The notes under the pieces were generated by a model, which ran no database searches, was not told where the DNA came from, and saw only the letters and a program-made list of their open reading frames with translations. The position numbers and the translations under genes are program-made. From IMG/VR virus record IMGVR_UViG_3300034072_000375, positions 1-64,000 of that record: a DNA stretch of 64,000 bases. One strand, 5' to 3'. The DNA is from a virus. Positions 1-64,000 of this stretch are shown here, one piece after another. The stretch's first letter is position 1. The number at the start of each line of letters is the position of its first letter.

Positions 1-679
1 AAAGAAAATATCAAATGAAGTCTTGCAGCAAGCACAAGAACTACGCACACAAGGAAAGTCCTATGAGGAAATCTCTAAGACTTTGAACGTAAGTATTTCT
101 TGGTGCAAACACAACCTATCTTCTGCTCTTGCACAAAAGAAAGAAGTCATTGATGCGCTTGAGTCCAAGAGTAAGACTAGAAAAGGAGTAAGCAAAGGAG
201 AGATTACTAAGGCTGTAAATGTAAACCAACCTAAGAAAGAACTGATTAAAGAAGTAAAGAACGTGACACAACGAATTCGCACACGATCTAAAGAAAATAT
301 CGTTCGTCCTAATTGGATGCCTCCTGAGTTCAGTATGTTCACAACAGAGCAAGTCATGCTTTATGCAAACGAAATGGAACGTAGGCTACAAGAGTACGCT
401 AGTGAAATTCGTGATATACTTTTGTGGACATGCAAGACAGAAGATCAGAAGGAGAGCGTACCGTCTACTCTTTCCCTGAAGTTTGCTATTGCATCTTTGG
501 TGTGTTCTATGACTAACCCTAGTAGTGCTGCTGGAGCTATGCTCAACAACACGACAAACAGCTTGTATGACACAGCACTAAAGCTAGAAAAGAGGAATGG
601 AAATCCTGATGTAAAGGTAAAGGTGATCAAAACACCGCTGCCAGCAGAATTTGAAGACTTGGATGAAGTTGCTTATTAA
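1..679 (+). CDS. HTH DNA-binding protein, 5'-truncated by the window edge
   Basis: Frame is open from nt 2 (KKISNEVLQQ...). N-terminal HTH-like segment AQELRTQGKSYEEISKTLNVSISWC. Confidence 0.6.
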   Translation, partial: KKISNEVLQQAQELRTQGKSYEEISKTLNVSISWCKHNLSSALAQKKEVIDALESKSKTRKGVSKGEITKAVNVNQPKKELIKEVKNVTQRIRTRSKENIVRPNWMPPEFSMFTTEQVMLYANEMERRLQEYASEIRDILLWTCKTEDQKESVPSTLSLKFAIASLVCSMTNPSSAAGAMLNNTTNSLYDTALKLEKRNGNPDVKVKVIKTPLPAEFEDLDEVAY

Positions 680-924
680 TTAAGCAGAAATGGTACGTCT
701 TAGGCTATTTGCACTTTTCCGCATAGTATATATAAAGTGCAAATGGTACAAATAGATTTAATGTATCTTTTATACAACAAGACCTACACCCTACCTTCAG
801 CACCCAATCTTTGTGTTTGAGTAAAGAAATATCCTCTTCCCTCTTGCATGACAGGGTGAAATCGTGTACACTAAGCATCTTTTACAGCCTTCGTTGAACC
901 TTGAAATTAAAGAAAGGAAGCACT

Positions 925-1563
925 TTGTGTACTTACCTAAGCACTAAGAATGAATACTCTATAAAAATAGATTCACTAAAGAACACAAGACACTTGGTAG
1001 AAACTGAGCATTATTCCAAATCTGTAAACGGAATAAAGATTTCATTTGTGTTTTCTTTGTGGTTTAAAGAGGAGCTAATCGGTTGTGTAATGTATGGTCA
1101 AATGGCTACTACTGCATGGAAGAAGTTCGGTAGTAAAGAGAGTGATGTGCTAGAACTTCGTAGACTTGTTGTAAAACGAGGTTACGATAAGAATATTAGC
1201 TCTTGGTTTGTGTCTAAGACAATTAAGTACTTAAAGAAAAATACTGACACAAAAGTAATAGTAAGTTATGCTGACCCTTTTCATAATCACAAAGGATATA
1301 TTTACCAAGCTTTGAATTTTATGTATATAGGTTTATCTGGTAAAGATAAGGCTTATAGAGATAACGAAACAGGTAAGGTCTATCATTCAAGAGCACTTAG
1401 AACTAAGTACAAAGGGAACTTTAAACCTTTTGTTCAAAGACTAAGAGATAAATTAAGTCTAGGATTACTTACAGAAGTAGTGCTTCCTGGGAAACACACT
1501 TATGTGTATGTATTATCTGGAGGTAATTCTTTGGTTAATCTGTCGCTTCCTTATCCTAAGTGA
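925..1563 (+). CDS. mom: Mom-family (GNAT) DNA adenine-modification acetyltransferase
   Basis: Motifs HYS, LIGCVMYG, LELRRLV, SWFVSKTIKYL and VIVSYADPFHNHKGYIYQALNF..G match the Mu Mom-like family. SD AAGGA precedes TTG at 925. Confidence 0.8.
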   Translation: MCTYLSTKNEYSIKIDSLKNTRHLVETEHYSKSVNGIKISFVFSLWFKEELIGCVMYGQMATTAWKKFGSKESDVLELRRLVVKRGYDKNISSWFVSKTIKYLKKNTDTKVIVSYADPFHNHKGYIYQALNFMYIGLSGKDKAYRDNETGKVYHSRALRTKYKGNFKPFVQRLRDKLSLGLLTEVVLPGKHTYVYVLSGGNSLVNLSLPYPK

Positions 1564-1630
1564 AATGTCCTCTTAGAAGCAAGGCTTCTGTGTTATACTT
1601 CTATTTATCAACTAAAGAAAGGAAACTTAA

Positions 1631-2398
1631 ATGACTTCTAATATCCAACTATACCAAGGTGATTGTCTTGAAGTAATGAAAAATATCCCTGATAAGAGTG
1701 TTGATCTTGTCTTGACTGATCCACCTTACGGTACGACTGCGTGTAAGTGGGATTCAATTATTCCTCTAGAACCAATGTGGAAGGAGTTAAAGAGGATTAC
1801 TAAACCTAATAGTGCAATTGTGTTGTTTGGTGCAGAACCATTCAGCAGTCAATTAAGACTTTCAAACCTAGACTGGTTTAAGTACGATTGGATATGGGAG
1901 AAGTCTAAATGCGGAAGTGCTTTTACATCAAAGTACAGACCACAAAGTAAGCATGAGATTATTTCTGTATTTGGTAAAGGCAGGGTTAACTATTATCCTC
2001 AAATGGAAGAGGGGGAACCTTATAAGAGAACCCGTAAAGTTAACAACGGAGATAAACCAAATAACCACAAGCTAGGTGTTACATCAGAGTCCGAGACAGT
2101 TAACACAGGTTATAGATATCCAAGTACAGTACAATTCTTTCAGCAAAGATGGAGAAGACAAGACCAAGTACACCCTACACAAAAACCAGTAGCTTTGATG
2201 GAGTACTTAATCAAGACCTATAGTAATGAAGGTGATGTAGTTTTAGACTTTTGTGCAGGTTCGGGCACTACTGGTGTAGCAGCAAAGAACCTTAATCGAG
2301 ACTTCATTGGTATTGAAATGGACGAAGGGTACTTTAAGATCGCAAGCAGCCGCATAGCGGATGCGGAATTAGCTCAAGAGAGGATTGAGAAGGCTTAA
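1631..2398 (+). CDS. DNA methyltransferase, N6-adenine/N4-cytosine, beta class
   Basis: GDCLE, catalytic DPPY, HPTQKP and SAM-binding LDFCAGSGTT in beta-class order. SD AAGGA. Confidence 0.93.
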   Translation: MTSNIQLYQGDCLEVMKNIPDKSVDLVLTDPPYGTTACKWDSIIPLEPMWKELKRITKPNSAIVLFGAEPFSSQLRLSNLDWFKYDWIWEKSKCGSAFTSKYRPQSKHEIISVFGKGRVNYYPQMEEGEPYKRTRKVNNGDKPNNHKLGVTSESETVNTGYRYPSTVQFFQQRWRRQDQVHPTQKPVALMEYLIKTYSNEGDVVLDFCAGSGTTGVAAKNLNRDFIGIEMDEGYFKIASSRIADAELAQERIEKA

Positions 2399-2403
2399 CT
2401 AAG

Positions 2404-2433
2404 AAGGCTACCTTTAGGGTAGCTTTTCTTTTG
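2404..2433 (+). terminator. Intrinsic terminator
   Basis: GCTACC/GGTAGC hairpin followed by TTTTCTTTT immediately after the MTase stop codon. Confidence 0.75.
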
Positions 2434-2778
2434 TGTACTACATCTACACCGTAATTGATTTAGTGCAAAGTACTTAGATTATAAGTATTTTATTAAGACT
2501 ATAACTAAAATTTTAAGAAATCAAGTAATTATAAATGTTTCTTTGAGTTAAGTCTTTGTGAAAGGGTTTTGTTAAGTTCAGTGATTCTTTGTGTTCAGAG
2601 TGAGTGAACGTTTGTGTTTGGTGAACGTAACGACATTCCTGTCGGAACGTCTTGAAAAGAAGAAGTAGCTGTTGTGTTTACACAACAATGGTATTTCTTG
2701 TATAATTTTTATGCTATGATATTCCTTGTGAGGTTCAGTCCTCATATTGGTGTTTGTTTTATTAAAGAAAGGGAGTTT

Positions 2779-3663
2779 ATGGAAAGAGAAGAGATTGATT
2801 ATAGTCAGTATGTGTATTATGATGAGACTAGTCCTACTTGTTTGAGATGGAAGGTTGATAGGAACCAATCTGTCGAAATTGGTTCTAAAGCTGGAGGTTT
2901 TGAAAGAGATAAATCCGGCAAGGTTATCAAAGCAGAGGTACAAATAAAAGGTAAGGGACACTCTATCAACAGGGTTGTGTGGGCACTCTTTAATGGGAAT
3001 ATCCGCAGAGGTGAGTTTGTTCTCTATATTGATGGAGATAGAGGTAATAATAAAATTTCTAACCTTAGATTGAAGGTAAAAGAAGACTACCCTAAGAGGG
3101 GTAGAATGTCAGAAGAGGATGAACGCCTCTTACGATTATATAGAGGCATTAAAGATAGATGTGGTGCTGGCACACGTGAAGTCCCTGTTGCTTATATTGG
3201 TGCAGGGATGTGTAGTGATTGGTTAAGCGATCCTTCAAAGTTTGTTAGTTTCATCAAAAATACACCTAATTGGAACTCTAAAGATCAGAATGGGAGATGG
3301 TTTAATGTAGAAAAAGATTTGTTTTGTTTCAATTCCAATAAGTTTGGCTACTACCCCGATACTGTGTGCTTTCTTCCCCGTGACCTTAATCAAGCTATTC
3401 AACTTGAGCACAACGGGCAAAGAACTGCAAATAGAGGATTACCTGTGGGTGTAACTAAAGACGGCAATAGATATAAGGCTCAGTTGTCTGTAAACGGTAA
3501 GCCTAAATATCTAGGTAGTGGCACTATTGATGAGTGCAAAGAACTATACAAAAGGGCTAAAGTATCTTCTATTGAAGAACTTATCTCTGTGTGGGAACAC
3601 ATGCTACCAGAAAAAGTTATAAAACAACTAAACCTTTTTGTGAGCCATTTAAAGGCGATTTAA
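2779..3663 (+). CDS. Free-standing HNH-type homing endonuclease with AP2-like C-terminus
   Basis: RVVWALFNG..IDGDRGNNKISNL (HNH_3-like), EKD...YPDTVCFLP..LN and LPVGV...YKAQ..KYLG. SD AAGGGAG precedes ATG 2779. Confidence 0.75.
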   Translation: MEREEIDYSQYVYYDETSPTCLRWKVDRNQSVEIGSKAGGFERDKSGKVIKAEVQIKGKGHSINRVVWALFNGNIRRGEFVLYIDGDRGNNKISNLRLKVKEDYPKRGRMSEEDERLLRLYRGIKDRCGAGTREVPVAYIGAGMCSDWLSDPSKFVSFIKNTPNWNSKDQNGRWFNVEKDLFCFNSNKFGYYPDTVCFLPRDLNQAIQLEHNGQRTANRGLPVGVTKDGNRYKAQLSVNGKPKYLGSGTIDECKELYKRAKVSSIEELISVWEHMLPEKVIKQLNLFVSHLKAI

Positions 3664-3742
3664 GGCCCGCAAATATCTCCAGTAGTGCAGGTATTACCTT
3701 TGGATTAAAATCGCTCTAAAGAGCTTCTAGGCCCTCTCTTGA
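3640..3742. repeat. 10-11 bp periodic element (gyrase-site-like), copy A
   Basis: Phased TTTAAAGGC/TTAAGGCCC and CTAAAGAGC/CTAGGCCC arms around a GGTATTACC core. Confidence 0.55.
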
Positions 3743-4219
3743 GGGTCTTTTTGTTTGTATTTAAATAATACTACAGGGTGTGTTGCATTGTTTTTGTATT
3801 GTAGTTTTATTTGACTAAATATCAGTGAAAAATACCTTGCTGACAGTCCGACGTGTTTGATGCAAGTAAGGAGGTGGCCGATGGTATTATGTATAAATCG
3901 CAAAATATCTGCATGATAAATAATACCCTCATGATATAACCAACGATACATATAGAGGCTCTTAATGGTGCTATTTCCAGTCGATACGATGCCCCATGAT
4001 GCTGCATTTAACATAATAGGTCTTGTATAAAGTCGCATACAATACGCTGGATCACCCTCGATGGTGTCTCATGTTGCCGTGCTGGGGGATAACCTGGAAT
4101 GTATTATAGGATCGGGTTGGTTGATTATGCAGTGGGAGATAATTGAAGGGTAACAATAGCTAGGCCACTTGTAATTGTCAAACCCAAATTACTGACTGGT
4201 CAGTCATTAAAAGATAAGC

Positions 4220-4248
4220 AAAAGAAAACCCGGAGGTTAGTCCGGGTT
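4220..4248 (-). terminator. Intrinsic terminator of the leftward early operon
   Basis: AACCCGGA/TCCGGGTT stem with a T-run on the minus strand. Confidence 0.8.
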
Positions 4249-4254
4249 GCTTCC

Positions 4255-4437
4255 TTACAGTGTCTTTGCTGCTTCTTTTGCTTCTTTGAAGTTAAAGTAA
4301 AATTCACTTACTGTCTGACTACCTGCTTTATATTCTAACTTGTATCCTAGCCCGTCTTTTTCTTTCCTGATCCATGCTACTGTCTTGCCCTCTACCTCTA
4401 CTGTCCAGTCTACTATGCTCTGCTTTGTTACTTTCAT
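4255..4437 (-). CDS. Hypothetical early protein
   Basis: 60-aa ORF with SD AAGGAG and an upstream TG-TATAAT promoter at about 4465. Confidence 0.7.
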   Translation of the reverse strand: MKVTKQSIVDWTVEVEGKTVAWIRKEKDGLGYKLEYKAGSQTVSEFYFNFKEAKEAAKTL

Positions 4438-4659
4438 GTTAGCTCCTTAGTGCCTATGCCTTGAATTATACACTCATTCCGAGCTATAGAACAAACTAAA
4501 TTGTAACAGTTGGGTTTGTTTTCTAGGTGCGAACCCTGCAGAGAAAAGAAAACCCCGAGGGCTGATCGTATAGTGCTTGTTGTTCATGTTAACCCCTCGC
4601 CGCCAGTACAACCCCTGCCGTATCCGTCACAGTAACCCTATCTTCATTGCAGGCACATG

Positions 4660-4842
4660 CTACCCACTCAATAGCATCCTGCCATGTGTTGCACCAGAAG
4701 ACCTTACGCTTACCCGTAGTGCTGCAGATGTGAGAGACTTTGTATCGGCCACTAGTCCCGATGATGCTGCCGCATACAATGGGCATGATTGCCCACCATG
4801 CCAATCATACATCATTTTGCGTGCTGTGCGAGATTGAATCAT
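4660..4842 (-). CDS. Hypothetical early protein
   Basis: SD GAGG. Contains the WHGGQSCPLYA motif seen in small phage early proteins. Confidence 0.5.
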   Translation of the reverse strand: MIQSRTARKMMYDWHGGQSCPLYAAASSGLVADTKSLTSAALRVSVRSSGATHGRMLLSG

Positions 4843-4983
4843 TTGGCTACCTCACTTCCTATAAAACAAAAACCATACAATCAAAATCCAAGGGCTGAAC
4901 CCTAACATCAAGGTATACCCCAGGCACCCTAGGGCATACCCTAATGCAATTAATCGTTTTGTGAGCCTGCGCACAATGGCACT

Positions 4984-5331
4984 TTAAAACACAGCGTAAA
5001 CAAACCCGTCCGCTACTTCACCGCATACGCTGGTACGGTATTCCAAGTATTCCCTGATAGTCTCCTTGATTTCGTCGTCATCCATAGGTTCACCATCAAT
5101 AGTACAATCAATATTGTATTCCCGAATCAGCTCCTCAGTCGAAGACTCGTAGTATTCACAGCACAATGCGATAACATCAAGTTCTACATGTTCCCCAGTC
5201 TCATCGCTGTAATTCTCCAGATAATCAAAAAGAACTTCCAAACCTTCATAACTGAACTGATCCATCCGCCCAGCAAGGCGAAAAGCTTCACGGAATTGGT
5301 AGACATTATTGATGCTTTGAACGATTGCCAT
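4984..5331 (-). CDS. Acidic hypothetical early protein
   Basis: 115 aa, SD AGGAG, strongly D/E-rich. Confidence 0.75.
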   Translation of the reverse strand: MAIVQSINNVYQFREAFRLAGRMDQFSYEGLEVLFDYLENYSDETGEHVELDVIALCCEYYESSTEELIREYNIDCTIDGEPMDDDEIKETIREYLEYRTSVCGEVADGFVYAVF

Positions 5332-5414
5332 GGTGTGTGCTCCTAAGTTAACACGGTTGAAAATCTATCTTACCATAGAACCCTAGACAATCCAAGGTTC
5401 TACAGGAAAATAAT

Positions 5415-5609
5415 TTATTCTTGATCGTCTAGTTTCCCATCACAAGACAATGCGTGCATTATACAAAACCCCATCGATTTTGCCGCTTGGCTATAGTCCA
5501 AATTTGATTCGACTTCTGCGCCATATTGCACCGTAAAATTATCGGGCTCGGTTTGTGATAAAACAATATCATAACCCGCTATTTCAATTTTAAATACTTC
5601 TTTCATCAT
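5415..5609 (-). CDS. Hypothetical protein
   Basis: SD AAGGTG. Tightly packed in the leftward operon. Confidence 0.65.
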   Translation of the reverse strand: MMKEVFKIEIAGYDIVLSQTEPDNFTVQYGAEVESNLDYSQAAKSMGFCIMHALSCDGKLDDQE

Positions 5610-5615
5610 TTCACC

Positions 5616-5897
5616 TTAATGAAAATACTGCCCTACAATTACTTGGTCACAATCCGAAGTATACCGCACCAGAACCCCAGAAAAATAACTATCTGAAACA
5701 TACCCCTTCCACTTATCGGATATGGCTGTGTGATCAACCCGCATAAATTCCCCCAGATCATACACATGGTTTTTATACCTAAAAAATGAACCTTCGCCCT
5801 CCTCCAAGTAGTCGAATTCCTTTTGTTCCGCTGGTGTCAAATCATACCATGAAAGGATGGTACGGGGGTGATTGTTTGTTACGATCTTCACGATCAT
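5616..5897 (-). CDS. Hypothetical protein
   Basis: 93-aa ORF with ATGA overlap to the upstream ORF. Confidence 0.7.
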   Translation of the reverse strand: MIVKIVTNNHPRTILSWYDLTPAEQKEFDYLEEGEGSFFRYKNHVYDLGEFMRVDHTAISDKWKGYVSDSYFSGVLVRYTSDCDQVIVGQYFH

Positions 5898-6124
5898 GCC
5901 TTTGCGTAGAATTTAACGGATTGGTTTGTTTCTTTGGCAATATTAACATGCTCTACTGAAACGCGCAAGTAAGCACAATTGACAATGCAAAACAAAAGAC
6001 CCTTTTCTGCCAGTTCAATTTGTTTGCTATAGGTTTTGATGACTCGCATGGTTTTGCTTTCGGTTAGCTGAAACAATGCCTAGACTATAACACAAAGTAA
6101 GTGCTACAGTTTAGGGATTTATGC

Positions 6125-6319
6125 TTAGTTTTTTGCAAACAATGCTTTAACATTGCCCAAACATAGCCCTTTTTCGTCGGCATAGGTCGCCCGCGCCTCT
6201 TTACAGGTGCGCGCCCATGTTGTACTAGCAACATAATTCCAAGAACCAGCCGCGCCTACATATATGTGAATTTTAGGGTAATCCCTGTAGGTGCCGTACG
6301 GTGCATTTTTGCGGTTCAT
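6125..6319 (-). CDS. Hypothetical early protein
   Basis: SD AGGAG, 64 aa. Confidence 0.65.
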   Translation of the reverse strand: MNRKNAPYGTYRDYPKIHIYVGAAGSWNYVASTTWARTCKEARATYADEKGLCLGNVKALFAKN

Positions 6320-6424
6320 GTGCCTAACTCCTGTGAATCAATGCCTACATCTTATCACGAAAAACAAGACACACCGCACTAGTACAAACCCTAGTACGTA
6401 CATCTACTTACCGCAAAGCATAGA

Positions 6425-6530
6425 ACTGCTTTAAAGCCCCTAGAAGCTCCGATCTGGTCTTACCCTATGCTAACCCTCACCCTCGATCTTTTCTCGCCTT
6501 CTAGGCCGTTCTGGCGCGTTCTGATGCTCT
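6425..6530. repeat. 10-11 bp periodic element (gyrase-site-like), copy B
   Basis: TTAAAGCCCC-TAGAAGCTCC ... CTAGGCCGTT-CTGGCGCGTT-CTG arms around a TACCC-containing core. Confidence 0.5.
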
Positions 6531-6539
6531 GCGGTGCTG

Positions 6540-6800
6540 GTGATAATCCGATAATCGAAGGGATAATGCAAAGCAGATAATCGAAGCAATAATATTACCT
6601 CGATTATCACGAGATAATGCTATAATATTATCTCCCGGATTAAATCCCGGATTTTCCGGGGTTCCTATGCCATCTCAATTCTATACCTCTGTGGAGGTTT
6701 TTGATTTTCAGAGAGATGTGAGGGTTTTTATTTTGTAGAATATTAATATTTCAAATCTTTAGCCTGCGTAGGAATTTTCGGAGTGTGAGGGTTTCTAGCT
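6540..6800. repeat. Cluster of short GATAAT, CCGGATT and GTGAGGGTTT repeats (candidate packaging/terminus signal)
   Basis: At least five GATAAT copies (two as GATAATCGAAG) plus inverted ATTATC, two CCCGGATT and three GTG(G)AGG(G)TTT in a non-coding stretch. Confidence 0.55.
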
Positions 6801-6941
6801 AAATTCTACAACCAAATAAATTTACTCAGGCCGTAAGATTTTTTCAAGAAAAAGAAAACCCCTTGAATACTCCCCAAATTAGGAGAAATAAATCAAGGGG
6901 TTTATAATATTACAAAAACATAACTTGTTGATTGAAGTTTA

Positions 6942-7247
6942 TTACTCAGGCATATACATTCTTTGAATAGCTTCTTTGATGATCTTATAACCTTTCTTTT
7001 CGTCATAACTTTCAAGGTATCCGTCAATGATTTCACCTTGGATGATTTCATGCATTACAAGAGTATGATAAAGCTCTGATTCCCAATTTGAATTACCAAA
7101 AGGGCGCTTACCACTAAAACCGTCACCTTCTTCCCACAAAGAAGAAAGAAGTTCTTGCAAGTAATCTCCAATTGTGTCTGCACTTGCATCGTTTTCTTGC
7201 ATTGGCAGATTAAGAATATCTTGTACTGTGTATTTAACTTTAGTCAT
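6942..7247 (-). CDS. Hypothetical protein
   Basis: 101 aa. Contains a TIGDYL..LL..LWEEGDGFSGKRPFGNS.W motif typical of a conserved phage hypothetical family. Confidence 0.75.
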   Translation of the reverse strand: MTKVKYTVQDILNLPMQENDASADTIGDYLQELLSSLWEEGDGFSGKRPFGNSNWESELYHTLVMHEIIQGEIIDGYLESYDEKKGYKIIKEAIQRMYMPE

Positions 7248-7249
7248 AA

Positions 7250-7612
7250 TTATTCATCCTTTGCTTTATATTCTTCATACATGCTTTGCATCCACGCTTT
7301 TCTTGTTATCTGAAGTTTACAACCATCGTTTTGATCTTGCACTTCTGGATGAATATTGTGAACGTGGTGAAGATAAGAATTAAACGTATCATAACTACCT
7401 AGACGGCTTTCAATAACTGAAAGCAGACCCGATGCATCATTGAAACACATAGGATTACCGTTCACCACTTGATTGATGCAATTGCAGATAAATTCGTACT
7501 TATCTGGGGGATGACTATGACTTTTAACATCAAGATACTTCATAGCCTCCTTCAGCACTTCATGCTTCTTGGTGATGCCTTCTTGATAGACTAACTTCTT
7601 ACTCTTTGACAT
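7250..7612 (-). CDS. Hypothetical protein
   Basis: 120-aa ORF, SD AAGGAG. Confidence 0.7.
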   Translation of the reverse strand: MSKSKKLVYQEGITKKHEVLKEAMKYLDVKSHSHPPDKYEFICNCINQVVNGNPMCFNDASGLLSVIESRLGSYDTFNSYLHHVHNIHPEVQDQNDGCKLQITRKAWMQSMYEEYKAKDE

Positions 7613-8008
7613 AGTTGATACTCCTTGGCTATTCTTTCGGTACGATTTATGAAACCTGAGTTTATACCGAAACTACAATGAAATCAAGATTGTCCCGCAA
7701 TTTTCCAAGAATTTCTACAAAATCCCCAGCAATTCCGTGACAACCTTTTCAAAATCACCCGAAAAATCCGAAATCTGAAAACGATTTTCATTTAAGAGTT
7801 TCAGAACCTAAATTCTACCTCAACCTTTACCGTATTATGCAAAGGATTTTTTAGCATCTGCACAGAATCTAGATTCACGTAATGAATATGTGTCTCAGTC
7901 TCCTCTTCAAACTTCTTAATAAGACTCAAGATATCTTCTTGCAGCTTATCACGAAGTTCTTTTGCTTTTTGGATTTCCATTTTGGTTTCCTTTCAAAATA
8001 ATTACAAT

Positions 8009-8371
8009 TTAAGACTCTACAAACTGTTCCAAGCCTTGAGTATAAGCCAACAACTGCTTATCTGTCAACACATCTTCTGGTTTAACCTCGTTACCTTCAT
8101 GGTCTTCTACAGAGATGACCTCCCATGATTTTAGCTCTACATGCCCATGATAATCCAAATCTGAAGCCCAAGTAGTAGGATCAGGAGGGATAACCTTCCA
8201 GATGCATTCTACCGTTGTAAACAACTCGTACTCAGTGCCCCAAGCATCCTCGTACACGAAGTAAAACTGCTTGAGTTCAGGATCGAGATAGGGCTTCTTG
8301 CTACTTGGTTGGTACAAGATGTAATCAAAATCTTCTTCGGTGTAGTGCTCTAGGGTGTCAAAGTGCTGCAT
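8009..8371 (-). CDS. Acidic hypothetical protein
   Basis: 120 aa, SD AGGAG. Confidence 0.7.
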   Translation of the reverse strand: MQHFDTLEHYTEEDFDYILYQPSSKKPYLDPELKQFYFVYEDAWGTEYELFTTVECIWKVIPPDPTTWASDLDYHGHVELKSWEVISVEDHEGNEVKPEDVLTDKQLLAYTQGLEQFVES

Positions 8372-8671
8372 GTTGTTCTCCTATAAAATCCAAGGTACTT
8401 TTAGCTTTTCGTTCAAGATTCTTCAGAATTCAGAAACTCTTTATTCCTCTCATGCCAAGCTACGGACATAGCAAACTTCTCCAGCTTAGAAATCAATCGC
8501 ATATGCGCTGGAGAGTTGTAATCCGAAGAGGACTTAGGTTCTGGGTAGAGAAGTCCTAGAGATTCTGCTAGTTGGATGATTTCTTGTCGATTCATATGTA
8601 CATTCTAAATTCTTTAATTAGTTCAGGAGTAATGTCGAAAGTTGAGGCTGAATATCAAACAGGTCTTGCAT

Positions 8672-9199
8672 TTAAATCTCCTTATAAAAAACATGCTGAT
8701 GAATGACTTTAACACGTTCAAACTTCTTAGTCCACTTATTCTTTACTTTCGTGTGAGCATAATGCAACACATCTTCGTCAAGAACAGGCTTAAAAGCCCC
8801 TTGGACAGCTTCCTGTGCAACAGATGATACCTTACGGTACGCTTCTTTGTCAAGCTCTCTAATGGGCTTTAAAGGCTTTGTAGCTAGGTTCTTGTCTGAG
8901 TTAAAAGCACTAAATTGCTTGTCTTGGAGTATAACTCCACAGAAGGTACTAGGATAGCCTTTGGCTTTCTTTCTGTTGTAGATTACAGACATTACTGCAC
9001 GGATACCTTCTTCTGGTTCTGATCTGGCTTCTGCATACAGAGTGTTGACGAGACACCTAAACTCTTTATTATGATACTCAGATACAACAATCCCTCCAGA
9101 CTCTCTACTCTTTGAGGGAATAGAAAGAAGGGAGGGGAATGAAATTCCGAGAATAAAAATGAAAATCAACCAAGAAATTTTTAATTTCTGCATTACCAA
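8672..9199 (-). CDS. Cell wall hydrolase, SleB/Hydrolase_2 family, with N-terminal membrane anchor
   Basis: CLVNTLYAEARSEP, VMSVIYNR, YPSTFCGVI..QFS and IHQHVFY motifs. Hydrophobic N-terminus. Confidence 0.88.
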   Translation of the reverse strand: MVMQKLKISWLIFIFILGISFPSLLSIPSKSRESGGIVVSEYHNKEFRCLVNTLYAEARSEPEEGIRAVMSVIYNRKKAKGYPSTFCGVILQDKQFSAFNSDKNLATKPLKPIRELDKEAYRKVSSVAQEAVQGAFKPVLDEDVLHYAHTKVKNKWTKKFERVKVIHQHVFYKEI

Positions 9200-10376
9200 C
9201 TTGCAGCGCCTTCTTCGTAACCGTCTTTAATAATATTCAACAAATCCTCAAGTTGTTCCCAATCCAACTGAGCCAACAATGCACTGAAACGAATTTCGTT
9301 GTAGTTTACACCTTTATTGTCTAGGTATTCTGTAATGTCTTTAGTTGTTGTAGTCATTCATAACTCCAATAATCAACGTAAGGTTTACCAGACACTGTTC
9401 CATCTTCATTCAGTGTGACTTTTCCTGTGAACATCATTCGCCTAGCTTGCATTTTACCGAATCCGGCTTTGTACGCAATTGTACGGGTTAGTTCACCATC
9501 GTGGTCTTGCAACCACACAACTTTTCCTCCAGTAAGGAAAGCCCAAATATTCTTTAACATCAATGAAACCTTTCTTTATCAAATACGTTAATAATCAACT
9601 CATTCAGCGTCAAGTCCTCGTCTAGCACTTCACTAAGATTCTTCAGCAATTGTACTTCATTTCTCCCGATTGCTGCAAGAGCTTCTTTACTGAAATACTG
9701 CGGGTTGATCTTCATGATGGATGTGGTCATTACATAGATGATGAGTTTTGCTGTGTCTAGTTCATTCATAAAACTCCTTTAGGTTATAGGGTTCGAGAGC
9801 TTCCTTCGTATTCTGCCCGAGTGAATAGGCGAGTCAGAAGGACTCTTTTAACTTAGTTATCTCGATGCGGTAAGCAAGGTGGCTTCTCCTAGAAGTCGTC
9901 GCCTTCCGCTTGCGATTTTAGATTGAGCAAAGGCTCAGGCAATCTTTTCGTAGAAGTCAAAGTGCTCTGGATTCGCTTGCTTACAAGGAAAAGCACTTTC
10001 ATCATCTATACCTTCATGAAACACAAGTATAAGATCAAGGCTGATGAGACTCATCTTAACTTCAGCGATTTCTCCTGCTGTTACGTAAGGCGCATCTTGA
10101 GTAGCTTTTACAATCTGACCTTCTTTGAATTGCTTCATGTTAAACTCCTTGTTCCTTGAGGTATTCTTCAATCAGCGTAAAAGCTTGCTGGATGTGGATA
10201 GCATTATCTGAATCTTTAGAATCTTTGTACAAAGGAGTCTTTTCAAGACGATATACCATTGCAACAGTTTTGGTGTAGTCTTCTTCAGAAAGTACTTGTG
10301 CTTCATCAAAGTTCTGAAGAGCAAGCAACGCAATCCCTGCATTTAATTCCTTGGTGTCTTTCATCTCAATTTCCTC

Positions 10377-10685
10377 TCAAACAAGTTTCGATTCATCAAA
10401 AGCAGGAAATACAATCTCCGCTTTGCACACCTGCATCTTACCATTCTTGAAGTACTTTTGCCAAATGTCTCCAGATTCTTCTCCTTCTCCTTCAAGAAGG
10501 AATATAGTCTCTGGATAAATTTTGCTGAGTTCCTTCATGTCTTGTTCATGAGTATACCATTTGCAAGAATCATTCCAACCAAACTTAACAGAGTAACCAG
10601 AGATTTCTTGTAGTGTTTCTTCAATTTCCTCTTGGTTGTCATAGCCTTGAGTTGTACTCAGTGTATATGTTGTGTAGTAACCCAT
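10377..10685 (-). CDS. Hypothetical protein
   Basis: MGYYT...KWY.HE.DMKELSK.YP...F.LEGEGEE..D.W..YFKNGK, a conserved phage hypothetical pattern. SD AGGAG. Confidence 0.75.
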   Translation of the reverse strand: MGYYTTYTLSTTQGYDNQEEIEETLQEISGYSVKFGWNDSCKWYTHEQDMKELSKIYPETIFLLEGEGEESGDIWQKYFKNGKMQVCKAEIVFPAFDESKLV

Positions 10686-10699
10686 ATTAAACTCCTTTC

Positions 10700-11116
10700 T
10701 TAATTACCATTGAACTTCAGATGATACAACTCTGCTTTCAACAAGTCTATATCTTCTACCAACTTTTTAATCTGCTCATACTGAATCTCTCGCATCTCTT
10801 CGGAGTATACCAGACAACTTCTAGCAATCATCAAGTCATCCTCAAGAGATTGAAGTTCTTCCATGAGTTCACAGACCTTATCATCATAAGCACTCTCAAC
10901 AACCCGCAGGTACTTCCAAGGGATGCACCAATAACGTCCTTGGAAAGTCTCCATAAGTTGTCCATCGGTACTTCGCTTATCCGCAGGGAATTCTACTACA
11001 CAGGACATGAAACTCAAGGACTCCCGGACAATACCTTTAGAGTACACAAGACCAGAGAAGGGGCAACCGGGGAGAACCTCAATAACATCGTTAATTTTCA
11101 CTGGGAGGTTTTTCAT
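10700..11116 (-). CDS. Hypothetical protein with C-terminal coiled coil
   Basis: 138 aa, SD AAGGAG. Confidence 0.65.
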   Translation of the reverse strand: MKNLPVKINDVIEVLPGCPFSGLVYSKGIVRESLSFMSCVVEFPADKRSTDGQLMETFQGRYWCIPWKYLRVVESAYDDKVCELMEELQSLEDDLMIARSCLVYSEEMREIQYEQIKKLVEDIDLLKAELYHLKFNGN

Positions 11117-11496
11117 GTTTCTCCTTCATAGCGACCAGCACGAAAAATCTCTGTTTTTCCTCTGGGGGTTATTTCTAACTGCACTTTTACATCGCAGGTT
11201 TTCATATTGCAAAGCATTCCATCCACATGCGCGCAACCTACTGTCTTATAGACATTGCAGTGCAGAACAGGGTCATCTTTTGACCAAGGAAATAACATCT
11301 GAATCAAATTATTCATACCAGCCTCTTTTCTTTTCGCGTTCTTTACTCCAATCCTTTTTTCGTTTCTTATCTTTGCTTTTTTCTTTCCAAGGCTCCTTGT
11401 CTTTACCAGAACCCTTAAGCCCACGGAGATGAATCTCCTTTGTGCTGACCAAAGAACGAGTAGGGACAAAGCCAGAGAGGGTTTCGTTAAGTGTAT

Positions 11497-11799
11497 TCAT
11501 TTCGCAGTAATGTTATAAACCTTAGACTCTCCACCAATTTCTACGAAAGCAACTTCCGTAGGGCTTGGAACTACAGGGAAATACTCCTTGTTCACAGCGT
11601 CTACAAGGGTAGTAGCCTTCTCAAAGTCCAAATCAGAAGCTGCACAGAAAAGAAGTTCGTCCTCTTTATCTACAGCATAGCAGTTAAATTTGAACTTGTC
11701 TGTAGGGCTTCGCTGGATGACGTAACCGGCGATTTGTTCTGGGACTACTTGGATAGTCTCGTTGTTCATGGCGTTAAATTCTCCGAATTTTACTTGCAT
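11497..11799 (-). CDS. Hypothetical protein
   Basis: 100 aa, SD AAGGA. Confidence 0.65.
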   Translation of the reverse strand: MQVKFGEFNAMNNETIQVVPEQIAGYVIQRSPTDKFKFNCYAVDKEDELLFCAASDLDFEKATTLVDAVNKEYFPVVPSPTEVAFVEIGGESKVYNITAK

Positions 11800-11801
11800 G
11801 T

Positions 11802-12014
11802 TTATTCCTTTACTTCAGTTACTGTAACAACCCACTTTTGATTCCCACCTTCAATATCAAAAGAACCTCCGTGGTATTCTGCTTTGTCAATCACAGCTTT
11901 CAATACATCGCTAGTTACGTCTTTCTTTTGTCCAACAAAGTGCAAACCTTTACTATCAACCTTACCTTCAAATATACGTCCCGTTAAAGCTGATGTTGCG
12001 ATACGTGTAGCCAT
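11802..12014 (-). CDS. Hypothetical protein (small conserved phage family)
   Basis: SALTGRIFEG...KKDVT motif. SD AAGGAG. Confidence 0.7.
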   Translation of the reverse strand: MATRIATSALTGRIFEGKVDSKGLHFVGQKKDVTSDVLKAVIDKAEYHGGSFDIEGGNQKWVVTVTEVKE

Positions 12015-12235
12015 TTATTCTCCTTTAATTTTACCAATATACTTCGCTGCAAGCAGCTCATTACCAAAACTTACTAACTCGTTGCTCTTCATCTGAGTCT
12101 AGATCATACAGTACTTCACTCAAAACTTCACGGAAATCTTCCTCGTTGTTGTAATAAAACCTATCTTGCTCAAAGTCCTGCTGAGTTGGGGTTGCTGGGT
12201 GGCGATTTTGTTTTTGTTTTGGCAAATTTTACTCC

Positions 12236-13258
12236 TTATCTTGCATTAGTCCCAATAGTCTTCGTAATGCAACCCAATCCGTTGCAGTGCTGGCATTCTA
12301 CTACAGGTTTGTTAATCTCTAGCATCAAATCCTTCAAATATTGCTGCATGTACTCATAAAGTTCCTTCAGGCTGTTAGCTTCCCAAGGTTCAATGCAAGT
12401 ATAACCTGTGTACCCACCTCCGTGGTGAGCGCCCTTCCAAGTCATCTCAAAGATTTTCTGCTGTTTTGTCGTCTTGGTTGCTGTAGTGAATCGTGGAGGT
12501 TTGTAGCTACGCATACCCGAAGTAAGTTTTTCAGTCTTTACTTCGTAGGGCTTAGTCTCAATGACTTTTTCTACTACAAAGCAAAAATCATAATTACTTG
12601 TTACACGAGCTGCCTTACCATCAATGTTATTCAGGATGTGAGCACGGACAATCTTGTAGACTTGTTCGCTTGTCAAAGAGCAAGGACGAGTGTGCAAGAG
12701 GAAATCGGGAGTCAGCATTCGCTCAATATCAGCAAAGACGGCAACCTTGCTCAAGTCCTGTACTTGAAGTTTACCACCGTAATTACCATCTTGAACCTGA
12801 ATCTTCATTTCTGAAGGAGCTTCGTAGTTTTCGATGTGCAAGTCACGGAGTTTAACAAGTTCTACTTCCACAGGAACAATCTCTGCAGGAAGTTCGGTGC
12901 AATCCGCTTGATAGAGGCTAGCGAGACTTGCATAGGCACCATGATAAGTATATTCATCCTCATCGGAATCCCAGACTTGCTTTAATTGCCCCATGTTGAG
13001 AGCCAAAGGAATCTTATCTGAAGCAAGTTCAGGATTGATCAGCTTCCAGCCAACCTGCTCCTTCTTCGGAGGGTTGCGCTTCTTGAAGTCCTTGAGTTCA
13101 CCTTCAAAATGATACCACCCGTTGTTAGGTACAAGCGGAGTAACGTCCTTACCGTTGATTTCAACAATACCAAAATGTCCTGACAAATCGTAGTGCGAAT
13201 AATATCCGTCAATCTTGAAAAATACTCCAATGTTTGTTGAGTAATATTGGATTTTCAT
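12236..13258 (-). CDS. Conserved phage hypothetical protein with C-terminal CxxCxG motif
   Basis: 340 aa, SD GGAGG. HTRPCSLTSEQVYKIVRAHI..NID..ARVTSNYDFCF and CQHCNG motifs. Confidence 0.8.
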   Translation of the reverse strand: MKIQYYSTNIGVFFKIDGYYSHYDLSGHFGIVEINGKDVTPLVPNNGWYHFEGELKDFKKRNPPKKEQVGWKLINPELASDKIPLALNMGQLKQVWDSDEDEYTYHGAYASLASLYQADCTELPAEIVPVEVELVKLRDLHIENYEAPSEMKIQVQDGNYGGKLQVQDLSKVAVFADIERMLTPDFLLHTRPCSLTSEQVYKIVRAHILNNIDGKAARVTSNYDFCFVVEKVIETKPYEVKTEKLTSGMRSYKPPRFTTATKTTKQQKIFEMTWKGAHHGGGYTGYTCIEPWEANSLKELYEYMQQYLKDLMLEINKPVVECQHCNGLGCITKTIGTNAR

Positions 13259-13987
13259 TTAACCTCCGTAAGTTTTAAAAGCACTAGGTACAGCCCAAAT
13301 GGTACAGGCCAGTACAGCCACAAAATACCGCCAAGGTTCGATAGGTTCCTTAGTATACATCTGACCTACAGCCAAAGTCAACCAGACAGTATGGGTAAAC
13401 AGAACAATCCAAAACATAATTACTCCTTATTCAAATATTACGATACGAAACACCCCTGATGAAATCAGGACTCTTTTTCATCTGGCTCAAGTGCCATTCC
13501 AGATGCTCCTTTGGTGTATCAAAAGAGCGATCAACAAAGCCTTTAGAGGTCTTCTCTTGGAAGGAGATTTTAATGCTCTTGACTAGGGTTTTCTTCATTT
13601 AAAGGGCTTTCTCAAGTTCGATAACGAGTTTTTCTTGTTCAGTATTCAATTCGCTGTACCGGGTGTACTCATAGGAGTTTTCCCACGAAGTCGTCGTAGG
13701 GCGATTGTACCAGCTACTGTACTCATTGTCACGTAGTTGTTCGTACAAATCTTCAATCTTTGCGATAATTTCTGTTTTAGTCATAGTATCTCCTTCTTGT
13801 TAGTCGAGTCCTTAGCATTATACACACGCATCTTACCGGACTTCGTAATATAAATCTCGATAGAGTCTTTAGGTGTTGTCACGCCAAGATAAATCCAACC
13901 TTTCTTCTCATCAGAAGCTAGGCATTCAATCTTAGCACAGTTCCAGTCAAAGCCGTGAGGCGTTCGTTGTATTTGCATAATTTCTCC

Positions 13988-14103
13988 TTAAATCGTTTTA
14001 AACGCTTTTTAAGCCCTTCTAGCACCTTCAGGCTACCTACCCCTTAGTCAATGCTTTAAGGGGCTTCTAGGTGCCTTTAAAGCGATTCTAGAGGCATTCT
14101 CTA
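13988..14103. repeat. 10-11 bp periodic element (gyrase-site-like), copy D
   Basis: TTAAATCG-TTAAACGC-TTAAGCCC-CTAGCACC, core TCAGGCTACCTACCCCTTA, then TTAAGGGGC-CTAGGTGCC-TAAAGCG-CTAGAGGC. Confidence 0.7.
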
Positions 14104-14379
14104 TTCCTTAACCTCTTTGATTCTATTATGAATCGCTTTAACAGCCTCTGTCAAGTACTTTTCTCGTTCTTCGTCGTTGTCGAACATGCCCTTCCATGCG
14201 TCATCCTCAAAACGATGATAGAACACAAGTTCTCCACCTGTATCGGGATAGTACACTCGGAAGTTCCCTCCACGAAGACGGATATATCCAGATTGCTTTC
14301 CTTCTACATCAAGAACATCGTATTGCTCAGGGCAGCATTGACAGGTGAGGACTAGGTTATAGTCTAGGATTTGCATCAC
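14101..14379 (-). CDS. Hypothetical protein
   Basis: TCQCCPEQYDV...GYIRLR.G.F motif, 92 aa. Confidence 0.7.
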   Translation of the reverse strand: MMQILDYNLVLTCQCCPEQYDVLDVEGKQSGYIRLRGGNFRVYYPDTGGELVFYHRFEDDAWKGMFDNDEEREKYLTEAVKAIHNRIKEVKE

Positions 14380-14708
14380 AGACTCTCCACCAAAGCCTTC
14401 AGCACCTTGTCATCAGGGTATTGCTGCTGGATGTACAGAAGGAGAAGAGGTTTGTTTGTAGAGGCTTCGTAGGTCTTTGGGGTTTCTACTGGAACAAGGT
14501 GTTCAAGAGGTATTGCAATTCGTTGTTCAGGGCTATAACGAATACTTTCTCCAATCGGCCCAGATACATACCCAAACCAAGGCGCGTCAGATGTGTCATC
14601 TTCTATAAACTCCACAATCATTCCGTTTTTGTAGTAAAAAGAATTCTCGTCGTTGATTACACGATACAGTTTACCAACCTCAAATCCCATGTCAGTTGCG
14701 ATAGTCAT
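14376..14708 (-). CDS. Hypothetical protein
   Basis: 110 aa, SD GGAGG. Confidence 0.65.
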   Translation of the reverse strand: MTIATDMGFEVGKLYRVINDENSFYYKNGMIVEFIEDDTSDAPWFGYVSGPIGESIRYSPEQRIAIPLEHLVPVETPKTYEASTNKPLLLLYIQQQYPDDKVLKALVESL

Positions 14709-14957
14709 TTAAAAGCCTCCAGTTTTAAAAGTTGTCATTTTAGTTTCCTTTCATTATCGTTTGTAGCTTTGCTACTCACTTTCAATTAAATTTAGAAGCC
14801 TCAAGCATACAACTCTTCAATCATCCTTGCAATCTCTTTCTCAGCCTGTTGCTTATACATCCCTTGAGAGATTTGCTTGTCTCCAAAGAAGATGTAGTAC
14901 ATGCAGCGGTGTTTGCGGAGTTGGTACATGGGTTAGTCCTTTAGTTAAAGTATTGTG

Positions 14958-14985
14958 ATACTAGCATTAAAATCTACTTTGTCAA
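14958..14985 (-). promoter_or_regulatory. Sigma70-type promoter, leftward
   Basis: TTGACA-16 nt-TAGTAT with extended TG on the minus strand. Confidence 0.55.
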
Positions 14986-15216
14986 GCACTTGTTTGAAAT
15001 CTGCACTACTTATCAACTTATGTAGTGAATTTGCAACAATTGTTAAAGCACAATCTTCTTCTCAAGTACGCTCTTGTCAGTGTCCTTCCATTTGATTGAC
15101 ATAGGCACAGGACAATCAATCTTGAATCTCTCCCTGAACTTGTCTGCCATTGTCAAGACTAGGAGTTCTAGGTGCTCTTTCGCTACAACGAAGCTATCAT
15201 GCACACAGAGGATAGT

Positions 15217-16119
15217 CTACCCCCAAGTTGTTAGCACTGTCAACAACTCTTTCATAACGTCTTTTCTGACTTTTAAATTATTCTTAGGGAGGACTTTCTT
15301 TTTAATACTTACTTTTCGTCTAGGTCGGGATGCTACAGCTTTCACCTCGTTTTTGGCTTTCTGCCAGTAGTTCTTTACTTTCAGCATGAAGTTTTCATCA
15401 GAGATAAGGTGCGAATATACACTCTTAAATTCTTCTGTAGGAAGAATCGTACTCGATTGACGAAATTTCTTTTCTTTTGAGCCTTTGCCAATAAAATTAA
15501 TAAGAAGGTCCGCCTCTTCCAGCACATCAATTGCAGCATTAATTCTCAAGACGTTTGTATTTCTTCTGAGGTTTAGATGAGCACCTTTGGCCCGCGAGTA
15601 AGCAATGCACGCATCCTCTGTCAATGAGAACAGTAAGTTAGTAACGATAACACCCAACTCTAGACTATACTTAGGCCCAAATCTTCGCATACTGTTCCTC
15701 ACTTCTTGCGGTATTTTAATGTCATAAGATAGGTATCTCTGTACGCTTGCTATGGGTTTGTGCTCATTACTTGTTTCAGGTTTATTTTTATCTTTACAAT
15801 CGCAAGAGTATTCTATATTAGTTTCAGGTGGCTCAAACTCCCTCCAATCAGTAGTATTCCAGTTTCCTTTCCCATGATTGCACACGTTACACAAGACTTG
15901 TAGATTAGAAAGTTCAAGTGCGAGAGACGTATCAACTTTTCTAGGAATAATATGATCAACATGTATCTTAACATCGTTGCTAGGGAGAGGAACAGCACCA
16001 CAGCACTGACAACGTTTACCATATTTCAAGATAGCTTCCATTCTTACTTTTCTCCATTCAAACGTATCAAGAAAAGCATCTGATTTGATGTACGCATCGG
16101 TATACTTCATTTTAGTCAT
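15217..16119 (-). CDS. HNH endonuclease fused to an uncharacterised C-terminal domain; frame continues past the TAG to 15043
   Basis: EWRKVR...RCQCCG...HVDHIIP...SNLQVLCNVCNHGKG. An in-frame 57-codon extension after the TAG contains LCVHDSFVV. Confidence 0.8.
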   Translation of the reverse strand: MTKMKYTDAYIKSDAFLDTFEWRKVRMEAILKYGKRCQCCGAVPLPSNDVKIHVDHIIPRKVDTSLALELSNLQVLCNVCNHGKGNWNTTDWREFEPPETNIEYSCDCKDKNKPETSNEHKPIASVQRYLSYDIKIPQEVRNSMRRFGPKYSLELGVIVTNLLFSLTEDACIAYSRAKGAHLNLRRNTNVLRINAAIDVLEEADLLINFIGKGSKEKKFRQSSTILPTEEFKSVYSHLISDENFMLKVKNYWQKAKNEVKAVASRPRRKVSIKKKVLPKNNLKVRKDVMKELLTVLTTWG

Positions 16120-16152
16120 CCTTATTTTAATTATTTTGAAAGACGATTAGAC

Positions 16153-16190
16153 AAAAGAAAACCCCTACAAGCCGTTAAGCTCATAGGGGT
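16153..16190 (-). terminator. Intrinsic terminator, leftward
   Basis: ACCCCTATGAGC/GCTTGTAGGGGT stem followed by TTTCTTTT on the minus strand. Confidence 0.8.
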
Positions 16191-16269
16191 AGTGCAATGG
16201 TCTAATTGTAGTGTATTCTAAGTTATACTCTTAGTTATACTTTAGTATGTTATTAACTTTATGCTCTTT

Positions 16270-16710
16270 GATTGAAAGCAGGCAAGGTTGAGCAACTTTA
16301 GAGGTGAAAAGAAAGTACACGGTGTACCCTTTCACTTCAGGTTGCTACAGCCCTAACTTGCTTTCATTCTGTCATGCTCCACGACTCGAAGGGCAGGTTA
16401 TCTCGCAGTTATAACTAAAGAATCAGGGAGACAAGTCTCATGCCGTTTCTAAAGCTGTATACTTCCGTCTGCGAAATCTAGAGAGTGCTGTTGATCACTG
16501 CTTCTCTTGGTCTAGATGTATGGTTACGGTCGGGTCATTACGAGTTGCGCAACGCCTGCTAAGTTCGCTAACCTATCAAAGCTGGTTAGCTCCTACCCTG
16601 TGTATCACATTGGGTGTCGTGGGAGAGAAGACTTGGTGAATCTCATGTGTGATAGCAACTCCATGCTACCCTACCCGCAGGTTCCGAATTTGGCTATGTT
16701 GCTATTTCTA
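16270..16710. ncRNA. Putative large structured non-coding RNA/ssDNA element
   Basis: No credible ORF. Many nested stems (TGAAAGCA/TGCTTTCA, AGCAAC/GTTGCT, GAGGTGAAA/TTTCACTTC, TCGCAG/CTGCGA, GCTAACC/GGTTAGC, TATCACA/TGTGATA, GAGTTGC/GCAACTC). Flanked by a leftward promoter and terminator. Confidence 0.55.
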
Positions 16711-16723
16711 GCACATGATTGTA

Positions 16724-16752
16724 ATTTTACCACAGTCTTTCTGGAATTGCAA
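16724..16752 (-). promoter_or_regulatory. Sigma70-type promoter firing leftward into the structured region
   Basis: TTGCAA-17 nt-TAAAAT with extended TG on the minus strand. Confidence 0.65.
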
Positions 16753-16803
16753 GCGAAATCTTCAGAGATTGAACTGTGCCAAACAAACAACACAAATCCT
16801 TTG

Positions 16804-16833
16804 TTGACTTCTTTCACAAGTTCATGCTACACT
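16804..16833 (+). promoter_or_regulatory. Sigma70-type promoter, rightward
   Basis: TTGACT-18 nt-TACACT with extended TG. Confidence 0.6.
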
Positions 16834-16861
16834 AAGTTTTTCAACACACAAGGAGTGAAAC

Positions 16862-17065
16862 ATGACTGACAAAGAATACGTGATCTACGCCTGCAAGACG
16901 TTCAAGTTTACCCTCCTCAAGCCAACCAAAGAATGCAAGGACATTCTCGTTATGCAGGACATTAAAGGTTTCATGAAGTGCATTGCTGAAGGTACAACAT
17001 GGAAGAACATTCGTACTCAACTGAAGGATTGGCAAGAGGCGCGTTTTCCTGAAAGGGCTTTCTGA
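16862..17065 (+). CDS. Hypothetical protein
   Basis: SD AAGGAG. First gene of the rightward block. Confidence 0.7.
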   Translation: MTDKEYVIYACKTFKFTLLKPTKECKDILVMQDIKGFMKCIAEGTTWKNIRTQLKDWQEARFPERAF

Positions 17066-17722
17066 TGAAAAAGTACTTTATGCGTGTTGGCTTAAAGCAA
17101 CAAGACGATTCAAAAACAACTTGGGTTATTTACTCACCGAATAGGCACATCTTTTGCACAGTAGTCGGCAGGCAAAAGGCTACAAAACTCAGGAACTATT
17201 TAAACGAAGAGTTTCTTGACGCTTGCCTGTAGCGCAGTTTCTGCGAAACCCCTTGACGCCCTCCTGAACTTCGTGCATAATTCAACAAATCGCAACAAAC
17301 AACTTAAAGGAATCACTATGAAGCTCTACGCAATCACTCGGATCACTGAAGACCACTACACATGGATGGATGTGTTTGGTGTCACACCTAATAAGAAAGT
17401 AGCAGACAAGAAAGTACAAGAGCTGCGTGAGGCTGGTCGTTACGGTGAATGGGTTGTCCAAGAATTTGAGAGTAGCGATGTGAAAAACATCACAGGGTTG
17501 GAACAATAAATGACCCTATCCCAAGCCCTACCTAGTCGCATCACCCTTGCTGATGCTCTCGAATTCTCCCGTACTCTTGCAAAGCACAACCCCTTTGTTA
17601 GAATGCAACCAGAAGAGCAAGAACTAGCCAACCAAGCTGGGCCTTTGCTTAGTCGGATGGCTAACACGGAGGAGTTGGAATTTCTGATGAAGAATGAACG
17701 CTGGAATGCGTTGTTTTGAAAG

Positions 17723-18178
17723 GTGAATATGAACAACTTTATTCAAAACGCTAGTAGATTTAATATCATCACTGGTCACCATGCAGACGCTGGTGAAAAC
17801 TCCATGTTAATTCAAATTGTGGATTTCTTTGACACTTTCCCGACACCAAAGTACAAGTTCAAAGAAGTTCTGCAGTTTAAGTTCGATGATGTTCTGGACG
17901 GCCCTACAGCTTGTACGGACTTACAAGCACAAGAGATTGCTAATGCACTGCAACGTGCAAAAGAGCAACACATGAATGTAATTGTGCATTGCTTTGCTGG
18001 TCTTTGTCGTAGTGGTGCTGTGGCAGAAGTAGGAATCATGCTAGGATTCAATCCTCCTGATTGCATTCGTCTTCCTAACTCTACAGTAAAGAATAAGATG
18101 CTGAAGGCTTTGGGTATGAAGATTGATGAAAGTACATCTGTGTTTGCACAGGAGTTTTATAATCGTGAGTTTGATTAA
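17723..18178 (+). CDS. Protein-tyrosine/dual-specificity phosphatase-like protein
   Basis: CX5R P-loop VHCFAGLCRS and upstream FDD acid loop. Confidence 0.85.
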   Translation: MNMNNFIQNASRFNIITGHHADAGENSMLIQIVDFFDTFPTPKYKFKEVLQFKFDDVLDGPTACTDLQAQEIANALQRAKEQHMNVIVHCFAGLCRSGAVAEVGIMLGFNPPDCIRLPNSTVKNKMLKALGMKIDESTSVFAQEFYNREFD

Positions 18179-18434
18179 GGAAAACACATGAACTACATTA
18201 TCGTAAAGAACGCCTCACAAGAAGTCTGGTATCTATATTTTGATAGCAACCCACAAGCAGGTGTTCACCAAAGCTACAGTGCGCATGACACCTTCACAGG
18301 TCAGCAATGCAATATTCGTAGCTCTTACGCAACAAAAGCATCTGCTGAGGAAGACCTGAAGAAAATGCTTGAAGCAAATCCTAGTGGGTGTTATGCTGTG
18401 TGTCCTGTGGCGGTTTAAATCTTAAAGGGGGTAT

Positions 18435-19652
18435 ATGAAGAAACCGATTAGCTTTACTTGGGAAGTACGATCTGCTGTCCCCATTATTACCTTGTGGAAC
18501 TACAGGGGCGAAAAAATTCATTCTTTTGCTGTCAACAACCCTCCGAAAAGTGCAGCTAAGAATCTCCTCGGAAATAACAAACGCTATCTCAAAGAAGAAG
18601 CTAAGAAGTTTAATGAACAACACGGTATCCGTGCTACTAATGTAGTGAGGGTTGCTCGTGGTATTGTTTATAACGAAGTCTACAAGCAGTTTCCCGAGTG
18701 GTACAGACTTTGTCGCACAACGTCATGGACACCTATGGGGCAAAGGTTTGAGTACCTAGAAACTGAAGAGCTTCTACAGCAGTGTAGAAAGGACGGTATT
18801 GCTAATATTATTCCTATTGTTGCTTATTTCAAGAAATCCCCACAGGAACTAAAGAAAACTCTCGGGGAAACTACGTGGAAGAAGTTATGCAAGAACAGTT
18901 ACAGCCGCAACCGATTATTGTTCATGAAGAGTAATGCCCGATTGACGCCTGTAGATTGGAATGTTGTGCCCAGTACAATTCTAAAAAGTAGGACGCATTT
19001 CACGCCTGAAGTCTATTCATGGCTTATTCGTACTCAAGATATTCCTTTGAAGAATTACTCCAAGGACTATAATATTCAAAGAGAAGCTAGTATCTATATT
19101 GATACCCAACGAATGTGCATCGGTGCTGGAGAGACTTTCAACCCTAACTGGAGTAAACGCAGAATGAAGGAAGAGCATGACCGTCTTTCTCGGATGCAAC
19201 AAGAGATTGCTAACCGCCGACAAGCAGAGCGCAATGCTGAATACGCTAAACTCTTGAAGGTTGACTTCAGGGAGTTACACAAAGGTTTAGAGGTTATGGA
19301 GTTCGATTCTGGTGTTGTAGCTGTTCCATTGGTGAACATGCAGCAAGTTCAAGAGGAAGGTTCCAAGATGCATCATTGCGTAGGTAGTTATGCTAGAATG
19401 TGTGCAAAGGGTGAATATCTTGTATGGCACTTGACCAAAGGCAGTGTTGAGACTACACTTGGAATTGCAGTACAGTGCGAGAATTACGTCATTGCAATGA
19501 GTAAAGACAAGTACAACCTTCAACAGCACTATGGATTCTGTAATGCAGCAGTAGAGGATGAAGATTTGAAGGCTGCTGCTAAGAGTGTTGTTGAGATGCT
19601 TAACAAAAAGAACAAAGAAAAAGTTATTGACAGAGAGTTAGAATCTGCTTAA
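18435..19652 (+). CDS. PcfJ-domain protein
   Basis: MKEEHDRL...QEEGSKMHHCVGSY...TLGI...QHYGFCN. Confidence 0.8.
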   Translation: MKKPISFTWEVRSAVPIITLWNYRGEKIHSFAVNNPPKSAAKNLLGNNKRYLKEEAKKFNEQHGIRATNVVRVARGIVYNEVYKQFPEWYRLCRTTSWTPMGQRFEYLETEELLQQCRKDGIANIIPIVAYFKKSPQELKKTLGETTWKKLCKNSYSRNRLLFMKSNARLTPVDWNVVPSTILKSRTHFTPEVYSWLIRTQDIPLKNYSKDYNIQREASIYIDTQRMCIGAGETFNPNWSKRRMKEEHDRLSRMQQEIANRRQAERNAEYAKLLKVDFRELHKGLEVMEFDSGVVAVPLVNMQQVQEEGSKMHHCVGSYARMCAKGEYLVWHLTKGSVETTLGIAVQCENYVIAMSKDKYNLQQHYGFCNAAVEDEDLKAAAKSVVEMLNKKNKEKVIDRELESA

Positions 19653-19685
19653 AGTTCAGTTGTTTAAATTTTAAAGGAGTAAATT

Positions 19686-20030
19686 ATGTTCAAATTTATC
19701 AGTGGTCTTTTTGACTCTTCTAGTACAGCTAATCTTCAAGAGGGTTTTTCTTGGAATGTACCCTATGACGGAGAATTTCATAAGTATCATGATGGAGAGT
19801 CACCATACCTATCACAAGCAGAAATCCAAATGCTTCAACACATGATGGCTCAGTACATCCGAACGCATGAACAAGTACGCAAGGAGTTCAAGGAAGAAGC
19901 CTTGAGCTATCCTGTAGGGGATGAAATGCGGAATATGCTTTTCCGAGAGCACCGGGAAATCAAAGCAAAACTCAAAAAGCTCTCTGCTCTGCAATATCGC
20001 TTGAAGCATAAGATTGCTGCTCGGGGTTAA
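19686..20030 (+). CDS. Hypothetical protein
   Basis: 114 aa, SD AAGGAG. Confidence 0.7.
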   Translation: MFKFISGLFDSSSTANLQEGFSWNVPYDGEFHKYHDGESPYLSQAEIQMLQHMMAQYIRTHEQVRKEFKEEALSYPVGDEMRNMLFREHREIKAKLKKLSALQYRLKHKIAARG

Positions 20031-20130
20031 AGGCTCGGGAAGGCCCCTAATGGCCCCTAGAAGGTGGTTTAAATGCTGAAGTAAGGGGTAGGTAGCCTGA
20101 GGCATAGATAATTGATTGTAGGCGGTTTAA
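20028..20130. repeat. 10-11 bp periodic element (gyrase-site-like), copy E
   Basis: Core TAAGGGGTAGGTAGCCTGA (20082-20100) is the exact reverse complement of 14028-14046. Phased AT/GC arms. Confidence 0.7.
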
Positions 20131-20498
20131 ATGGAAATAATCCTAATCATTCAAGGTGTCTTGATTGCCCTTCTGGTTTGGAGGGTGATTCATCTTGGAA
20201 ACCTTGTAGAGAAAATGCTAATTTGGCAAGATGATGTGGTAGCATTTCAGAATGCTCAGGTGTATTTGAATGGAATGCAGCGAGAGATTAATTCCTTGCT
20301 TGCTAAAGAGGTTAGTAGTCTTAATTTGATTGTAAAGGACTAACCATGTGGGTTGTTTATCTAATAGACGCAAGTGGATTCGACTGGGGTCATAAGTACT
20401 TTAATCACGAAGAGAACGCACGAAAGCATTTTGAAATGCTGGAGAAGGTGAAGATGTATTCTTTGCCTTGCATAAATAGAATTCTGACAGAGGACTAG

Positions 20499-20882
20499 AT
20501 GAGTCGTAAACGCTATACAATTTTCAGCACGACCTTTGATAAAAGAGGGAGGGCTATTGCTACAGGGATGAATGATTACTTCCGAAGTCATCCTTTGATG
20601 AAGTTTCATGCAGAACTCGTAGGAGAGTCCTCGGAGAAGATTTGGAAGCATAGTGAACTTGAAGCCTTGTTGCAGAGTAAGTCGAAAGAAGTGCACAGTA
20701 TTCTTGTACAGCGTTTTGATAGCGAAGGTAGACCGAAGCTTGCAAAGCCTTGTAGGACTTGTCAGAGTATTATCAAGAGCTATGGAGTGAAGATTGTAAG
20801 ATATACGACTGAAGAAGGGATCGAAGAGTATGAAGAACAAGCACATCAAAGCCTACATGAAGTGCGCTCAAGCATTTGCTGA
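20499..20882 (+). CDS. Zn-dependent cytidine-deaminase-like protein
   Basis: HSELEAL and AKPCRTC (HxE...PCxxC). Confidence 0.75.
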   Translation: MSRKRYTIFSTTFDKRGRAIATGMNDYFRSHPLMKFHAELVGESSEKIWKHSELEALLQSKSKEVHSILVQRFDSEGRPKLAKPCRTCQSIIKSYGVKIVRYTTEEGIEEYEEQAHQSLHEVRSSIC

Positions 20883-21246
20883 ATGCAGCCCTGCTACTCG
20901 TGCTAAGGTTGGTGCAGTGATTGTCAAGGATAACCGGATCATTTCTTGTGGTTATAATGCCTTTCCTGCACACATCGATGGCCCTTGTGAGTTACCAGAT
21001 GGAACCACCGATCCACGACTTCGCCACGCAGAAAAGAATGCGCTGATGGGTCTTGTACGAAACTCTGGAAGTGCTGTTGGTGCTACAATGTTCTGTACAT
21101 TGAGTTGCTGCGCGTTGTGCGCAAACGACATTATTGATGCAGGGATTGTCGAATTCCTGTTTCTTGAAACATACCGTGACACCTCTGGGCTTGACTTACT
21201 GAAACAAGCAGGTATAATCACAAGACAGGTTCAATTTAAGGAGTGA
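20830..21246 (+). CDS. dCMP deaminase
   Basis: KVGAVIVKDNRIISCGYN, HAEKNAL and SCCALCA..IIDAGI. Confidence 0.9.
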   Translation: MKNKHIKAYMKCAQAFAECSPATRAKVGAVIVKDNRIISCGYNAFPAHIDGPCELPDGTTDPRLRHAEKNALMGLVRNSGSAVGATMFCTLSCCALCANDIIDAGIVEFLFLETYRDTSGLDLLKQAGIITRQVQFKE

Positions 21247-21250
21247 AATT

Positions 21251-21646
21251 ATGCCTACACTGTATTTGATTCGAGGTATTCCAGGTTCCGGTAAGAGCAG
21301 CCTTGCCCGGATTCTTTTCGCTAATCAGGTTGTTGACGACTGCATTGAAGCTGACGAATATTTTGTGAATGACGGGGTTTATATTTTCAACCCTTACAAA
21401 CTGAAGGATGCACATGCTTGGTGTCAAGACCGTACCAGGGTTCTCCTCGGTCGTGGATATAATCTTGCTGTATCCAACACCAGCACCACAGAACAAGAAG
21501 TTGAGACGTACCGTAAGATTGCAGAAGAATGCAAGGCTAAGTTTATTAGTTTGATTGTCGAGAACCGTCATGGTGGGGAGAACATTCATAATGTTCCAGA
21601 AGAAAAGATTCAACAAATGAAGAAACGCTTTAGTTTCAAGCTGTAA
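21251..21646 (+). CDS. P-loop kinase (polynucleotide kinase/AAA_33-like)
   Basis: LIRGIPGSGKSS Walker A, EAD, VSNT and NIHNVP. Confidence 0.85.
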   Translation: MPTLYLIRGIPGSGKSSLARILFANQVVDDCIEADEYFVNDGVYIFNPYKLKDAHAWCQDRTRVLLGRGYNLAVSNTSTTEQEVETYRKIAEECKAKFISLIVENRHGGENIHNVPEEKIQQMKKRFSFKL

Positions 21647-21654
21647 AGGAAGAT

Positions 21655-22512
21655 ATGCTGAATACCTATGAACAAATGCTTGATCTTGTAAATCAGAAAC
21701 TTGCGACTGTTTCTGTCAATGGGAACTTGTCTACTTTTAAGTACGCCAAACGTGTAATGTTTGATTATCTTTGGGACACCAATCCGTTGCTATCGGAGTG
21801 CAGAGGTCACACATATGACAACACCACAGGAGAGATTGTAGTTGCTGCTCCGACTAAGAGTTTCAACTATCTAGAGAACAATTGGGGTCGAGAACTACAA
21901 CCTGATACGAAAGTTCAGATTGCTAAGAAGTACAACGGCTTCCTTGCTTGTGTATCTAAACATGAAGGTGAAATCGTAGTCAGCACAACTGGAAGCACTA
22001 AGTCTGAATTCGTAGTAATGGCTAAGAGTTTGATGCCTTGTTCTGATCCAGATGTTTATGATTCTTCTGTTACAGATTTCTATGAAATTATCCACGAAGA
22101 TGATCCTCACATTGTAGACGAGGGTAAGTTCCGTGCTGAGTGGTTAGGTTGCCGGGATAAGTCAAGCGGAGAAATTCTTGCTTGGGCAGGTCTTTCTGAT
22201 TTTATGACGCGAGATGAGGCACTTCAAGTTGCAGCGAACGACAAGGGAGAAGGTTTCATGATGTATGCCGAAGGTGATTATAGTAAAGCGTTCAAATTGA
22301 AGACTCCTTATTACTTAGGCAAGAAAAAACTAATGCGAATGTCCAAAAACAACGTAGATACAATGTACAAGTTACCTAAGACCGTGATAGAATCACTTCC
22401 TGAAATGTGGAAACACCTTCCTGAAATTATTACTGTTATGTTTAGCAAGGAAGAATGGATTGAAATGAACGACCAAGAACGACGAAAGTTTCTTGAGGCT
22501 ATTGTTAATTAA
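21655..22512 (+). CDS. RNA ligase (Rnl1-like nucleotidyltransferase)
   Basis: ECRG, KSFNY, motif I KKYNG, motif III FYEI, motif IV EGFMM and motif V FKLKT. Confidence 0.8.
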   Translation: MLNTYEQMLDLVNQKLATVSVNGNLSTFKYAKRVMFDYLWDTNPLLSECRGHTYDNTTGEIVVAAPTKSFNYLENNWGRELQPDTKVQIAKKYNGFLACVSKHEGEIVVSTTGSTKSEFVVMAKSLMPCSDPDVYDSSVTDFYEIIHEDDPHIVDEGKFRAEWLGCRDKSSGEILAWAGLSDFMTRDEALQVAANDKGEGFMMYAEGDYSKAFKLKTPYYLGKKKLMRMSKNNVDTMYKLPKTVIESLPEMWKHLPEIITVMFSKEEWIEMNDQERRKFLEAIVN

Positions 22513-22522
22513 GGAGTACAAT

Positions 22523-23101
22523 GTGACAACCTATATGACCTCGGATTTGCACTTTTACCATAAGAACATTTGCAAGTTCACAGATCGACACAAGGTAGTC
22601 CAGCAAGAGCAACACGAAGAGTGGTTGATTGACATTTGGAATAATACTTGCACGAAATCTGATAAGGTATGGCATTTAGGTGATTTTACTTTTCTGTCCA
22701 GGTACGAAGAAATTGCTGCACTTGTAAAGAAACTACCGGGTCAGAAGTTCTTCATCAAGGGTAATCATGATCGTACAAAGGTTTTGGATGCTTTGAAGAA
22801 AGACGGATTGATTCAAAATTGGTATCATTACGAAGAAATCAAGATTGGTGAAACACCTGCGTGTTTGTTTCACTTTCCTATTGCGTCATGGCACAAAGTA
22901 GGTTATGGTGCTTGGCACCTCCACGGCCATTCTCACGGGTCATATAAAGTCGAGCAAGGGAAAATCCTTGACGTAGGAATTGATAGCGCGTATAATTTAT
23001 ACGGTGAACACAAGTTCTTCTCGGAAGAAGATATCATAGAGTACATGAGCAACCGACAGATTAAAACTGTAGATCATCACCGAATTGTTGAAAAGGACTA
23101 A
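22523..23101 (+). CDS. Calcineurin-like metallophosphoesterase
   Basis: SDLH, LGD, GNHD, HFP and HGHSH. GTG start after AAGGAG. Confidence 0.9.
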   Translation: MTTYMTSDLHFYHKNICKFTDRHKVVQQEQHEEWLIDIWNNTCTKSDKVWHLGDFTFLSRYEEIAALVKKLPGQKFFIKGNHDRTKVLDALKKDGLIQNWYHYEEIKIGETPACLFHFPIASWHKVGYGAWHLHGHSHGSYKVEQGKILDVGIDSAYNLYGEHKFFSEEDIIEYMSNRQIKTVDHHRIVEKD

Positions 23102-23347
23102 CATGCTAACAAACATCCTAGAATTCTTCCGAGGGAAGAAAGATACTTTTGTAAAAACAAACGTATCTAGAGAGCATTACATGCCAGCTTACGTTGATAG
23201 CGACTTAGGAACCTACTGGCCTTCACAGTGGGATGAAGTACAAGTTGAAGAAATCGACTGGGAAGCCTTTGAGCAAGCCATGAAGGAACTTGAGGAGTCT
23301 TTTCAAGAAGGTGGAAGTAATTCGCACCGTAATCCATTGGTGAAATC

Positions 23348-23689
23348 ATGAGCGAATACATACCTGATTCATGGGTTATCGTTAAGATTCAATCCGAGAA
23401 ATATGGAACAATCTATAAAGTTCTAGCAGGCTGGTCTGGAAGTTATCTCTATGGTGCTTCTTGGAAGCTCTCTTCGGGGATTGTTACCTTTGAAGACAAG
23501 GGGGAGCATTACGAATCCTTGCAAGATTCTGGAAGCACTTACACTCTGTATAAGAGTTCAGAGAGAATGAGTGCTATTATGGCTAGTACTTTTGCAAGTT
23601 TTGAAGAGCAACTTAAAGGGAATGATGGTGCAATTGAAGTGATTGATTCAGGAGATTACGTGAATAATAGCAAAGGAGTGACTGAGTGA
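23348..23689 (+). CDS. Conserved phage hypothetical protein
   Basis: PDSWVIV..YKVLAGWSGSY..G.SWKLSSG..SGS.Y motif. Confidence 0.75.
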   Translation: MSEYIPDSWVIVKIQSEKYGTIYKVLAGWSGSYLYGASWKLSSGIVTFEDKGEHYESLQDSGSTYTLYKSSERMSAIMASTFASFEEQLKGNDGAIEVIDSGDYVNNSKGVTE

Positions 23690-24006
23690 CCAACAAAATC
23701 TACGCTAAAGACCTTGCACGAGCAATGTCTGAGACTTCTGATAAGATGTACACCATTTACGAGTGCCAAGATTTCTTGGATATCTTCCAAAGGACTATCG
23801 AAGGGTTGATGCTTGAAGGCACTCAAGTAACCCTTACAGGCTTTGGTTCATTCGCCCCTAAGTACAGCAAGCCAAGGGTTATGACTTCTGGGCTTACAGG
23901 AAAGGATTATGAAGTCCCTGCTGGGATGACTATGAAGTTCGTGGTTAGTCCTGCGTTTCAAGAAAATCTAAAGGCTAAATTCAGTGAAAGGAAGAGTCAT
24001 GAGTGA
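23686..24006 (+). CDS. HU/IHF-like DNA-binding protein
   Basis: VTLTGFGSF...PR....LTG....VPA..MKF signature. Confidence 0.85.
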   Translation: MTNKIYAKDLARAMSETSDKMYTIYECQDFLDIFQRTIEGLMLEGTQVTLTGFGSFAPKYSKPRVMTSGLTGKDYEVPAGMTMKFVVSPAFQENLKAKFSERKSHE

Positions 24007-24355
24007 CAATAAATCAGACGTTGAACGTTTTTACGATGCAGTTGCGGCTAAGTTTGGGGTACAAAAGAAGTTCAGTGAATTGACGCCTATGGAAGTCAAT
24101 ATTCTCTGTCAAGGTGTGTCAATGATTTTGCAGGTTGTGAGAGACTGATATGAAAGCACCTTGTACAAGCTTTGGTCAAACTAAAATGGTTGACGTAAAT
24201 GTTTACCTGAACGGTAAGAAACTTCAAGAAGTTTTTGAATGGGACGAGGACTATTGGATTTGTCGTCCTGAAGAGTGGTATGGTCTTATGTCAGAATCTT
24301 TGAAGTACAAGCGAGTAAGAGTTATTACCGAGGAAGATTGGAAGAAAGGTACACT

Positions 24356-24751
24356 ATGCAACGACAATTAATCTACTCAGCATGGAAGACACCAGACGGT
24401 ACGCTTCTACATAGCCGACACAGGCATGACTATTGCGAACACTTTGATGCCGTATCTAAGGAATGGTATATTCTTGATGGAGGCGCGGATTACCAAAGAT
24501 GTTCTATCAATACAGTACCTCCAGAAGACTTGACGCTTTATGCTGATGCCCCTCACGAGAAGATCAGAGAAGTCTTTATCTGGAAGTCCTACGGAAAGAA
24601 CTTCTCGCAGCCTGAAGGGGTTTATACACTGCTGAAGGATTTGACGGATGATCATTTAGAGGCTATACTTGATACACAGACGCATCTTCCTGAGTATATC
24701 TTGGAGATGTTTAGGAATGAGCAATTGTTTAGGAAGGAAAACCAATGCTAA
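24356..24751 (+). CDS. Hypothetical protein
   Basis: TPDGT.L.SRHRHDY...DGG.DY.R...LKDLTDDHLEAI. ATG after AAGG. Confidence 0.7.
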   Translation: MQRQLIYSAWKTPDGTLLHSRHRHDYCEHFDAVSKEWYILDGGADYQRCSINTVPPEDLTLYADAPHEKIREVFIWKSYGKNFSQPEGVYTLLKDLTDDHLEAILDTQTHLPEYILEMFRNEQLFRKENQC

Positions 24752-25092
24752 CAATCCAAGACTGGCTTGACGCTGGCTACAAACGCTACGACAATCATGC
24801 ATACAATAACGCGGACTTCCTCCTGCAGAAACGCTTCGATGATTCAGAGGGTAAGAAGTACTTCATTGACATTTGGGTGTACGAGCACTCAAAGCATGAG
24901 TACTACAGTCGCAACCCTGCCTTGCCGCCTGTGGGTTTTCAACCTGAAGTACAATTTCAGCGAGGAGATAAGATGACGTTGGACATGACGTTTATCATGA
25001 ATCAAGACAGCACTATTGCTGAGATTGAACAAGAGGTTGAGTGCTTTTGGTTGTTTCTGGAGAAGCCTTATTACCGCAAGTGGGAGGAATAA
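24745..25092 (+). CDS. Hypothetical protein
   Basis: 115 aa, SD AAGGA. Confidence 0.65.
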   Translation: MLTIQDWLDAGYKRYDNHAYNNADFLLQKRFDDSEGKKYFIDIWVYEHSKHEYYSRNPALPPVGFQPEVQFQRGDKMTLDMTFIMNQDSTIAEIEQEVECFWLFLEKPYYRKWEE

Positions 25093-25324
25093 ACTATGAC
25101 AGTAAAAGTTAAATTCAAAGGCGATAAGATCAAGGTTCAAGCTGGTGAGGGTTATTGCTCGAATGTCAAGGACTTGTTGATTCTTACGGATAACGGGAAC
25201 GGGTACTTCGTGAAACGCAAGAGTTATGTTTCAACGGAAGCAGATCAGGTGTTTAACCTAGATTATGCTGCGTTGGAGTACTTGTACTTTGCTTATAAGG
25301 CTATTTTGGAGAAGGATGGACATT

Positions 25325-25867
25325 GTGAAGATTAACCAAGCAGACACTTATAAATATGAGATATCTCATTTTGGTAAACTTGTTGAGCACGCAGAAGGTA
25401 AGGCGGGAGCTTGTTTTGACAACGTGATTGATTACTGCGAGAAGTACAAAGAATTAGGTCAAAACACAGGTGTTTCACTGGTGCTTGGTTTGCGTACATT
25501 TGATGACGACAAGTGCACAATGTGTTATCATTACTTAGTAAAGAACAATGACACCGGAGAATTCAGTGATCCTCAGTATTGGCGTTACACTTTTGTAGAA
25601 CTTCATAATTGGTCGTTAGATGAATACAAACGAGAGATTGAGGAATTTGAAAATGAAAAAGGTTTCCGACAATCATCAGAATTCTTTCAGTGGTATTGTG
25701 AAAATAACAATAAAGCATTGAAGTCCGTGATTGAACTTATTAAGGATTTAGCTGATTGCAAGGTGAAGCTGACTTCACAAGCAATTCGTGATTATTTTGA
25801 ATTAGGTTATATCAGCTTCAAACCCACTTACGGTAAGAAAATGTTTTCTCTTTTGAATGTTGGTTAA
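25325..25867 (+). CDS. Hypothetical protein
   Basis: About 180 aa from GTG 25325, immediately upstream of the primase. Confidence 0.6.
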   Translation: MKINQADTYKYEISHFGKLVEHAEGKAGACFDNVIDYCEKYKELGQNTGVSLVLGLRTFDDDKCTMCYHYLVKNNDTGEFSDPQYWRYTFVELHNWSLDEYKREIEEFENEKGFRQSSEFFQWYCENNNKALKSVIELIKDLADCKVKLTSQAIRDYFELGYISFKPTYGKKMFSLLNVG

Positions 25868-25873
25868 GGAGGA

Positions 25874-27598
25874 TTGAAAATAGCAAATTTTGTTAAACAC
25901 ACATCCTGTCCAGACTGCGGCAGTAGTGACGGTTTGGCTGTGTATGACGATTCATCATCGCATTGCTTCGTATGTACAAAAACCATTCCTAGCGAAGAAT
26001 ATAAACAGGAACGAAAAAGTTATTCTAAGAATAAAAAAGTCAAAGTAAAAGGAAAGGATGAAATGACAGAAAAAGTAAAGGCTTCAGTTACACCAGAAGA
26101 AACAGAATCCCTCAAAGGGAAAACAGGTCTAACTGCTGGTGGATATCGAGGTATTCGTGATGATGTACTGAAAGTGTTCGGAGTACGCACTGAACTAGAT
26201 GCGTCAGACGAGGTACTCGCACGTTACTATCCCTGTACAACCGAAGGAGAACTCACAGGATGGAAGCGCAGGGGTCATCCTAAGAACTTTGGAGGAAGCA
26301 TCGGTAACACAGGAAACTCTTGCGATCTGTTCGGTCAATTCCGTTTCAAGAACGGTGGTAAAGTATGTCTGATTGTCGGCGGGGAAGAAGACCAACTCGC
26401 TGCTTATCAGATGTTGAAGGATTATTACGTTTCTAAAGGTTGGGACTTTGAACCCGTGGTGGTATCACCAACAGTAGGAGAAACGGGCTGTGCAAAGCAG
26501 ATTGCCAATCAGTACTCTTGGTTCGATGGTTACTCCAAGATCGTGATTGGTATGGATACGGATGATGCTGGTAAGGCCGCAATTGAAAAGATTATTGCCG
26601 TTCTTCCAAAGGGGAAGACTTTCATTGCTAACTGGTCGTTGAAAGACCCTAATGAAATGCTTTTGAAAGGTAAAGAAAAGCAGTTTATCAGTGATTTCTA
26701 TAATGCTAAAGCGTATGTTCCGGTTGGAATAATGGCTTCTTCTGATCTTTATGATAAAATCCTGCAACAGGCATCTGTAGAAAAGACACCGTTTCCACCT
26801 TGGATGGGTAAACTCAATGAGATGTTTGTGGGTGGTATGCCCGGCAATGCTATCATTAACATAGCAGCAGATACAGGTCTAGGAAAAACAACCCTTGTGA
26901 ACTCTATGGTTGAGTATTGGATTTTTAACTCTCCGCATACGGTAGGTGTAGTATCGATGGAACTTGATTCTTCTCAGTACGGAGAAGCCCTTCTGGGTCA
27001 ATATATTCATCGCAAGATTTCTTTGATTGCTGACATGGACGAGCGTTTGCGCTTTTTGAAATCAGATGAGATTAAAGGTAAAGCGAATCAGTTATTTCTG
27101 AAAGAAGATGGTTCACCGCGCTTTTATCTTCTTGATAACAGAGATGGTTCTGTAGAAGACATTCAAGCTGCGATTGAAGAACTTGTAGTTGGTTGTGGAG
27201 TAAAGATTATCATTCTTGATCCGTTGCAAGATGTACTCGATGGTCTATCAAACGAAGAACAGGCTCTTTTCATGAAATGGGCAAAGGGGCTTATTAAATC
27301 TCACGGAACAACACTGTGCCTGATTAATCATATGAGGAAGACCCCTGCCGGTCAGTCTGGGGGTGATCATGAAAGCAACATTATGGGGTCAAGCACTATT
27401 ATTAAATCAGCTAGTGCTAATATCTTATTGAAAAGGGATAAAATGTCAGACGACCCGATTTTACGCAACACCACAGAGATTTCGGTCACAAAGAATAGAC
27501 TATACGGTATTACTGGCCCAGCAGGTGCTGTTTACTACGACAACCAAACAGCGAGACTGCATAATTTAGATGATTGGTTAAACGAAAACGCAGGATAA
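25874..27598 (+). CDS. DNA primase-helicase (T7 gp4-like)
   Basis: Zn finger CPDCGSSDG...CFVC, TOPRIM (GGEED, DTDDAG, KDPNE), Walker A ADTGLGKTT, IILDP, H(M)RK and KNRLYG.TG. Confidence 0.93.
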   Translation: MKIANFVKHTSCPDCGSSDGLAVYDDSSSHCFVCTKTIPSEEYKQERKSYSKNKKVKVKGKDEMTEKVKASVTPEETESLKGKTGLTAGGYRGIRDDVLKVFGVRTELDASDEVLARYYPCTTEGELTGWKRRGHPKNFGGSIGNTGNSCDLFGQFRFKNGGKVCLIVGGEEDQLAAYQMLKDYYVSKGWDFEPVVVSPTVGETGCAKQIANQYSWFDGYSKIVIGMDTDDAGKAAIEKIIAVLPKGKTFIANWSLKDPNEMLLKGKEKQFISDFYNAKAYVPVGIMASSDLYDKILQQASVEKTPFPPWMGKLNEMFVGGMPGNAIINIAADTGLGKTTLVNSMVEYWIFNSPHTVGVVSMELDSSQYGEALLGQYIHRKISLIADMDERLRFLKSDEIKGKANQLFLKEDGSPRFYLLDNRDGSVEDIQAAIEELVVGCGVKIIILDPLQDVLDGLSNEEQALFMKWAKGLIKSHGTTLCLINHMRKTPAGQSGGDHESNIMGSSTIIKSASANILLKRDKMSDDPILRNTTEISVTKNRLYGITGPAGAVYYDNQTARLHNLDDWLNENAG

Positions 27599-27624
27599 AT
27601 TGAAACAAGAAAGGATTTGTAAAT

Positions 27625-28566
27625 ATGAAACTTATAGACTTAACAGGTAAGAGATTTGAAAGACTTACAGCGGTAAGGGTGTCGGGTCATAAACCCGTTA
27701 AGTGGGAATGTGTCTGCGATTGTGGCAATGTAGTAAATGTTTCCGCAGGTAATCTCACAAAGAAAACAAATTCAACACGTTCGTGCGGTTGCTTGTGGGC
27801 TTCTGATATTAAAATTGAAGTGGGACAAGTCAGAGATTCAAACTCGGGTAAGTTCGAGGTTGTTGAATTACTTGGAGGAGAAAAAGTCCTTTGTAGATTC
27901 GAAGACGGAAATACTGTTGTTGCACAAAAAGGAAACATCCGAATTGGCAACGTATGGAATCCGTATTATCCGGCCATTCATGGGATGGGATTTGTTGGAG
28001 TAGGAGATTACTCAACGAAAATTAAGGCTCATCATTATTGGTCTAAAATGATGCAGCGTGCGTATTGTCCTATTTATAAAAAAGAACATCCAACGTATGA
28101 AGATGTTACCGTGAGTCCTGATTGGTTAAATTATCAAATATTTGCTGAGTGGTGTACCAAAAGAAAGCAGTACGGAAACATGGGGTACAATCTTGATAAA
28201 GATATCATCGTCAGAGGAAACAAAATTTACTCAGAAGATCACTGTACACTTGTACCTCAAAGAATTAATAAGTTACTGATAACTAAAACAAACGTGCATT
28301 CAGATACGCCTCTTGGTGTAAAAAGAATTAAGGATAAATTTAACAGGGTGATAGGCTACACTGCGACTTGTCATGATAATGGAAAAGAACTATACTTCGG
28401 CTACTATTCTAATCCAGCAGATGCTTTCTTTGCTTACAAAGCAGGAAAAGAAGCCTTGATTAAGAGGGTTGCAGATGAATACAAGCACATGTTAGATGAC
28501 AAAGTTTACGATGCTTTGTTAAAGTATGTAGTCTTTGACACAAATGGAATTGTTCAAATAGATTAA
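27625..28566 (+). CDS. Free-standing homing endonuclease (HNH/AP2-type)
   Basis: DLTGKRFERLT..WECVCDCG..SCGC N-terminus, WSKMMQRAY, LDKDI..YSEDHC.LVP..IN and PLGV. Confidence 0.8.
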   Translation: MKLIDLTGKRFERLTAVRVSGHKPVKWECVCDCGNVVNVSAGNLTKKTNSTRSCGCLWASDIKIEVGQVRDSNSGKFEVVELLGGEKVLCRFEDGNTVVAQKGNIRIGNVWNPYYPAIHGMGFVGVGDYSTKIKAHHYWSKMMQRAYCPIYKKEHPTYEDVTVSPDWLNYQIFAEWCTKRKQYGNMGYNLDKDIIVRGNKIYSEDHCTLVPQRINKLLITKTNVHSDTPLGVKRIKDKFNRVIGYTATCHDNGKELYFGYYSNPADAFFAYKAGKEALIKRVADEYKHMLDDKVYDALLKYVVFDTNGIVQID

Positions 28567-28584
28567 GCAAGATTAAGGAGTAAA

Positions 28585-30783
28585 ATGAAATTAGAAAGTC
28601 TTTTTGTTTTTGACATCGAAACATACAAAGAAGTATTCACCTTCAGCGTTGTTCGCGCAGACGGAAAGTTCAAGAAGACTTTCTCTTGTTCTAAGTTTAA
28701 GAATGAAATTGAAGGAATCTTCAAGTGCTTGGACTATCTGCACGACAACGACTATTATCTAGTTGGGTTCAACTCCAATCAATTTGACTGGCCTATTATT
28801 CAACAACTCATAGACAAGCGATCAAAGTTACCAAAATCAGGTAGAGCAATTGCTTCTTATGTTTTTGAACTTGCACAAAAACAGATTGATTCTTTTCGCG
28901 GAGAGGGGTTTGGTAATACGGTAAAGTACGAAGATCAGTACGTAAAGCAAATTGACTTGTTCAAAGTTCATCACTTTGACAACCGCAATCGCATGACAAG
29001 CCTGAAGTTGATTGAATTCAATCTGCGCATGGACAACCTAGAAGACTTACCGTATGACATTCATTCGGAACTTACGGAAGAAATGATTGCAGATATCATC
29101 TTCTACAACGAGCATGATGTTGAGGCAACTCGATTGTTTCTGCATCAGTCGATCCCTCAGATTGAATTTCGTTTTCAGCTTACTGAAAAGTACGGAAAGA
29201 GTTTTCTAAATCACAATGACGGTAAGATTGGTAAAGATTACTTTCAGATGGAACTTGAAAACAGAGGTGTAAAACTTCATACGTTCAAGAACGGTAAAAA
29301 AGTACTCAAACAAACACCACGATCAAAGATTAACATTGGTGAGTGCTTGTTTAGTTATTATGACTTCAAGCGACCAGAGTGCATTGCAGTGAAGGAATGG
29401 TTTAGTGAACAAACTATTTCAGAAACCAAAGGTGTATTCTCTGACATTGAAGAACATCGTCTAGGTGAAGTTGCTCAGTACGCAGAGATGACAGTAAAGC
29501 GAAAGAAGTTCAAGGGAGTTCCTTCTGAAAAAGATCGTGAAGTCTTTCTAAAGGAACATCCTTGTGGATGGATTGAAGAAGAAGAACTGAAAGCTACAGA
29601 GTACTTGTTTGACAGTGAAGGTAATCACGTAACGGAGTACCCTTTGGATTCTGAAGGCTCACCTGATTTCACAAAGAAACCGAAAAAGGTTCGTGTACCG
29701 AAGAAATCCTACTGGGGTTGCTATCGAGTAGCTGAGACATTGAACATTCTTTTGGATGGTCTTCGCGTTGACTTTGGTGTAGGAGGTATTCATGCTAGCT
29801 TGTCTGAAAAGCTTGTAAGGGAAACTAGCAAATACAAGATTCTCGACGCCGATGTAAGTTCAATGTACCCTAACATCGCAATCAGCAATCGTGTGTACCC
29901 TGAACATCTAGGAGAGGAGTTTTGTGACATTTACTTGGATGTGTACGAACAACGTAAGTCCTATGCGAAAGGTACACCTGAAAATGCAATGCTAAAGCTT
30001 GCATTGAACTCTGTTTACGGGGACTCAAATAACCAATACAGCGTGTTCTATGATCCGATGTACACAATGAAGATTACTGTCAATGGTCAATTGTCGTTGT
30101 TGATGCTTGCGGAAAGACTTCTGGAAATTGAAGGACTGAAACTTGTTCAGTTGAACACAGATGGTCTAACTGTCGCCCTACCAAGAGACAAGGAAGATGA
30201 GTACTCTGCTGTGTGCAAGAAATGGGAATCAGATGTTGGTTTGGAACTTGAGTTTGTAGAATACGAAAGAATGATGATTCGTGATGTAAACTCTTACTTA
30301 GCAATCTACAAGAAAGGTGGTGTAAAGCGCAAGGGGGCTTATCAGTACGAAGGTCTTGGCTGGCACCAGAATCAGTCTTCGTTGGTCATCCCGATGGCTG
30401 CTGAAGCTGCAATGGTGAAAGGTGAAGAAATTGAGTCATTTGTCCGAGAGCACTTTGCTAAAGGTAATAAGTTCGATTTCATGCTTCGCACCAAAGTTGA
30501 CAAGAGTTCCAAACTCGTGTTAGTATCCGATGAAGGTGTTGATGTTGAGCAACAGAGAATCTGCCGATACTATCCGTCTAAGAACGGTGGTAAGCTAGTG
30601 AAATTGATGAAAGCACTTCCTGATTCAGAAGATAAGTCAGATCGTAGGTTGTCAATTGACTCGCAATGGAAAGTCAAAACATGCAACAATATGAAAGATT
30701 TCGACGGTGATGTTGACTTTGATTACTATGTGCAGGAAGCCGAAAAGCTTGTAATTCGTAAAGTGACGGAAAAACCACAATGA
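28585..30783 (+). CDS. DNA polymerase, family B-like, with 3'-5' exonuclease
   Basis: Exo I FDIETY, Exo II GFN..FD, Exo III YNEHDV. Polymerase motifs DVSSMYP, KLALNSVYG and NTDG. Confidence 0.9.
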   Translation: MKLESLFVFDIETYKEVFTFSVVRADGKFKKTFSCSKFKNEIEGIFKCLDYLHDNDYYLVGFNSNQFDWPIIQQLIDKRSKLPKSGRAIASYVFELAQKQIDSFRGEGFGNTVKYEDQYVKQIDLFKVHHFDNRNRMTSLKLIEFNLRMDNLEDLPYDIHSELTEEMIADIIFYNEHDVEATRLFLHQSIPQIEFRFQLTEKYGKSFLNHNDGKIGKDYFQMELENRGVKLHTFKNGKKVLKQTPRSKINIGECLFSYYDFKRPECIAVKEWFSEQTISETKGVFSDIEEHRLGEVAQYAEMTVKRKKFKGVPSEKDREVFLKEHPCGWIEEEELKATEYLFDSEGNHVTEYPLDSEGSPDFTKKPKKVRVPKKSYWGCYRVAETLNILLDGLRVDFGVGGIHASLSEKLVRETSKYKILDADVSSMYPNIAISNRVYPEHLGEEFCDIYLDVYEQRKSYAKGTPENAMLKLALNSVYGDSNNQYSVFYDPMYTMKITVNGQLSLLMLAERLLEIEGLKLVQLNTDGLTVALPRDKEDEYSAVCKKWESDVGLELEFVEYERMMIRDVNSYLAIYKKGGVKRKGAYQYEGLGWHQNQSSLVIPMAAEAAMVKGEEIESFVREHFAKGNKFDFMLRTKVDKSSKLVLVSDEGVDVEQQRICRYYPSKNGGKLVKLMKALPDSEDKSDRRLSIDSQWKVKTCNNMKDFDGDVDFDYYVQEAEKLVIRKVTEKPQ

Positions 30784-31435
30784 CACACTTCCACTACTTC
30801 TATTGCAGTGAATTCTCCTGTATAATCAAGTTATCCTCCTCAGGAACAGAACTCCAGCGAATCAGCATCCCTCGTTCCGACCTGATGAAACTTGCCCTCG
30901 TTTGCTGGGAGAATTCGATTGATAAACTTGCTACGGAAAGGGAATGAGATGAACAGACAAGAACTTAAAGAAGCACTCCGTGATCTTGCACAGCAAGACC
31001 CTGAATTCATGAAGGAACTGATCGGAGAGGTTGTCAAGAGTAATCTGTCCATTTGTACTGCATCAGACGGAGACTACTACAATCCGGGAATTACCTATGT
31101 TTTGGAGTGGAAGACTGACGACTACAGTTATGAAGAATTTTCCAAGGCATACTAATGCACAAGTATCAACAAAAGATTTGGACAAAACAGAGTCCTCGTG
31201 ATAAGATGATCAGGAACCGTACTTTCGGTGTAACCCCAGGTTGCATCCCTGACCCAAAGAAAGGTTACAAGCGCTTTGAACGTTGGCTTAAACGTCCTCG
31301 GAAAGCTATTGAGTTGTATTGGCGAGTACGATGGGTTAAGACTTGGCAGGATATGCAAGGACGCAACGTGGTTGCGGCTGCTCTGCGTAAGGGTTTACAT
31401 TGAAGTAGCAAAAATACAACACAGCAAGAAAAAGA

Positions 31436-31465
31436 TTGCACAGAGTAAAGAAGCTGTGCTATAAT
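31436..31465 (+). promoter_or_regulatory. Sigma70-type promoter upstream of the tRNA-like element
   Basis: TTGCAC...TG-C-TATAAT. Confidence 0.65.
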
Positions 31466-31503
31466 TCAAGGCGACGACTAAGTCTAGCCGTCTTTCAGGT
31501 TAT

Positions 31504-31578
31504 GCAACAGTAGCTCAGTTGGTAGAGCAAATTACAGGGATGTGACGTAAGACGGTGCTTCGAGAACACCCCGTTGCT
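31504..31578 (+). tRNA. Degenerate tRNA-like element, anticodon undetermined
   Basis: Acceptor GCAACAG/CCGTTGC (1 mismatch), canonical D-arm GCTC-AGTTGGTA-GAGC, T-loop TTCGAGA. Anticodon arm is non-canonical and there is no CCA. Confidence 0.55.
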
Positions 31579-31605
31579 TTTAGATTTTAAATGAAAGGAG
31601 AAGAT

Positions 31606-31854
31606 ATGAAAGCAGAAATTGTAGGAAACACAAAAGGTTTTAAGCCTGTGTCAATTCAACTTACGTTTCAAACTAAGTCTGAACTTGCAGCTTGGCTTTT
31701 GATGACAAATGATTGGACTGTTACTGAAGTTACTGTCGGGGATCAGCTTGCGCATAATCCAGAGTTTGAAGAGTACGATCCGATGAGTGTTGATTTTCAG
31801 GCTCTGACTGCTGGAGATATTTGGCAAGAATTGCGCACGCATTTGAATAAGTAA
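31606..31854 (+). CDS. Hypothetical protein
   Basis: ATG after AAGGAG. Confidence 0.6.
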   Translation: MKAEIVGNTKGFKPVSIQLTFQTKSELAAWLLMTNDWTVTEVTVGDQLAHNPEFEEYDPMSVDFQALTAGDIWQELRTHLNK

Positions 31855-31944
31855 GATTTCTTAATCGGAAAAGAAGTTCGTGATCTTCCATAAAATCACA
31901 TTTTCGTTAACACATTTCCAATACATAAGAAAGGGAAAATACAC

Positions 31945-32571
31945 ATGGCTATTTCTAAACTCACCGGCACTCTAGTATACGTGCAGCTTGACACCCCAAA
32001 GCCTTGCTTTGATGCAGAGAAGGGCACTGAATGGAAGGCAAGCATTGTTGTCTCGGAAGATGACGCAGATGAATGGAACGATGCTTATCCAAAGCAAAAA
32101 GCCAAGGAGGTAAAGACTTCTGAGTTTGAGGAAATCTACAAGATTCCTGCACCATTCGCAGATCAACGCAAGCAGTACATTATTACTCTTCGCAAGAACA
32201 CCAAGCTGGCTAACGGTAATCCTGTTCCTCCGCAGTACACACCGAAGGTATTCCAGCAGAAGGGTAAGACTTTGGTTGAAATCACAAGTTCTGTTCTGGT
32301 GGCTAATGGCTCTGAAGGACAAATCTCTGTTGATCACTATGATGCCAAGATGGGGCCAGTTGCACGACTCAAGAACGTCAAGGTTGATACTTTGATTGAG
32401 TACGTGAAGCCAGAGGGTTCGGGTTACGAAAGTGGCTCCGAGTTTGATTCAGCAGATGATGGTAATGGGGGCACGGTCAAGGTTCCTGCTAAGGCTAAGA
32501 CTGTAGCAGCACCGAAGGGTAAGAAGCCTCCGGTTGATTCAGATGGTGACAGCGACAGCGATCCATTCTGA
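31945..32571 (+). CDS. Single-stranded DNA-binding protein (T7 gp2.5-like)
   Basis: Located in the replication module. VANGSEG motif and acidic tail ending DSDSDPF. Confidence 0.75.
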   Translation: MAISKLTGTLVYVQLDTPKPCFDAEKGTEWKASIVVSEDDADEWNDAYPKQKAKEVKTSEFEEIYKIPAPFADQRKQYIITLRKNTKLANGNPVPPQYTPKVFQQKGKTLVEITSSVLVANGSEGQISVDHYDAKMGPVARLKNVKVDTLIEYVKPEGSGYESGSEFDSADDGNGGTVKVPAKAKTVAAPKGKKPPVDSDGDSDSDPF

Positions 32572-32576
32572 TGCAA

Positions 32577-32680
32577 TCTAAAGCCCCTTAAAGGTACTTT
32601 CTAGGTCAGGTAATACCCTTGCCTACCTAGATTACTTAAAGGGCTTATAGAGCGGTTTAAAGCGTTCTAGGGCCTTCTAT
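32577..32680. repeat. 10-11 bp periodic element (gyrase-site-like), copy F
   Basis: CTAAAGCCCC-TTAAAGG ... TTAAAGGGC-ATAGAGCGG-TTAAAGCG-CTAGGGCC around a GGTAATACCC core. Confidence 0.65.
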
Positions 32681-32754
32681 CCTCGGTTATCATAACTGGA
32701 CAATGAACGAATCTTCTAAATTCGACTATACTCGTTCAAATCGAGTACCGAGGG
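32681..32754 (+). tRNA. tRNA-Arg (anticodon TCT)
   Basis: Full cloverleaf: acceptor CCTCGGT/ACCGAGG, D-stem TCAT/ATGA, anticodon arm CGAAT-CTTCTAA-ATTCG, T-arm ACTCG-TTCAAAT-CGAGT. No encoded CCA. Confidence 0.9.
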
Positions 32755-33269
32755 CAGAGGGTCTTAGGACTAGAAATATTTGAAAGGAGAAAACATGAGC
32801 AAAATCTGGGTAGTAACCCAACAAGGTATCCCAATCATGGCGTATAATCAATCTGAAGTAACTCCACTTGAACTGTGGGAGAAGCACTTGGGTTGTTCTG
32901 TGTTTGATGTTGAAGTTCAATAAGGAGGTTTAGATGAAGTATGTAGCTAAGTTTGTAAATGGAGCGTGGGTTTCTTTCAACACAGAAACCTATGAGAACA
33001 CACAAGTCTTTTATCTTCGCAAGGATGCGGAAGAAGCGGTGAAGAAGATGAACAACAATCAACGAGGAGGTAAGTAATATGCAAAAGACCACCCAACAAA
33101 AGCCCATTACTGCATGGGCAGTAGAAATCGAAGGTAAGATTGATCCAGACTTTGTATTCAATAGTCGTGCTACAGCGCGGCATGTTCGGAATACTGAAGC
33201 CTCTGTTGGTTTGTATAAGAAGATTTCAGTGCGTAAGTTGCAACTGATTCCAGTGAAGGGGCGATAAAC

Positions 33270-33572
33270 ATGAGTGAGATTCTTAAGACCATTCTACTGA
33301 AAGACGAAGAAGAAGCTAAGTACTTCGCATGGGGTGATCATCAGGATTTTGACATTGTAGAAACTGTCAAGGACTATGATGCTCTCTACAAGGATTATTG
33401 TCCCGCCACTACGATTGCAAAGCATATTGAAACTGGTAAGTTCTATGCTCTTGATTGGGATTCTTATGAAAGTCACTACGGTTGTGGAGAGGACATGTTC
33501 AATGAACTTTCTGTCTATGAAGTAGAGCAACAAGAAGAAGTCCGAGTAACTAAAACATGGGTAGCAGTTTGA
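33270..33572 (+). CDS. Acidic hypothetical protein
   Basis: 100-aa ORF in the operon. Confidence 0.65.
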   Translation: MSEILKTILLKDEEEAKYFAWGDHQDFDIVETVKDYDALYKDYCPATTIAKHIETGKFYALDWDSYESHYGCGEDMFNELSVYEVEQQEEVRVTKTWVAV

Positions 33573-33787
33573 CTAACTACGAAACATTTGTACTGACAAT
33601 CGGGTATATCGCTTTCATCTTGTCTATCCTAGCTGTGATTGGTATCGGTGGTGTACTGACGGTTATCTCTGCGGCAGTTTGCTTGGTGGTGCATTATCCG
33701 ATTAAGTTAAGTGATTGGGTGCTGAGTAAAGTACGAAGCATCTCAGCGAAGCGGGTTTTGAAGTAAGGTTTTTAAGAAAGGAAATAA

Positions 33788-33988
33788 ATGAAATATGTAG
33801 CTATTATTGGTGCTTTGGTTGTGCTGCTTGGGGTTATTATTGCAGGCCCGTTGCTTACTATAAGTGCTCTGAATACGTTGTTCGGTTTGAATATCGCTTA
33901 TACAGTGTGGACATATCTGAGCGTTATGTGGTTGAACATCACAACTTTCGGTGGTTTGGGTTTGTCGATTCGTAGTTTGAAGAAATAA
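33788..33988 (+). CDS. Small membrane protein
   Basis: Two hydrophobic segments with ALNTLFGLNI; similar to the adjacent ORF 33999-34220 (INALFGTNI). Confidence 0.7.
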   Translation: MKYVAIIGALVVLLGVIIAGPLLTISALNTLFGLNIAYTVWTYLSVMWLNITTFGGLGLSIRSLKK

Positions 33989-33998
33989 TTTAAAGGAG

Positions 33999-34220
33999 GT
34001 GAATATGGTGGCCGCGCCCCAACTAATAGTAGCTGTTATAGCACTCCCGTTGTTCTTCATGCTTACAATGATGGTGGGGTTTTCAGTACCTTACTTTGGT
34101 GTTATCATTATTAACGCTTTGTTCGGTACTAATATTGTGTTTGCAGTATGGATGCATTGGGTATGCGTGGTAAGTTTTGTGATTGCAGTATTTTATGCTG
34201 CATTTAAAATGAAAGGATAA
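33999..34220 (+). CDS. Small membrane protein
   Basis: Hydrophobic, SD AAGGAGG. Confidence 0.65.
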   Translation: MNMVAAPQLIVAVIALPLFFMLTMMVGFSVPYFGVIIINALFGTNIVFAVWMHWVCVVSFVIAVFYAAFKMKG

Positions 34221-34395
34221 CTGTGTTTACATTGCAAGACTTTGTAATTGCTTTTGAGAAGTGGGAGAATGATTACCGAGTTAATCCCACTAATTACTAC
34301 ACACCAGATGAAACAGCAGGATTGGAAGTCAGTGCTGTGTCTGTTGGTCGTGCGGAATATTTTATGGATTTGTTGACTGAAAATAAGGAGTGAAT

Positions 34396-34635
34396 ATGAC
34401 CGAAGAAGTAAAGAAGACTAAGGCTGAGTTGGTTGAAGCAATGAAACGTGAATTCTGCGAGGTAGAAAGCATCATGGAAAACGTAGCTGAATTGAAGGCT
34501 CAAGCTAAGGAAGCTGGTTATGATGCTACATTGCTGGCAAAGATTGCTAAGAGTATGGCTGAGAATCGAGTTGATGAAGTCTTGGAGAAAAACGAGATTT
34601 TTGCTAGTCTAGTAGATGAAGTAAGAAACGGATGA
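34396..34635 (+). CDS. Small dsDNA-binding protein (T4 DsbA/GapR-like)
   Basis: Coiled coil followed by ELKAQAKEAGYDATLLAKIAK, resembling the AK..G.D...l..i signature of that family. Confidence 0.55.
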   Translation: MTEEVKKTKAELVEAMKREFCEVESIMENVAELKAQAKEAGYDATLLAKIAKSMAENRVDEVLEKNEIFASLVDEVRNG

Positions 34636-35381
34636 AAAAGTTGTATCACGAGGGTATGATCTTCTTATCCTCATATGGGACTAAGGCTATACTGGTAAAA
34701 CGTTTAGACTACAAAAGGTGCATTCTGAGGGTAGAAAATACAGACGTGGAATTTATGTCATATCTTACTCTTCTGCCATCAGGAAAATTTAAAACCCCTT
34801 ATTGTAAAACAACCTATGGGGTCGGGTATATAGGAAGTGAGAGTGCTGAAAGCCTTATACACTCACCTGTACATAGAGTTTGGAGCAATATGATTAAAAG
34901 GTGCTATACGGACTATAAAGGAAATAGGTCGCCAGATGTTTATTCAGATACATTCGTAGAAGAATCGTGGCATAATTTTAGTATCTTCAGTGCATGGTAT
35001 CTTGAAAGAGAGAAATTGTTTCTAGGTACAAACATAAAACCTAAGCTGGATAAAGATTTGCTCAGTGGGAGCGATCAGGTTTATTCTGAAAAGACTTGTT
35101 GCCTAATACCTCATGCTATTAATTGTGCTTTAATTGAAAGAAAAAAGAGAGGAAACTTACCCTTAGGAGTTGTTAAACACAAGAAAGAATATTATGCAAA
35201 AATAATGGTAGAATCTTGTGAAAAAGTAATAGGCAATTACACCACTCCAGAAGAAGCTTCGAGAGCATATATTTCCGCTAAGAAAGAGGTGATAAAACAA
35301 CTTGCATGTAAATACAGAGATGTTCTTGAAGAGCACGTGTATGGTAAGTTAATTAACTGGGAACCGAAAAGAATTTTTTGA
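34632..35381 (+). CDS. Free-standing homing endonuclease (HNH/AP2-type)
   Basis: WSNMIKRCY, LDKDLL..YSEKTCCLIP..IN, LPLGV and GNYTTPEEA..AY..AK. Confidence 0.8.
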   Translation: MKKLYHEGMIFLSSYGTKAILVKRLDYKRCILRVENTDVEFMSYLTLLPSGKFKTPYCKTTYGVGYIGSESAESLIHSPVHRVWSNMIKRCYTDYKGNRSPDVYSDTFVEESWHNFSIFSAWYLEREKLFLGTNIKPKLDKDLLSGSDQVYSEKTCCLIPHAINCALIERKKRGNLPLGVVKHKKEYYAKIMVESCEKVIGNYTTPEEASRAYISAKKEVIKQLACKYRDVLEEHVYGKLINWEPKRIF

Positions 35382-35394
35382 AAAGGAGAGACTA

Positions 35395-36369
35395 TTGAGT
35401 AAAGTAATTGCACTTATTGACCTCGATACCCCTGTGTACAAAGCTGCTGCTGCGGTTGAAGAGAGAGGAATTATTGTTACTCACTCTCCTACAGGAATTC
35501 AGAAATCCTTTAGTACACGGACAGAGTTCAAGGACTTGCTGAAAAGCAAAGATAAGATTGACAAATTAAGTGAGTACGAGATTGAAGATACACAAGAAGC
35601 TGAACCAGCAGAACATGCTTTTCATGTCTTGAATAATCACATTAAGTTTATCCTTGATTCATTTTGGTGTGATGAGGTCATTTATATGATTTCAGGAAAG
35701 ACTAACTTTCGCTCTGATCTTCCTCTACCAACAAAGTACAAGTCCAATCGGGTTGGTTTGAAACCATTGCTTTTGAAACAAGTCCAGACTTACGCATGGA
35801 AGAAGTACAAAGCAATTGTCACTCAAAACGAAGAGCCTGATGACATGCAGGTGTGGATGGGTTACGAAATTTTGAAACGAGGAGATATTCCAATTCTTTG
35901 TACCGGAGACAAGGATTCCAAGGCGTACTCTGGTTTGTCTTTGTTTAACCCCGATAAACCAGAAGAAGGAGTTCAAGTGATTCCTGATCTTGGTAGTATC
36001 TGGGAAGATGATAAGGGCAAAGTCAGAGCACTAGGAATGAAGCAGTACGGACTCCAGCAACTGATAGGTGACGGAACAGACGGTTTCAAACCCACAGACT
36101 TGTGCGGGGTTAAGTTCGGGGAGAAGTCCGCATTGAAGTTGCTTGAACCTTGCAAGACCGAGAAAGAAGTTCTAGAAGTGGTTGTACAGCAATATCAGAA
36201 GTGGTATCCTACTCCATTTGAATACACAGCTTGGAATGGTGCTAAGATTGAAAGTGACTGGAAGCATATGCTGAACCTCTATCACGCTTGCTGCCGAATG
36301 AAAGAGACTAAGGACGATCCATTGATTGCGTATGATTTCTATAAACGTTATGGAGTGACACTGGAATGA
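35395..36369 (+). CDS. 5'-3' exonuclease/RNase H (T7 gp6-like)
   Basis: LIDLD, NFR..YKSNR, EPDD, DKD and GDGTDG motifs. Confidence 0.85.
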   Translation: MSKVIALIDLDTPVYKAAAAVEERGIIVTHSPTGIQKSFSTRTEFKDLLKSKDKIDKLSEYEIEDTQEAEPAEHAFHVLNNHIKFILDSFWCDEVIYMISGKTNFRSDLPLPTKYKSNRVGLKPLLLKQVQTYAWKKYKAIVTQNEEPDDMQVWMGYEILKRGDIPILCTGDKDSKAYSGLSLFNPDKPEEGVQVIPDLGSIWEDDKGKVRALGMKQYGLQQLIGDGTDGFKPTDLCGVKFGEKSALKLLEPCKTEKEVLEVVVQQYQKWYPTPFEYTAWNGAKIESDWKHMLNLYHACCRMKETKDDPLIAYDFYKRYGVTLE

Positions 36370-36783
36370 TTCAAATCAAAACACAAGAACTTCGTGATGC
36401 TGTGCAAGCTACTTATGAGTTCGACAAGGAACATGGTAAATGCACTGACGAAAGTACAGGACAATTTACGGGAAACTTTTATCACGAGACTTATGAGTTT
36501 GACGGTAAGAGTAAAACGTATTACTTTGACTCAGGGAAGTTGTTTGGTTATGAGGACGTAGCATGAGCAGCAGAATTACTTTCATTGACAACAACATTGA
36601 CTCAGGGGATTGGTGCGTGGTCATCTTAAATGGTGAAGTGATTCACGAAGGACATGAATACCCGAGAGGAACTTGGTTTGTGGAATTTTTTGAGTTGTAC
36701 CAAGGGATCGCAGAAACTGTTGAACACATTGGAATGACAGACGAAGAGATTCTGAATTGGAGGGAAGTACTTTATGGTGAAGA

Positions 36784-37413
36784 ATGACATTTAAATGCAT
36801 CAGATGCAACTGCGAAAGCTACTCCGTCAGAAACCTAATGGATGACCTTCAGGGATACTGCACTTGTAATGAGTGCGGGGCGCATCAGAGGCTTCACAGA
36901 GAGGTTAAGGAGGAACCTAAGCATCTTTATTCACCAACTGACGTAGCAAAGGTTCGTAAGATTCTTTATGAAGAACAAGGAGGTAAGGATGCTCTCACAG
37001 GTCTAGAGCTACCAACAGACAAGTTGTGTCTAGATCATTGCCATCAAAGTCAATTTGTTCGTGGAGTTCTTCACCGTCAAGTCAATGCAGCTTTGGGGAA
37101 ACTGGAGGGGGTTCATACAAGATACTTGAGCTACTGGTACTCTGATACACTTCCTGACTTCCTACGACAAGCTGCAGATTACCTTGAAAAAGAACAAGAT
37201 ACTCGGTACGTTCACCCCGGCTGGTTGAAGAAAGCTCAGACGATGTTCAACAGCCTTCCAGAAGGCGATAAGAAGGCTGTTTTAGAGGCTCTAGGGCAGA
37301 GGCAAGGGGGTAACAGCACCGAACGTAAAAAGCTCTTTAAAAAGGCTTTGCTGACCCGGAAGTTTAGTTATGAGCAGGTGAAAACAATGATTGAAGAAAG
37401 GAAGAAGCAATGA
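36784..37413 (+). CDS. Recombination endonuclease VII-like (Holliday junction resolvase) with N-terminal Zn ribbon
   Basis: EQGGKDALTG..LCLDHCH..VRGVL..VNAALG..LRQAADYLE. Confidence 0.85.
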   Translation: MTFKCIRCNCESYSVRNLMDDLQGYCTCNECGAHQRLHREVKEEPKHLYSPTDVAKVRKILYEEQGGKDALTGLELPTDKLCLDHCHQSQFVRGVLHRQVNAALGKLEGVHTRYLSYWYSDTLPDFLRQAADYLEKEQDTRYVHPGWLKKAQTMFNSLPEGDKKAVLEALGQRQGGNSTERKKLFKKALLTRKFSYEQVKTMIEERKKQ

Positions 37414-37639
37414 AATTTAAACTACAAGCAACTCACGATGACGGTACAGTTGTTACTCATGAATTTGAAGAGAATTCGTGGTATGCTGCGTTAGATAACT
37501 TCGTGAAGTTTCTACGAGGTAACGGTTATTTTGTTAGCGACAAAAGTGTAGGTATCAATCTGAAAGCAGGGCATTACTGCTATAGTGAAGATGAGCCTTA
37601 CTACAACATTACATTCTTTGAACAAGAAAAGGAGTAAAT

Positions 37640-38503
37640 TTGACGCAGCATTCACAAAGCACAAAAGATAAGATGAAAGCTCTGAGTGAATTGGGGTTTT
37701 CTTCGAGGGAGATTGCTAAACTTGTTCTTGGGTCAGAGACTAAGAAGAGTAGTGTAAATCGGGTGTTGGCTTCTGAGGGAACTACTTCTAAACCAAAGAA
37801 GGATACAGAAGATAACTCTAGAATTTTGTTTATCTCTGATTTGCATATTCCATTCCACCATGAAGACAGCTTTGATTTTCTTCGGCACCTAAAACAGAAG
37901 TACAATCCTACACGAGTAATCTGTTTGGGTGACGAGCTTGATAAACACAGTCTGAGCTACCACGAGCATGATCCTAATGGTTACTCTGCTGGGCATGAAC
38001 TTGAGGTTAGTATTCCTTACATCAAAGAACTTGAAGAAATCTTTCCTAAGATGGATATCATTGAGTCAAATCATGGTAGCCTAGTGTGGCGTAAAGCTAA
38101 GACAAACGGCATTCCGAAGCACTACATTAAGAGCTATAATGATGTACTTGGAGTAGGTGAAGGGTGGAATTGGAGTTTTGATCTTACTTTGACGCTGCCA
38201 AATGGACAGCAGTGTTACGTGCATCACGGAAAGAGTTCAGATGTATTGAAGCTAAGTCAACAAAGCGGTATGAATGCTGTTCAAGGTCATTTCCACGAAA
38301 GATTTAAGATTGATTATTGGGCTAACAGTAACGATCTTTATTGGGGAATGCAGTGCGGTTGCCTGATTGATGATGATCAGTATGCGTTCAATTACAACAA
38401 CGTTAACATCAAACGGCCTATTGTCGGCACTGGATTGATTATTGATTCTATTCCTGTGCTTGAACCGATGGTACTTGATTCAAAAGGAGATTGGGTAAGA
38501 TGA
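37640..38503 (+). CDS. Metallophosphoesterase with N-terminal HTH
   Basis: ISDLHIP, GDELD, SNH, HHG and GHFH. N-terminal GFSSREIAK. Confidence 0.85.
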   Translation: MTQHSQSTKDKMKALSELGFSSREIAKLVLGSETKKSSVNRVLASEGTTSKPKKDTEDNSRILFISDLHIPFHHEDSFDFLRHLKQKYNPTRVICLGDELDKHSLSYHEHDPNGYSAGHELEVSIPYIKELEEIFPKMDIIESNHGSLVWRKAKTNGIPKHYIKSYNDVLGVGEGWNWSFDLTLTLPNGQQCYVHHGKSSDVLKLSQQSGMNAVQGHFHERFKIDYWANSNDLYWGMQCGCLIDDDQYAFNYNNVNIKRPIVGTGLIIDSIPVLEPMVLDSKGDWVR

Positions 38504-38859
38504 AACCCTACCTGCACGGAAGAATTCACGCCAAGAAGTACGGAGGGGTGCCAGAAGACTACATGGATATTGATGATTTCATTGACTCATCTAAATCTTC
38601 CGTCCCTGATATTCGCCATCGTGCAATCTTGCATAGTAGCTTTGGTTGTTTTATTGTAGAGAAAGTCTTCGGTGCAACTCGCGTTAATTCTGAAGGTAAA
38701 ACTTACTCTCCCAGAGATGTAGCTGAAGACCATATTACGCAAGACCTTGGATTCATTCCAACAATGGAGCAGTACCTGAACAACATGCAAATCCAGCCTT
38801 GGATGAACGGCACAGAGAAACGTAATACTGCTAAAGTCAAGCAGATTTTAATTGACTGA
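38500..38859 (+). CDS. Conserved phage hypothetical protein (His-rich, helical)
   Basis: PYLHG..HAKKYGG.PEDY..I.DFIDSSK..RHRAILHS.FG..AEDHI.QDLGFIPT. Confidence 0.75.
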   Translation: MKPYLHGRIHAKKYGGVPEDYMDIDDFIDSSKSSVPDIRHRAILHSSFGCFIVEKVFGATRVNSEGKTYSPRDVAEDHITQDLGFIPTMEQYLNNMQIQPWMNGTEKRNTAKVKQILID

Positions 38860-38882
38860 TTTACCTCTTGAAAGGAGATAAT

Positions 38883-39392
38883 GTGAAGGAAATTTATAAG
38901 ATTGAAAAAGAGATTCAAGCCTTGAACAAAGAACGTCAGGACTTGCAAACGAAATACCAAACAAAGATGCAAGAACATCTGAAGGGTTTGACTAAGGCAT
39001 TCTTCAAGGACAACCCTCAAGTAACAGCATTCGTATGGACGCAATATACTCCATACTTCAATGATGGCGATGAATGTACTTTTAGGCGTAATGAAATCTC
39101 TGTGACGAACTGCCCGCTAGATGAGATTGATGACGTTCGCTATGATGAATATGAAGGTGAAACTGAAAATGTCTTCGTAAGTGACTTCTCTGATTTGTTC
39201 ATGAAGAGCGATTACTACAAAAATGAACGTCAAAAGATTATTGATTCGGGGGTAGATATCAAAGCTGTGCAGCAGTTCGTGAAGATTCTTGATAGTATTG
39301 ACGAAGATGTTTACTTGGAGACTTTTGGTAATCATGTACGAGTAGTTGCTACTGCACAAGGTTTTGATATTGAAGAATACGGTCACGATTAA
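38883..39392 (+). CDS. Hypothetical protein
   Basis: WTQYTPYFNDGDEC.F...FG.H motif. SD AAGGAG. Confidence 0.75.
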   Translation: MKEIYKIEKEIQALNKERQDLQTKYQTKMQEHLKGLTKAFFKDNPQVTAFVWTQYTPYFNDGDECTFRRNEISVTNCPLDEIDDVRYDEYEGETENVFVSDFSDLFMKSDYYKNERQKIIDSGVDIKAVQQFVKILDSIDEDVYLETFGNHVRVVATAQGFDIEEYGHD

Positions 39393-39578
39393 TACTATGA
39401 AAATCAAAATCACCAAGTCAAGTAATAACCGTTCATGGTATGATAACCGCATAGGGGAGACTTTTCACGTCAGACGTATCGACAGTGATTGCTATTGGGT
39501 TAAACCCAATCCCGATGACCCCTACTCTGGTTGGAACTTTGTTCCGTTTGAGCACTGTGAAATTTATAAGGAGAAAGA

Positions 39579-40049
39579 TTGAAAGAACTAACTTACCTAT
39601 ATGAGAACTCCCTGAAGGCTTGCGAGATTGCAGGGCAGAACCTAGAGATTGAACCAAAAGCACGAAAACAACAACTCTCGTACATCCAAAGTGAAGTACA
39701 AGAACTAGCCGAGGCTTTGGAAGAAACTGATCTAGTAGAAGAGCTGGACGCTTGCATGGACGCGCTCGTTACGATCTTTGGATACATCCAGAAACTAGAG
39801 GCACTGGGAGCACGAGTAGATGTAGCAATGGTAAAGACTGCTGACAATAATCTTTCTAAGTTTCCGACTACACTAGAGGAAGTTCAACAGACGCAAGAGT
39901 TCTACAAGACTGTTAAGAACAAGGAGACTGTTTTCGGTTATAATTCTGATTACAAACGCTACGTTGTTCGGGATATGAACGGGAAGTACTTGAAGTGTAA
40001 AAGTTTTGTAGAGAATGATTTGAGTGGTTGTTTTGGTAAAGGAGAATGA
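39579..40049 (+). CDS. MazG-like all-alpha nucleoside triphosphate pyrophosphohydrolase
   Basis: SEVQELAEA...EELDACMD...NNLSKF...GKYLK. Confidence 0.8.
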   Translation: MKELTYLYENSLKACEIAGQNLEIEPKARKQQLSYIQSEVQELAEALEETDLVEELDACMDALVTIFGYIQKLEALGARVDVAMVKTADNNLSKFPTTLEEVQQTQEFYKTVKNKETVFGYNSDYKRYVVRDMNGKYLKCKSFVENDLSGCFGKGE

Positions 40050-40522
40050 TGTTTAAACCAACGCATATGGCAGTAGCAAACCTGAAGGGGTTTATTAGTA
40101 TTGGTCAAGACTGGCAACACGTCTACGATGACTGGTACATTAATGAAGATGGGGTCATGCTTTGTATTGCAAAACATAATCTTTGCAAGATTGAAGATGT
40201 TGAAAAGGCAGACATGCTCCTCCCAACAGACGCTCAAGAACGAAAGCAAATTCCGATTGTCTCTGGGGTACTTGATTACTTTCCACTGGCTATTGCTGAA
40301 GTTGCTAAGTGCTCTTGGGCTGGTAATCAACAGCATCATCCTGACAAAGAACTTCATTGGGATAAGACAAAGAGCACTGACCACGCAGATTGTATTGGAC
40401 GGCATTTGATTGATCGAGGTAAGTTCGATACGGATGGTCAACGGCACAGTGCAAAGCTTGCTTGGCGTGCTCTTGCACTGCTTCAGTTAGAGTTGGAAGA
40501 AGAAACTAAGAAAGGAAATTAA
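40046..40522 (+). CDS. dATP/dGTP diphosphohydrolase-domain protein (DUF5664-like)
   Basis: RK..P..G.LDYFP.A.AEVA..S..GN.QH...LHW...RHL...HSAKLAWRALA.LQ. Confidence 0.75.
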   Translation: MMFKPTHMAVANLKGFISIGQDWQHVYDDWYINEDGVMLCIAKHNLCKIEDVEKADMLLPTDAQERKQIPIVSGVLDYFPLAIAEVAKCSWAGNQQHHPDKELHWDKTKSTDHADCIGRHLIDRGKFDTDGQRHSAKLAWRALALLQLELEEETKKGN

Positions 40523-40524
40523 AA

Positions 40525-40749
40525 ATGGAAAATCAACATCGACAAATTAAAGGCTATCGAGAACTGTCTCAAGTTGAGATTGATCTTATGAACGAAATTA
40601 AAACCAAAGGAGCAGAGTTGGGAGAATTGGTCAATAAACTACGCACTACAGAAGGTCTTGATCAGCGATGGGTAAGCATTGGTGCTACGGATTTTCAAAC
40701 TGGTCTAATGGCGCTTACACGTAGTGTAGCTCAACCAACATTCTTTTGA
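40525..40749 (+). CDS. acb2: Anti-CBASS cyclic-oligonucleotide sponge Acb2 homolog
   Basis: MENQHRQIKGYRELSQ.EIDLMN.IK...RW.SIG.TD.QTG.MAL.R.VAQP.F closely matches the Acb2 consensus. Confidence 0.9.
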   Translation: MENQHRQIKGYRELSQVEIDLMNEIKTKGAELGELVNKLRTTEGLDQRWVSIGATDFQTGLMALTRSVAQPTFF

Positions 40750-41069
40750 AAGGAAACACTATGAAAGAGAACAACGAAGTTGTGAGCGCTAAAACTAAAG
40801 AAAACAAAATCCAAGAAGTAAAGCAAGCTATTGAAAAGGTTGCTGAGAATCGGACTTATAAGCTAGGCGATGAAGTGAAAGCTTATGGGAAGAATTGCAA
40901 GATTGTGGAGGTGCTTGAACCTAACCGTTTTCATGTGAAGAACCTTGACAGTCCTTTTGATTCATTCGTTGTTCTTGAAAATGAAATCGGAGTGGAAGTT
41001 CAGAAGAGCGAACACGATCCAGATTTGCTGTATCGTAAGGATGATCGTTTTAGTCTTTGAAAGGGAAGA

Positions 41070-41987
41070 ATGAGTTTTAATTCAGTACAAGTAATTCAAG
41101 ACAGTATCAATCTCAGCGGTAATCGCATCACTACATACGAGATTGAAACCTACCGTTATATTTGGGCAGAAGTGCTTACGCACAAAATGCTCAATAAGAA
41201 TGCTCAATCTTCCCGCGCTGTTCCGGTTAAGTCCGTTCTGTCTATTAATGAATCTGATCCAGTAACACCTATTGTATGGGGTAAGAATCAGGGAGGGATG
41301 TCAGCTTCAGAAGTACTAGAGGGTGTTGAGTTGGAATCCGCTAAGGCTTTGTGGGCAGAAGCTGCTAAGAATGCTTTTATCTTCTCTAAGCGATTGTCTG
41401 ATATTGGCCTTCACAAGATGTGGAGTAACAGGCTCACGGAACCGTTTAGTCGAATCAAAGTAGTGATGACAGGTACTGAGTGGGGCAACTTTGAATGGCT
41501 TCGTGATGATCCAGATGCTGCACAACCAGAGATTGTTGACCTTGCACGAAAGATTAAAGAAGCGAAGGCTGGTAGTATTCCTTTTGAACTTCGTGCCGGT
41601 GAGGCTCATGTTCCATATGTAGGTAGGCTACGTAATGATCCACGAGAGGGTGTAATCTATCTAGATAGTAACGACGATATCCTTTCTCTTGAAGATGCTT
41701 TGAAGATTAGTGCCAGTTGCTGCGGACAGGTTTCTTACAGAAAACTAGATGACAGTTTTGAGAAGGCGATGGAGATTTATAATCGCTTGTTTGATGGACC
41801 TAAACCGCATTACAGCCCATGCGAACATCAAGGTATTGCTATGAAAGTTACGAAGTTGCAGCATCTTTCAGTATTCAACCCTAACGTATGGGAAGAAGGT
41901 GTTAGCCACGTAGACCGTGAAGGTAACTTGTGGAGTGCAAATCTGAAGGGGTTTATTCAGCATCGTAAGCTGTTGGAAAATAATTAA
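41070..41987 (+). CDS. thyX: FAD-dependent thymidylate synthase (ThyX-like)
   Basis: RYIWAEVLTHK..NAQSSRAVP, LHK..NRL.EPF, LR..AQPEI and HYSPCEH. Confidence 0.85.
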   Translation: MSFNSVQVIQDSINLSGNRITTYEIETYRYIWAEVLTHKMLNKNAQSSRAVPVKSVLSINESDPVTPIVWGKNQGGMSASEVLEGVELESAKALWAEAAKNAFIFSKRLSDIGLHKMWSNRLTEPFSRIKVVMTGTEWGNFEWLRDDPDAAQPEIVDLARKIKEAKAGSIPFELRAGEAHVPYVGRLRNDPREGVIYLDSNDDILSLEDALKISASCCGQVSYRKLDDSFEKAMEIYNRLFDGPKPHYSPCEHQGIAMKVTKLQHLSVFNPNVWEEGVSHVDREGNLWSANLKGFIQHRKLLENN

Positions 41988-41988
41988 C

Positions 41989-42017
41989 TAGACATTTTAA
42001 GAAGTAAGGGGTATAAT
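41989..42017 (+). promoter_or_regulatory. Sigma70-type promoter for the nrd operon
   Basis: TAGACA-17 nt-TATAAT. Confidence 0.7.
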
Positions 42018-42049
42018 CGTTATTCCCCTCTTCTTGCGAAAGGAGAAAT

Positions 42050-42394
42050 ATGGCGCTAAACATTGCAGCTTTTGAAGCTATCAGCTTGTCGGAACTAGAA
42101 ACAGTGATGCCCTGGATCAATAAAGAATGGATTGATGATAATCCTGATACTTTCAAGCAAATGCTATATGACTGCGGATTGGATGCATTTAATTTTCCAA
42201 TTGATGAGCAGATGAATACGCATCGTAATCGTTTCAATAATATCATTACAACGTGGCGTTGGGTTTGTATGTCTAGAACGGACAAGGCTTGGGTAGAGTC
42301 TGGGTACGCATCGCAAGCATCTAAGGATCGGGCAACGGGAAATCGCCTGTTAGTAGACTGCTACCGGTTGCGTGGGGAAGTTGAAAGTGAATAA
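42050..42394 (+). CDS. Hypothetical protein
   Basis: 114 aa, SD AAGGAG. Confidence 0.7.
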   Translation: MALNIAAFEAISLSELETVMPWINKEWIDDNPDTFKQMLYDCGLDAFNFPIDEQMNTHRNRFNNIITTWRWVCMSRTDKAWVESGYASQASKDRATGNRLLVDCYRLRGEVESE

Positions 42395-42418
42395 GATTTA
42401 ATAACAACAAAGGAAATT

Positions 42419-43384
42419 ATGGAAAAATATCTACTTCCGATTAATGAAAGACAGGAGCCAATAGATTTTGCAGAACAACAACTTAAAGTATTTTGGACAG
42501 CAGATGAAGTAAAGGTAGAGAAAGATATTCAGGACGTTTTGGTTAATTTCACAGAGGCTGAAAAGCACGCTGTAATCACCACGCTTAAACTCTTCAGCAT
42601 TTATGAAACTCACGCAGGGGACGAATACTGGGGAGAACGGTTTAAAAAGATTTTTGATGGTGCAGAATTTCATCGTATGGCTTCAGTTTTTGCCATGTTT
42701 GAACTTGCAGTTCATGCACCGTTCTATAACAAAATCAATCAGCTTCTGCATATCGACACCCCAGAGTTTTACCTAAGTTATCTTGATGACTCTGTTCTGA
42801 AAGCAAGAGTAGAACATATTGGTGCCTTGATTGGTGACCCTGATGACCTTGTATCATTGGCATCTTTTAGTCTTGTTGAGGGTGGTATCCTATACAGCAA
42901 TTTTGCCTTCTTGAAGCACTACCAATCTCAGGGTAAGAATAAACTGATGAACGTAGTGCGAGGAATTAATTTTTCTGTTCGGGACGAAAATATTCACTCA
43001 GTAGCTGGAGCATGGTCATTTAAGTACCTGAAGGGGTTGCGTAATCTATCAATAGAGCAAGAGGTAGAACTTGAACAGAAGCTTAGATGCGTTGTTCGAT
43101 TGATCTATGAGCACGAATGTCAAATTATTGCAAAACTATTTGAGAAGGGAGACATTCGTGGTATCACTGCTCACCAACTTGAATGCTTCGTTCAGTCTAG
43201 ATTGAATGAGTGTCTGAAGGAACTTGGTTATAAAAAGGAATACGAGGTTAAATACAACCCAATCTCAGAATGGTTCTACGATGGAATCAATAAGTTTCAA
43301 TTTAATGATTTCTTCTCGGGTCAAGGCAGAGAATATAACCGCAACTGGGATCAATCTGGTTTTGTGTGGAAAGGAAGTGAATGA
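42419..43384 (+). CDS. nrdB: Ribonucleotide reductase class I beta subunit
   Basis: FWTADEV..D, ELAVH..FY, VEG..LYSNF and RDENIH diiron ligands. Confidence 0.93.
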   Translation: MEKYLLPINERQEPIDFAEQQLKVFWTADEVKVEKDIQDVLVNFTEAEKHAVITTLKLFSIYETHAGDEYWGERFKKIFDGAEFHRMASVFAMFELAVHAPFYNKINQLLHIDTPEFYLSYLDDSVLKARVEHIGALIGDPDDLVSLASFSLVEGGILYSNFAFLKHYQSQGKNKLMNVVRGINFSVRDENIHSVAGAWSFKYLKGLRNLSIEQEVELEQKLRCVVRLIYEHECQIIAKLFEKGDIRGITAHQLECFVQSRLNECLKELGYKKEYEVKYNPISEWFYDGINKFQFNDFFSGQGREYNRNWDQSGFVWKGSE

Positions 43385-45084
43385 GTAATATCTATAAAGA
43401 ACTTAGTGAAGAACGAAAGCGTCTACAAGTAGAGGGGTTTGTACCTGAGTGGTACAGTACTGGTGGGTATCAGATGTTCAAAGAGAAGTACGAGTACCAG
43501 ACGGAAGGACGTAGTGTTCGTGGGCAATTTGAACGAATTGCTAAGACTGCTGCTAAACACCTAATTGGAACAAGATACGAGAAAGAGGCTGAAAGTAACT
43601 TCTTCAATCTTTTGTGGAATGGCTGGCTATCTCCGAGTACTCCAGTTCTTGCAAACATGGGGACTAATCGTGGTATGCCCGTATCTTGCTCTGGTACAGT
43701 AGTAGAAGACTCCGTAGATGGTTTCTACAGTAATCTCCGTGAAGTAGCTCTGCTGACTAAATACGGATTCGGTACAGCAAGTGATCTGAGCCATATTCGC
43801 CCAAGAGGCAGCAAGATTAGTGTAGGTGGTAAAGCTTCAGGCGTTATGCCTGTGATTAAAGAGCATGTTCAAGCCATGCGTAGTATTGCACAAGGTACTG
43901 CACGTAGAGGAGCATGGGCTTGCTATTTGGATATTGAGCATGGAGATTTCCATGAAGTAGTTGAGCATATTCTTGCAGAACCTGATGACCTGAACGTAGG
44001 TTGGACCATTAAACAATCTTTCATTGATAGTCTAAACTCCGGTGAAAAAGAAGCTATTGAGCGCTATCAGAAGGCTCTCAAAGTCAAGATGGTTACAGGT
44101 AAGGGATATTTCTTCTTTGTGGATAAGGCTAACGTCAAGCGTCCTGCTATGTATGTAGACAAGGGATTGTTTATTAACAACTCCCAACTTTGTTCAGAGA
44201 TTATGCTTTTCAACGACAATGAGCATACTTACACTTGTGTTCTAAGTTCAATGAATGTAGCTAAATACGATGATTGGAAAAACACTGCTGCTGTTTATTG
44301 GGCAACTATCTTTCTTGATTGCGTAGCTTCTGAGTTTATTGAAAAAGCTAAGACTGTTCCCGGACTAGAAAAAGCTGTACGATTCACCGAGAAATCCAGA
44401 GCGCTTGGTCTTGGTCAAGCCGGTATCTGTACTTTGTTTCAACAAAAGATGCTGCCATTCGAAAGCTTTGAAGCACACATGCTAAGTCAAGAAGTGGCTG
44501 CAACTATTTGGAAAGAAGCCACTCTTGCAACTAAAGACATGGCCAGCGAACTTGGAGAACCTGAATGGTGCAAAGGATATGATGTACGTAATACCCACCT
44601 GATTGCAATCGCACCGACCAAAAGTACGGCACTCTTAATCGGGGGTATTTCTGAAGGTATTAATCCTGATCCTGCAATGAGTTATACTCAAATGACTTCT
44701 GCTGGTGAAGTAGATCGTACTAACCCTGTCTTGCTTGATTTGATGAAGAAGAAAGGTGTCTATACTAAGAAGCACATCCAAGAGATTACGGATGCTCAAG
44801 GTTCTGTTCAAGGCGTGAGTTGGTTGACTCCTGAAGAAAAGGAAGTCTTTAAAACTGCGTTTGAAATTAATCAGAAAGCTGTTCTTCGTCTAGCTTCTGC
44901 TCGTAGTAGATACATCGACCAGTGGCAATCTCTGAACTTGTTCTTCTCTGCTGATGAAGACCCGGCTTGGATTGCTGAAGTTCATCAAGAGGCTTTTGTT
45001 GATCCTAATATTCTTGCTTTGTATTACGTCTATACACAAGCTGGGGTACAGGCGTCAAAAGGCGAGTGCGAAGCCTGCATGTAG
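43381..45084 (+). CDS. nrdA: Ribonucleotide reductase class I alpha subunit (short, no ATP cone)
   Basis: SPSTP, VSC, RRGA, QLCSEI, IAPTKST, IDQ.QSLN, LYY and C-terminal CEAC. Confidence 0.95.
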   Translation: MSNIYKELSEERKRLQVEGFVPEWYSTGGYQMFKEKYEYQTEGRSVRGQFERIAKTAAKHLIGTRYEKEAESNFFNLLWNGWLSPSTPVLANMGTNRGMPVSCSGTVVEDSVDGFYSNLREVALLTKYGFGTASDLSHIRPRGSKISVGGKASGVMPVIKEHVQAMRSIAQGTARRGAWACYLDIEHGDFHEVVEHILAEPDDLNVGWTIKQSFIDSLNSGEKEAIERYQKALKVKMVTGKGYFFFVDKANVKRPAMYVDKGLFINNSQLCSEIMLFNDNEHTYTCVLSSMNVAKYDDWKNTAAVYWATIFLDCVASEFIEKAKTVPGLEKAVRFTEKSRALGLGQAGICTLFQQKMLPFESFEAHMLSQEVAATIWKEATLATKDMASELGEPEWCKGYDVRNTHLIAIAPTKSTALLIGGISEGINPDPAMSYTQMTSAGEVDRTNPVLLDLMKKKGVYTKKHIQEITDAQGSVQGVSWLTPEEKEVFKTAFEINQKAVLRLASARSRYIDQWQSLNLFFSADEDPAWIAEVHQEAFVDPNILALYYVYTQAGVQASKGECEACM

Positions 45085-45093
45085 GAGGAGATT

Positions 45094-45351
45094 ATGAAGT
45101 TATTAAAATTTGGAAGTGCATGGTGCCAATCGTGCAAGACACAAACTGCTCTGTTAAGTTCTATTGATCTTTCTGAGTACATCGTAGAATACATTGACAT
45201 TGACATTGACAACCTAGACAGACAAGCTTTGTCTAAGATGAAAGTTTCTGGTATTCCTACACTGATCATTCAGGATGACCAAGGCAACGAACTGAAGCGC
45301 AAGTCCGGGTCTTTGACTAAAAAGCAACTTCAGGACTTCTTGGGAATCTAA
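45094..45351 (+). CDS. Thioredoxin-like protein
   Basis: WCQSCK and GIPTL. Confidence 0.9.
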   Translation: MKLLKFGSAWCQSCKTQTALLSSIDLSEYIVEYIDIDIDNLDRQALSKMKVSGIPTLIIQDDQGNELKRKSGSLTKKQLQDFLGI

Positions 45352-45384
45352 CCCCTTGACAACTAAAATCTAATGCTATAAGAT

Positions 45385-45424
45385 ACCCCTCATTGGCTCC
45401 TTGTCGGTGAGGGGTTTTATTTTA
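45385..45424 (+). terminator. Intrinsic terminator overlapping a downstream-firing promoter
   Basis: ACCCCTCA/TGAGGGGT stem plus T-run. TTGACA-17-TAAGAT at 45356-45384 lies directly 5' of it. Confidence 0.7.
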
Positions 45425-45441
45425 ACTACTGAAAGGAAGTT

Positions 45442-46569
45442 ATGCTTAACGTACAAAAGTTCTTAACTGAACAGAAAGAACAAGGCAAGTTCACAACGGA
45501 ATGCTTCAATGCACTGACAGAACAATTTGGAATCAAAGTGAAATTTTATGACGAAGAAGGTATCGTTCTATTGGACTATCATCAAATTGATAGTCCAAAG
45601 ATGCACCCTGTTGTAATTGAATGCCGGAGCCTTATCTTGGACACTTTCACTTTTGAAGTAGTCTCCCGTAAGTTTGATCGCTTCTTCAACTACGGCGAAG
45701 CTCTGGAGTACTACCACGACTTTGACCTGTCCCGTTCTGTGATTATGGAAAAGGCGGACGGTTCATTGATTGGTGTCTACAATCACAACGGTAAGTGGCA
45801 TATCTCTACCCGTGGCATGGCTTTTGCAGAAGGTGAACACATTATGGGTGGGACTTTCCGAGACAAGGTACTAGATGCTTTTGAAGTCAATGAAGATGAA
45901 TTTCAATTAATCTTTAATAGTTATCCCAAGAACACTACTTTTGTATTTGAATATACTTCTCCAGAAAATAGAATTGTTACCAAGTATGAAGAGCCTATGA
46001 TGGTTATTCTGTCAGCAAATGATGGAGAAAAGGATTGGGATTATAAAACACTTGTAAAAGACTTGTGGCTACACCCTTTGAACATCCGTCAAGCGCGAGT
46101 ATATTCCGCAGACGACATGGAAGAAGTAGTAAAGCTGGCTAATTCTCTCCCTGACCTGCAAGAAGGCTTTGTAATTTATGACCCTATCGGTAACAAGCGA
46201 ATGAAGGTCAAAAGTTCTCTATATGTGGTAGCTCATTCTATTCGTGGCAATGATCCTCTTCCTACAAAGAAGAATCTACTACGTCTATTGTTTACAGGTG
46301 AACTTGATGAGTTTATTGCTTACTTCCCAGAGTGGAAAGAAAAAGCAATTAATATTGAAAAGGAAGTAGAACAGTCTCTTGAAAAGTTAGCTAATGCTTG
46401 GGGCTTATTTAAAAATCTAGAATCTCAGAAGGACTTTGCCATTGCAATCAAGGATGTGAAGTACAATGGTCTTTTGTTTCAAGCTAGAAAAACTAATACT
46501 ACCTTGCAAGATGTTTGGGATCATTATTTGAGCGTTGACAAAAAGATTTCTATGTTTGAGAAGGAGTAA
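45442..46569 (+). CDS. RNA ligase 1 (T4 Rnl1-like)
   Basis: ECRSLIL, KFDRFFNYGE, motif I EKADGS, FVFEY..PENRIV, EGFVI and MKVKS..Y. Confidence 0.9.
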   Translation: MLNVQKFLTEQKEQGKFTTECFNALTEQFGIKVKFYDEEGIVLLDYHQIDSPKMHPVVIECRSLILDTFTFEVVSRKFDRFFNYGEALEYYHDFDLSRSVIMEKADGSLIGVYNHNGKWHISTRGMAFAEGEHIMGGTFRDKVLDAFEVNEDEFQLIFNSYPKNTTFVFEYTSPENRIVTKYEEPMMVILSANDGEKDWDYKTLVKDLWLHPLNIRQARVYSADDMEEVVKLANSLPDLQEGFVIYDPIGNKRMKVKSSLYVVAHSIRGNDPLPTKKNLLRLLFTGELDEFIAYFPEWKEKAINIEKEVEQSLEKLANAWGLFKNLESQKDFAIAIKDVKYNGLLFQARKTNTTLQDVWDHYLSVDKKISMFEKE

Positions 46570-47164
46570 ACGTGCTAACTACTAAACCAAAAGTTCAAAT
46601 TAAACTCAAGAAACATGAGTACATCATTGCTGTTGTTCCCGAATACTGCTCTGGGCCGGGATGGTCTAACTCTGTTCTATGGGTGCATATTGCAGATGGA
46701 AACACTCGCACCTATAGAACCGAAGCTATTCAACCTGATGAACGCAACAGGGATCAATGGGTGCTGTTCAAGGCTGGAGAAGCAATGCATCGAGCCTTGG
46801 TTGACTCTGTTATTGTAAAGAAGGAGAAGTGACTTGCAAATCCCTAAAGAAAAAGGCTGGGTTATCCGAGGAACTTGTGATAGAGTTTGGTTCCTACCTT
46901 ATTCTAAAGTTGTTCAAGACTACAAGAACTTCATTATGGAATACGATGGTCTGACTGAAGAACAAGCAGATGAGCGGATTGGAGATGAGGATATCTCCTT
47001 TTGGTTCTATGAGCAATACATCTGGTCAGAAGTTGAAAGAGATGCTATACTTCTGACTAAACCTGTTCCCAAGAAGTACAAGAAGTTCTTGGATTTCTAC
47101 AGGGACTATGACAGTTCTGAACCTTGGCAAGATGCTAGTAGAGTAAATTTTAAGGAGGAATAAC

Positions 47165-47419
47165 TTGCAATCTAAAATTGATAGTCTTATAGAGTCCATA
47201 CTGAATGTTGGGATTGGCTTTGGAGTCTCTGTAGTAGCTAACTTCGTAATCTTCCCTTGGGTTGGTATTACAGCTTCTACAACCCAAGTTATTGCAGTCG
47301 GAATTTTTATGACGTTTGTAAGCGTAGCTAGATCATACTTCGTTCGCAGATGGGCTAATAAGTACCTTACTCAATTCCGAGAGAAGGTTGTGAACTTTTT
47401 AAAGAAGGAGGTTGCATGA
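47165..47419 (+). CDS. Small membrane protein (conserved phage family)
   Basis: QS..DS.IES..NV.IG...S.ARSY.VRRW with two transmembrane segments. Confidence 0.7.
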   Translation: MQSKIDSLIESILNVGIGFGVSVVANFVIFPWVGITASTTQVIAVGIFMTFVSVARSYFVRRWANKYLTQFREKVVNFLKKEVA

Positions 47420-47760
47420 AAGAAGATTTAATTCGAATTGAAGATTACAAGCGGTATCTCACGGAATACTCAATTCCACGATGGAAGAGAAGGTCTGAGG
47501 ATGTTAAGGCCAAATACAACGCAGCCAAACAAGAGTACGAATCTGGGTGGTTCGCTAAGCTTTTTGGATGTAAATTTGAACACTCGGAAGCTGTTCGTTG
47601 GGGTTGGTGGGAGTTCCATGAAGATGAGATTGAAGATCGTGAAGCAGAGCTTAACCGTTGCAATTATTTCGAGAAGTTGTTTAATACTCATATTCAACCA
47701 TCCTTGAATATCCATAAATCTTTCTATGAATGGTGCGAAGAAAATAAAGTACCTTATTGA
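47416..47760 (+). CDS. Hypothetical protein
   Basis: SD GGAGG. Last gene of the rightward block. Confidence 0.65.
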   Translation: MKEDLIRIEDYKRYLTEYSIPRWKRRSEDVKAKYNAAKQEYESGWFAKLFGCKFEHSEAVRWGWWEFHEDEIEDREAELNRCNYFEKLFNTHIQPSLNIHKSFYEWCEENKVPY

Positions 47761-47766
47761 TTAGAC

Positions 47767-47810
47767 AAAAGAAAAGCCCCTGGAACCTTTTTATAGGCTC
47801 TCAGGGGCTT
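47767..47810 (-). terminator. Terminator between convergent blocks, embedded in periodic element copy H
   Basis: AAGCCCCTG/CAGGGGCTT stem with a T-run on the minus strand. Confidence 0.7.
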
Positions 47811-47870
47811 AGTTATATCCGGGGTATACACACCCCTTAGTTTTTATTTTCAGGCTCTTCTTGGCCTGTT

Positions 47871-48395
47871 TTAATCGGTTTTAGAGCTATTCTGCAATCT
47901 GAGCTTGTCTAGCTTTTCCTTTACAGTATCGTATTGCCTATAACAACTCAGCAAACCTTGTCTCAGGGTTTCGGTGGTAAGACCATATTGCGCAAGATTT
48001 TCTCCATCTGCTCTTGAGAGTTTTCCAACAATATCTTTTGGTCTACTTTCTGCATCTCCGGGATTTCCGGGATTGTCGCTGGCACTGTGATGCTTGGGCA
48101 AGTTTGACAACCAGCGATGAAGAGACTCGTAACGAGCATTAGCACTAGCGAGATTTTTCTTGTATTCAGCATCGGCTTTTTCCTTCTCTTTTTTGAGTTT
48201 AATACTTTCATCTTTAGCAATTTCGATTTGTCTAAAGACTTCTTTAGAGTATTCTAGCTTCAGTTCATTTGTGGCTTGTGTTACTGCTTTATTGACTTCA
48301 ACTCTGTGCCAAACAAAAAGAGAGATAAGAACAATAACCAGAATAGTAAGTTTAACTTGCCAGCCGCCTAGTAGATTAGTTATAATCCCAAGCAT
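47871..48395 (-). CDS. Rz: i-spanin (Rz-like)
   Basis: N-terminal TM and coiled coil, downstream of the endolysin, with an embedded lipoprotein ORF. Confidence 0.8.
   Translation of the reverse strand: MLGIITNLLGGWQVKLTILVIVLISLFVWHRVEVNKAVTQATNELKLEYSKEVFRQIEIAKDESIKLKKEKEKADAEYKKNLASANARYESLHRWLSNLPKHHSASDNPGNPGDAESRPKDIVGKLSRADGENLAQYGLTTETLRQGLLSCYRQYDTVKEKLDKLRLQNSSKTD
47963..48172 (-). CDS. Rz1: o-spanin (Rz1-like lipoprotein), embedded in Rz
   Basis: MLNTRKISLVLMLVTSLFIAG-C lipobox and a Pro-rich mature part in an alternative frame. Confidence 0.75.
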   Translation of the reverse strand: MLNTRKISLVLMLVTSLFIAGCQTCPSITVPATIPEIPEMQKVDQKILLENSQEQMEKILRNMVLPPKP

Positions 48396-48865
48396 TGTTT
48401 ATTCTCCTGCTGTCTACGTTTAGTCAACCCCGGAAGTGGTTTACCTTTGAACTTATCCCACTTTAGGATTTCATTACAGGCACCTTCGTAGTCATAAGTG
48501 TTTAACTTCTTAACAAGAGTGCTCGAACAAAATGCCTTAGCGCCGATATTGTAGCTGAGAGAAACAAAGCTATCGTACTCATTCTGAGCAAGAGGCACTT
48601 TGATACAAACCTTTATTTGCTTCTCAAATATGCTTACAGTATTACCAAGAAGTTCTGTTGCTTCTTTTCTGGTAATCTTGTCTCCTAGTTGAACTTTAGA
48701 GCCATCTGCGTAAGTTGTATTGCCAAATCCGATAGTTGGCACATCTCCCGGCACTGGAATGTAAGCTTTATCTCTATAGCCTTCATGAACAGCTATACCA
48801 CCAAGACCTGCAGCGGATATTACTAAAGCTATAATTGGTTTTCTAATCTTATCTGGTATAGCCAT
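48380..48865 (-). CDS. Endolysin, GH24 lysozyme, SAR-like N-terminus
   Basis: Catalytic E-8x-D-5x-T pattern (HEGYRDKAYIPVPGDVPTIGFG), SLSYNIG and LPGLTKRR. Hydrophobic N-terminus. Confidence 0.92.
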   Translation of the reverse strand: MAIPDKIRKPIIALVISAAGLGGIAVHEGYRDKAYIPVPGDVPTIGFGNTTYADGSKVQLGDKITRKEATELLGNTVSIFEKQIKVCIKVPLAQNEYDSFVSLSYNIGAKAFCSSTLVKKLNTYDYEGACNEILKWDKFKGKPLPGLTKRRQQENKQCLGL

Positions 48866-48874
48866 ATCATCTCC

Positions 48875-49213
48875 TCAAATCAACCCTACAGCTTTAGCAA
48901 TGAAACTAATAGCAGCCACAGCAGCCATCCACATAGCTTTGTAAGCTAACCCTACGATTCTCTTAGTTTCTGGCTGTTCTTTCTCAAGAGCATCTAGACG
49001 TTTTTCTTGAAGGGTCTGTTCTTTCTTAATTTCTTCATAATGACTATAAAGATTCATTTGTTTTTCTTCAAGCCTGATTAAGCTTTTGATTGCTTCGGAC
49101 ATTTCTTTGTAACTCTCCCGCATATCGTTGCGCAAGTCAGTTACATCCCCGTGCAATGAACTGATACGCTCGGCAATTACTTGAACGGTGGCTTCTTCTT
49201 TATTCTCCTGCAT
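48875..49213 (-). CDS. Putative holin/lysis membrane protein
   Basis: Directly upstream of the endolysin. Coiled coil plus one C-terminal TM. SD GAGGA. Confidence 0.55.
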   Translation of the reverse strand: MQENKEEATVQVIAERISSLHGDVTDLRNDMRESYKEMSEAIKSLIRLEEKQMNLYSHYEEIKKEQTLQEKRLDALEKEQPETKRIVGLAYKAMWMAAVAAISFIAKAVGLI

Positions 49214-49293
49214 AAATCCTCTATTTCTTCTTCCTTTTGTATGAAAAACCAATTAGGAGTGAACACCTGCGGCTTGTAGGTACTTCTCGTAGT

Positions 49294-49755
49294 TCACAGT
49301 GCGATCCCCCCCGCTTGAATGAACAAGGCGTCAAGCTGCTCGTCTGTCATGCCCAGCCCAGCGGCGGTAGCATTGAGAAACGGGCTGGAGCGCTCCCATG
49401 TCAGGGTGTCGTTGAGCGCCACGTCGGCAAGTGCGCGCTGTGTTGGGTCTTGGATAGATGCCGCGTAATCGAGCACTGCGCCCCACAAGCCCTGCATGAT
49501 TAGGGCCGCTTTACCTTGGGCGCGGGTGATCTGTTGCGGAACGGGGATTGGCTGAGGCTCAGGCGGCACATAGGTGGCCTCTACTTCTGCAATTAGCGCC
49601 TCGTACTGAGCAGCGTCTGCGCCAAGATCAGCGCGGAGCATATCCATCTGTGCATTGCTGTACGCTTGGCACTTGATGACCACATCGTTTTCATCAACCC
49701 ATGTGGCTTCAAGTGCCGGTGCATTTTCGTAGCGGATCAGTTGTTTGAGGGTCAC
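49294..49755 (-). CDS. Tail fibre-associated/assembly protein
   Basis: VPQQITRAQ..AL...W.RSSP...GL..EQLDALF..A, immediately after the fibre gene. Confidence 0.65.
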   Translation of the reverse strand: MTLKQLIRYENAPALEATWVDENDVVIKCQAYSNAQMDMLRADLGADAAQYEALIAEVEATYVPPEPQPIPVPQQITRAQGKAALIMQGLWGAVLDYAASIQDPTQRALADVALNDTLTWERSSPFLNATAAGLGMTDEQLDALFIQAGGIAL

Positions 49756-51203
49756 GATGTGGCTCCTTTGATGATGGTGAAATTAATGCGCAGCGCCTCG
49801 GACAAAGACCCCGCAGAAATATTTTTTACGGTTATGTGTGCCCCTGAGGCTAAGACAGAACACGACACTGAGTACTTTTCAGTTGGGTAGCCAATAATTG
49901 AAAAGGCGTCGGTTGTTAAAATTAATGCATCTACTGGTGTGATTAGATTGTTATTCAATTGAAAAGTCGCCAAAGCACCAGCAGCCAACGCCGCGTTGTG
50001 CATCGTGATCTGACCAGTCGGCTTATTCAGCGCCACCGGTGTGGTCTTGCTCGTATCTTGCACCACAGTCCCGCCAGCGCCTGCCCCGTAGCCAAGTGCG
50101 CCGCTTGTGGCTAGGACATTGCCGGTGGTGGGGTCGATGCGCATGCGGTCTGCATTGCCTACGAAGAAGGTGAGCGGGAGATATGCGCCTGAGCCGGTCT
50201 TATATGACGCAAGCGTAACGGCAGCCACATCAACGACGAGTGCAGCGACAGACGCATTTTCTGAGTAACTTGACCTCGCTGAAACAGCAGCATAAGTGGC
50301 TGTGCCGTTTGGAACAATGGTTAGGTCTGTTGCATCGTTCGCCACCCCGGTCTGAAACAGCGTCCGGTTAGCAACCGTGCCGTTGCTGAAATCGCCAGTG
50401 ATGCGCCGACCGGTGCCAGTGAAGTTGATGTTCCCGTCAACATCTCCACCCGTCTTGTCGAACTTGGCACTCACCTGAGATTGTAGTTTTCCGATGGCAG
50501 CAAGCACAGTGTCTGCTGCTACTACCACAGCGTTTGTCGCAGTGCTAAGTCCGGTAAGGGTTGCTGCACGAACATCGGTGAAGAAGTCGCGCCAGGTCTT
50601 GTCGCCTCGCCAGTATTTCTCTGTAGGTGCGGATACAGGTGCTGCGATTACTGGCTCTTTTCCATTTAGGGCTGTTTGGGTGGCGCTTGAGATGGGTTTG
50701 TTGGCATCGCTTGTGTTGTCCACATTGCCCAGGCCCACATCGTCCTTGGTAAGAACTACCTCACCCACCCGACCGGCAACAGAAGTAACCGCATCCGTAG
50801 AGTCGATCTTATCCCAGTCGGTGCCGTTATAAATGAGGCTATCGCCTACACTGTATTCTACTCCGCCCAACGTCCCGGCGACACTGATCTTGTAGTAGTC
50901 ACCAAGCGACGGGGTGGCGGGGTATGCCCCCGAAGCAGCCGAGTGCGATCCGCGATAGATAAGACCTCCGGTTACGGTGGTCTGAGCCCTATCTGCCCAA
51001 TGTTTAGCAGAATACTTGCCAGTCTCAACCTCTACTCCGGGTGCAGCATCAGCCCACTGCTGTGCCTTTACACTAGCAGAAGTAGCAGCCGTAGAGGCGG
51101 CTTGTGCTGCTGCAACAGTTCCATCTAATATAGCCTCGAAGTTATTAAGTTCTCTCCGAATATCCGGGCCGGGTTGCCCGTCATAAAATCTCTGTGTTGC
51201 CAT
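49752..51203 (-). CDS. Tail fibre/receptor-binding protein
   Basis: YSAKHWA, VTSVAGRVG.V.L..DVGLGNVDNTSD.NKPIS and FDKTGG fibre motifs. Confidence 0.85.
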   Translation of the reverse strand: MATQRFYDGQPGPDIRRELNNFEAILDGTVAAAQAASTAATSASVKAQQWADAAPGVEVETGKYSAKHWADRAQTTVTGGLIYRGSHSAASGAYPATPSLGDYYKISVAGTLGGVEYSVGDSLIYNGTDWDKIDSTDAVTSVAGRVGEVVLTKDDVGLGNVDNTSDANKPISSATQTALNGKEPVIAAPVSAPTEKYWRGDKTWRDFFTDVRAATLTGLSTATNAVVVAADTVLAAIGKLQSQVSAKFDKTGGDVDGNINFTGTGRRITGDFSNGTVANRTLFQTGVANDATDLTIVPNGTATYAAVSARSSYSENASVAALVVDVAAVTLASYKTGSGAYLPLTFFVGNADRMRIDPTTGNVLATSGALGYGAGAGGTVVQDTSKTTPVALNKPTGQITMHNAALAAGALATFQLNNNLITPVDALILTTDAFSIIGYPTEKYSVSCSVLASGAHITVKNISAGSLSEALRINFTIIKGATS

Positions 51204-51205
51204 AT

Positions 51206-52027
51206 TTAGAATCCTTCAATCTGAAATGTTGTATTGTGTAGGTTAAAAGCCGAGAAGGATATAGACCCTGCTTGAGAGGGTTTACCATAAATACTATAGT
51301 CCCTTTCTAATACAGGATCATCATGCTCGGCTAGTAAAGAGATAAATAAAAACTTACCTACACCTCTTGATATTAACTGTCTAACCCGCTCTCTATCTAT
51401 GTTATCAATCCAACCTAGATCAAATTGCAGTGTACTATTACGTGGCCCCCAGTCTGATTTAATATCACCACTGGCTGTGCGGGTGTTTTGTGTGAGGTCA
51501 TTAACCCCAATAGAAGCACCATAACTCGCCCCGTACTTAGGGGCATGATAACCTCCTGTGATAATCCTAGACATATCAATAAAAGTATTATCAGGGTTCG
51601 TAATATCAATAACGACACGACGACACGCTACTTGTTCAGAGAGGTAGCAAGCTGTAATAGGGGCTACACCGTCTGTAAAGGCGTTTACATTCAATGCCTG
51701 AGAGAAATCCCAGTTCTCTAATATCGTCCCAGGTGCTGCCCATTTCACCCCGGAATCAGCTAGAATCTGAGTTCCTGCTTCATCTAGGTACGCCCTTACT
51801 CGGATGGTACTGGATGGGCCAAGATTACTTGCAGGTATTACCGCAGCACCAACTGTTTCCAGCTTAAGCCATATTAGTGTAATAGTAGCAGACGAGGCAA
51901 GCACCCTGCAGACTTCACCCTTGATGTCTGTTTTGAGTTTGTCGCTACCCATACCAGCAGCAGTATTGGCTACAGTAATAGTAGCACGATCTGCTGCGTT
52001 GTCGGTGATTATTCTAATTTGAGGCAT
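51206..52027 (-). CDS. Tail tip/distal tail protein
   Basis: Located in the tail module; beta-rich, 273 aa. Confidence 0.6.
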   Translation of the reverse strand: MPQIRIITDNAADRATITVANTAAGMGSDKLKTDIKGEVCRVLASSATITLIWLKLETVGAAVIPASNLGPSSTIRVRAYLDEAGTQILADSGVKWAAPGTILENWDFSQALNVNAFTDGVAPITACYLSEQVACRRVVIDITNPDNTFIDMSRIITGGYHAPKYGASYGASIGVNDLTQNTRTASGDIKSDWGPRNSTLQFDLGWIDNIDRERVRQLISRGVGKFLFISLLAEHDDPVLERDYSIYGKPSQAGSISFSAFNLHNTTFQIEGF

Positions 52028-52036
52028 TTTGGTTTA

Positions 52037-52699
52037 TTAGTAACCGGTTACGTCAACGAGTATAAGACTGCCACCGGCGGGTTGAACCACGATAGGCATA
52101 CCATCAGTCGGGAGAAGTCCTACTGTCGTATCCTGTACTACTGCGTAATTGGCCCCGGTAAGTACTCCATCTACGTGAATCTTGGCTACTCCCGATCCGC
52201 CACCACTGTCAACTCCAACCCTGACAGACGTAACACAAGCTGCCCACTGTCCCGCATAGGGGGCATTAACTTGTAAGGGCGGGAACCCTGCATCTGCATC
52301 ACTAAAGTCAGGAACCTTACCTACTGCACCAATTCTCATAACACTCCAGTCACTACTGAAAGTAACACCACCTCCTGCATCATATACATTTAGACCATAT
52401 CCAGTTGATGCCGGTACTGTCTTATCAAAAATAAACCATTTTATGACTGCAGAAGATTCATAATTTGTGAATCTGTAAGTTACATTGGGCAAACTGTTGT
52501 TGCTAGAAACCACCACTGCACCTCCAGATATTGTCTGAATACACATCATTGGTGTATTCAGGCCGTATGCTGTAATTTCAACCCCAAATTCAGAAGCCGG
52601 TACATTTATGGTTCCACTCTGCGCTAGGGCAAGGTTGACATAATTTTCATCTACTTGCACTGAACCTGAATTACCAACTACTCTAAAGCCGTAAGGCAT
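52037..52699 (-). CDS. Minor tail protein
   Basis: MPYGFRV.. and internal YGLNVYDAGG repeats. ATG after GGAG at 52699. Confidence 0.65.
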   Translation of the reverse strand: MPYGFRVVGNSGSVQVDENYVNLALAQSGTINVPASEFGVEITAYGLNTPMMCIQTISGGAVVVSSNNSLPNVTYRFTNYESSAVIKWFIFDKTVPASTGYGLNVYDAGGGVTFSSDWSVMRIGAVGKVPDFSDADAGFPPLQVNAPYAGQWAACVTSVRVGVDSGGGSGVAKIHVDGVLTGANYAVVQDTTVGLLPTDGMPIVVQPAGGSLILVDVTGY

Positions 52700-52781
52700 A
52701 TTTTCACTCCTAAATTCTGATAATATATCAATAGACTGAGGGGTGTTGTCTAAACCACCCACACCACCCCCACCACACGCA

Positions 52782-53054
52782 CTAATAACTACCAAAGATG
52801 ACAACAGAATCTTGTGGCGCAAAGAACGTATTGGAGAAAGTCCACGTAATTGTATTACCCGATGTAGAAAGGCTGGGAGAACCCGTTGTTGCCCCCATAA
52901 GGTCAGCAAAGAACGTGCCATCGACTGTACCATTGTATGTATAACTTCCATTTGTTGTTCCTGTATTTATTCTACCTATAACTCTACCAAGACTGTGCGT
53001 TGAATCAAACACGGTTCCTCCCGACGAGTTAAATACCTTTATACCGTAACTCAT
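52782..53054 (-). CDS. Minor tail protein
   Basis: MSYGIKVFNSSG..VFDS motif, following a J-like C-terminus. Confidence 0.65.
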   Translation of the reverse strand: MSYGIKVFNSSGGTVFDSTHSLGRVIGRINTGTTNGSYTYNGTVDGTFFADLMGATTGSPSLSTSGNTITWTFSNTFFAPQDSVVIFGSY

Positions 53055-54106
53055 GCTAGTAAGTCCCCAATCCTTACACGCAGCACACCACTGGCATCAA
53101 ACACCTTGATTACATTGTTCGTAATTTCAAGTCTTGCACCAGATGCTGCGCTTTTTACATTTAATGAACCACTAAAAGTAGCATTCCCTCCAACAACACT
53201 AAACCCCGGAGCATAGACATTGCCATCTGATGTAACCTGAAAATATTTCCCGTCATTTGCATTACCCAATAGCAAGCCATAAGGGCCTAAGTGAAACCCA
53301 TTCTGTCCCGATGCGGGCCATGCGTAGCCGCTGAATCCGCCAGTATTTAGGCCGTTAGTGTTAATTCTAACTCCACCGATAGTACCGGTATTAGTCTGAA
53401 TGTCACTGCCGCTAAAAGTACCTCCTGTAAAAGTCTCACCGGCAAAACTTCCACTCTTAATCTGTGTGGCTATGATCTGACCAGCATAGACAACCCCAGC
53501 AGCTAGTTGGCCTGCTCCAATCTGGTTAGCAGCAAGGCCATTGACGTAGGCAAGTGCGCCAAGGTTATTGACCTGAGTTTTGGCGTCCAAAGCACCCGTA
53601 ACCTGTGTATTCAGGTTTACAGTATTCAATAGGGCTAATGCACCCAAACCCGTTATATTACCCGAATTGAGTTGCCCCGCTACTTGTGTCTGCAAGTTCA
53701 CATAATCCTGTGCCGCTAGTGACCCCAGTTTAGTGAGAGTGTATTTACCGTCGTAATTAATACCACCTACAGTAACTCTTGCACGGATAACGGCACTTGC
53801 TGTAGTCATACTGGTGTTGTTGATAACGCAGGTATTACCATTTGGAGATAAGGTTAGCGCACCTGTGACAACAGACCAAACAACCTCACCAGTCAGCCCG
53901 CCCTTTAACTCTGCGGTTAGCGTAATAGAGGTAGGGTTGTTTACTCCAGCAAAAGTACTAGACGTAGCTGTAATATCTACTCTACGCCCCGCATTAGCCA
54001 GCGCAGCATCTAACCCTTCAATATTACTGATAGGGATAGGAATAGGTGCAAGTCGAGGAGATGTAGCTTGAAGCAGTAAATCCCTCGTATTAACAATTGC
54101 ACTCAT
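53051..54106 (-). CDS. Tail fibre/central spike protein with lambda J-like C-terminus
   Basis: LGALA repeats and GARLEITNNVIKVFDASGVLRVRIG at the C-terminus. Confidence 0.7.
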   Translation of the reverse strand: MSAIVNTRDLLLQATSPRLAPIPIPISNIEGLDAALANAGRRVDITATSSTFAGVNNPTSITLTAELKGGLTGEVVWSVVTGALTLSPNGNTCVINNTSMTTASAVIRARVTVGGINYDGKYTLTKLGSLAAQDYVNLQTQVAGQLNSGNITGLGALALLNTVNLNTQVTGALDAKTQVNNLGALAYVNGLAANQIGAGQLAAGVVYAGQIIATQIKSGSFAGETFTGGTFSGSDIQTNTGTIGGVRINTNGLNTGGFSGYAWPASGQNGFHLGPYGLLLGNANDGKYFQVTSDGNVYAPGFSVVGGNATFSGSLNVKSAASGARLEITNNVIKVFDASGVLRVRIGDLLA

Positions 54107-55554
54107 ATAAGAACCTCTATGGTAACTCGTCTAGAAACCCAATCAGACTGAATACCTACAACAATACCCGTCTTACCTTCGGATAAACCAAATCTAGGAG
54201 ATACTAGCGTCAATGCCTGACCAAGTGGTACAGTGAGTAAGTGCGAGTAACCTACAAACTTATACACCGTTCTCGGTTGTTGCCATAAGGTCAGCAAGCG
54301 ATTCGCCTCTGCTGTAGCATCTGATTCCGTAAGTAGTAACGTATCAGTCTGAACAGGCTCAGTATTAAGCTTATAAGTATCTGCTACACTTTGGTTCTTC
54401 GCTGTTACACTAAGGTATTCTTGCATGAATAAGTCTTTGTGTGAAGCAGGTAATCCTGTATTAAGACCAGTCTGCGTAGTATAGTTTTTACAGTAGCCAA
54501 CCTTAATCGCAGCCTTCACGTCAACCCTTTCCTTAATCTCCAGAGACTTAGCGACATAATCCGAAGGTGTAACCACCAATGGTGTTCCTGTAGCCGGTAG
54601 GGTAATCTTCAACAAGCGAAGCAAGCCCTCTCTAGACATGGAAATCTGCGCACCAACAGAACTAGCTAACTGTTGACACACTTCAATAACATTTGATCTG
54701 TCATTCAAGTACACCCCCACCGGCTGAGGGTGTTCGGTATTGAATGCTGCAAATTGAGCAGTATCAATATCAGCAGTAGTCAACCTGTCAGATACTTTAC
54801 CGTATCCCGTTACGAGTCTAGTGATCGTATCAGCAATACGGTTAGAGTAAGTAGTAGGCTTATCTCCTTGTACACTACAAGTAATTGTTCCGGCTTGTTG
54901 AGCAACAAGTGTAAAAGTGCCATCAATCAGCGATTCGTTTATACTGACGGGTACTCCGTTATCTCGGACTTCAATCAGGCGTTCAATTGCTGATCCGTGT
55001 ACTTTGTATTTCAAAGTAGCAGGGTCTACCAGAAGAGGCTCTACATTGTGTACTTCACCAAAACACAAAGGAATTAATCTATCCTTGTTGGACGTAGTAC
55101 CACCAAGCAAGGTTTCGCTTACAGGGGTATTAAGTCTTTGCAATTTATCACGCAAGGATATGTTTAGACGATTAGCTGCTCTACTGTTAATGTTGGCCAC
55201 AATTCCTGTGAAGATTAATCTAAAGTCTGCACGAACCCAAGACACATCCCCAATATAGATTCTGATAGGCTTATTGACCCATATATCGTCTAGCCATGAA
55301 TCTAGTAAACCATCATCATTATTAAGTTCAATATCCCCTACACTAAGTGTAGCACTACCGTCCAGAGGCAAGGTTTCCGTAAAGGCAACCCCACCAGATA
55401 CTACGGGCGAATATACCCGGTTCGCTGGTGAATCTGTTGGTAGAGTAGTATACGCAACTGTACTAAGATAACGAGGAACAGTAGTATCTACTTCTACGAG
55501 TAGCGTGTACCGTCCTCCTTTCTTTAGCCAATCTGTAAATTCAATCTCTGTCAA
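54103..55554 (-). CDS. Tail hub/baseplate-like protein
   Basis: Follows the tape measure gene. IPLCFGEVHNVEP and GDIELNN.DG.LD motifs. Confidence 0.65.
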   Translation of the reverse strand: MTEIEFTDWLKKGGRYTLLVEVDTTVPRYLSTVAYTTLPTDSPANRVYSPVVSGGVAFTETLPLDGSATLSVGDIELNNDDGLLDSWLDDIWVNKPIRIYIGDVSWVRADFRLIFTGIVANINSRAANRLNISLRDKLQRLNTPVSETLLGGTTSNKDRLIPLCFGEVHNVEPLLVDPATLKYKVHGSAIERLIEVRDNGVPVSINESLIDGTFTLVAQQAGTITCSVQGDKPTTYSNRIADTITRLVTGYGKVSDRLTTADIDTAQFAAFNTEHPQPVGVYLNDRSNVIEVCQQLASSVGAQISMSREGLLRLLKITLPATGTPLVVTPSDYVAKSLEIKERVDVKAAIKVGYCKNYTTQTGLNTGLPASHKDLFMQEYLSVTAKNQSVADTYKLNTEPVQTDTLLLTESDATAEANRLLTLWQQPRTVYKFVGYSHLLTVPLGQALTLVSPRFGLSEGKTGIVVGIQSDWVSRRVTIEVLI

Positions 55555-58500
55555 TTTAGTTTAGCTCCTGAAATAACTTGTTGTGTATAATTACTCTTGT
55601 TAATTGCTTCTGTTACCGCAGTACCAGCTTCGGTTGTTGCTGTTGCAAGGATTTGAGTTTGACTTCTAGTATCTTGCTGTCGCTCTGACCTGAGTAGGAT
55701 AACTTGAGCAGTAAGATTACGAACCTCTTCTACTAGCTGAGAGTTAAGTGAAACCAAACCTTGTGAATCAGATTGCATTGCACTTGCTTGGTTTACAGGG
55801 ATAATCGCAATAGGTTGGTTACTTTGACTTTTAGTAGTATGTAACGAGCTATAGTAGCTTGACTGTCCACCACCAAGGCCGTTATTAACTGCATCTAGTA
55901 CACCTTGATTTGGAGTAATACCTAAAGACAACCCCGTAAGGATTGCATTTGATAGCTCAATAAAACCTGAAGATATAAGTTCGCCCACTGCGGTTACACT
56001 CTCATCAATACTACCAAGAAGTTCTAATTGAGATACAGCAGCATCTCTTAGAATTTGTTCATTGTTAGCTTGATCTTGTGTTATGCTTGCAATGAAATCC
56101 AACCCTGCTTGAGCAGTATTGAAATCAGAGGTGTACTGACTACTGCTTGCGTTGTAGGTTCTGGATGCCTGTAGGAAGGCCGTAATGCTACCTTGCAGGG
56201 CATTTTGAGCACCTACATCCCCTACCATAGCCAAGGCTAGATTACTCTCGTATTGACGCTTTGCTTCTGCGTACTGTTCGCTTGGGGTCAACGGAGAGAG
56301 TTCACCTAGAGTTAACGAATCCTTGAATTTCTTTAAGGAGTCGGAGTACGTGCGAAGCCTGTTAATACTACTATCAAGAGCAGTTACCTGACCCTTATAA
56401 GCGGAAACTAACTTATCTTGCGCAGTCCTCGTGTCTTCAATAGCCCATAGTTGACGTTGTAGAACCCTCTCTTGTTCAGTCAAGCCCTGTAGTATATTAT
56501 TTCTAAGAACTTCAATATTACCTGAATTCTGAGATTCAAAAACTGCTTGCTCAAGACTGAGAATGTTCCGGGCAATATCCTCTACTGATCGGGTTTCATT
56601 ACGTAACGCATTAAGAGCATCCGCAACAGTTGTAATAGAGCCAGTTACTTCCGTTGTTACACTAGCGAAAGTCCCAGCAATGGCAAGCAATGCAGCGTAG
56701 ACTTCTCTACCAGACTCTGTAGTCAAGTCCTGTGCCTCTACTAAATCTCTAAACTGTTGACGAGCATCAGTGGCATCAATATCAATCATACTAAGACCAA
56801 GTTCCTTGAAGGATTTGGCTAGTTGTTTTTGAACATTTGCTCTTTGTTCTTCAGCAGAGTAGAAGTTCTGATAGTAAGTTGTTGCATTAGCACGTAGAGC
56901 CTCAATGCCTCCAGAAAGAGTCATCAGTGCAGCAAGTGTTTCATCGCTTGCTCCAGATAACTCCACCAAGGTGGTTGTCAGCGTGTTGAAGACGCCTTTA
57001 ATAACACCAATCTGTTGAATAGCTGTAGACAAGGATTCTATAGAGGCTGATTCACCGAGGTCTGTTAGAATCTGATCTGCCCAGCTTGGTAAATCCATGT
57101 TGAGGAGCACTTGACGAGTATCTTTAGCAATTGCAGCTAGGTACTGTTTGTAACCTTCTTCACCATCACCGAATTCTTTAGGTGCCCATTTACTTTGACG
57201 GAAGTCATCCCAATTCAGAATCTCTACGCCTTGTAGTCGAACCCCAAAGGCACCCCATGCACCATCTTTTGACGTATCGTCGGCAAACGCTACAGCTACT
57301 TCATAACCTGCAGTCTTACCGAAGGTTTTAGCGATACCATCAAAGATTTCAACCAAAGACTTAGACAAGGTTTCCATCGCAGAGATGGTTTCCTTGCCTG
57401 TCTCTACTTGACCAAAACCAATATCAAACGCAGCGCCTGAATTACCCGAAGTTAGACCGCCACTTCTGCTGTAACGAGAAGCACCGCCAGTGTGTAAAGT
57501 GCCGGAGTCATCTAACATTGTAGCAATAGCGCCCAATCCAGCGGCAATCCATCCCCACACTGGAACAGCAGCAATAGCATTTCCGATTCCTGATAGTAAA
57601 CCTGCTGAGGTGGTTGCACCTCCTGCAGCAGCAGCAGCACTTGCCGCCGCCGTAGAAGAACCTAAGCCTAAGCCAAGGGATACCCCCGTTCCAATGTTGC
57701 CTAATCCGGTAGTAAATGCCGTCATACCAAGTAAAGAACTTCCTGCACTTGTCAGTACCGAACCTCCAAGACTACCTAGAAGACTACCTCCTGCACTTCC
57801 TGCTGCACTAGCTGTTGCACCTCCTAAAAGATTTCCTACTAAGCTTCCTAGTACAGTATTAACAACAGCGTTAACCACCATCGTTACAGGCTTGCGTAGC
57901 TCAGCCATGACTAAATCTCTGAACTTCTTAGAACCAGCCTTACCACCTTCAAACAAAGCTGTGACAATAGAATCAGAGATACCGTTCTTGATTGCATCAA
58001 ACTCTTTTTGGAGGTCTTCTGCGTATTGAACAGCTACTTCACGGTTGATTGCTTTTTCTTGTTCTGCTGCATCCTTACGGGCTTGAACTTGAGCATCAAT
58101 CAAAGACTGATAGTCGCTCTCTGGTAAACCATCTTTTTTAGCTTTTGCAATCTTCTCTTCAATTTCACGCAATTGCTTCGCAAGTTTAATATCAACTTCA
58201 CGAAGTTTGTTAGCACGGTTATACTCAATCGAAAGAGCCCTCTGTTCTTCAGCAGTCTTGCCCAACAGAGAGAGTCTATAATCCAAGGATTCGTTCTCTT
58301 TGAGCGTGGCCGCTTGCGAAGCTAGGCTGTCCTCGTTGAACTTACGTGCAGCGGAATTAACATCCTCAAGAGCCTTCTCGTAATCTTTCCAAGCTGGAGT
58401 AGCCATGAAGATAGCACGAGTTAGTTCTTCGATTTCCTCTCTAGACTTACCTAGCAAGGCTGCGTCTTTCTCCATGTTAGCCATGTCAGTGTAATACTGC

Positions 58501-61151
58501 CGACCAATACCGGAGGATTTACCTAGTAGTCTAAGCAGGCGCTCTTCAGCATCAGCAAGTTTTTCTGTGAGGGCTGTTTGCTTTTCAGCAGCAATGGCCG
58601 CTTCATATTTAGAGATTACGTCTTGTTTTTGAGTAGCCGTCAGTTTTTCAAATCTAGGGTCAGAACGAACTTCCAGAAGTTTTTGTTCAGACTTTGTAAG
58701 CTCTTGAGCAGCGGTATTAGCAGCGATTGTATTATTCGTTGCTTCACGCATTAAGGTTGCAAAGTAGTTAGCTTCTTTACTACCAAGCTTCTCTTGCGCC
58801 TTATCCCACTCTTCCCCATAGACTTTGAAGAATTGCTTAATTCTATCCGTATTCAGGGTTGTAGACTCATATTTACCGGCATTCTCCAGAACACCAAGCT
58901 CTTGTATCTTGGCGTTGATGAAGTCTTGACGCCTCATCTTACTAGCGTCAGCTTTATTCAACTGCTTGTCAAACTCAGACAATGCACCTGAGAACTGCTG
59001 GTAGGCTGCTGCTTCATCTTTCACAGCCTGTCTATTAGCAGCCGACTGCGCTTGCGTTAAAGTCTTTGCTTCCAACAGTGCAATTTCTTGCTTCAGTGCT
59101 ACGTTTTCTGGGACATTCTCACTAACACCTGCAGCCAGAGACTTTGCTAGTCTTTCTTTCTTATTGATTAGTTCTAGAGCATCCGAAGTTCCTGGGGCGA
59201 TGTTAGTAACATCCCACATCCAACGACCGAGTATTTTCCAACCAGCAACCAGCTTTTCCAGTGGATGAAGTTGATCCCTCAAAGACTGAGACTGCTTGTC
59301 CATGACACCAGCACTAATCTTCATTGCAAGATTAACAGCGTCTTGTGACCTGCCCTGCTTTTGCAGTTGCTCTACGGACTTGATTTGTTCAACAGTGAGT
59401 TCACCTGTCTTTTTAGACAGTTCAAGCAAAGCCTTAACGGGGTCTTTACCTAACTCTGAAAACTGCTTTACGGTGTCCTTGATAGCAACACCAGCATAGT
59501 CCTGCATGGCGATGGCTGCTCTAGAAACTAGTCCGATTTGATCAGCGGTAAAGCCCCCAACCTTGGACATTTCTGTCATGACTTCAATGATACCGAGCGT
59601 AGATACATTGGCACTGCTCAGTGTATCCGCATAGGCCAAAGCTTGTGCTCCGGTCATATTGAACGCATTGCCGCCGAGAACCATAGCTTTATTTAAGTCC
59701 GACACAGCAATCATGCTATCGTAGGCACCCTTTGCCATCATGGCTAGACCAGCTATAACTACGCCTACGCCTACAGCAAAGACACCCGTCATGATGCTGC
59801 TGATAGTTTGAATCATTCCTCCGAACTTGGAAGGACCATTTTCGGACAGTTTCATGTACAACTTGTCCATAGCACCAGTCATTCCGAAGATACCTGCAAT
59901 GAAGCCCTGAGTGGCATTACCTGCGGCTATCAGCCCATCCACAATCAGTCCGCCAACACCCTTTACAACAGTACGGATGGAAGGGAGCATACTAGAAAAA
60001 GCTTCTTTAACGGTTTTACCAAAATCAGCGGCTGCTACACCTGATAATTGGAACATATCGTTGACCTGGGCACCTTGTTGTAACAGAACTGTAAGAGGGG
60101 ACTGTCCAGACCAAAGAGATACAGCCACGTCACTGATCTGAGGAGTTAAAGCTCGGGTTAGATGCTGTGCCCTACGCTTCTCTTCAACAGCCGCAACCTG
60201 TGCAAGCTGTGCCTTGTAAGTAGCAAGTTTTTGAGTGGCTACATCCTGTGATACGCCTGACTTACGCAACGCGGATTCATACTTTACAAGCGAATCCGTA
60301 CCTGCTTTATCCAGGGCAGCGTTGGAAGTGTTCAATGCAGCAGCCATCTTTTGATCTGCTTGTGTCAGATAGTTTGTGGCGTTTACAGCTTCTTTACGAC
60401 TCTTAATCACCGCATCTTCTGCGGAAGTCATCTTGTTGTAAGAAGTAGCAAGATTTACATATTCAGCATTGTGAGCACGAACAGCCTGGCGAATTTCAGA
60501 GAAAGACGCCCCCTCCACTTTCATCTTTTCAATTAGGCGCTCTTTGTCACGAGCCAGTTCACGAGTCTGCTTTGCCGTAAGATTGGAGTCCGTAGCATAC
60601 TGACGGACAGATTCTTTCAGTTCAGTGTATTGGTTTTGCAGAGACTTCAGACCAGACAAGGATTTGTCAAATGGATCGCCTCCCATCAACTTGCGTTGAG
60701 TCTCAAGTACTTTACCGAGTTCGCCAATATCCTCGGCAGCAAGCCCAGCAGCCTTAGCGTAAGCTAAGATACTTGATTGACCTTTTGAAAACCCCTGAGT
60801 CTGGAACTCAAGAATGTCTTTCTGTCGTTGGAGTACACCAACATTCTTGTTAACTACTTCGTTTACTTTTTCGGTAGCTTTGGTTTTCTTTTCAATTGCC
60901 GCAGTAGCTTGCTGATCTGCCTTGTCTGCCGTGATAGTACTCTTCAGGCGAACGTCTTGAGCTTTAGCATTGTCGAGATTGGCCTTGGCGTTATCCTTTG
61001 CTGCACGAGCAAGGGTAGCTTCAGTCTGAGCAGCATCTCTTGCTGCTTTATCAAGTTTACCTACGTTGGTTACTAGTTCACCGATAGCCTTACCTGCGCG
61101 GTCAAGTTCAGAGGTATCGACTTTGAAGGAAATGGTCGAGAGGTCGAGCAT
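55551..61151 (-). CDS. Tail tape measure protein
   Basis: About 1866 aa, Ala-rich and helical. Lambda-type QISDVAVSLWSGQSPLTVLLQQGAQ and DPVKAL motifs. ATG at 61151. Confidence 0.93.
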   Translation of the reverse strand: MLDLSTISFKVDTSELDRAGKAIGELVTNVGKLDKAARDAAQTEATLARAAKDNAKANLDNAKAQDVRLKSTITADKADQQATAAIEKKTKATEKVNEVVNKNVGVLQRQKDILEFQTQGFSKGQSSILAYAKAAGLAAEDIGELGKVLETQRKLMGGDPFDKSLSGLKSLQNQYTELKESVRQYATDSNLTAKQTRELARDKERLIEKMKVEGASFSEIRQAVRAHNAEYVNLATSYNKMTSAEDAVIKSRKEAVNATNYLTQADQKMAAALNTSNAALDKAGTDSLVKYESALRKSGVSQDVATQKLATYKAQLAQVAAVEEKRRAQHLTRALTPQISDVAVSLWSGQSPLTVLLQQGAQVNDMFQLSGVAAADFGKTVKEAFSSMLPSIRTVVKGVGGLIVDGLIAAGNATQGFIAGIFGMTGAMDKLYMKLSENGPSKFGGMIQTISSIMTGVFAVGVGVVIAGLAMMAKGAYDSMIAVSDLNKAMVLGGNAFNMTGAQALAYADTLSSANVSTLGIIEVMTEMSKVGGFTADQIGLVSRAAIAMQDYAGVAIKDTVKQFSELGKDPVKALLELSKKTGELTVEQIKSVEQLQKQGRSQDAVNLAMKISAGVMDKQSQSLRDQLHPLEKLVAGWKILGRWMWDVTNIAPGTSDALELINKKERLAKSLAAGVSENVPENVALKQEIALLEAKTLTQAQSAANRQAVKDEAAAYQQFSGALSEFDKQLNKADASKMRRQDFINAKIQELGVLENAGKYESTTLNTDRIKQFFKVYGEEWDKAQEKLGSKEANYFATLMREATNNTIAANTAAQELTKSEQKLLEVRSDPRFEKLTATQKQDVISKYEAAIAAEKQTALTEKLADAEERLLRLLGKSSGIGRQYYTDMANMEKDAALLGKSREEIEELTRAIFMATPAWKDYEKALEDVNSAARKFNEDSLASQAATLKENESLDYRLSLLGKTAEEQRALSIEYNRANKLREVDIKLAKQLREIEEKIAKAKKDGLPESDYQSLIDAQVQARKDAAEQEKAINREVAVQYAEDLQKEFDAIKNGISDSIVTALFEGGKAGSKKFRDLVMAELRKPVTMVVNAVVNTVLGSLVGNLLGGATASAAGSAGGSLLGSLGGSVLTSAGSSLLGMTAFTTGLGNIGTGVSLGLGLGSSTAAASAAAAAGGATTSAGLLSGIGNAIAAVPVWGWIAAGLGAIATMLDDSGTLHTGGASRYSRSGGLTSGNSGAAFDIGFGQVETGKETISAMETLSKSLVEIFDGIAKTFGKTAGYEVAVAFADDTSKDGAWGAFGVRLQGVEILNWDDFRQSKWAPKEFGDGEEGYKQYLAAIAKDTRQVLLNMDLPSWADQILTDLGESASIESLSTAIQQIGVIKGVFNTLTTTLVELSGASDETLAALMTLSGGIEALRANATTYYQNFYSAEEQRANVQKQLAKSFKELGLSMIDIDATDARQQFRDLVEAQDLTTESGREVYAALLAIAGTFASVTTEVTGSITTVADALNALRNETRSVEDIARNILSLEQAVFESQNSGNIEVLRNNILQGLTEQERVLQRQLWAIEDTRTAQDKLVSAYKGQVTALDSSINRLRTYSDSLKKFKDSLTLGELSPLTPSEQYAEAKRQYESNLALAMVGDVGAQNALQGSITAFLQASRTYNASSSQYTSDFNTAQAGLDFIASITQDQANNEQILRDAAVSQLELLGSIDESVTAVGELISSGFIELSNAILTGLSLGITPNQGVLDAVNNGLGGGQSSYYSSLHTTKSQSNQPIAIIPVNQASAMQSDSQGLVSLNSQLVEEVRNLTAQVILLRSERQQDTRSQTQILATATTEAGTAVTEAINKSNYTQQVISGAKLN

Positions 61152-61241
61152 AAGTTTCTTTCTTTTTGTTGTTTTTGTTATTGACAACACAAAAGTTGTC
61201 TGCTACAGTCAAGTCTTCTTTACTTAACCAAGGAGTTCAAA

Positions 61242-61542
61242 ATGAAATTTATTAAGGCTGCTGTTCTGATTGTATTTCTCTGTCCCTGTAATCAGTGCAG
61301 CTATTGGAACAGAAGAACTTTGCAATCTGTCTGCAGAACGCTCTGTAGAACTAAAGCATTTTTTCAATAGTCATCCAGAGGCATTTTCTAGATTCCTTGA
61401 AAAGAACCAACAATCTAAGTATGATGCAAAGTTCAAAGCTCGTCTTCGTGAACGTGCTTATTGGGTGTATAATCGTCGCACTCTGTCTGACGAAGATATT
61501 CAACGCCTTTCATTTATTCAATGCTTAATTGAAATGAAGTAA
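61242..61542 (+). pseudogene. Antisense moron gene (secreted-protein-like) split by a frameshift
   Basis: Promoter TTGACA..TACAGT (61181-61209), SD AGGAG, ATG 61242 MKFIKAAVLIVFL. The coding continuation SVPVISAAIG... lies in the +1 frame. Confidence 0.5.
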
Positions 61543-61600
61543 TTCTTCATTTAGAGTCTCTTGGAAACTTTAGATGAAGAACGCCCCTTGCGGGGCTATT

Positions 61601-61999
61601 CTATTTCTTACCTGTACTTTTCTGCTTAGCTTTGGCTTGTTCCTTTGCCTGCTGTTTTTGGTAATGCTGCATGGCTATCTTATCGAATGCCTCGATTACT
61701 TCTATTTCTACAGGGTCTGGTACAATACCCATGAGTTCAAAAAACGCAAGCATCTCAGAGTAAGGTATAGCAGAAATACCCATTCCAGAAGGTCTGCGAT
61801 TGGACAGGCGGATAAACCATATCCAGTACTCTCTCATGCAATCTGGTAACTCAACCAAGTCTTCTAATTCTTTAGGGACTCTTTTAAGTTGCCTTTGAGC
61901 ACTCAGGAGGTTGTCTCGCTTGGTATTTCCATGAGCATCAACCTCTGACATTTCAAACTCTTGCTCAGCGTAAAGTAAAGCTTGTTCTAGGTCTTCATC
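61601..61999 (-). CDS. Tail assembly chaperone, C-terminal (T-like) frame
   Basis: W.WF..LS.RR..G....IPYSE..AF..L.G..P...E motif. The frame is open from the slippery site at about 62000. Confidence 0.75.
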   Translation of the reverse strand, partial: DEDLEQALLYAEQEFEMSEVDAHGNTKRDNLLSAQRQLKRVPKELEDLVELPDCMREYWIWFIRLSNRRPSGMGISAIPYSEMLAFFELMGIVPDPVEIEVIEAFDKIAMQHYQKQQAKEQAKAKQKSTGKK

Positions 62000-62402
62000 G
62001 AAAAAACCCAGTCAGGTCGTCGGAGTTTTCGAGGACTTGTTCTCGAATCCAAGGGTTATCCTTCAAGACGCGAGTGGCGTTTTCAACTGTGAATGGGACA
62101 GGCTGACCATCTTCTTCGATACCACGCCATGAGATAATACGTACCACTGCACGTTCAACTGCAAGCATTTCCAACTCTTCGATGCTCATGTCAGCGTCCT
62201 TATTCTTGCCCCTTGCAATCTTCTCTCGCTTTTGCATGTCGTTCACGACCTTACGGGCGTGATTTTGAACAGTACGGGAATCCTTACCGCGTACACGAAC
62301 CCATGCATCAAGACCTTCACCAGTGGCCGGGTGGACAAGTTCAATATCAATGCCGGATTCGCTAACTTCGCTCACATTCAAAACAGACAAATTCAATGCC
62401 AT
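61995..62402 (-). CDS. Tail assembly chaperone (G-like)
   Basis: ELVHP.TGE...RG.DS...W.GI...PFT.ENA...PWIREQV. Ends GGG TTT TTT CGA TGA. Confidence 0.85.
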   Translation of the reverse strand: MALNLSVLNVSEVSESGIDIELVHPATGEGLDAWVRVRGKDSRTVQNHARKVVNDMQKREKIARGKNKDADMSIEELEMLAVERAVVRIISWRGIEEDGQPVPFTVENATRVLKDNPWIREQVLENSDDLTGFFR

Positions 62403-62492
62403 AGTAATTTCCTTTCTGTTGGTTAAAATAAAAAGCCCTCTCTCTTTATGTCATAGGGCTTTGTGATGAGGTTTATTACCACATCATTTGTC

Positions 62493-62522
62493 TATTATAC
62501 CACACAGAAAGGAATATTGCAA
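62493..62522 (-). promoter_or_regulatory. Sigma70-type promoter downstream of the GIY-YIG insert
   Basis: TTGCAA-17 nt-TATAAT with extended TG on the minus strand. Confidence 0.65.
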
Positions 62523-62523
62523 G

Positions 62524-63600
62524 CTAATTAACCAACCTCCAGCCTTTACAACTCTTGTTTGGATTCTTTGGTTGAACTAGCGTATCAAAGGTGTGCCCGA
62601 ACTTTTCTTTAAACTCCATACGAGTACCTTTGAAAACTTCCCCGCTTTTGTGCTGGAGACTGTAAACGTTTCTATCCCTATTAGATGTTCGCGTAGCCTC
62701 CGCCTCTTTTTCTGCCAAGCACCAATCTTTAACCGAAAAAGCGGTTTTACAATTAACAAAAAGAGTCCAAACATCTATATTATAAACCTGTTTAAATTCT
62801 GATCTTGTTCCTTCAAATATCTCTCCGGTTTTAAGGTTTTTGAACTCATAAGTATTTTTATCCGCACGAGCACACCTCTCCCCTTTTAATGGATTTAGTA
62901 AATGCTCTATGGAAAACTTATCTAATGTCTCTGACATAGCCCAACCCTTGAGGGTTCTTCTATTGCCACTAATTAAATCTGAAATATTAACTCCTACGAG
63001 ATTCTTGTCAAATTCTACCAACTCGTGGCGAGTAAAATTGAAAGTCTTGCCGGTTAAAAGCTGTACAAAAGTATACACTTTATTGTCAACCCTTTTTCCA
63101 TACTTTCCAGCATATCCGAAGGTAGATGCTAAGACTTCATCTTTTGTGAGAAAACCCTCTACCGCCCAATTTTTGCTTGTTTTCGAAAATCCAGCCATTA
63201 TTCCGTTCAACTGTACTTCAGGGAATTTCTTATTAAATTGTGCCCTGGTTCCTATAAATTGTTCTCCGGTTTTTAAGTTGTGAAATGTATAAATTTCTCG
63301 GTCTAGTCTAGGGCTTGCCTCCCCAGAAACACCATCACCACCGGCTTTTAGGTTTACTAAAGGACCGTCACCTGTGTTGCGCCTTCCGTAATAGTCAATT
63401 AGAAGTGTTTCAAGTTCAAGTGCGTACCATTCTTGCAAATTGTCTGCAACTATCTCTACGGTACATCCGTGTTTTTCATAAACAGCTTCCCAGAATGGGT
63501 TTCGGTTATTGAACACCCACGCACGATCACGACAACCCTTACCGACATAGAAAACTTCTCCAGTTGTCTTCTTCTTGTGCAAATATACATAAAAATCCAC
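62524..63600 (-). CDS. GIY-YIG homing endonuclease with four tandem DNA-binding repeats
   Basis: FYVYLH...FYVGKG..RA, E..LI..YG and LVN..GG. Repeated Y.F.NLKTGE.F.GTR.EF units. Confidence 0.85.
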   Translation of the reverse strand: MDFYVYLHKKKTTGEVFYVGKGCRDRAWVFNNRNPFWEAVYEKHGCTVEIVADNLQEWYALELETLLIDYYGRRNTGDGPLVNLKAGGDGVSGEASPRLDREIYTFHNLKTGEQFIGTRAQFNKKFPEVQLNGIMAGFSKTSKNWAVEGFLTKDEVLASTFGYAGKYGKRVDNKVYTFVQLLTGKTFNFTRHELVEFDKNLVGVNISDLISGNRRTLKGWAMSETLDKFSIEHLLNPLKGERCARADKNTYEFKNLKTGEIFEGTRSEFKQVYNIDVWTLFVNCKTAFSVKDWCLAEKEAEATRTSNRDRNVYSLQHKSGEVFKGTRMEFKEKFGHTFDTLVQPKNPNKSCKGWRLVN

Positions 63601-63656
63601 ACCAAAACTCCTTTCAGAAATGAAAAATCCTCCTAAAGCCCGAAAGCAATAGGAGG

Positions 63657-63685
63657 ATTATAGCACACTAAATTTTAGGTGTCAA
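63657..63685 (-). promoter_or_regulatory. Consensus sigma70 promoter for the GIY-YIG gene
   Basis: TTGACA-17 nt-TATAAT with extended TG, overlapping the terminator hairpin at 63623-63660. Confidence 0.8.
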
Positions 63686-63686
63686 C

Positions 63687-64000
63687 TTACAGGGAGGTAT
63701 CTTGAATCAATAGAGTAGACTCAACAAGTCCCGTGGTGGTATTGCTATTCAATAGAGCAGTAAAGGAGTGGTCGCGGGTGATGCCCATTTCGCCATCGGA
63801 CGGATTATTAGACGACAGTTTCACGACTGGCATAGAGAAAGAAACAACTTCTGCATCTTTTTCTTCTCCTGTTGCAAGAGCAACAACAACACTGATTCGT
63901 GCTTCATCGTCAAAGTAATCTCGGAAAGTTCCATCTTGAAAATAAGTGCTCATATTTCCAGACACCCGAATTCTTCCGGTGAATATATCAGCATTGAAAT
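63687..64000 (-). CDS. Major tail tube protein, C-terminal part (5'-truncated by the window edge)
   Basis: GRIRVSG.MSTYFQD..F...F..E...F.MP.VK...FTAL...IQD, upstream of the chaperones. Confidence 0.8.
   Translation of the reverse strand, partial: FNADIFTGRIRVSGNMSTYFQDGTFRDYFDDEARISVVVALATGEEKDAEVVSFSMPVVKLSSNNPSDGEMGITRDHSFTALLNSNTTTGLVESTLLIQDTSL

What the first reader, a model, noticed from the sequence alone, without database searches (positions are those of the whole stretch)
15043..16752. Large structured non-coding element coupled to an HNH gene carrying a polymerase-like remnant at the transcription divergence point
Seen in sequence: 16150-16750 has no credible ORF but is bracketed by a leftward sigma70 promoter (16724-16752) and a terminator (16153-16190), defining a unit of about 560 nt. 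It is packed with nested stems, including a roughly 95-nt hairpin at 16273-16366. The segment GCAAC at 16655 can pair either with GAGTTGC (16542) or with GTTGCTAT (16698), a switch-like arrangement. The G-T pairs in the longest stem favour folding of the + strand, which is antisense to the promoter-defined RNA. Tandem AGTTATACT repeats sit at about 16221-16241. Directly downstream is an HNH nuclease fused to a helical domain and, beyond a TAG, an LCVHDSFVV motif. Established: HD(S) is motif C of family-A DNA polymerases, T7 RNA polymerase and the related TV-Pol family, and HNH nucleases paired with large RNAs are known (HEARO/OMEGA). Inference: this is the best candidate for an undescribed system here, either an RNA-associated nicking/priming replication origin or an HNH-ncRNA complex.
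Basis: partly seen in the sequence, partly recalled or inferred. Interest (0 to 1): 0.82.

Follow-up and report, generated by a model that had tools for sequence, protein, structure and literature searches.

The report
Mobile HNH cassette replacing a polymerase-like gene
A selfish HNH nuclease gene, travelling with its own promoter and an unusually well-conserved 560-base non-coding stretch, has overwritten most of a small polymerase-like gene in this wastewater/freshwater phage; the nuclease part is ordinary phage biology, and the role of the non-coding stretch is unknown.

Summary
The features exist, but the reading changes. A close relative (L082, about 90% identical in the flanks) carries an intact 414-aa gene (phrog_4756) at this locus. 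Its predicted fold is a compact family-A/T7-like polymerase. In the window, 15217-16774 is a 1.56-kb cassette that replaces that gene's promoter and first ~355 codons. The LCVHDSFVV ORF is the gene's left-over 3' end.

The cassette encodes a conserved stand-alone 297-aa protein. It joins an HNH nuclease to a DNA-binding domain homologous to the polymerase's own N-terminal domain.

The 560-nt unit is non-coding and has no Rfam match. An extended -10 promoter and a strong terminator 40 nt before the HNH start bracket it. It diverges only 0.15-0.46% between copies, against 1.6-2.5% for the HNH gene and up to 8% for the remnant. Only one ~100-nt hairpin and the terminator fold better than shuffled sequence. 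The "switch" and the strand call are not supported.

There is no evidence for a HEARO-like RNA-nuclease complex or an origin.

Best reading: a free-standing homing-endonuclease cassette whose leader and terminator throttle a promoterless nuclease, as with T4 mobE. The extreme conservation of the leader stays unexplained. Another first-stage read of this same DNA had flagged the stretch.

The parts
15043..15216 (-). Left-over 3' end (57 codons plus stop) of a compact family-A-like polymerase gene (phrog_4756). It holds motif C (VHDSF) and the C-terminus. It belongs to the flank, not the cassette.
   Evidence: About 90% nt identity to L082 6164-6329, the end of an intact 414-aa gene. It matches profile positions 348-414. 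The frame is intact in 4 copies, and 14 nt differences give only 2 aa changes.
15217..16110 (-). HNH-wH gene (297 aa from the MKY start). The stop TAG at 15219-15217 sits at the left edge of the cassette.
   Evidence: Pfam HNH. Homologues of 297-298 aa at 95/79/76/52/50% identity all end ...TVLTTW[RGK]. The upstream ATG at 16119 is absent in L084 and L085. Of 34 variable sites, 23 are at third codon positions.
15862..16011 (-). HNH nuclease motif region (aa 37-86 of the 300-aa reading).
   Evidence: PF01844 at E 9.4e-9. phrog_144 at E 3e-18. PDB 5h0m HNH endonuclease at E 1.4e-6.
15415..15738 (-). DNA-binding (winged-helix-like) domain, homologous to the N-terminal domain of the displaced polymerase family.
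   Evidence: BLASTP gives 37% identity, E 6e-24, aa 128-300 against aa 5-177 of the L082 protein. It matches profile positions 8-148. This domain is the most divergent part among the HNH-wH homologues, 52-55% against 87-98% for HNH.
16150..16190 (-). Intrinsic terminator (13-bp stem, loop 4, then UUUUCUUUUGU), 40 nt upstream of the HNH start codon.
   Evidence: -20 kcal/mol, z -4.8.
16217..16246 (.). Short tandem repeat (12-nt unit, 2.6 copies, containing AGTTATAC) in the AT-rich 3' part of the unit. An AGTTATAACT palindrome lies at 16407-16416.
16265..16372 (.). Long imperfect hairpin or palindrome, about 40 pairs.
   Evidence: -39.1 kcal/mol on -, -45.0 on +; z -5.1 and -5.7; pair composition is the same on both strands.
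16120..16775 (-). Non-coding part of the cassette. The predicted transcript of ~565 nt runs from about 16717 to about 16152. It is very strongly conserved.
   Evidence: 3 variable sites in 656 nt among 3 copies, and none in 16420-16775. Unitigs from 4 further studies show 1-7 differences per 560-854 nt. No Rfam, Pfam or PHROG match.
16724..16752 (-). Cassette promoter, sigma-70 type with an extended -10.
   Evidence: It lies 22 nt inside the right cassette edge.
16774..16775 (.). Right edge of the cassette. Similarity to the cassette-free relative resumes here.
   Evidence: Window 16775-16866 matches L082 4914-4825. Unitigs of 4 studies all end at 16773. P0128 and P0129 diverge from the window at this point.

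Best explanation
Window 15217-16774 is a 1.56-kb mobile cassette built around a free-standing HNH homing-endonuclease-type gene.

Shown by comparison: in some members of a population of otherwise ~90% identical phages, the cassette has replaced the promoter and first ~355 codons of a non-essential, compact family-A-like polymerase gene. The last 57 codons remain as the in-frame LCVHDSFVV remnant.

The nuclease consists of an HNH domain fused to a DNA-binding domain that is a diverged homologue of the polymerase's own N-terminal domain.

Inferred: this domain directs cleavage or nicking to the cassette-free allele. Repair from a cassette-bearing genome then copies the cassette in.

The 560-nt unit is the cassette's own non-coding transcription unit. 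A strong extended -10 promoter starts an RNA that mostly ends at a strong terminator 40 nt before the HNH start. HNH has no promoter of its own. It would therefore be made only by terminator read-through, which keeps nuclease levels low. This is inferred from the sequence layout and from the T4 mobE precedent.

The unit is conserved far more strongly than that role needs. It probably has a further sequence-specific role, as RNA or as DNA, that I could not identify.
For: Replacement:
- Flanks match L082 at 88-93%. Window 15216-16774 has no counterpart there, and L082 holds an intact 414-aa gene instead.
- That gene folds as a family-A/T7-like polymerase. It belongs to a family of more than 215 members.
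- The window has no second copy of it. It does have its own primase/helicase and PolA.

The HNH-wH protein is a conserved stand-alone family. All members end at the same residue, it is under purifying selection, and no longer fused forms exist.

Mobility signature:
- The same cassette (at most 2.5% divergent) sits next to remnant alleles that differ by up to 8%.
- It occurs in at least 3 different right-hand contexts.
- It is absent from 30 IMG/VR loci with the intact gene and from 5 whole relatives.
- Summed contig depth over the cassette is lower than over the flanks in the two deepest runs (X12, X15), a weak hint of presence/absence polymorphism.

Layout: promoter, terminator and no other leftward promoter before HNH.

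Precedent: mobE is promoterless, and a terminator limits its expression (PMC2790892).

Conservation of the unit.
Against: - No cleavage data exist and the target site is unknown.
- The cassette destroys a gene rather than sitting between genes, which is unusual for free-standing homing endonucleases.
- A 560-nt leader is far longer than a terminator-based throttle needs.
- No antiterminator or RBS-sequestering pairing was found.
- Transcription of the unit is unproven. RNA-library contigs cover the whole phage region without enrichment over the unit and could be DNA carry-over.
- All fetched copies of the unit are nearly identical, so co-occurrence with HNH amounts to one observation. No covariation test was possible.
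Confidence: 0.5

Rival explanations
1. The 560-nt unit is a stand-alone, trans-acting non-coding RNA of an undescribed class. It is co-mobilised with the HNH gene and acts either as a partner of the HNH-wH protein or on a host or phage target.
For: It has its own promoter and terminator. GC is raised to 0.45-0.50 against about 0.40. It diverges 5-15 times less than the neighbouring HNH gene and about 17 times less than that gene's third codon positions. It has one significant long hairpin. It is non-coding. It is present in 20 runs from 11 studies, including RNA libraries.
Against: Most of the unit, including its most conserved 350 nt, does not fold better than shuffles. No covariation data exist. 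It is not enriched in RNA libraries relative to flanking genes. The nuclease carries a protein DNA-binding domain, so it has no evident need for an RNA. No Rfam relative exists.
Confidence: 0.2
2. The unit has no function of its own. It is recently acquired DNA hitch-hiking in a cassette that is sweeping through the phage population. Its low diversity reflects recent common ancestry or gene-conversion tracts, not selection.
For: All copies come from one closely related phage population. Homing produces co-conversion of adjacent DNA (PMC2790892). Flank mosaicism shows frequent recombination.
Against: The HNH gene in the same cassette has 5-15 times more differences. A sweep would have to cover exactly the non-coding part and stop at the start codon. 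The same pattern appears in contigs from four further studies.
Confidence: 0.15
3. The unit is a replication origin module. Either a promoter-driven R-loop or primer transcript forms, or the HNH-wH protein nicks at an origin. This would substitute for the lost polymerase/primase-like initiator.
For: The displaced gene resembles the minimal family-A polymerases that have been proposed or shown to act as primases (PMC2579912, PMC7581432). The nuclease keeps that protein's DNA-binding domain type. The layout is promoter, ~560 nt, long hairpin, then an AT-rich repeat region. The locus lies at the divergence point of transcription and at the cumulative GC-skew minimum.
Against: No test supports it. 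GC skew follows transcription direction here. No DnaA boxes are present. A strong terminator ends the transcript. The phage has its own primase/helicase and PolA, and relatives manage without the unit.
Confidence: 0.1
4. It is a decayed group I (or group II) intron with an intron-encoded HNH, once inserted just upstream of motif C of the polymerase gene.
For: HNH genes in group I introns of phage polymerase genes are known (PMC3428280). The ORF's stop abuts the motif-C coding sequence in frame. The last 28 residues of the ORF are unusually conserved.
Against: No Rfam intron model matches at E up to 10. There is no upstream exon, since the unit abuts the divergent promoter region. The ORF's C-terminal half is homologous to the polymerase N-terminal domain, which an intron ORF would not explain.
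Confidence: 0.03
5. It is a HEARO/IscB-type (OMEGA) RNA-guided nuclease system.
For: Only the co-location of an HNH gene and a long non-coding stretch.
Against: No RuvC or PLMP domain; Pfam finds HNH only. No HEARO or other Rfam match. The protein has its own DNA-binding domain. A terminator separates the RNA unit from the gene.
Confidence: 0.02

Closest known systems
Free-standing HNH homing endonucleases of T4-like phages, e.g. MobE (PMC2790892, PMC2988022)
   Same: HNH nuclease gene with presence/absence polymorphism between close relatives. It sits next to or in a nucleotide-metabolism or replication gene. It has no promoter of its own, and an intrinsic terminator limits expression. The cassette is more uniform than its flanks.
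   Different: This cassette replaces most of the target gene instead of sitting between genes. It carries its own promoter and a 560-nt conserved non-coding leader. Its DNA-binding domain is a homologue of the displaced protein's own N-terminal domain. Cleavage and homing have not been tested.
TV-Pol and CcPol-type minimal family-A polymerases/primases of mobile elements (PMC2579912, PMC7581432, bioRxiv 10.1101/2022.12.02.518924)
   Same: The displaced gene (phrog_4756) is about 414 aa. It has a family-A/T7-like palm and fingers, with conserved Asp in EVDF and VHDSF and an RxxxK motif. An extra N-terminal globular domain is present. It is encoded by phages.
   Different: Membership by sequence was not established: no Pfam hit. 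No D5-like helicase or SSB partner was examined. In the window only 57 codons of the gene remain.
Promoter-early stem-loop (PeSL) regulatory cassettes of T4-type phages (PMC2839356)
   Same: Module exchange occurs at conserved early-promoter sequences. The cassette's right edge lies in a promoter-bearing intergenic sequence, and in other genomes it is joined to a different early-promoter region.
   Different: PeSLs are short promoter-plus-terminator units. Here promoter and terminator are 530 nt apart, with conserved sequence between them.
HEARO / IscB omega-RNA
   Same: An HNH-containing protein sits next to a long non-coding region.
   Different: No RuvC domain, no Rfam match, and the RNA unit is terminated before the gene. 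It is not a member.

Membership tests
Free-standing homing endonuclease gene (HNH class) | Encodes an HNH-family nuclease domain | tested here: met
   PF01844 at E 9.4e-9, aa 37-86. phrog_144. PDB 5h0m.
Free-standing homing endonuclease gene (HNH class) | Present or absent at the same locus in otherwise closely related genomes | tested here: met
   Window against L082 and L090. Lower summed contig depth over the cassette than over the flanks in the two deepest runs is a weak hint.
Free-standing homing endonuclease gene (HNH class) | Cassette more uniform than its flanks and found in different flank alleles | tested here: met
   HNH 1.6-2.5% and unit 0.15-0.46% against remnant up to 8%. Three right-hand contexts.
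Free-standing homing endonuclease gene (HNH class) | Not inside an intron or intein | tested here: met
   No intron model matches. No upstream exon.
Free-standing homing endonuclease gene (HNH class) | Site-specific cleavage or nicking of the cassette-free allele, and super-Mendelian inheritance | not testable with these tools
   Needs enzyme assays and phage crosses.
HEARO / IscB (OMEGA) | RuvC domain split by an HNH insertion, plus PLMP domain | tested here: not met
   Pfam finds HNH only. The rest of the protein aligns to the polymerase N-terminal domain.
HEARO / IscB (OMEGA) | Adjacent RNA matching the HEARO/omega-RNA model | tested here: not met
   No match at E up to 10 in Rfam 15.
Group I intron with intron-encoded HNH | Ribozyme core detectable, and flanking exons of one gene on both sides | tested here: not met
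   No Rfam hit. Upstream of the unit lies the divergent promoter region, not an exon.
Type III toxin-antitoxin (ToxIN-like) | Tandem array of ~30-40-nt RNA repeats, a terminator, then a toxin gene | tested here: not met
   Only 2.6 copies of a 12-nt unit. The terminator-before-gene layout is shared.
Family-A / T7-like polymerase superfamily (for the displaced gene) | Palm and fingers fold with motif A Asp, RxxxK, and motif C HD | tested here: met
   AF2 pLDDT 90.3. Foldseek probability 1.0 to Pol I, apPOL and Pol theta. VIA Z 14-15 over ~240-258 residues, and mitochondrial RNAP Z 14.1. Invariant D228, R266, K270, H363, D364.
TV-Pol / CcPol primase-polymerases (for the displaced gene) | Sequence membership, linkage to a D5-like helicase or an SSB partner, and primase activity | not tested
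   No Pfam model hit. Neighbourhoods were not analysed. Activity is not testable here.

The most novel reading that the evidence does not exclude
The 560-nt unit is a new class of phage non-coding RNA, or a dual RNA/DNA element, that is carried by and needed for a homing-endonuclease cassette. It might partner the HNH-wH protein, or compensate for the polymerase-like gene that the cassette destroys (for example as a primer or origin transcript). If so, a selfish nuclease would carry the means to make its own gene-destroying insertion tolerable.
Probability: 0.2. Interest if true: 0.75.

Novelty: new variant of a known kind. Interest (0 to 1): 0.45.

Why it matters
Homing endonucleases normally avoid damage by sitting between genes or inside self-splicing introns. 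This one appears to have overwritten a conserved polymerase-like gene and reuses that protein's type of DNA-binding domain for its own nuclease.

It also carries a long non-coding stretch that is held almost invariant across samples from at least six studies. That combination is unusual. It gives a tractable case of how selfish nucleases remodel phage replication-associated genes.

The comparison also shows that phrog_4756, annotated only as 'hypothetical' in more than 160 cultured Rheinheimera, Vibrio, Aeromonas and Klebsiella phage records, is a compact family-A-like polymerase.

If the non-coding unit proves to be a functional RNA, it would be a new phage RNA class that already has wide environmental sampling.

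Tried and rejected
- Rfam at E up to 1 (4 kb) and up to 10 (700 nt): only noise. ARAGORN found no tRNA or tmRNA in the region.
- blastn of the unit against cultured phages and plasmids at E up to 5: only 25-40-nt chance hits.
- nhmmer against 80 loci with related HNH N-domains and 30 loci with the intact polymerase gene: nothing.
- The whole records of 5 relatives: only terminator-like scraps.
- Exact 20- and 23-mers from the unit in IMG/VR: none.
- Protein-coding remnant tests:
  - The polymerase-family profile hits no frame inside the unit.
  - Stop-to-stop frames have no Pfam or PHROG match.
  - The 117-aa + strand ORF finds only the same DNA in other contexts among 1.8 billion representatives. 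Its codon score is 0.09 against 0.38 +/- 0.11 for real genes.
- Antiterminator pairing: not significant.
- DnaA boxes: none in the unit.
- PADLOC: only generic HNH similarity.
- AlphaFold of the HNH-wH protein from 7 sequences failed (pLDDT 42) and was not used.
- A raw MFE scan upstream of the intact gene in relatives showed no shared hairpin.
- RNA-library contigs cover the whole region evenly, so they say nothing about a discrete transcript. One contig joint, 16067 to 16724, has only 34 nt on one side and was not interpreted.
I therefore could not fetch DNA around the 50-79% identical HNH-wH homologues, which is the key material for a covariation test.
- Scans of genome contigs and IMG/VR with the HNH-wH alignment found no further copies.
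Full report
**What is in the sequence**

Between 16120 and 16775 no frame is credibly coding.
- Stop-to-stop frames have no Pfam or PHROG match.
- The only long frame is 117 aa on the + strand and runs across the cassette edge. Its codon-usage score is 0.09, against 0.38 +/- 0.11 for this phage's genes.
- Among 1.8 billion representative proteins it finds only the same DNA called in two other contigs.

The consensus scan finds a leftward promoter at 16752-16724 (TTGCAA-17-TAAAAT with an extended -10 TG). It also finds a leftward terminator at 16190-16161, with a 13-bp stem and a T-run.

Folding of the whole unit gives z -3.5 on the - strand and -3.25 on the + strand. Local folds show that this comes from two structures:
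- a ~100-nt hairpin at 16265-16372, z -5.1 on - and -5.7 on +;
- the terminator, z -4.8.

Four other segments give z -0.4 to -1.2.

The hairpin has 4 G-U pairs on the + strand and 3 on the - strand, so it gives no strand call. The proposed GCAAC switch is a 5-nt complementarity. A direct test for an antiterminator partner of the terminator arm was not significant: 86 of 300 shuffles did as well. Rfam gives nothing at E up to 10.

**What the locus is**

The neighbouring 340-aa gene led to a close relative, L082 (IMG/VR, 71 kb). Its flanks match the window at 88-93%. Window 15216-16774 has no counterpart there.

In that place L082 has a 190-nt intergenic region and an intact 414-aa gene. The last 57 codons of that gene are the window's LCVHDSFVV ORF.

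The gene belongs to phrog_4756, function unknown. It has more than 215 homologues of about 414 aa. Copies occur in 167 cultured phage records from Rheinheimera, Vibrio, Aeromonas and Klebsiella, listed as 'hypothetical protein' wherever a feature is annotated under the match.

An AlphaFold model from 41 sequences has pLDDT 90.3.
- Every Foldseek hit listed at E below 0.001 (49 of 55) is a family-A DNA polymerase, with probability 0.93-1.0.
- VIA-align gives Z 14-15 over about 240-258 residues for model residues ~126-410.
- Yeast mitochondrial (T7-like) RNA polymerase reaches Z 14.1.
- Invariant residues include D228 in EVDF, R266 and K270 (RxxxK), and H363-D364 in VHDSF.

The 'polymerase-like remnant' is therefore real. 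By architecture the nearest described proteins are the minimal TV-Pol and CcPol-type enzymes (PMC2579912, PMC7581432). I did not establish membership.

**The HNH protein**

Residues 128-300 are 37% identical (E 6e-24) to residues 5-177 of the L082 polymerase-like protein. A family profile aligns positions 8-148 to the HNH ORF. It then aligns positions 348-414 to 'KELLTVLTTWG*TILCVHDSF...' in the same frame.

The ORF, its TAG and the remnant are thus colinear with a polymerase gene whose core (about positions 150-347) is missing. That colinearity explains why the TAG is in frame.

The 297-aa architecture is not an accident of this genome. Six homologues at 95, 79, 76, 52, 50 and 51% identity all end at the same ...TVLTTW[R/G/K]. 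No longer fused form exists.

Domain conservation is uneven among these homologues:
- HNH domain, 87-98%;
- last 28 residues, 82-96%;
- DNA-binding domain, 52-55% in the most distant homologues.

The HNH domain is of the common phage type: phrog_144, PDB 5h0m. The 80 best of the 187 IMG/VR relatives match that domain only, and none of them has the non-coding unit.

**Evidence that this is a mobile cassette**

Three metagenome contigs (L083-L085) carry window 14979-16833 at 97-98% identity, in flanks that are mosaic and more divergent.

Pairwise divergence by part:
- non-coding unit, 0.15-0.46%;
- HNH gene, 1.6-2.5%, with 23 of 34 variable sites at third codon positions;
- remnant, up to 8%.

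The remnant stays open in all four copies, and 14 nt differences cause only 2 aa changes. Insertion of one cassette into different intact alleles best explains that.

On the right, the cassette is joined to at least three different sequences.

Unitigs from four further studies all stop at 16773, which is the point where similarity to the cassette-free L082 resumes. They carry 1-7 differences per 560-854 nt, while neighbouring genes in the same runs differ by 5-10%.

The unit occurs in 20 runs from 11 studies of wastewater, freshwater and subsurface samples. It is absent from 30 loci with the intact gene and from five whole relatives.

The phage has its own primase/helicase, PolA and a second HNH gene between them. 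The lost gene is therefore plausibly dispensable. In Vibrio phage helene 12B3 an annotated homing endonuclease sits directly after the homologous gene.

**How it most likely works**

Shown: the replacement, the protein architecture, the layout promoter-560 nt-terminator-(40 nt)-HNH, and the conservation pattern.

Inferred:
- The nuclease cuts or nicks the cassette-free allele, and recombinational repair copies the cassette in.
- HNH, which lacks a promoter of its own, is made only by terminator read-through. T4 mobE is likewise promoterless and limited by an intrinsic terminator (PMC2790892).
- The right edge lies in an early-promoter sequence. This recalls promoter-cassette-mediated module shuffling (PMC2839356).

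**What remains unexplained**

The 560-nt stretch is held nearly invariant. There are no variable sites at all in 16420-16775, and most of it is not detectably structured.

I rank the rivals as follows:
- a stand-alone RNA of a new class, 0.2;
- hitch-hiking DNA in a recent sweep, 0.15;
- an origin or primer module, 0.1;
- a decayed intron, 0.03;
- a HEARO-like system, 0.02.

RNA-library contigs hold the unit but cover the whole phage region without enrichment. They do not show transcription.

**Limits**

All copies of the unit that I could fetch are near-identical. The AlphaFold model of HNH-wH failed, with pLDDT 42.

**Verdict**

It is not supported for an RNA-nuclease complex or an origin.

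The locus is a new variant of a known kind, a free-standing HNH homing-endonuclease cassette, with one real oddity: the strongly conserved long non-coding unit.

Noticed in passing
L082:5092-6336 (+); family alignment A2: phrog_4756 is annotated only as hypothetical in 167 cultured phage records (Rheinheimera, Vibrio, Aeromonas, Klebsiella). It folds confidently as a compact (~414 aa) family-A/T7-like polymerase with an N-terminal winged-helix-like domain. It may be an unrecognised phage primase or RNA polymerase.
   Followed up: partly
window 27625-28566 (+): A second free-standing HNH endonuclease gene (phrog_953/374) is wedged between the primase/helicase (25874-27598) and the DNA polymerase (28585-30783). 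This is another likely homing endonuclease in the replication module.
   Followed up: no
window 15041-15049 against L082 6330-6573: About 244 nt are missing from the window just downstream of the polymerase remnant. They cover most of a 117-aa ORF that is intact in L082 (6352-6705). The region left of the cassette has a second deletion.
   Followed up: partly
proteins P0127, P0137, P0144 (200-204 aa): Some relatives of the HNH-wH protein are called without the HNH domain and start at MKYSC... They may be degenerating copies, split genes or contig-edge artefacts.
   Followed up: no
window 16775-16866 and 17240-17290: Early-promoter-bearing intergenic sequences recur as junctions. In other genomes the cassette's right edge is joined directly to the sequence that lies at about 17250 in the window, so the two small genes at 16862-17232 are skipped. 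This suggests promoter-mediated module shuffling.
   Followed up: partly
window 18435-19652 (+): A 405-aa protein with a PcfJ-like domain (PF14284, E 1.7e-16) is encoded in the early rightward operon.
   Followed up: no
L127 (Vibrio phage helene 12B3, NC_021067.1 19088-21198): An annotated homing endonuclease gene starts exactly at the stop of the phrog_4756 homologue. The family seems to attract homing endonucleases in unrelated phages as well.
   Followed up: no
window 16067 to 16724 (run X15): One metatranscriptome contig joins 16067 to 16724 and skips 656 nt, which is the whole non-coding unit plus the first codons of HNH. Only 34 nt lie on one side, so it may be a variant without the unit or an assembly artefact.
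   Followed up: no
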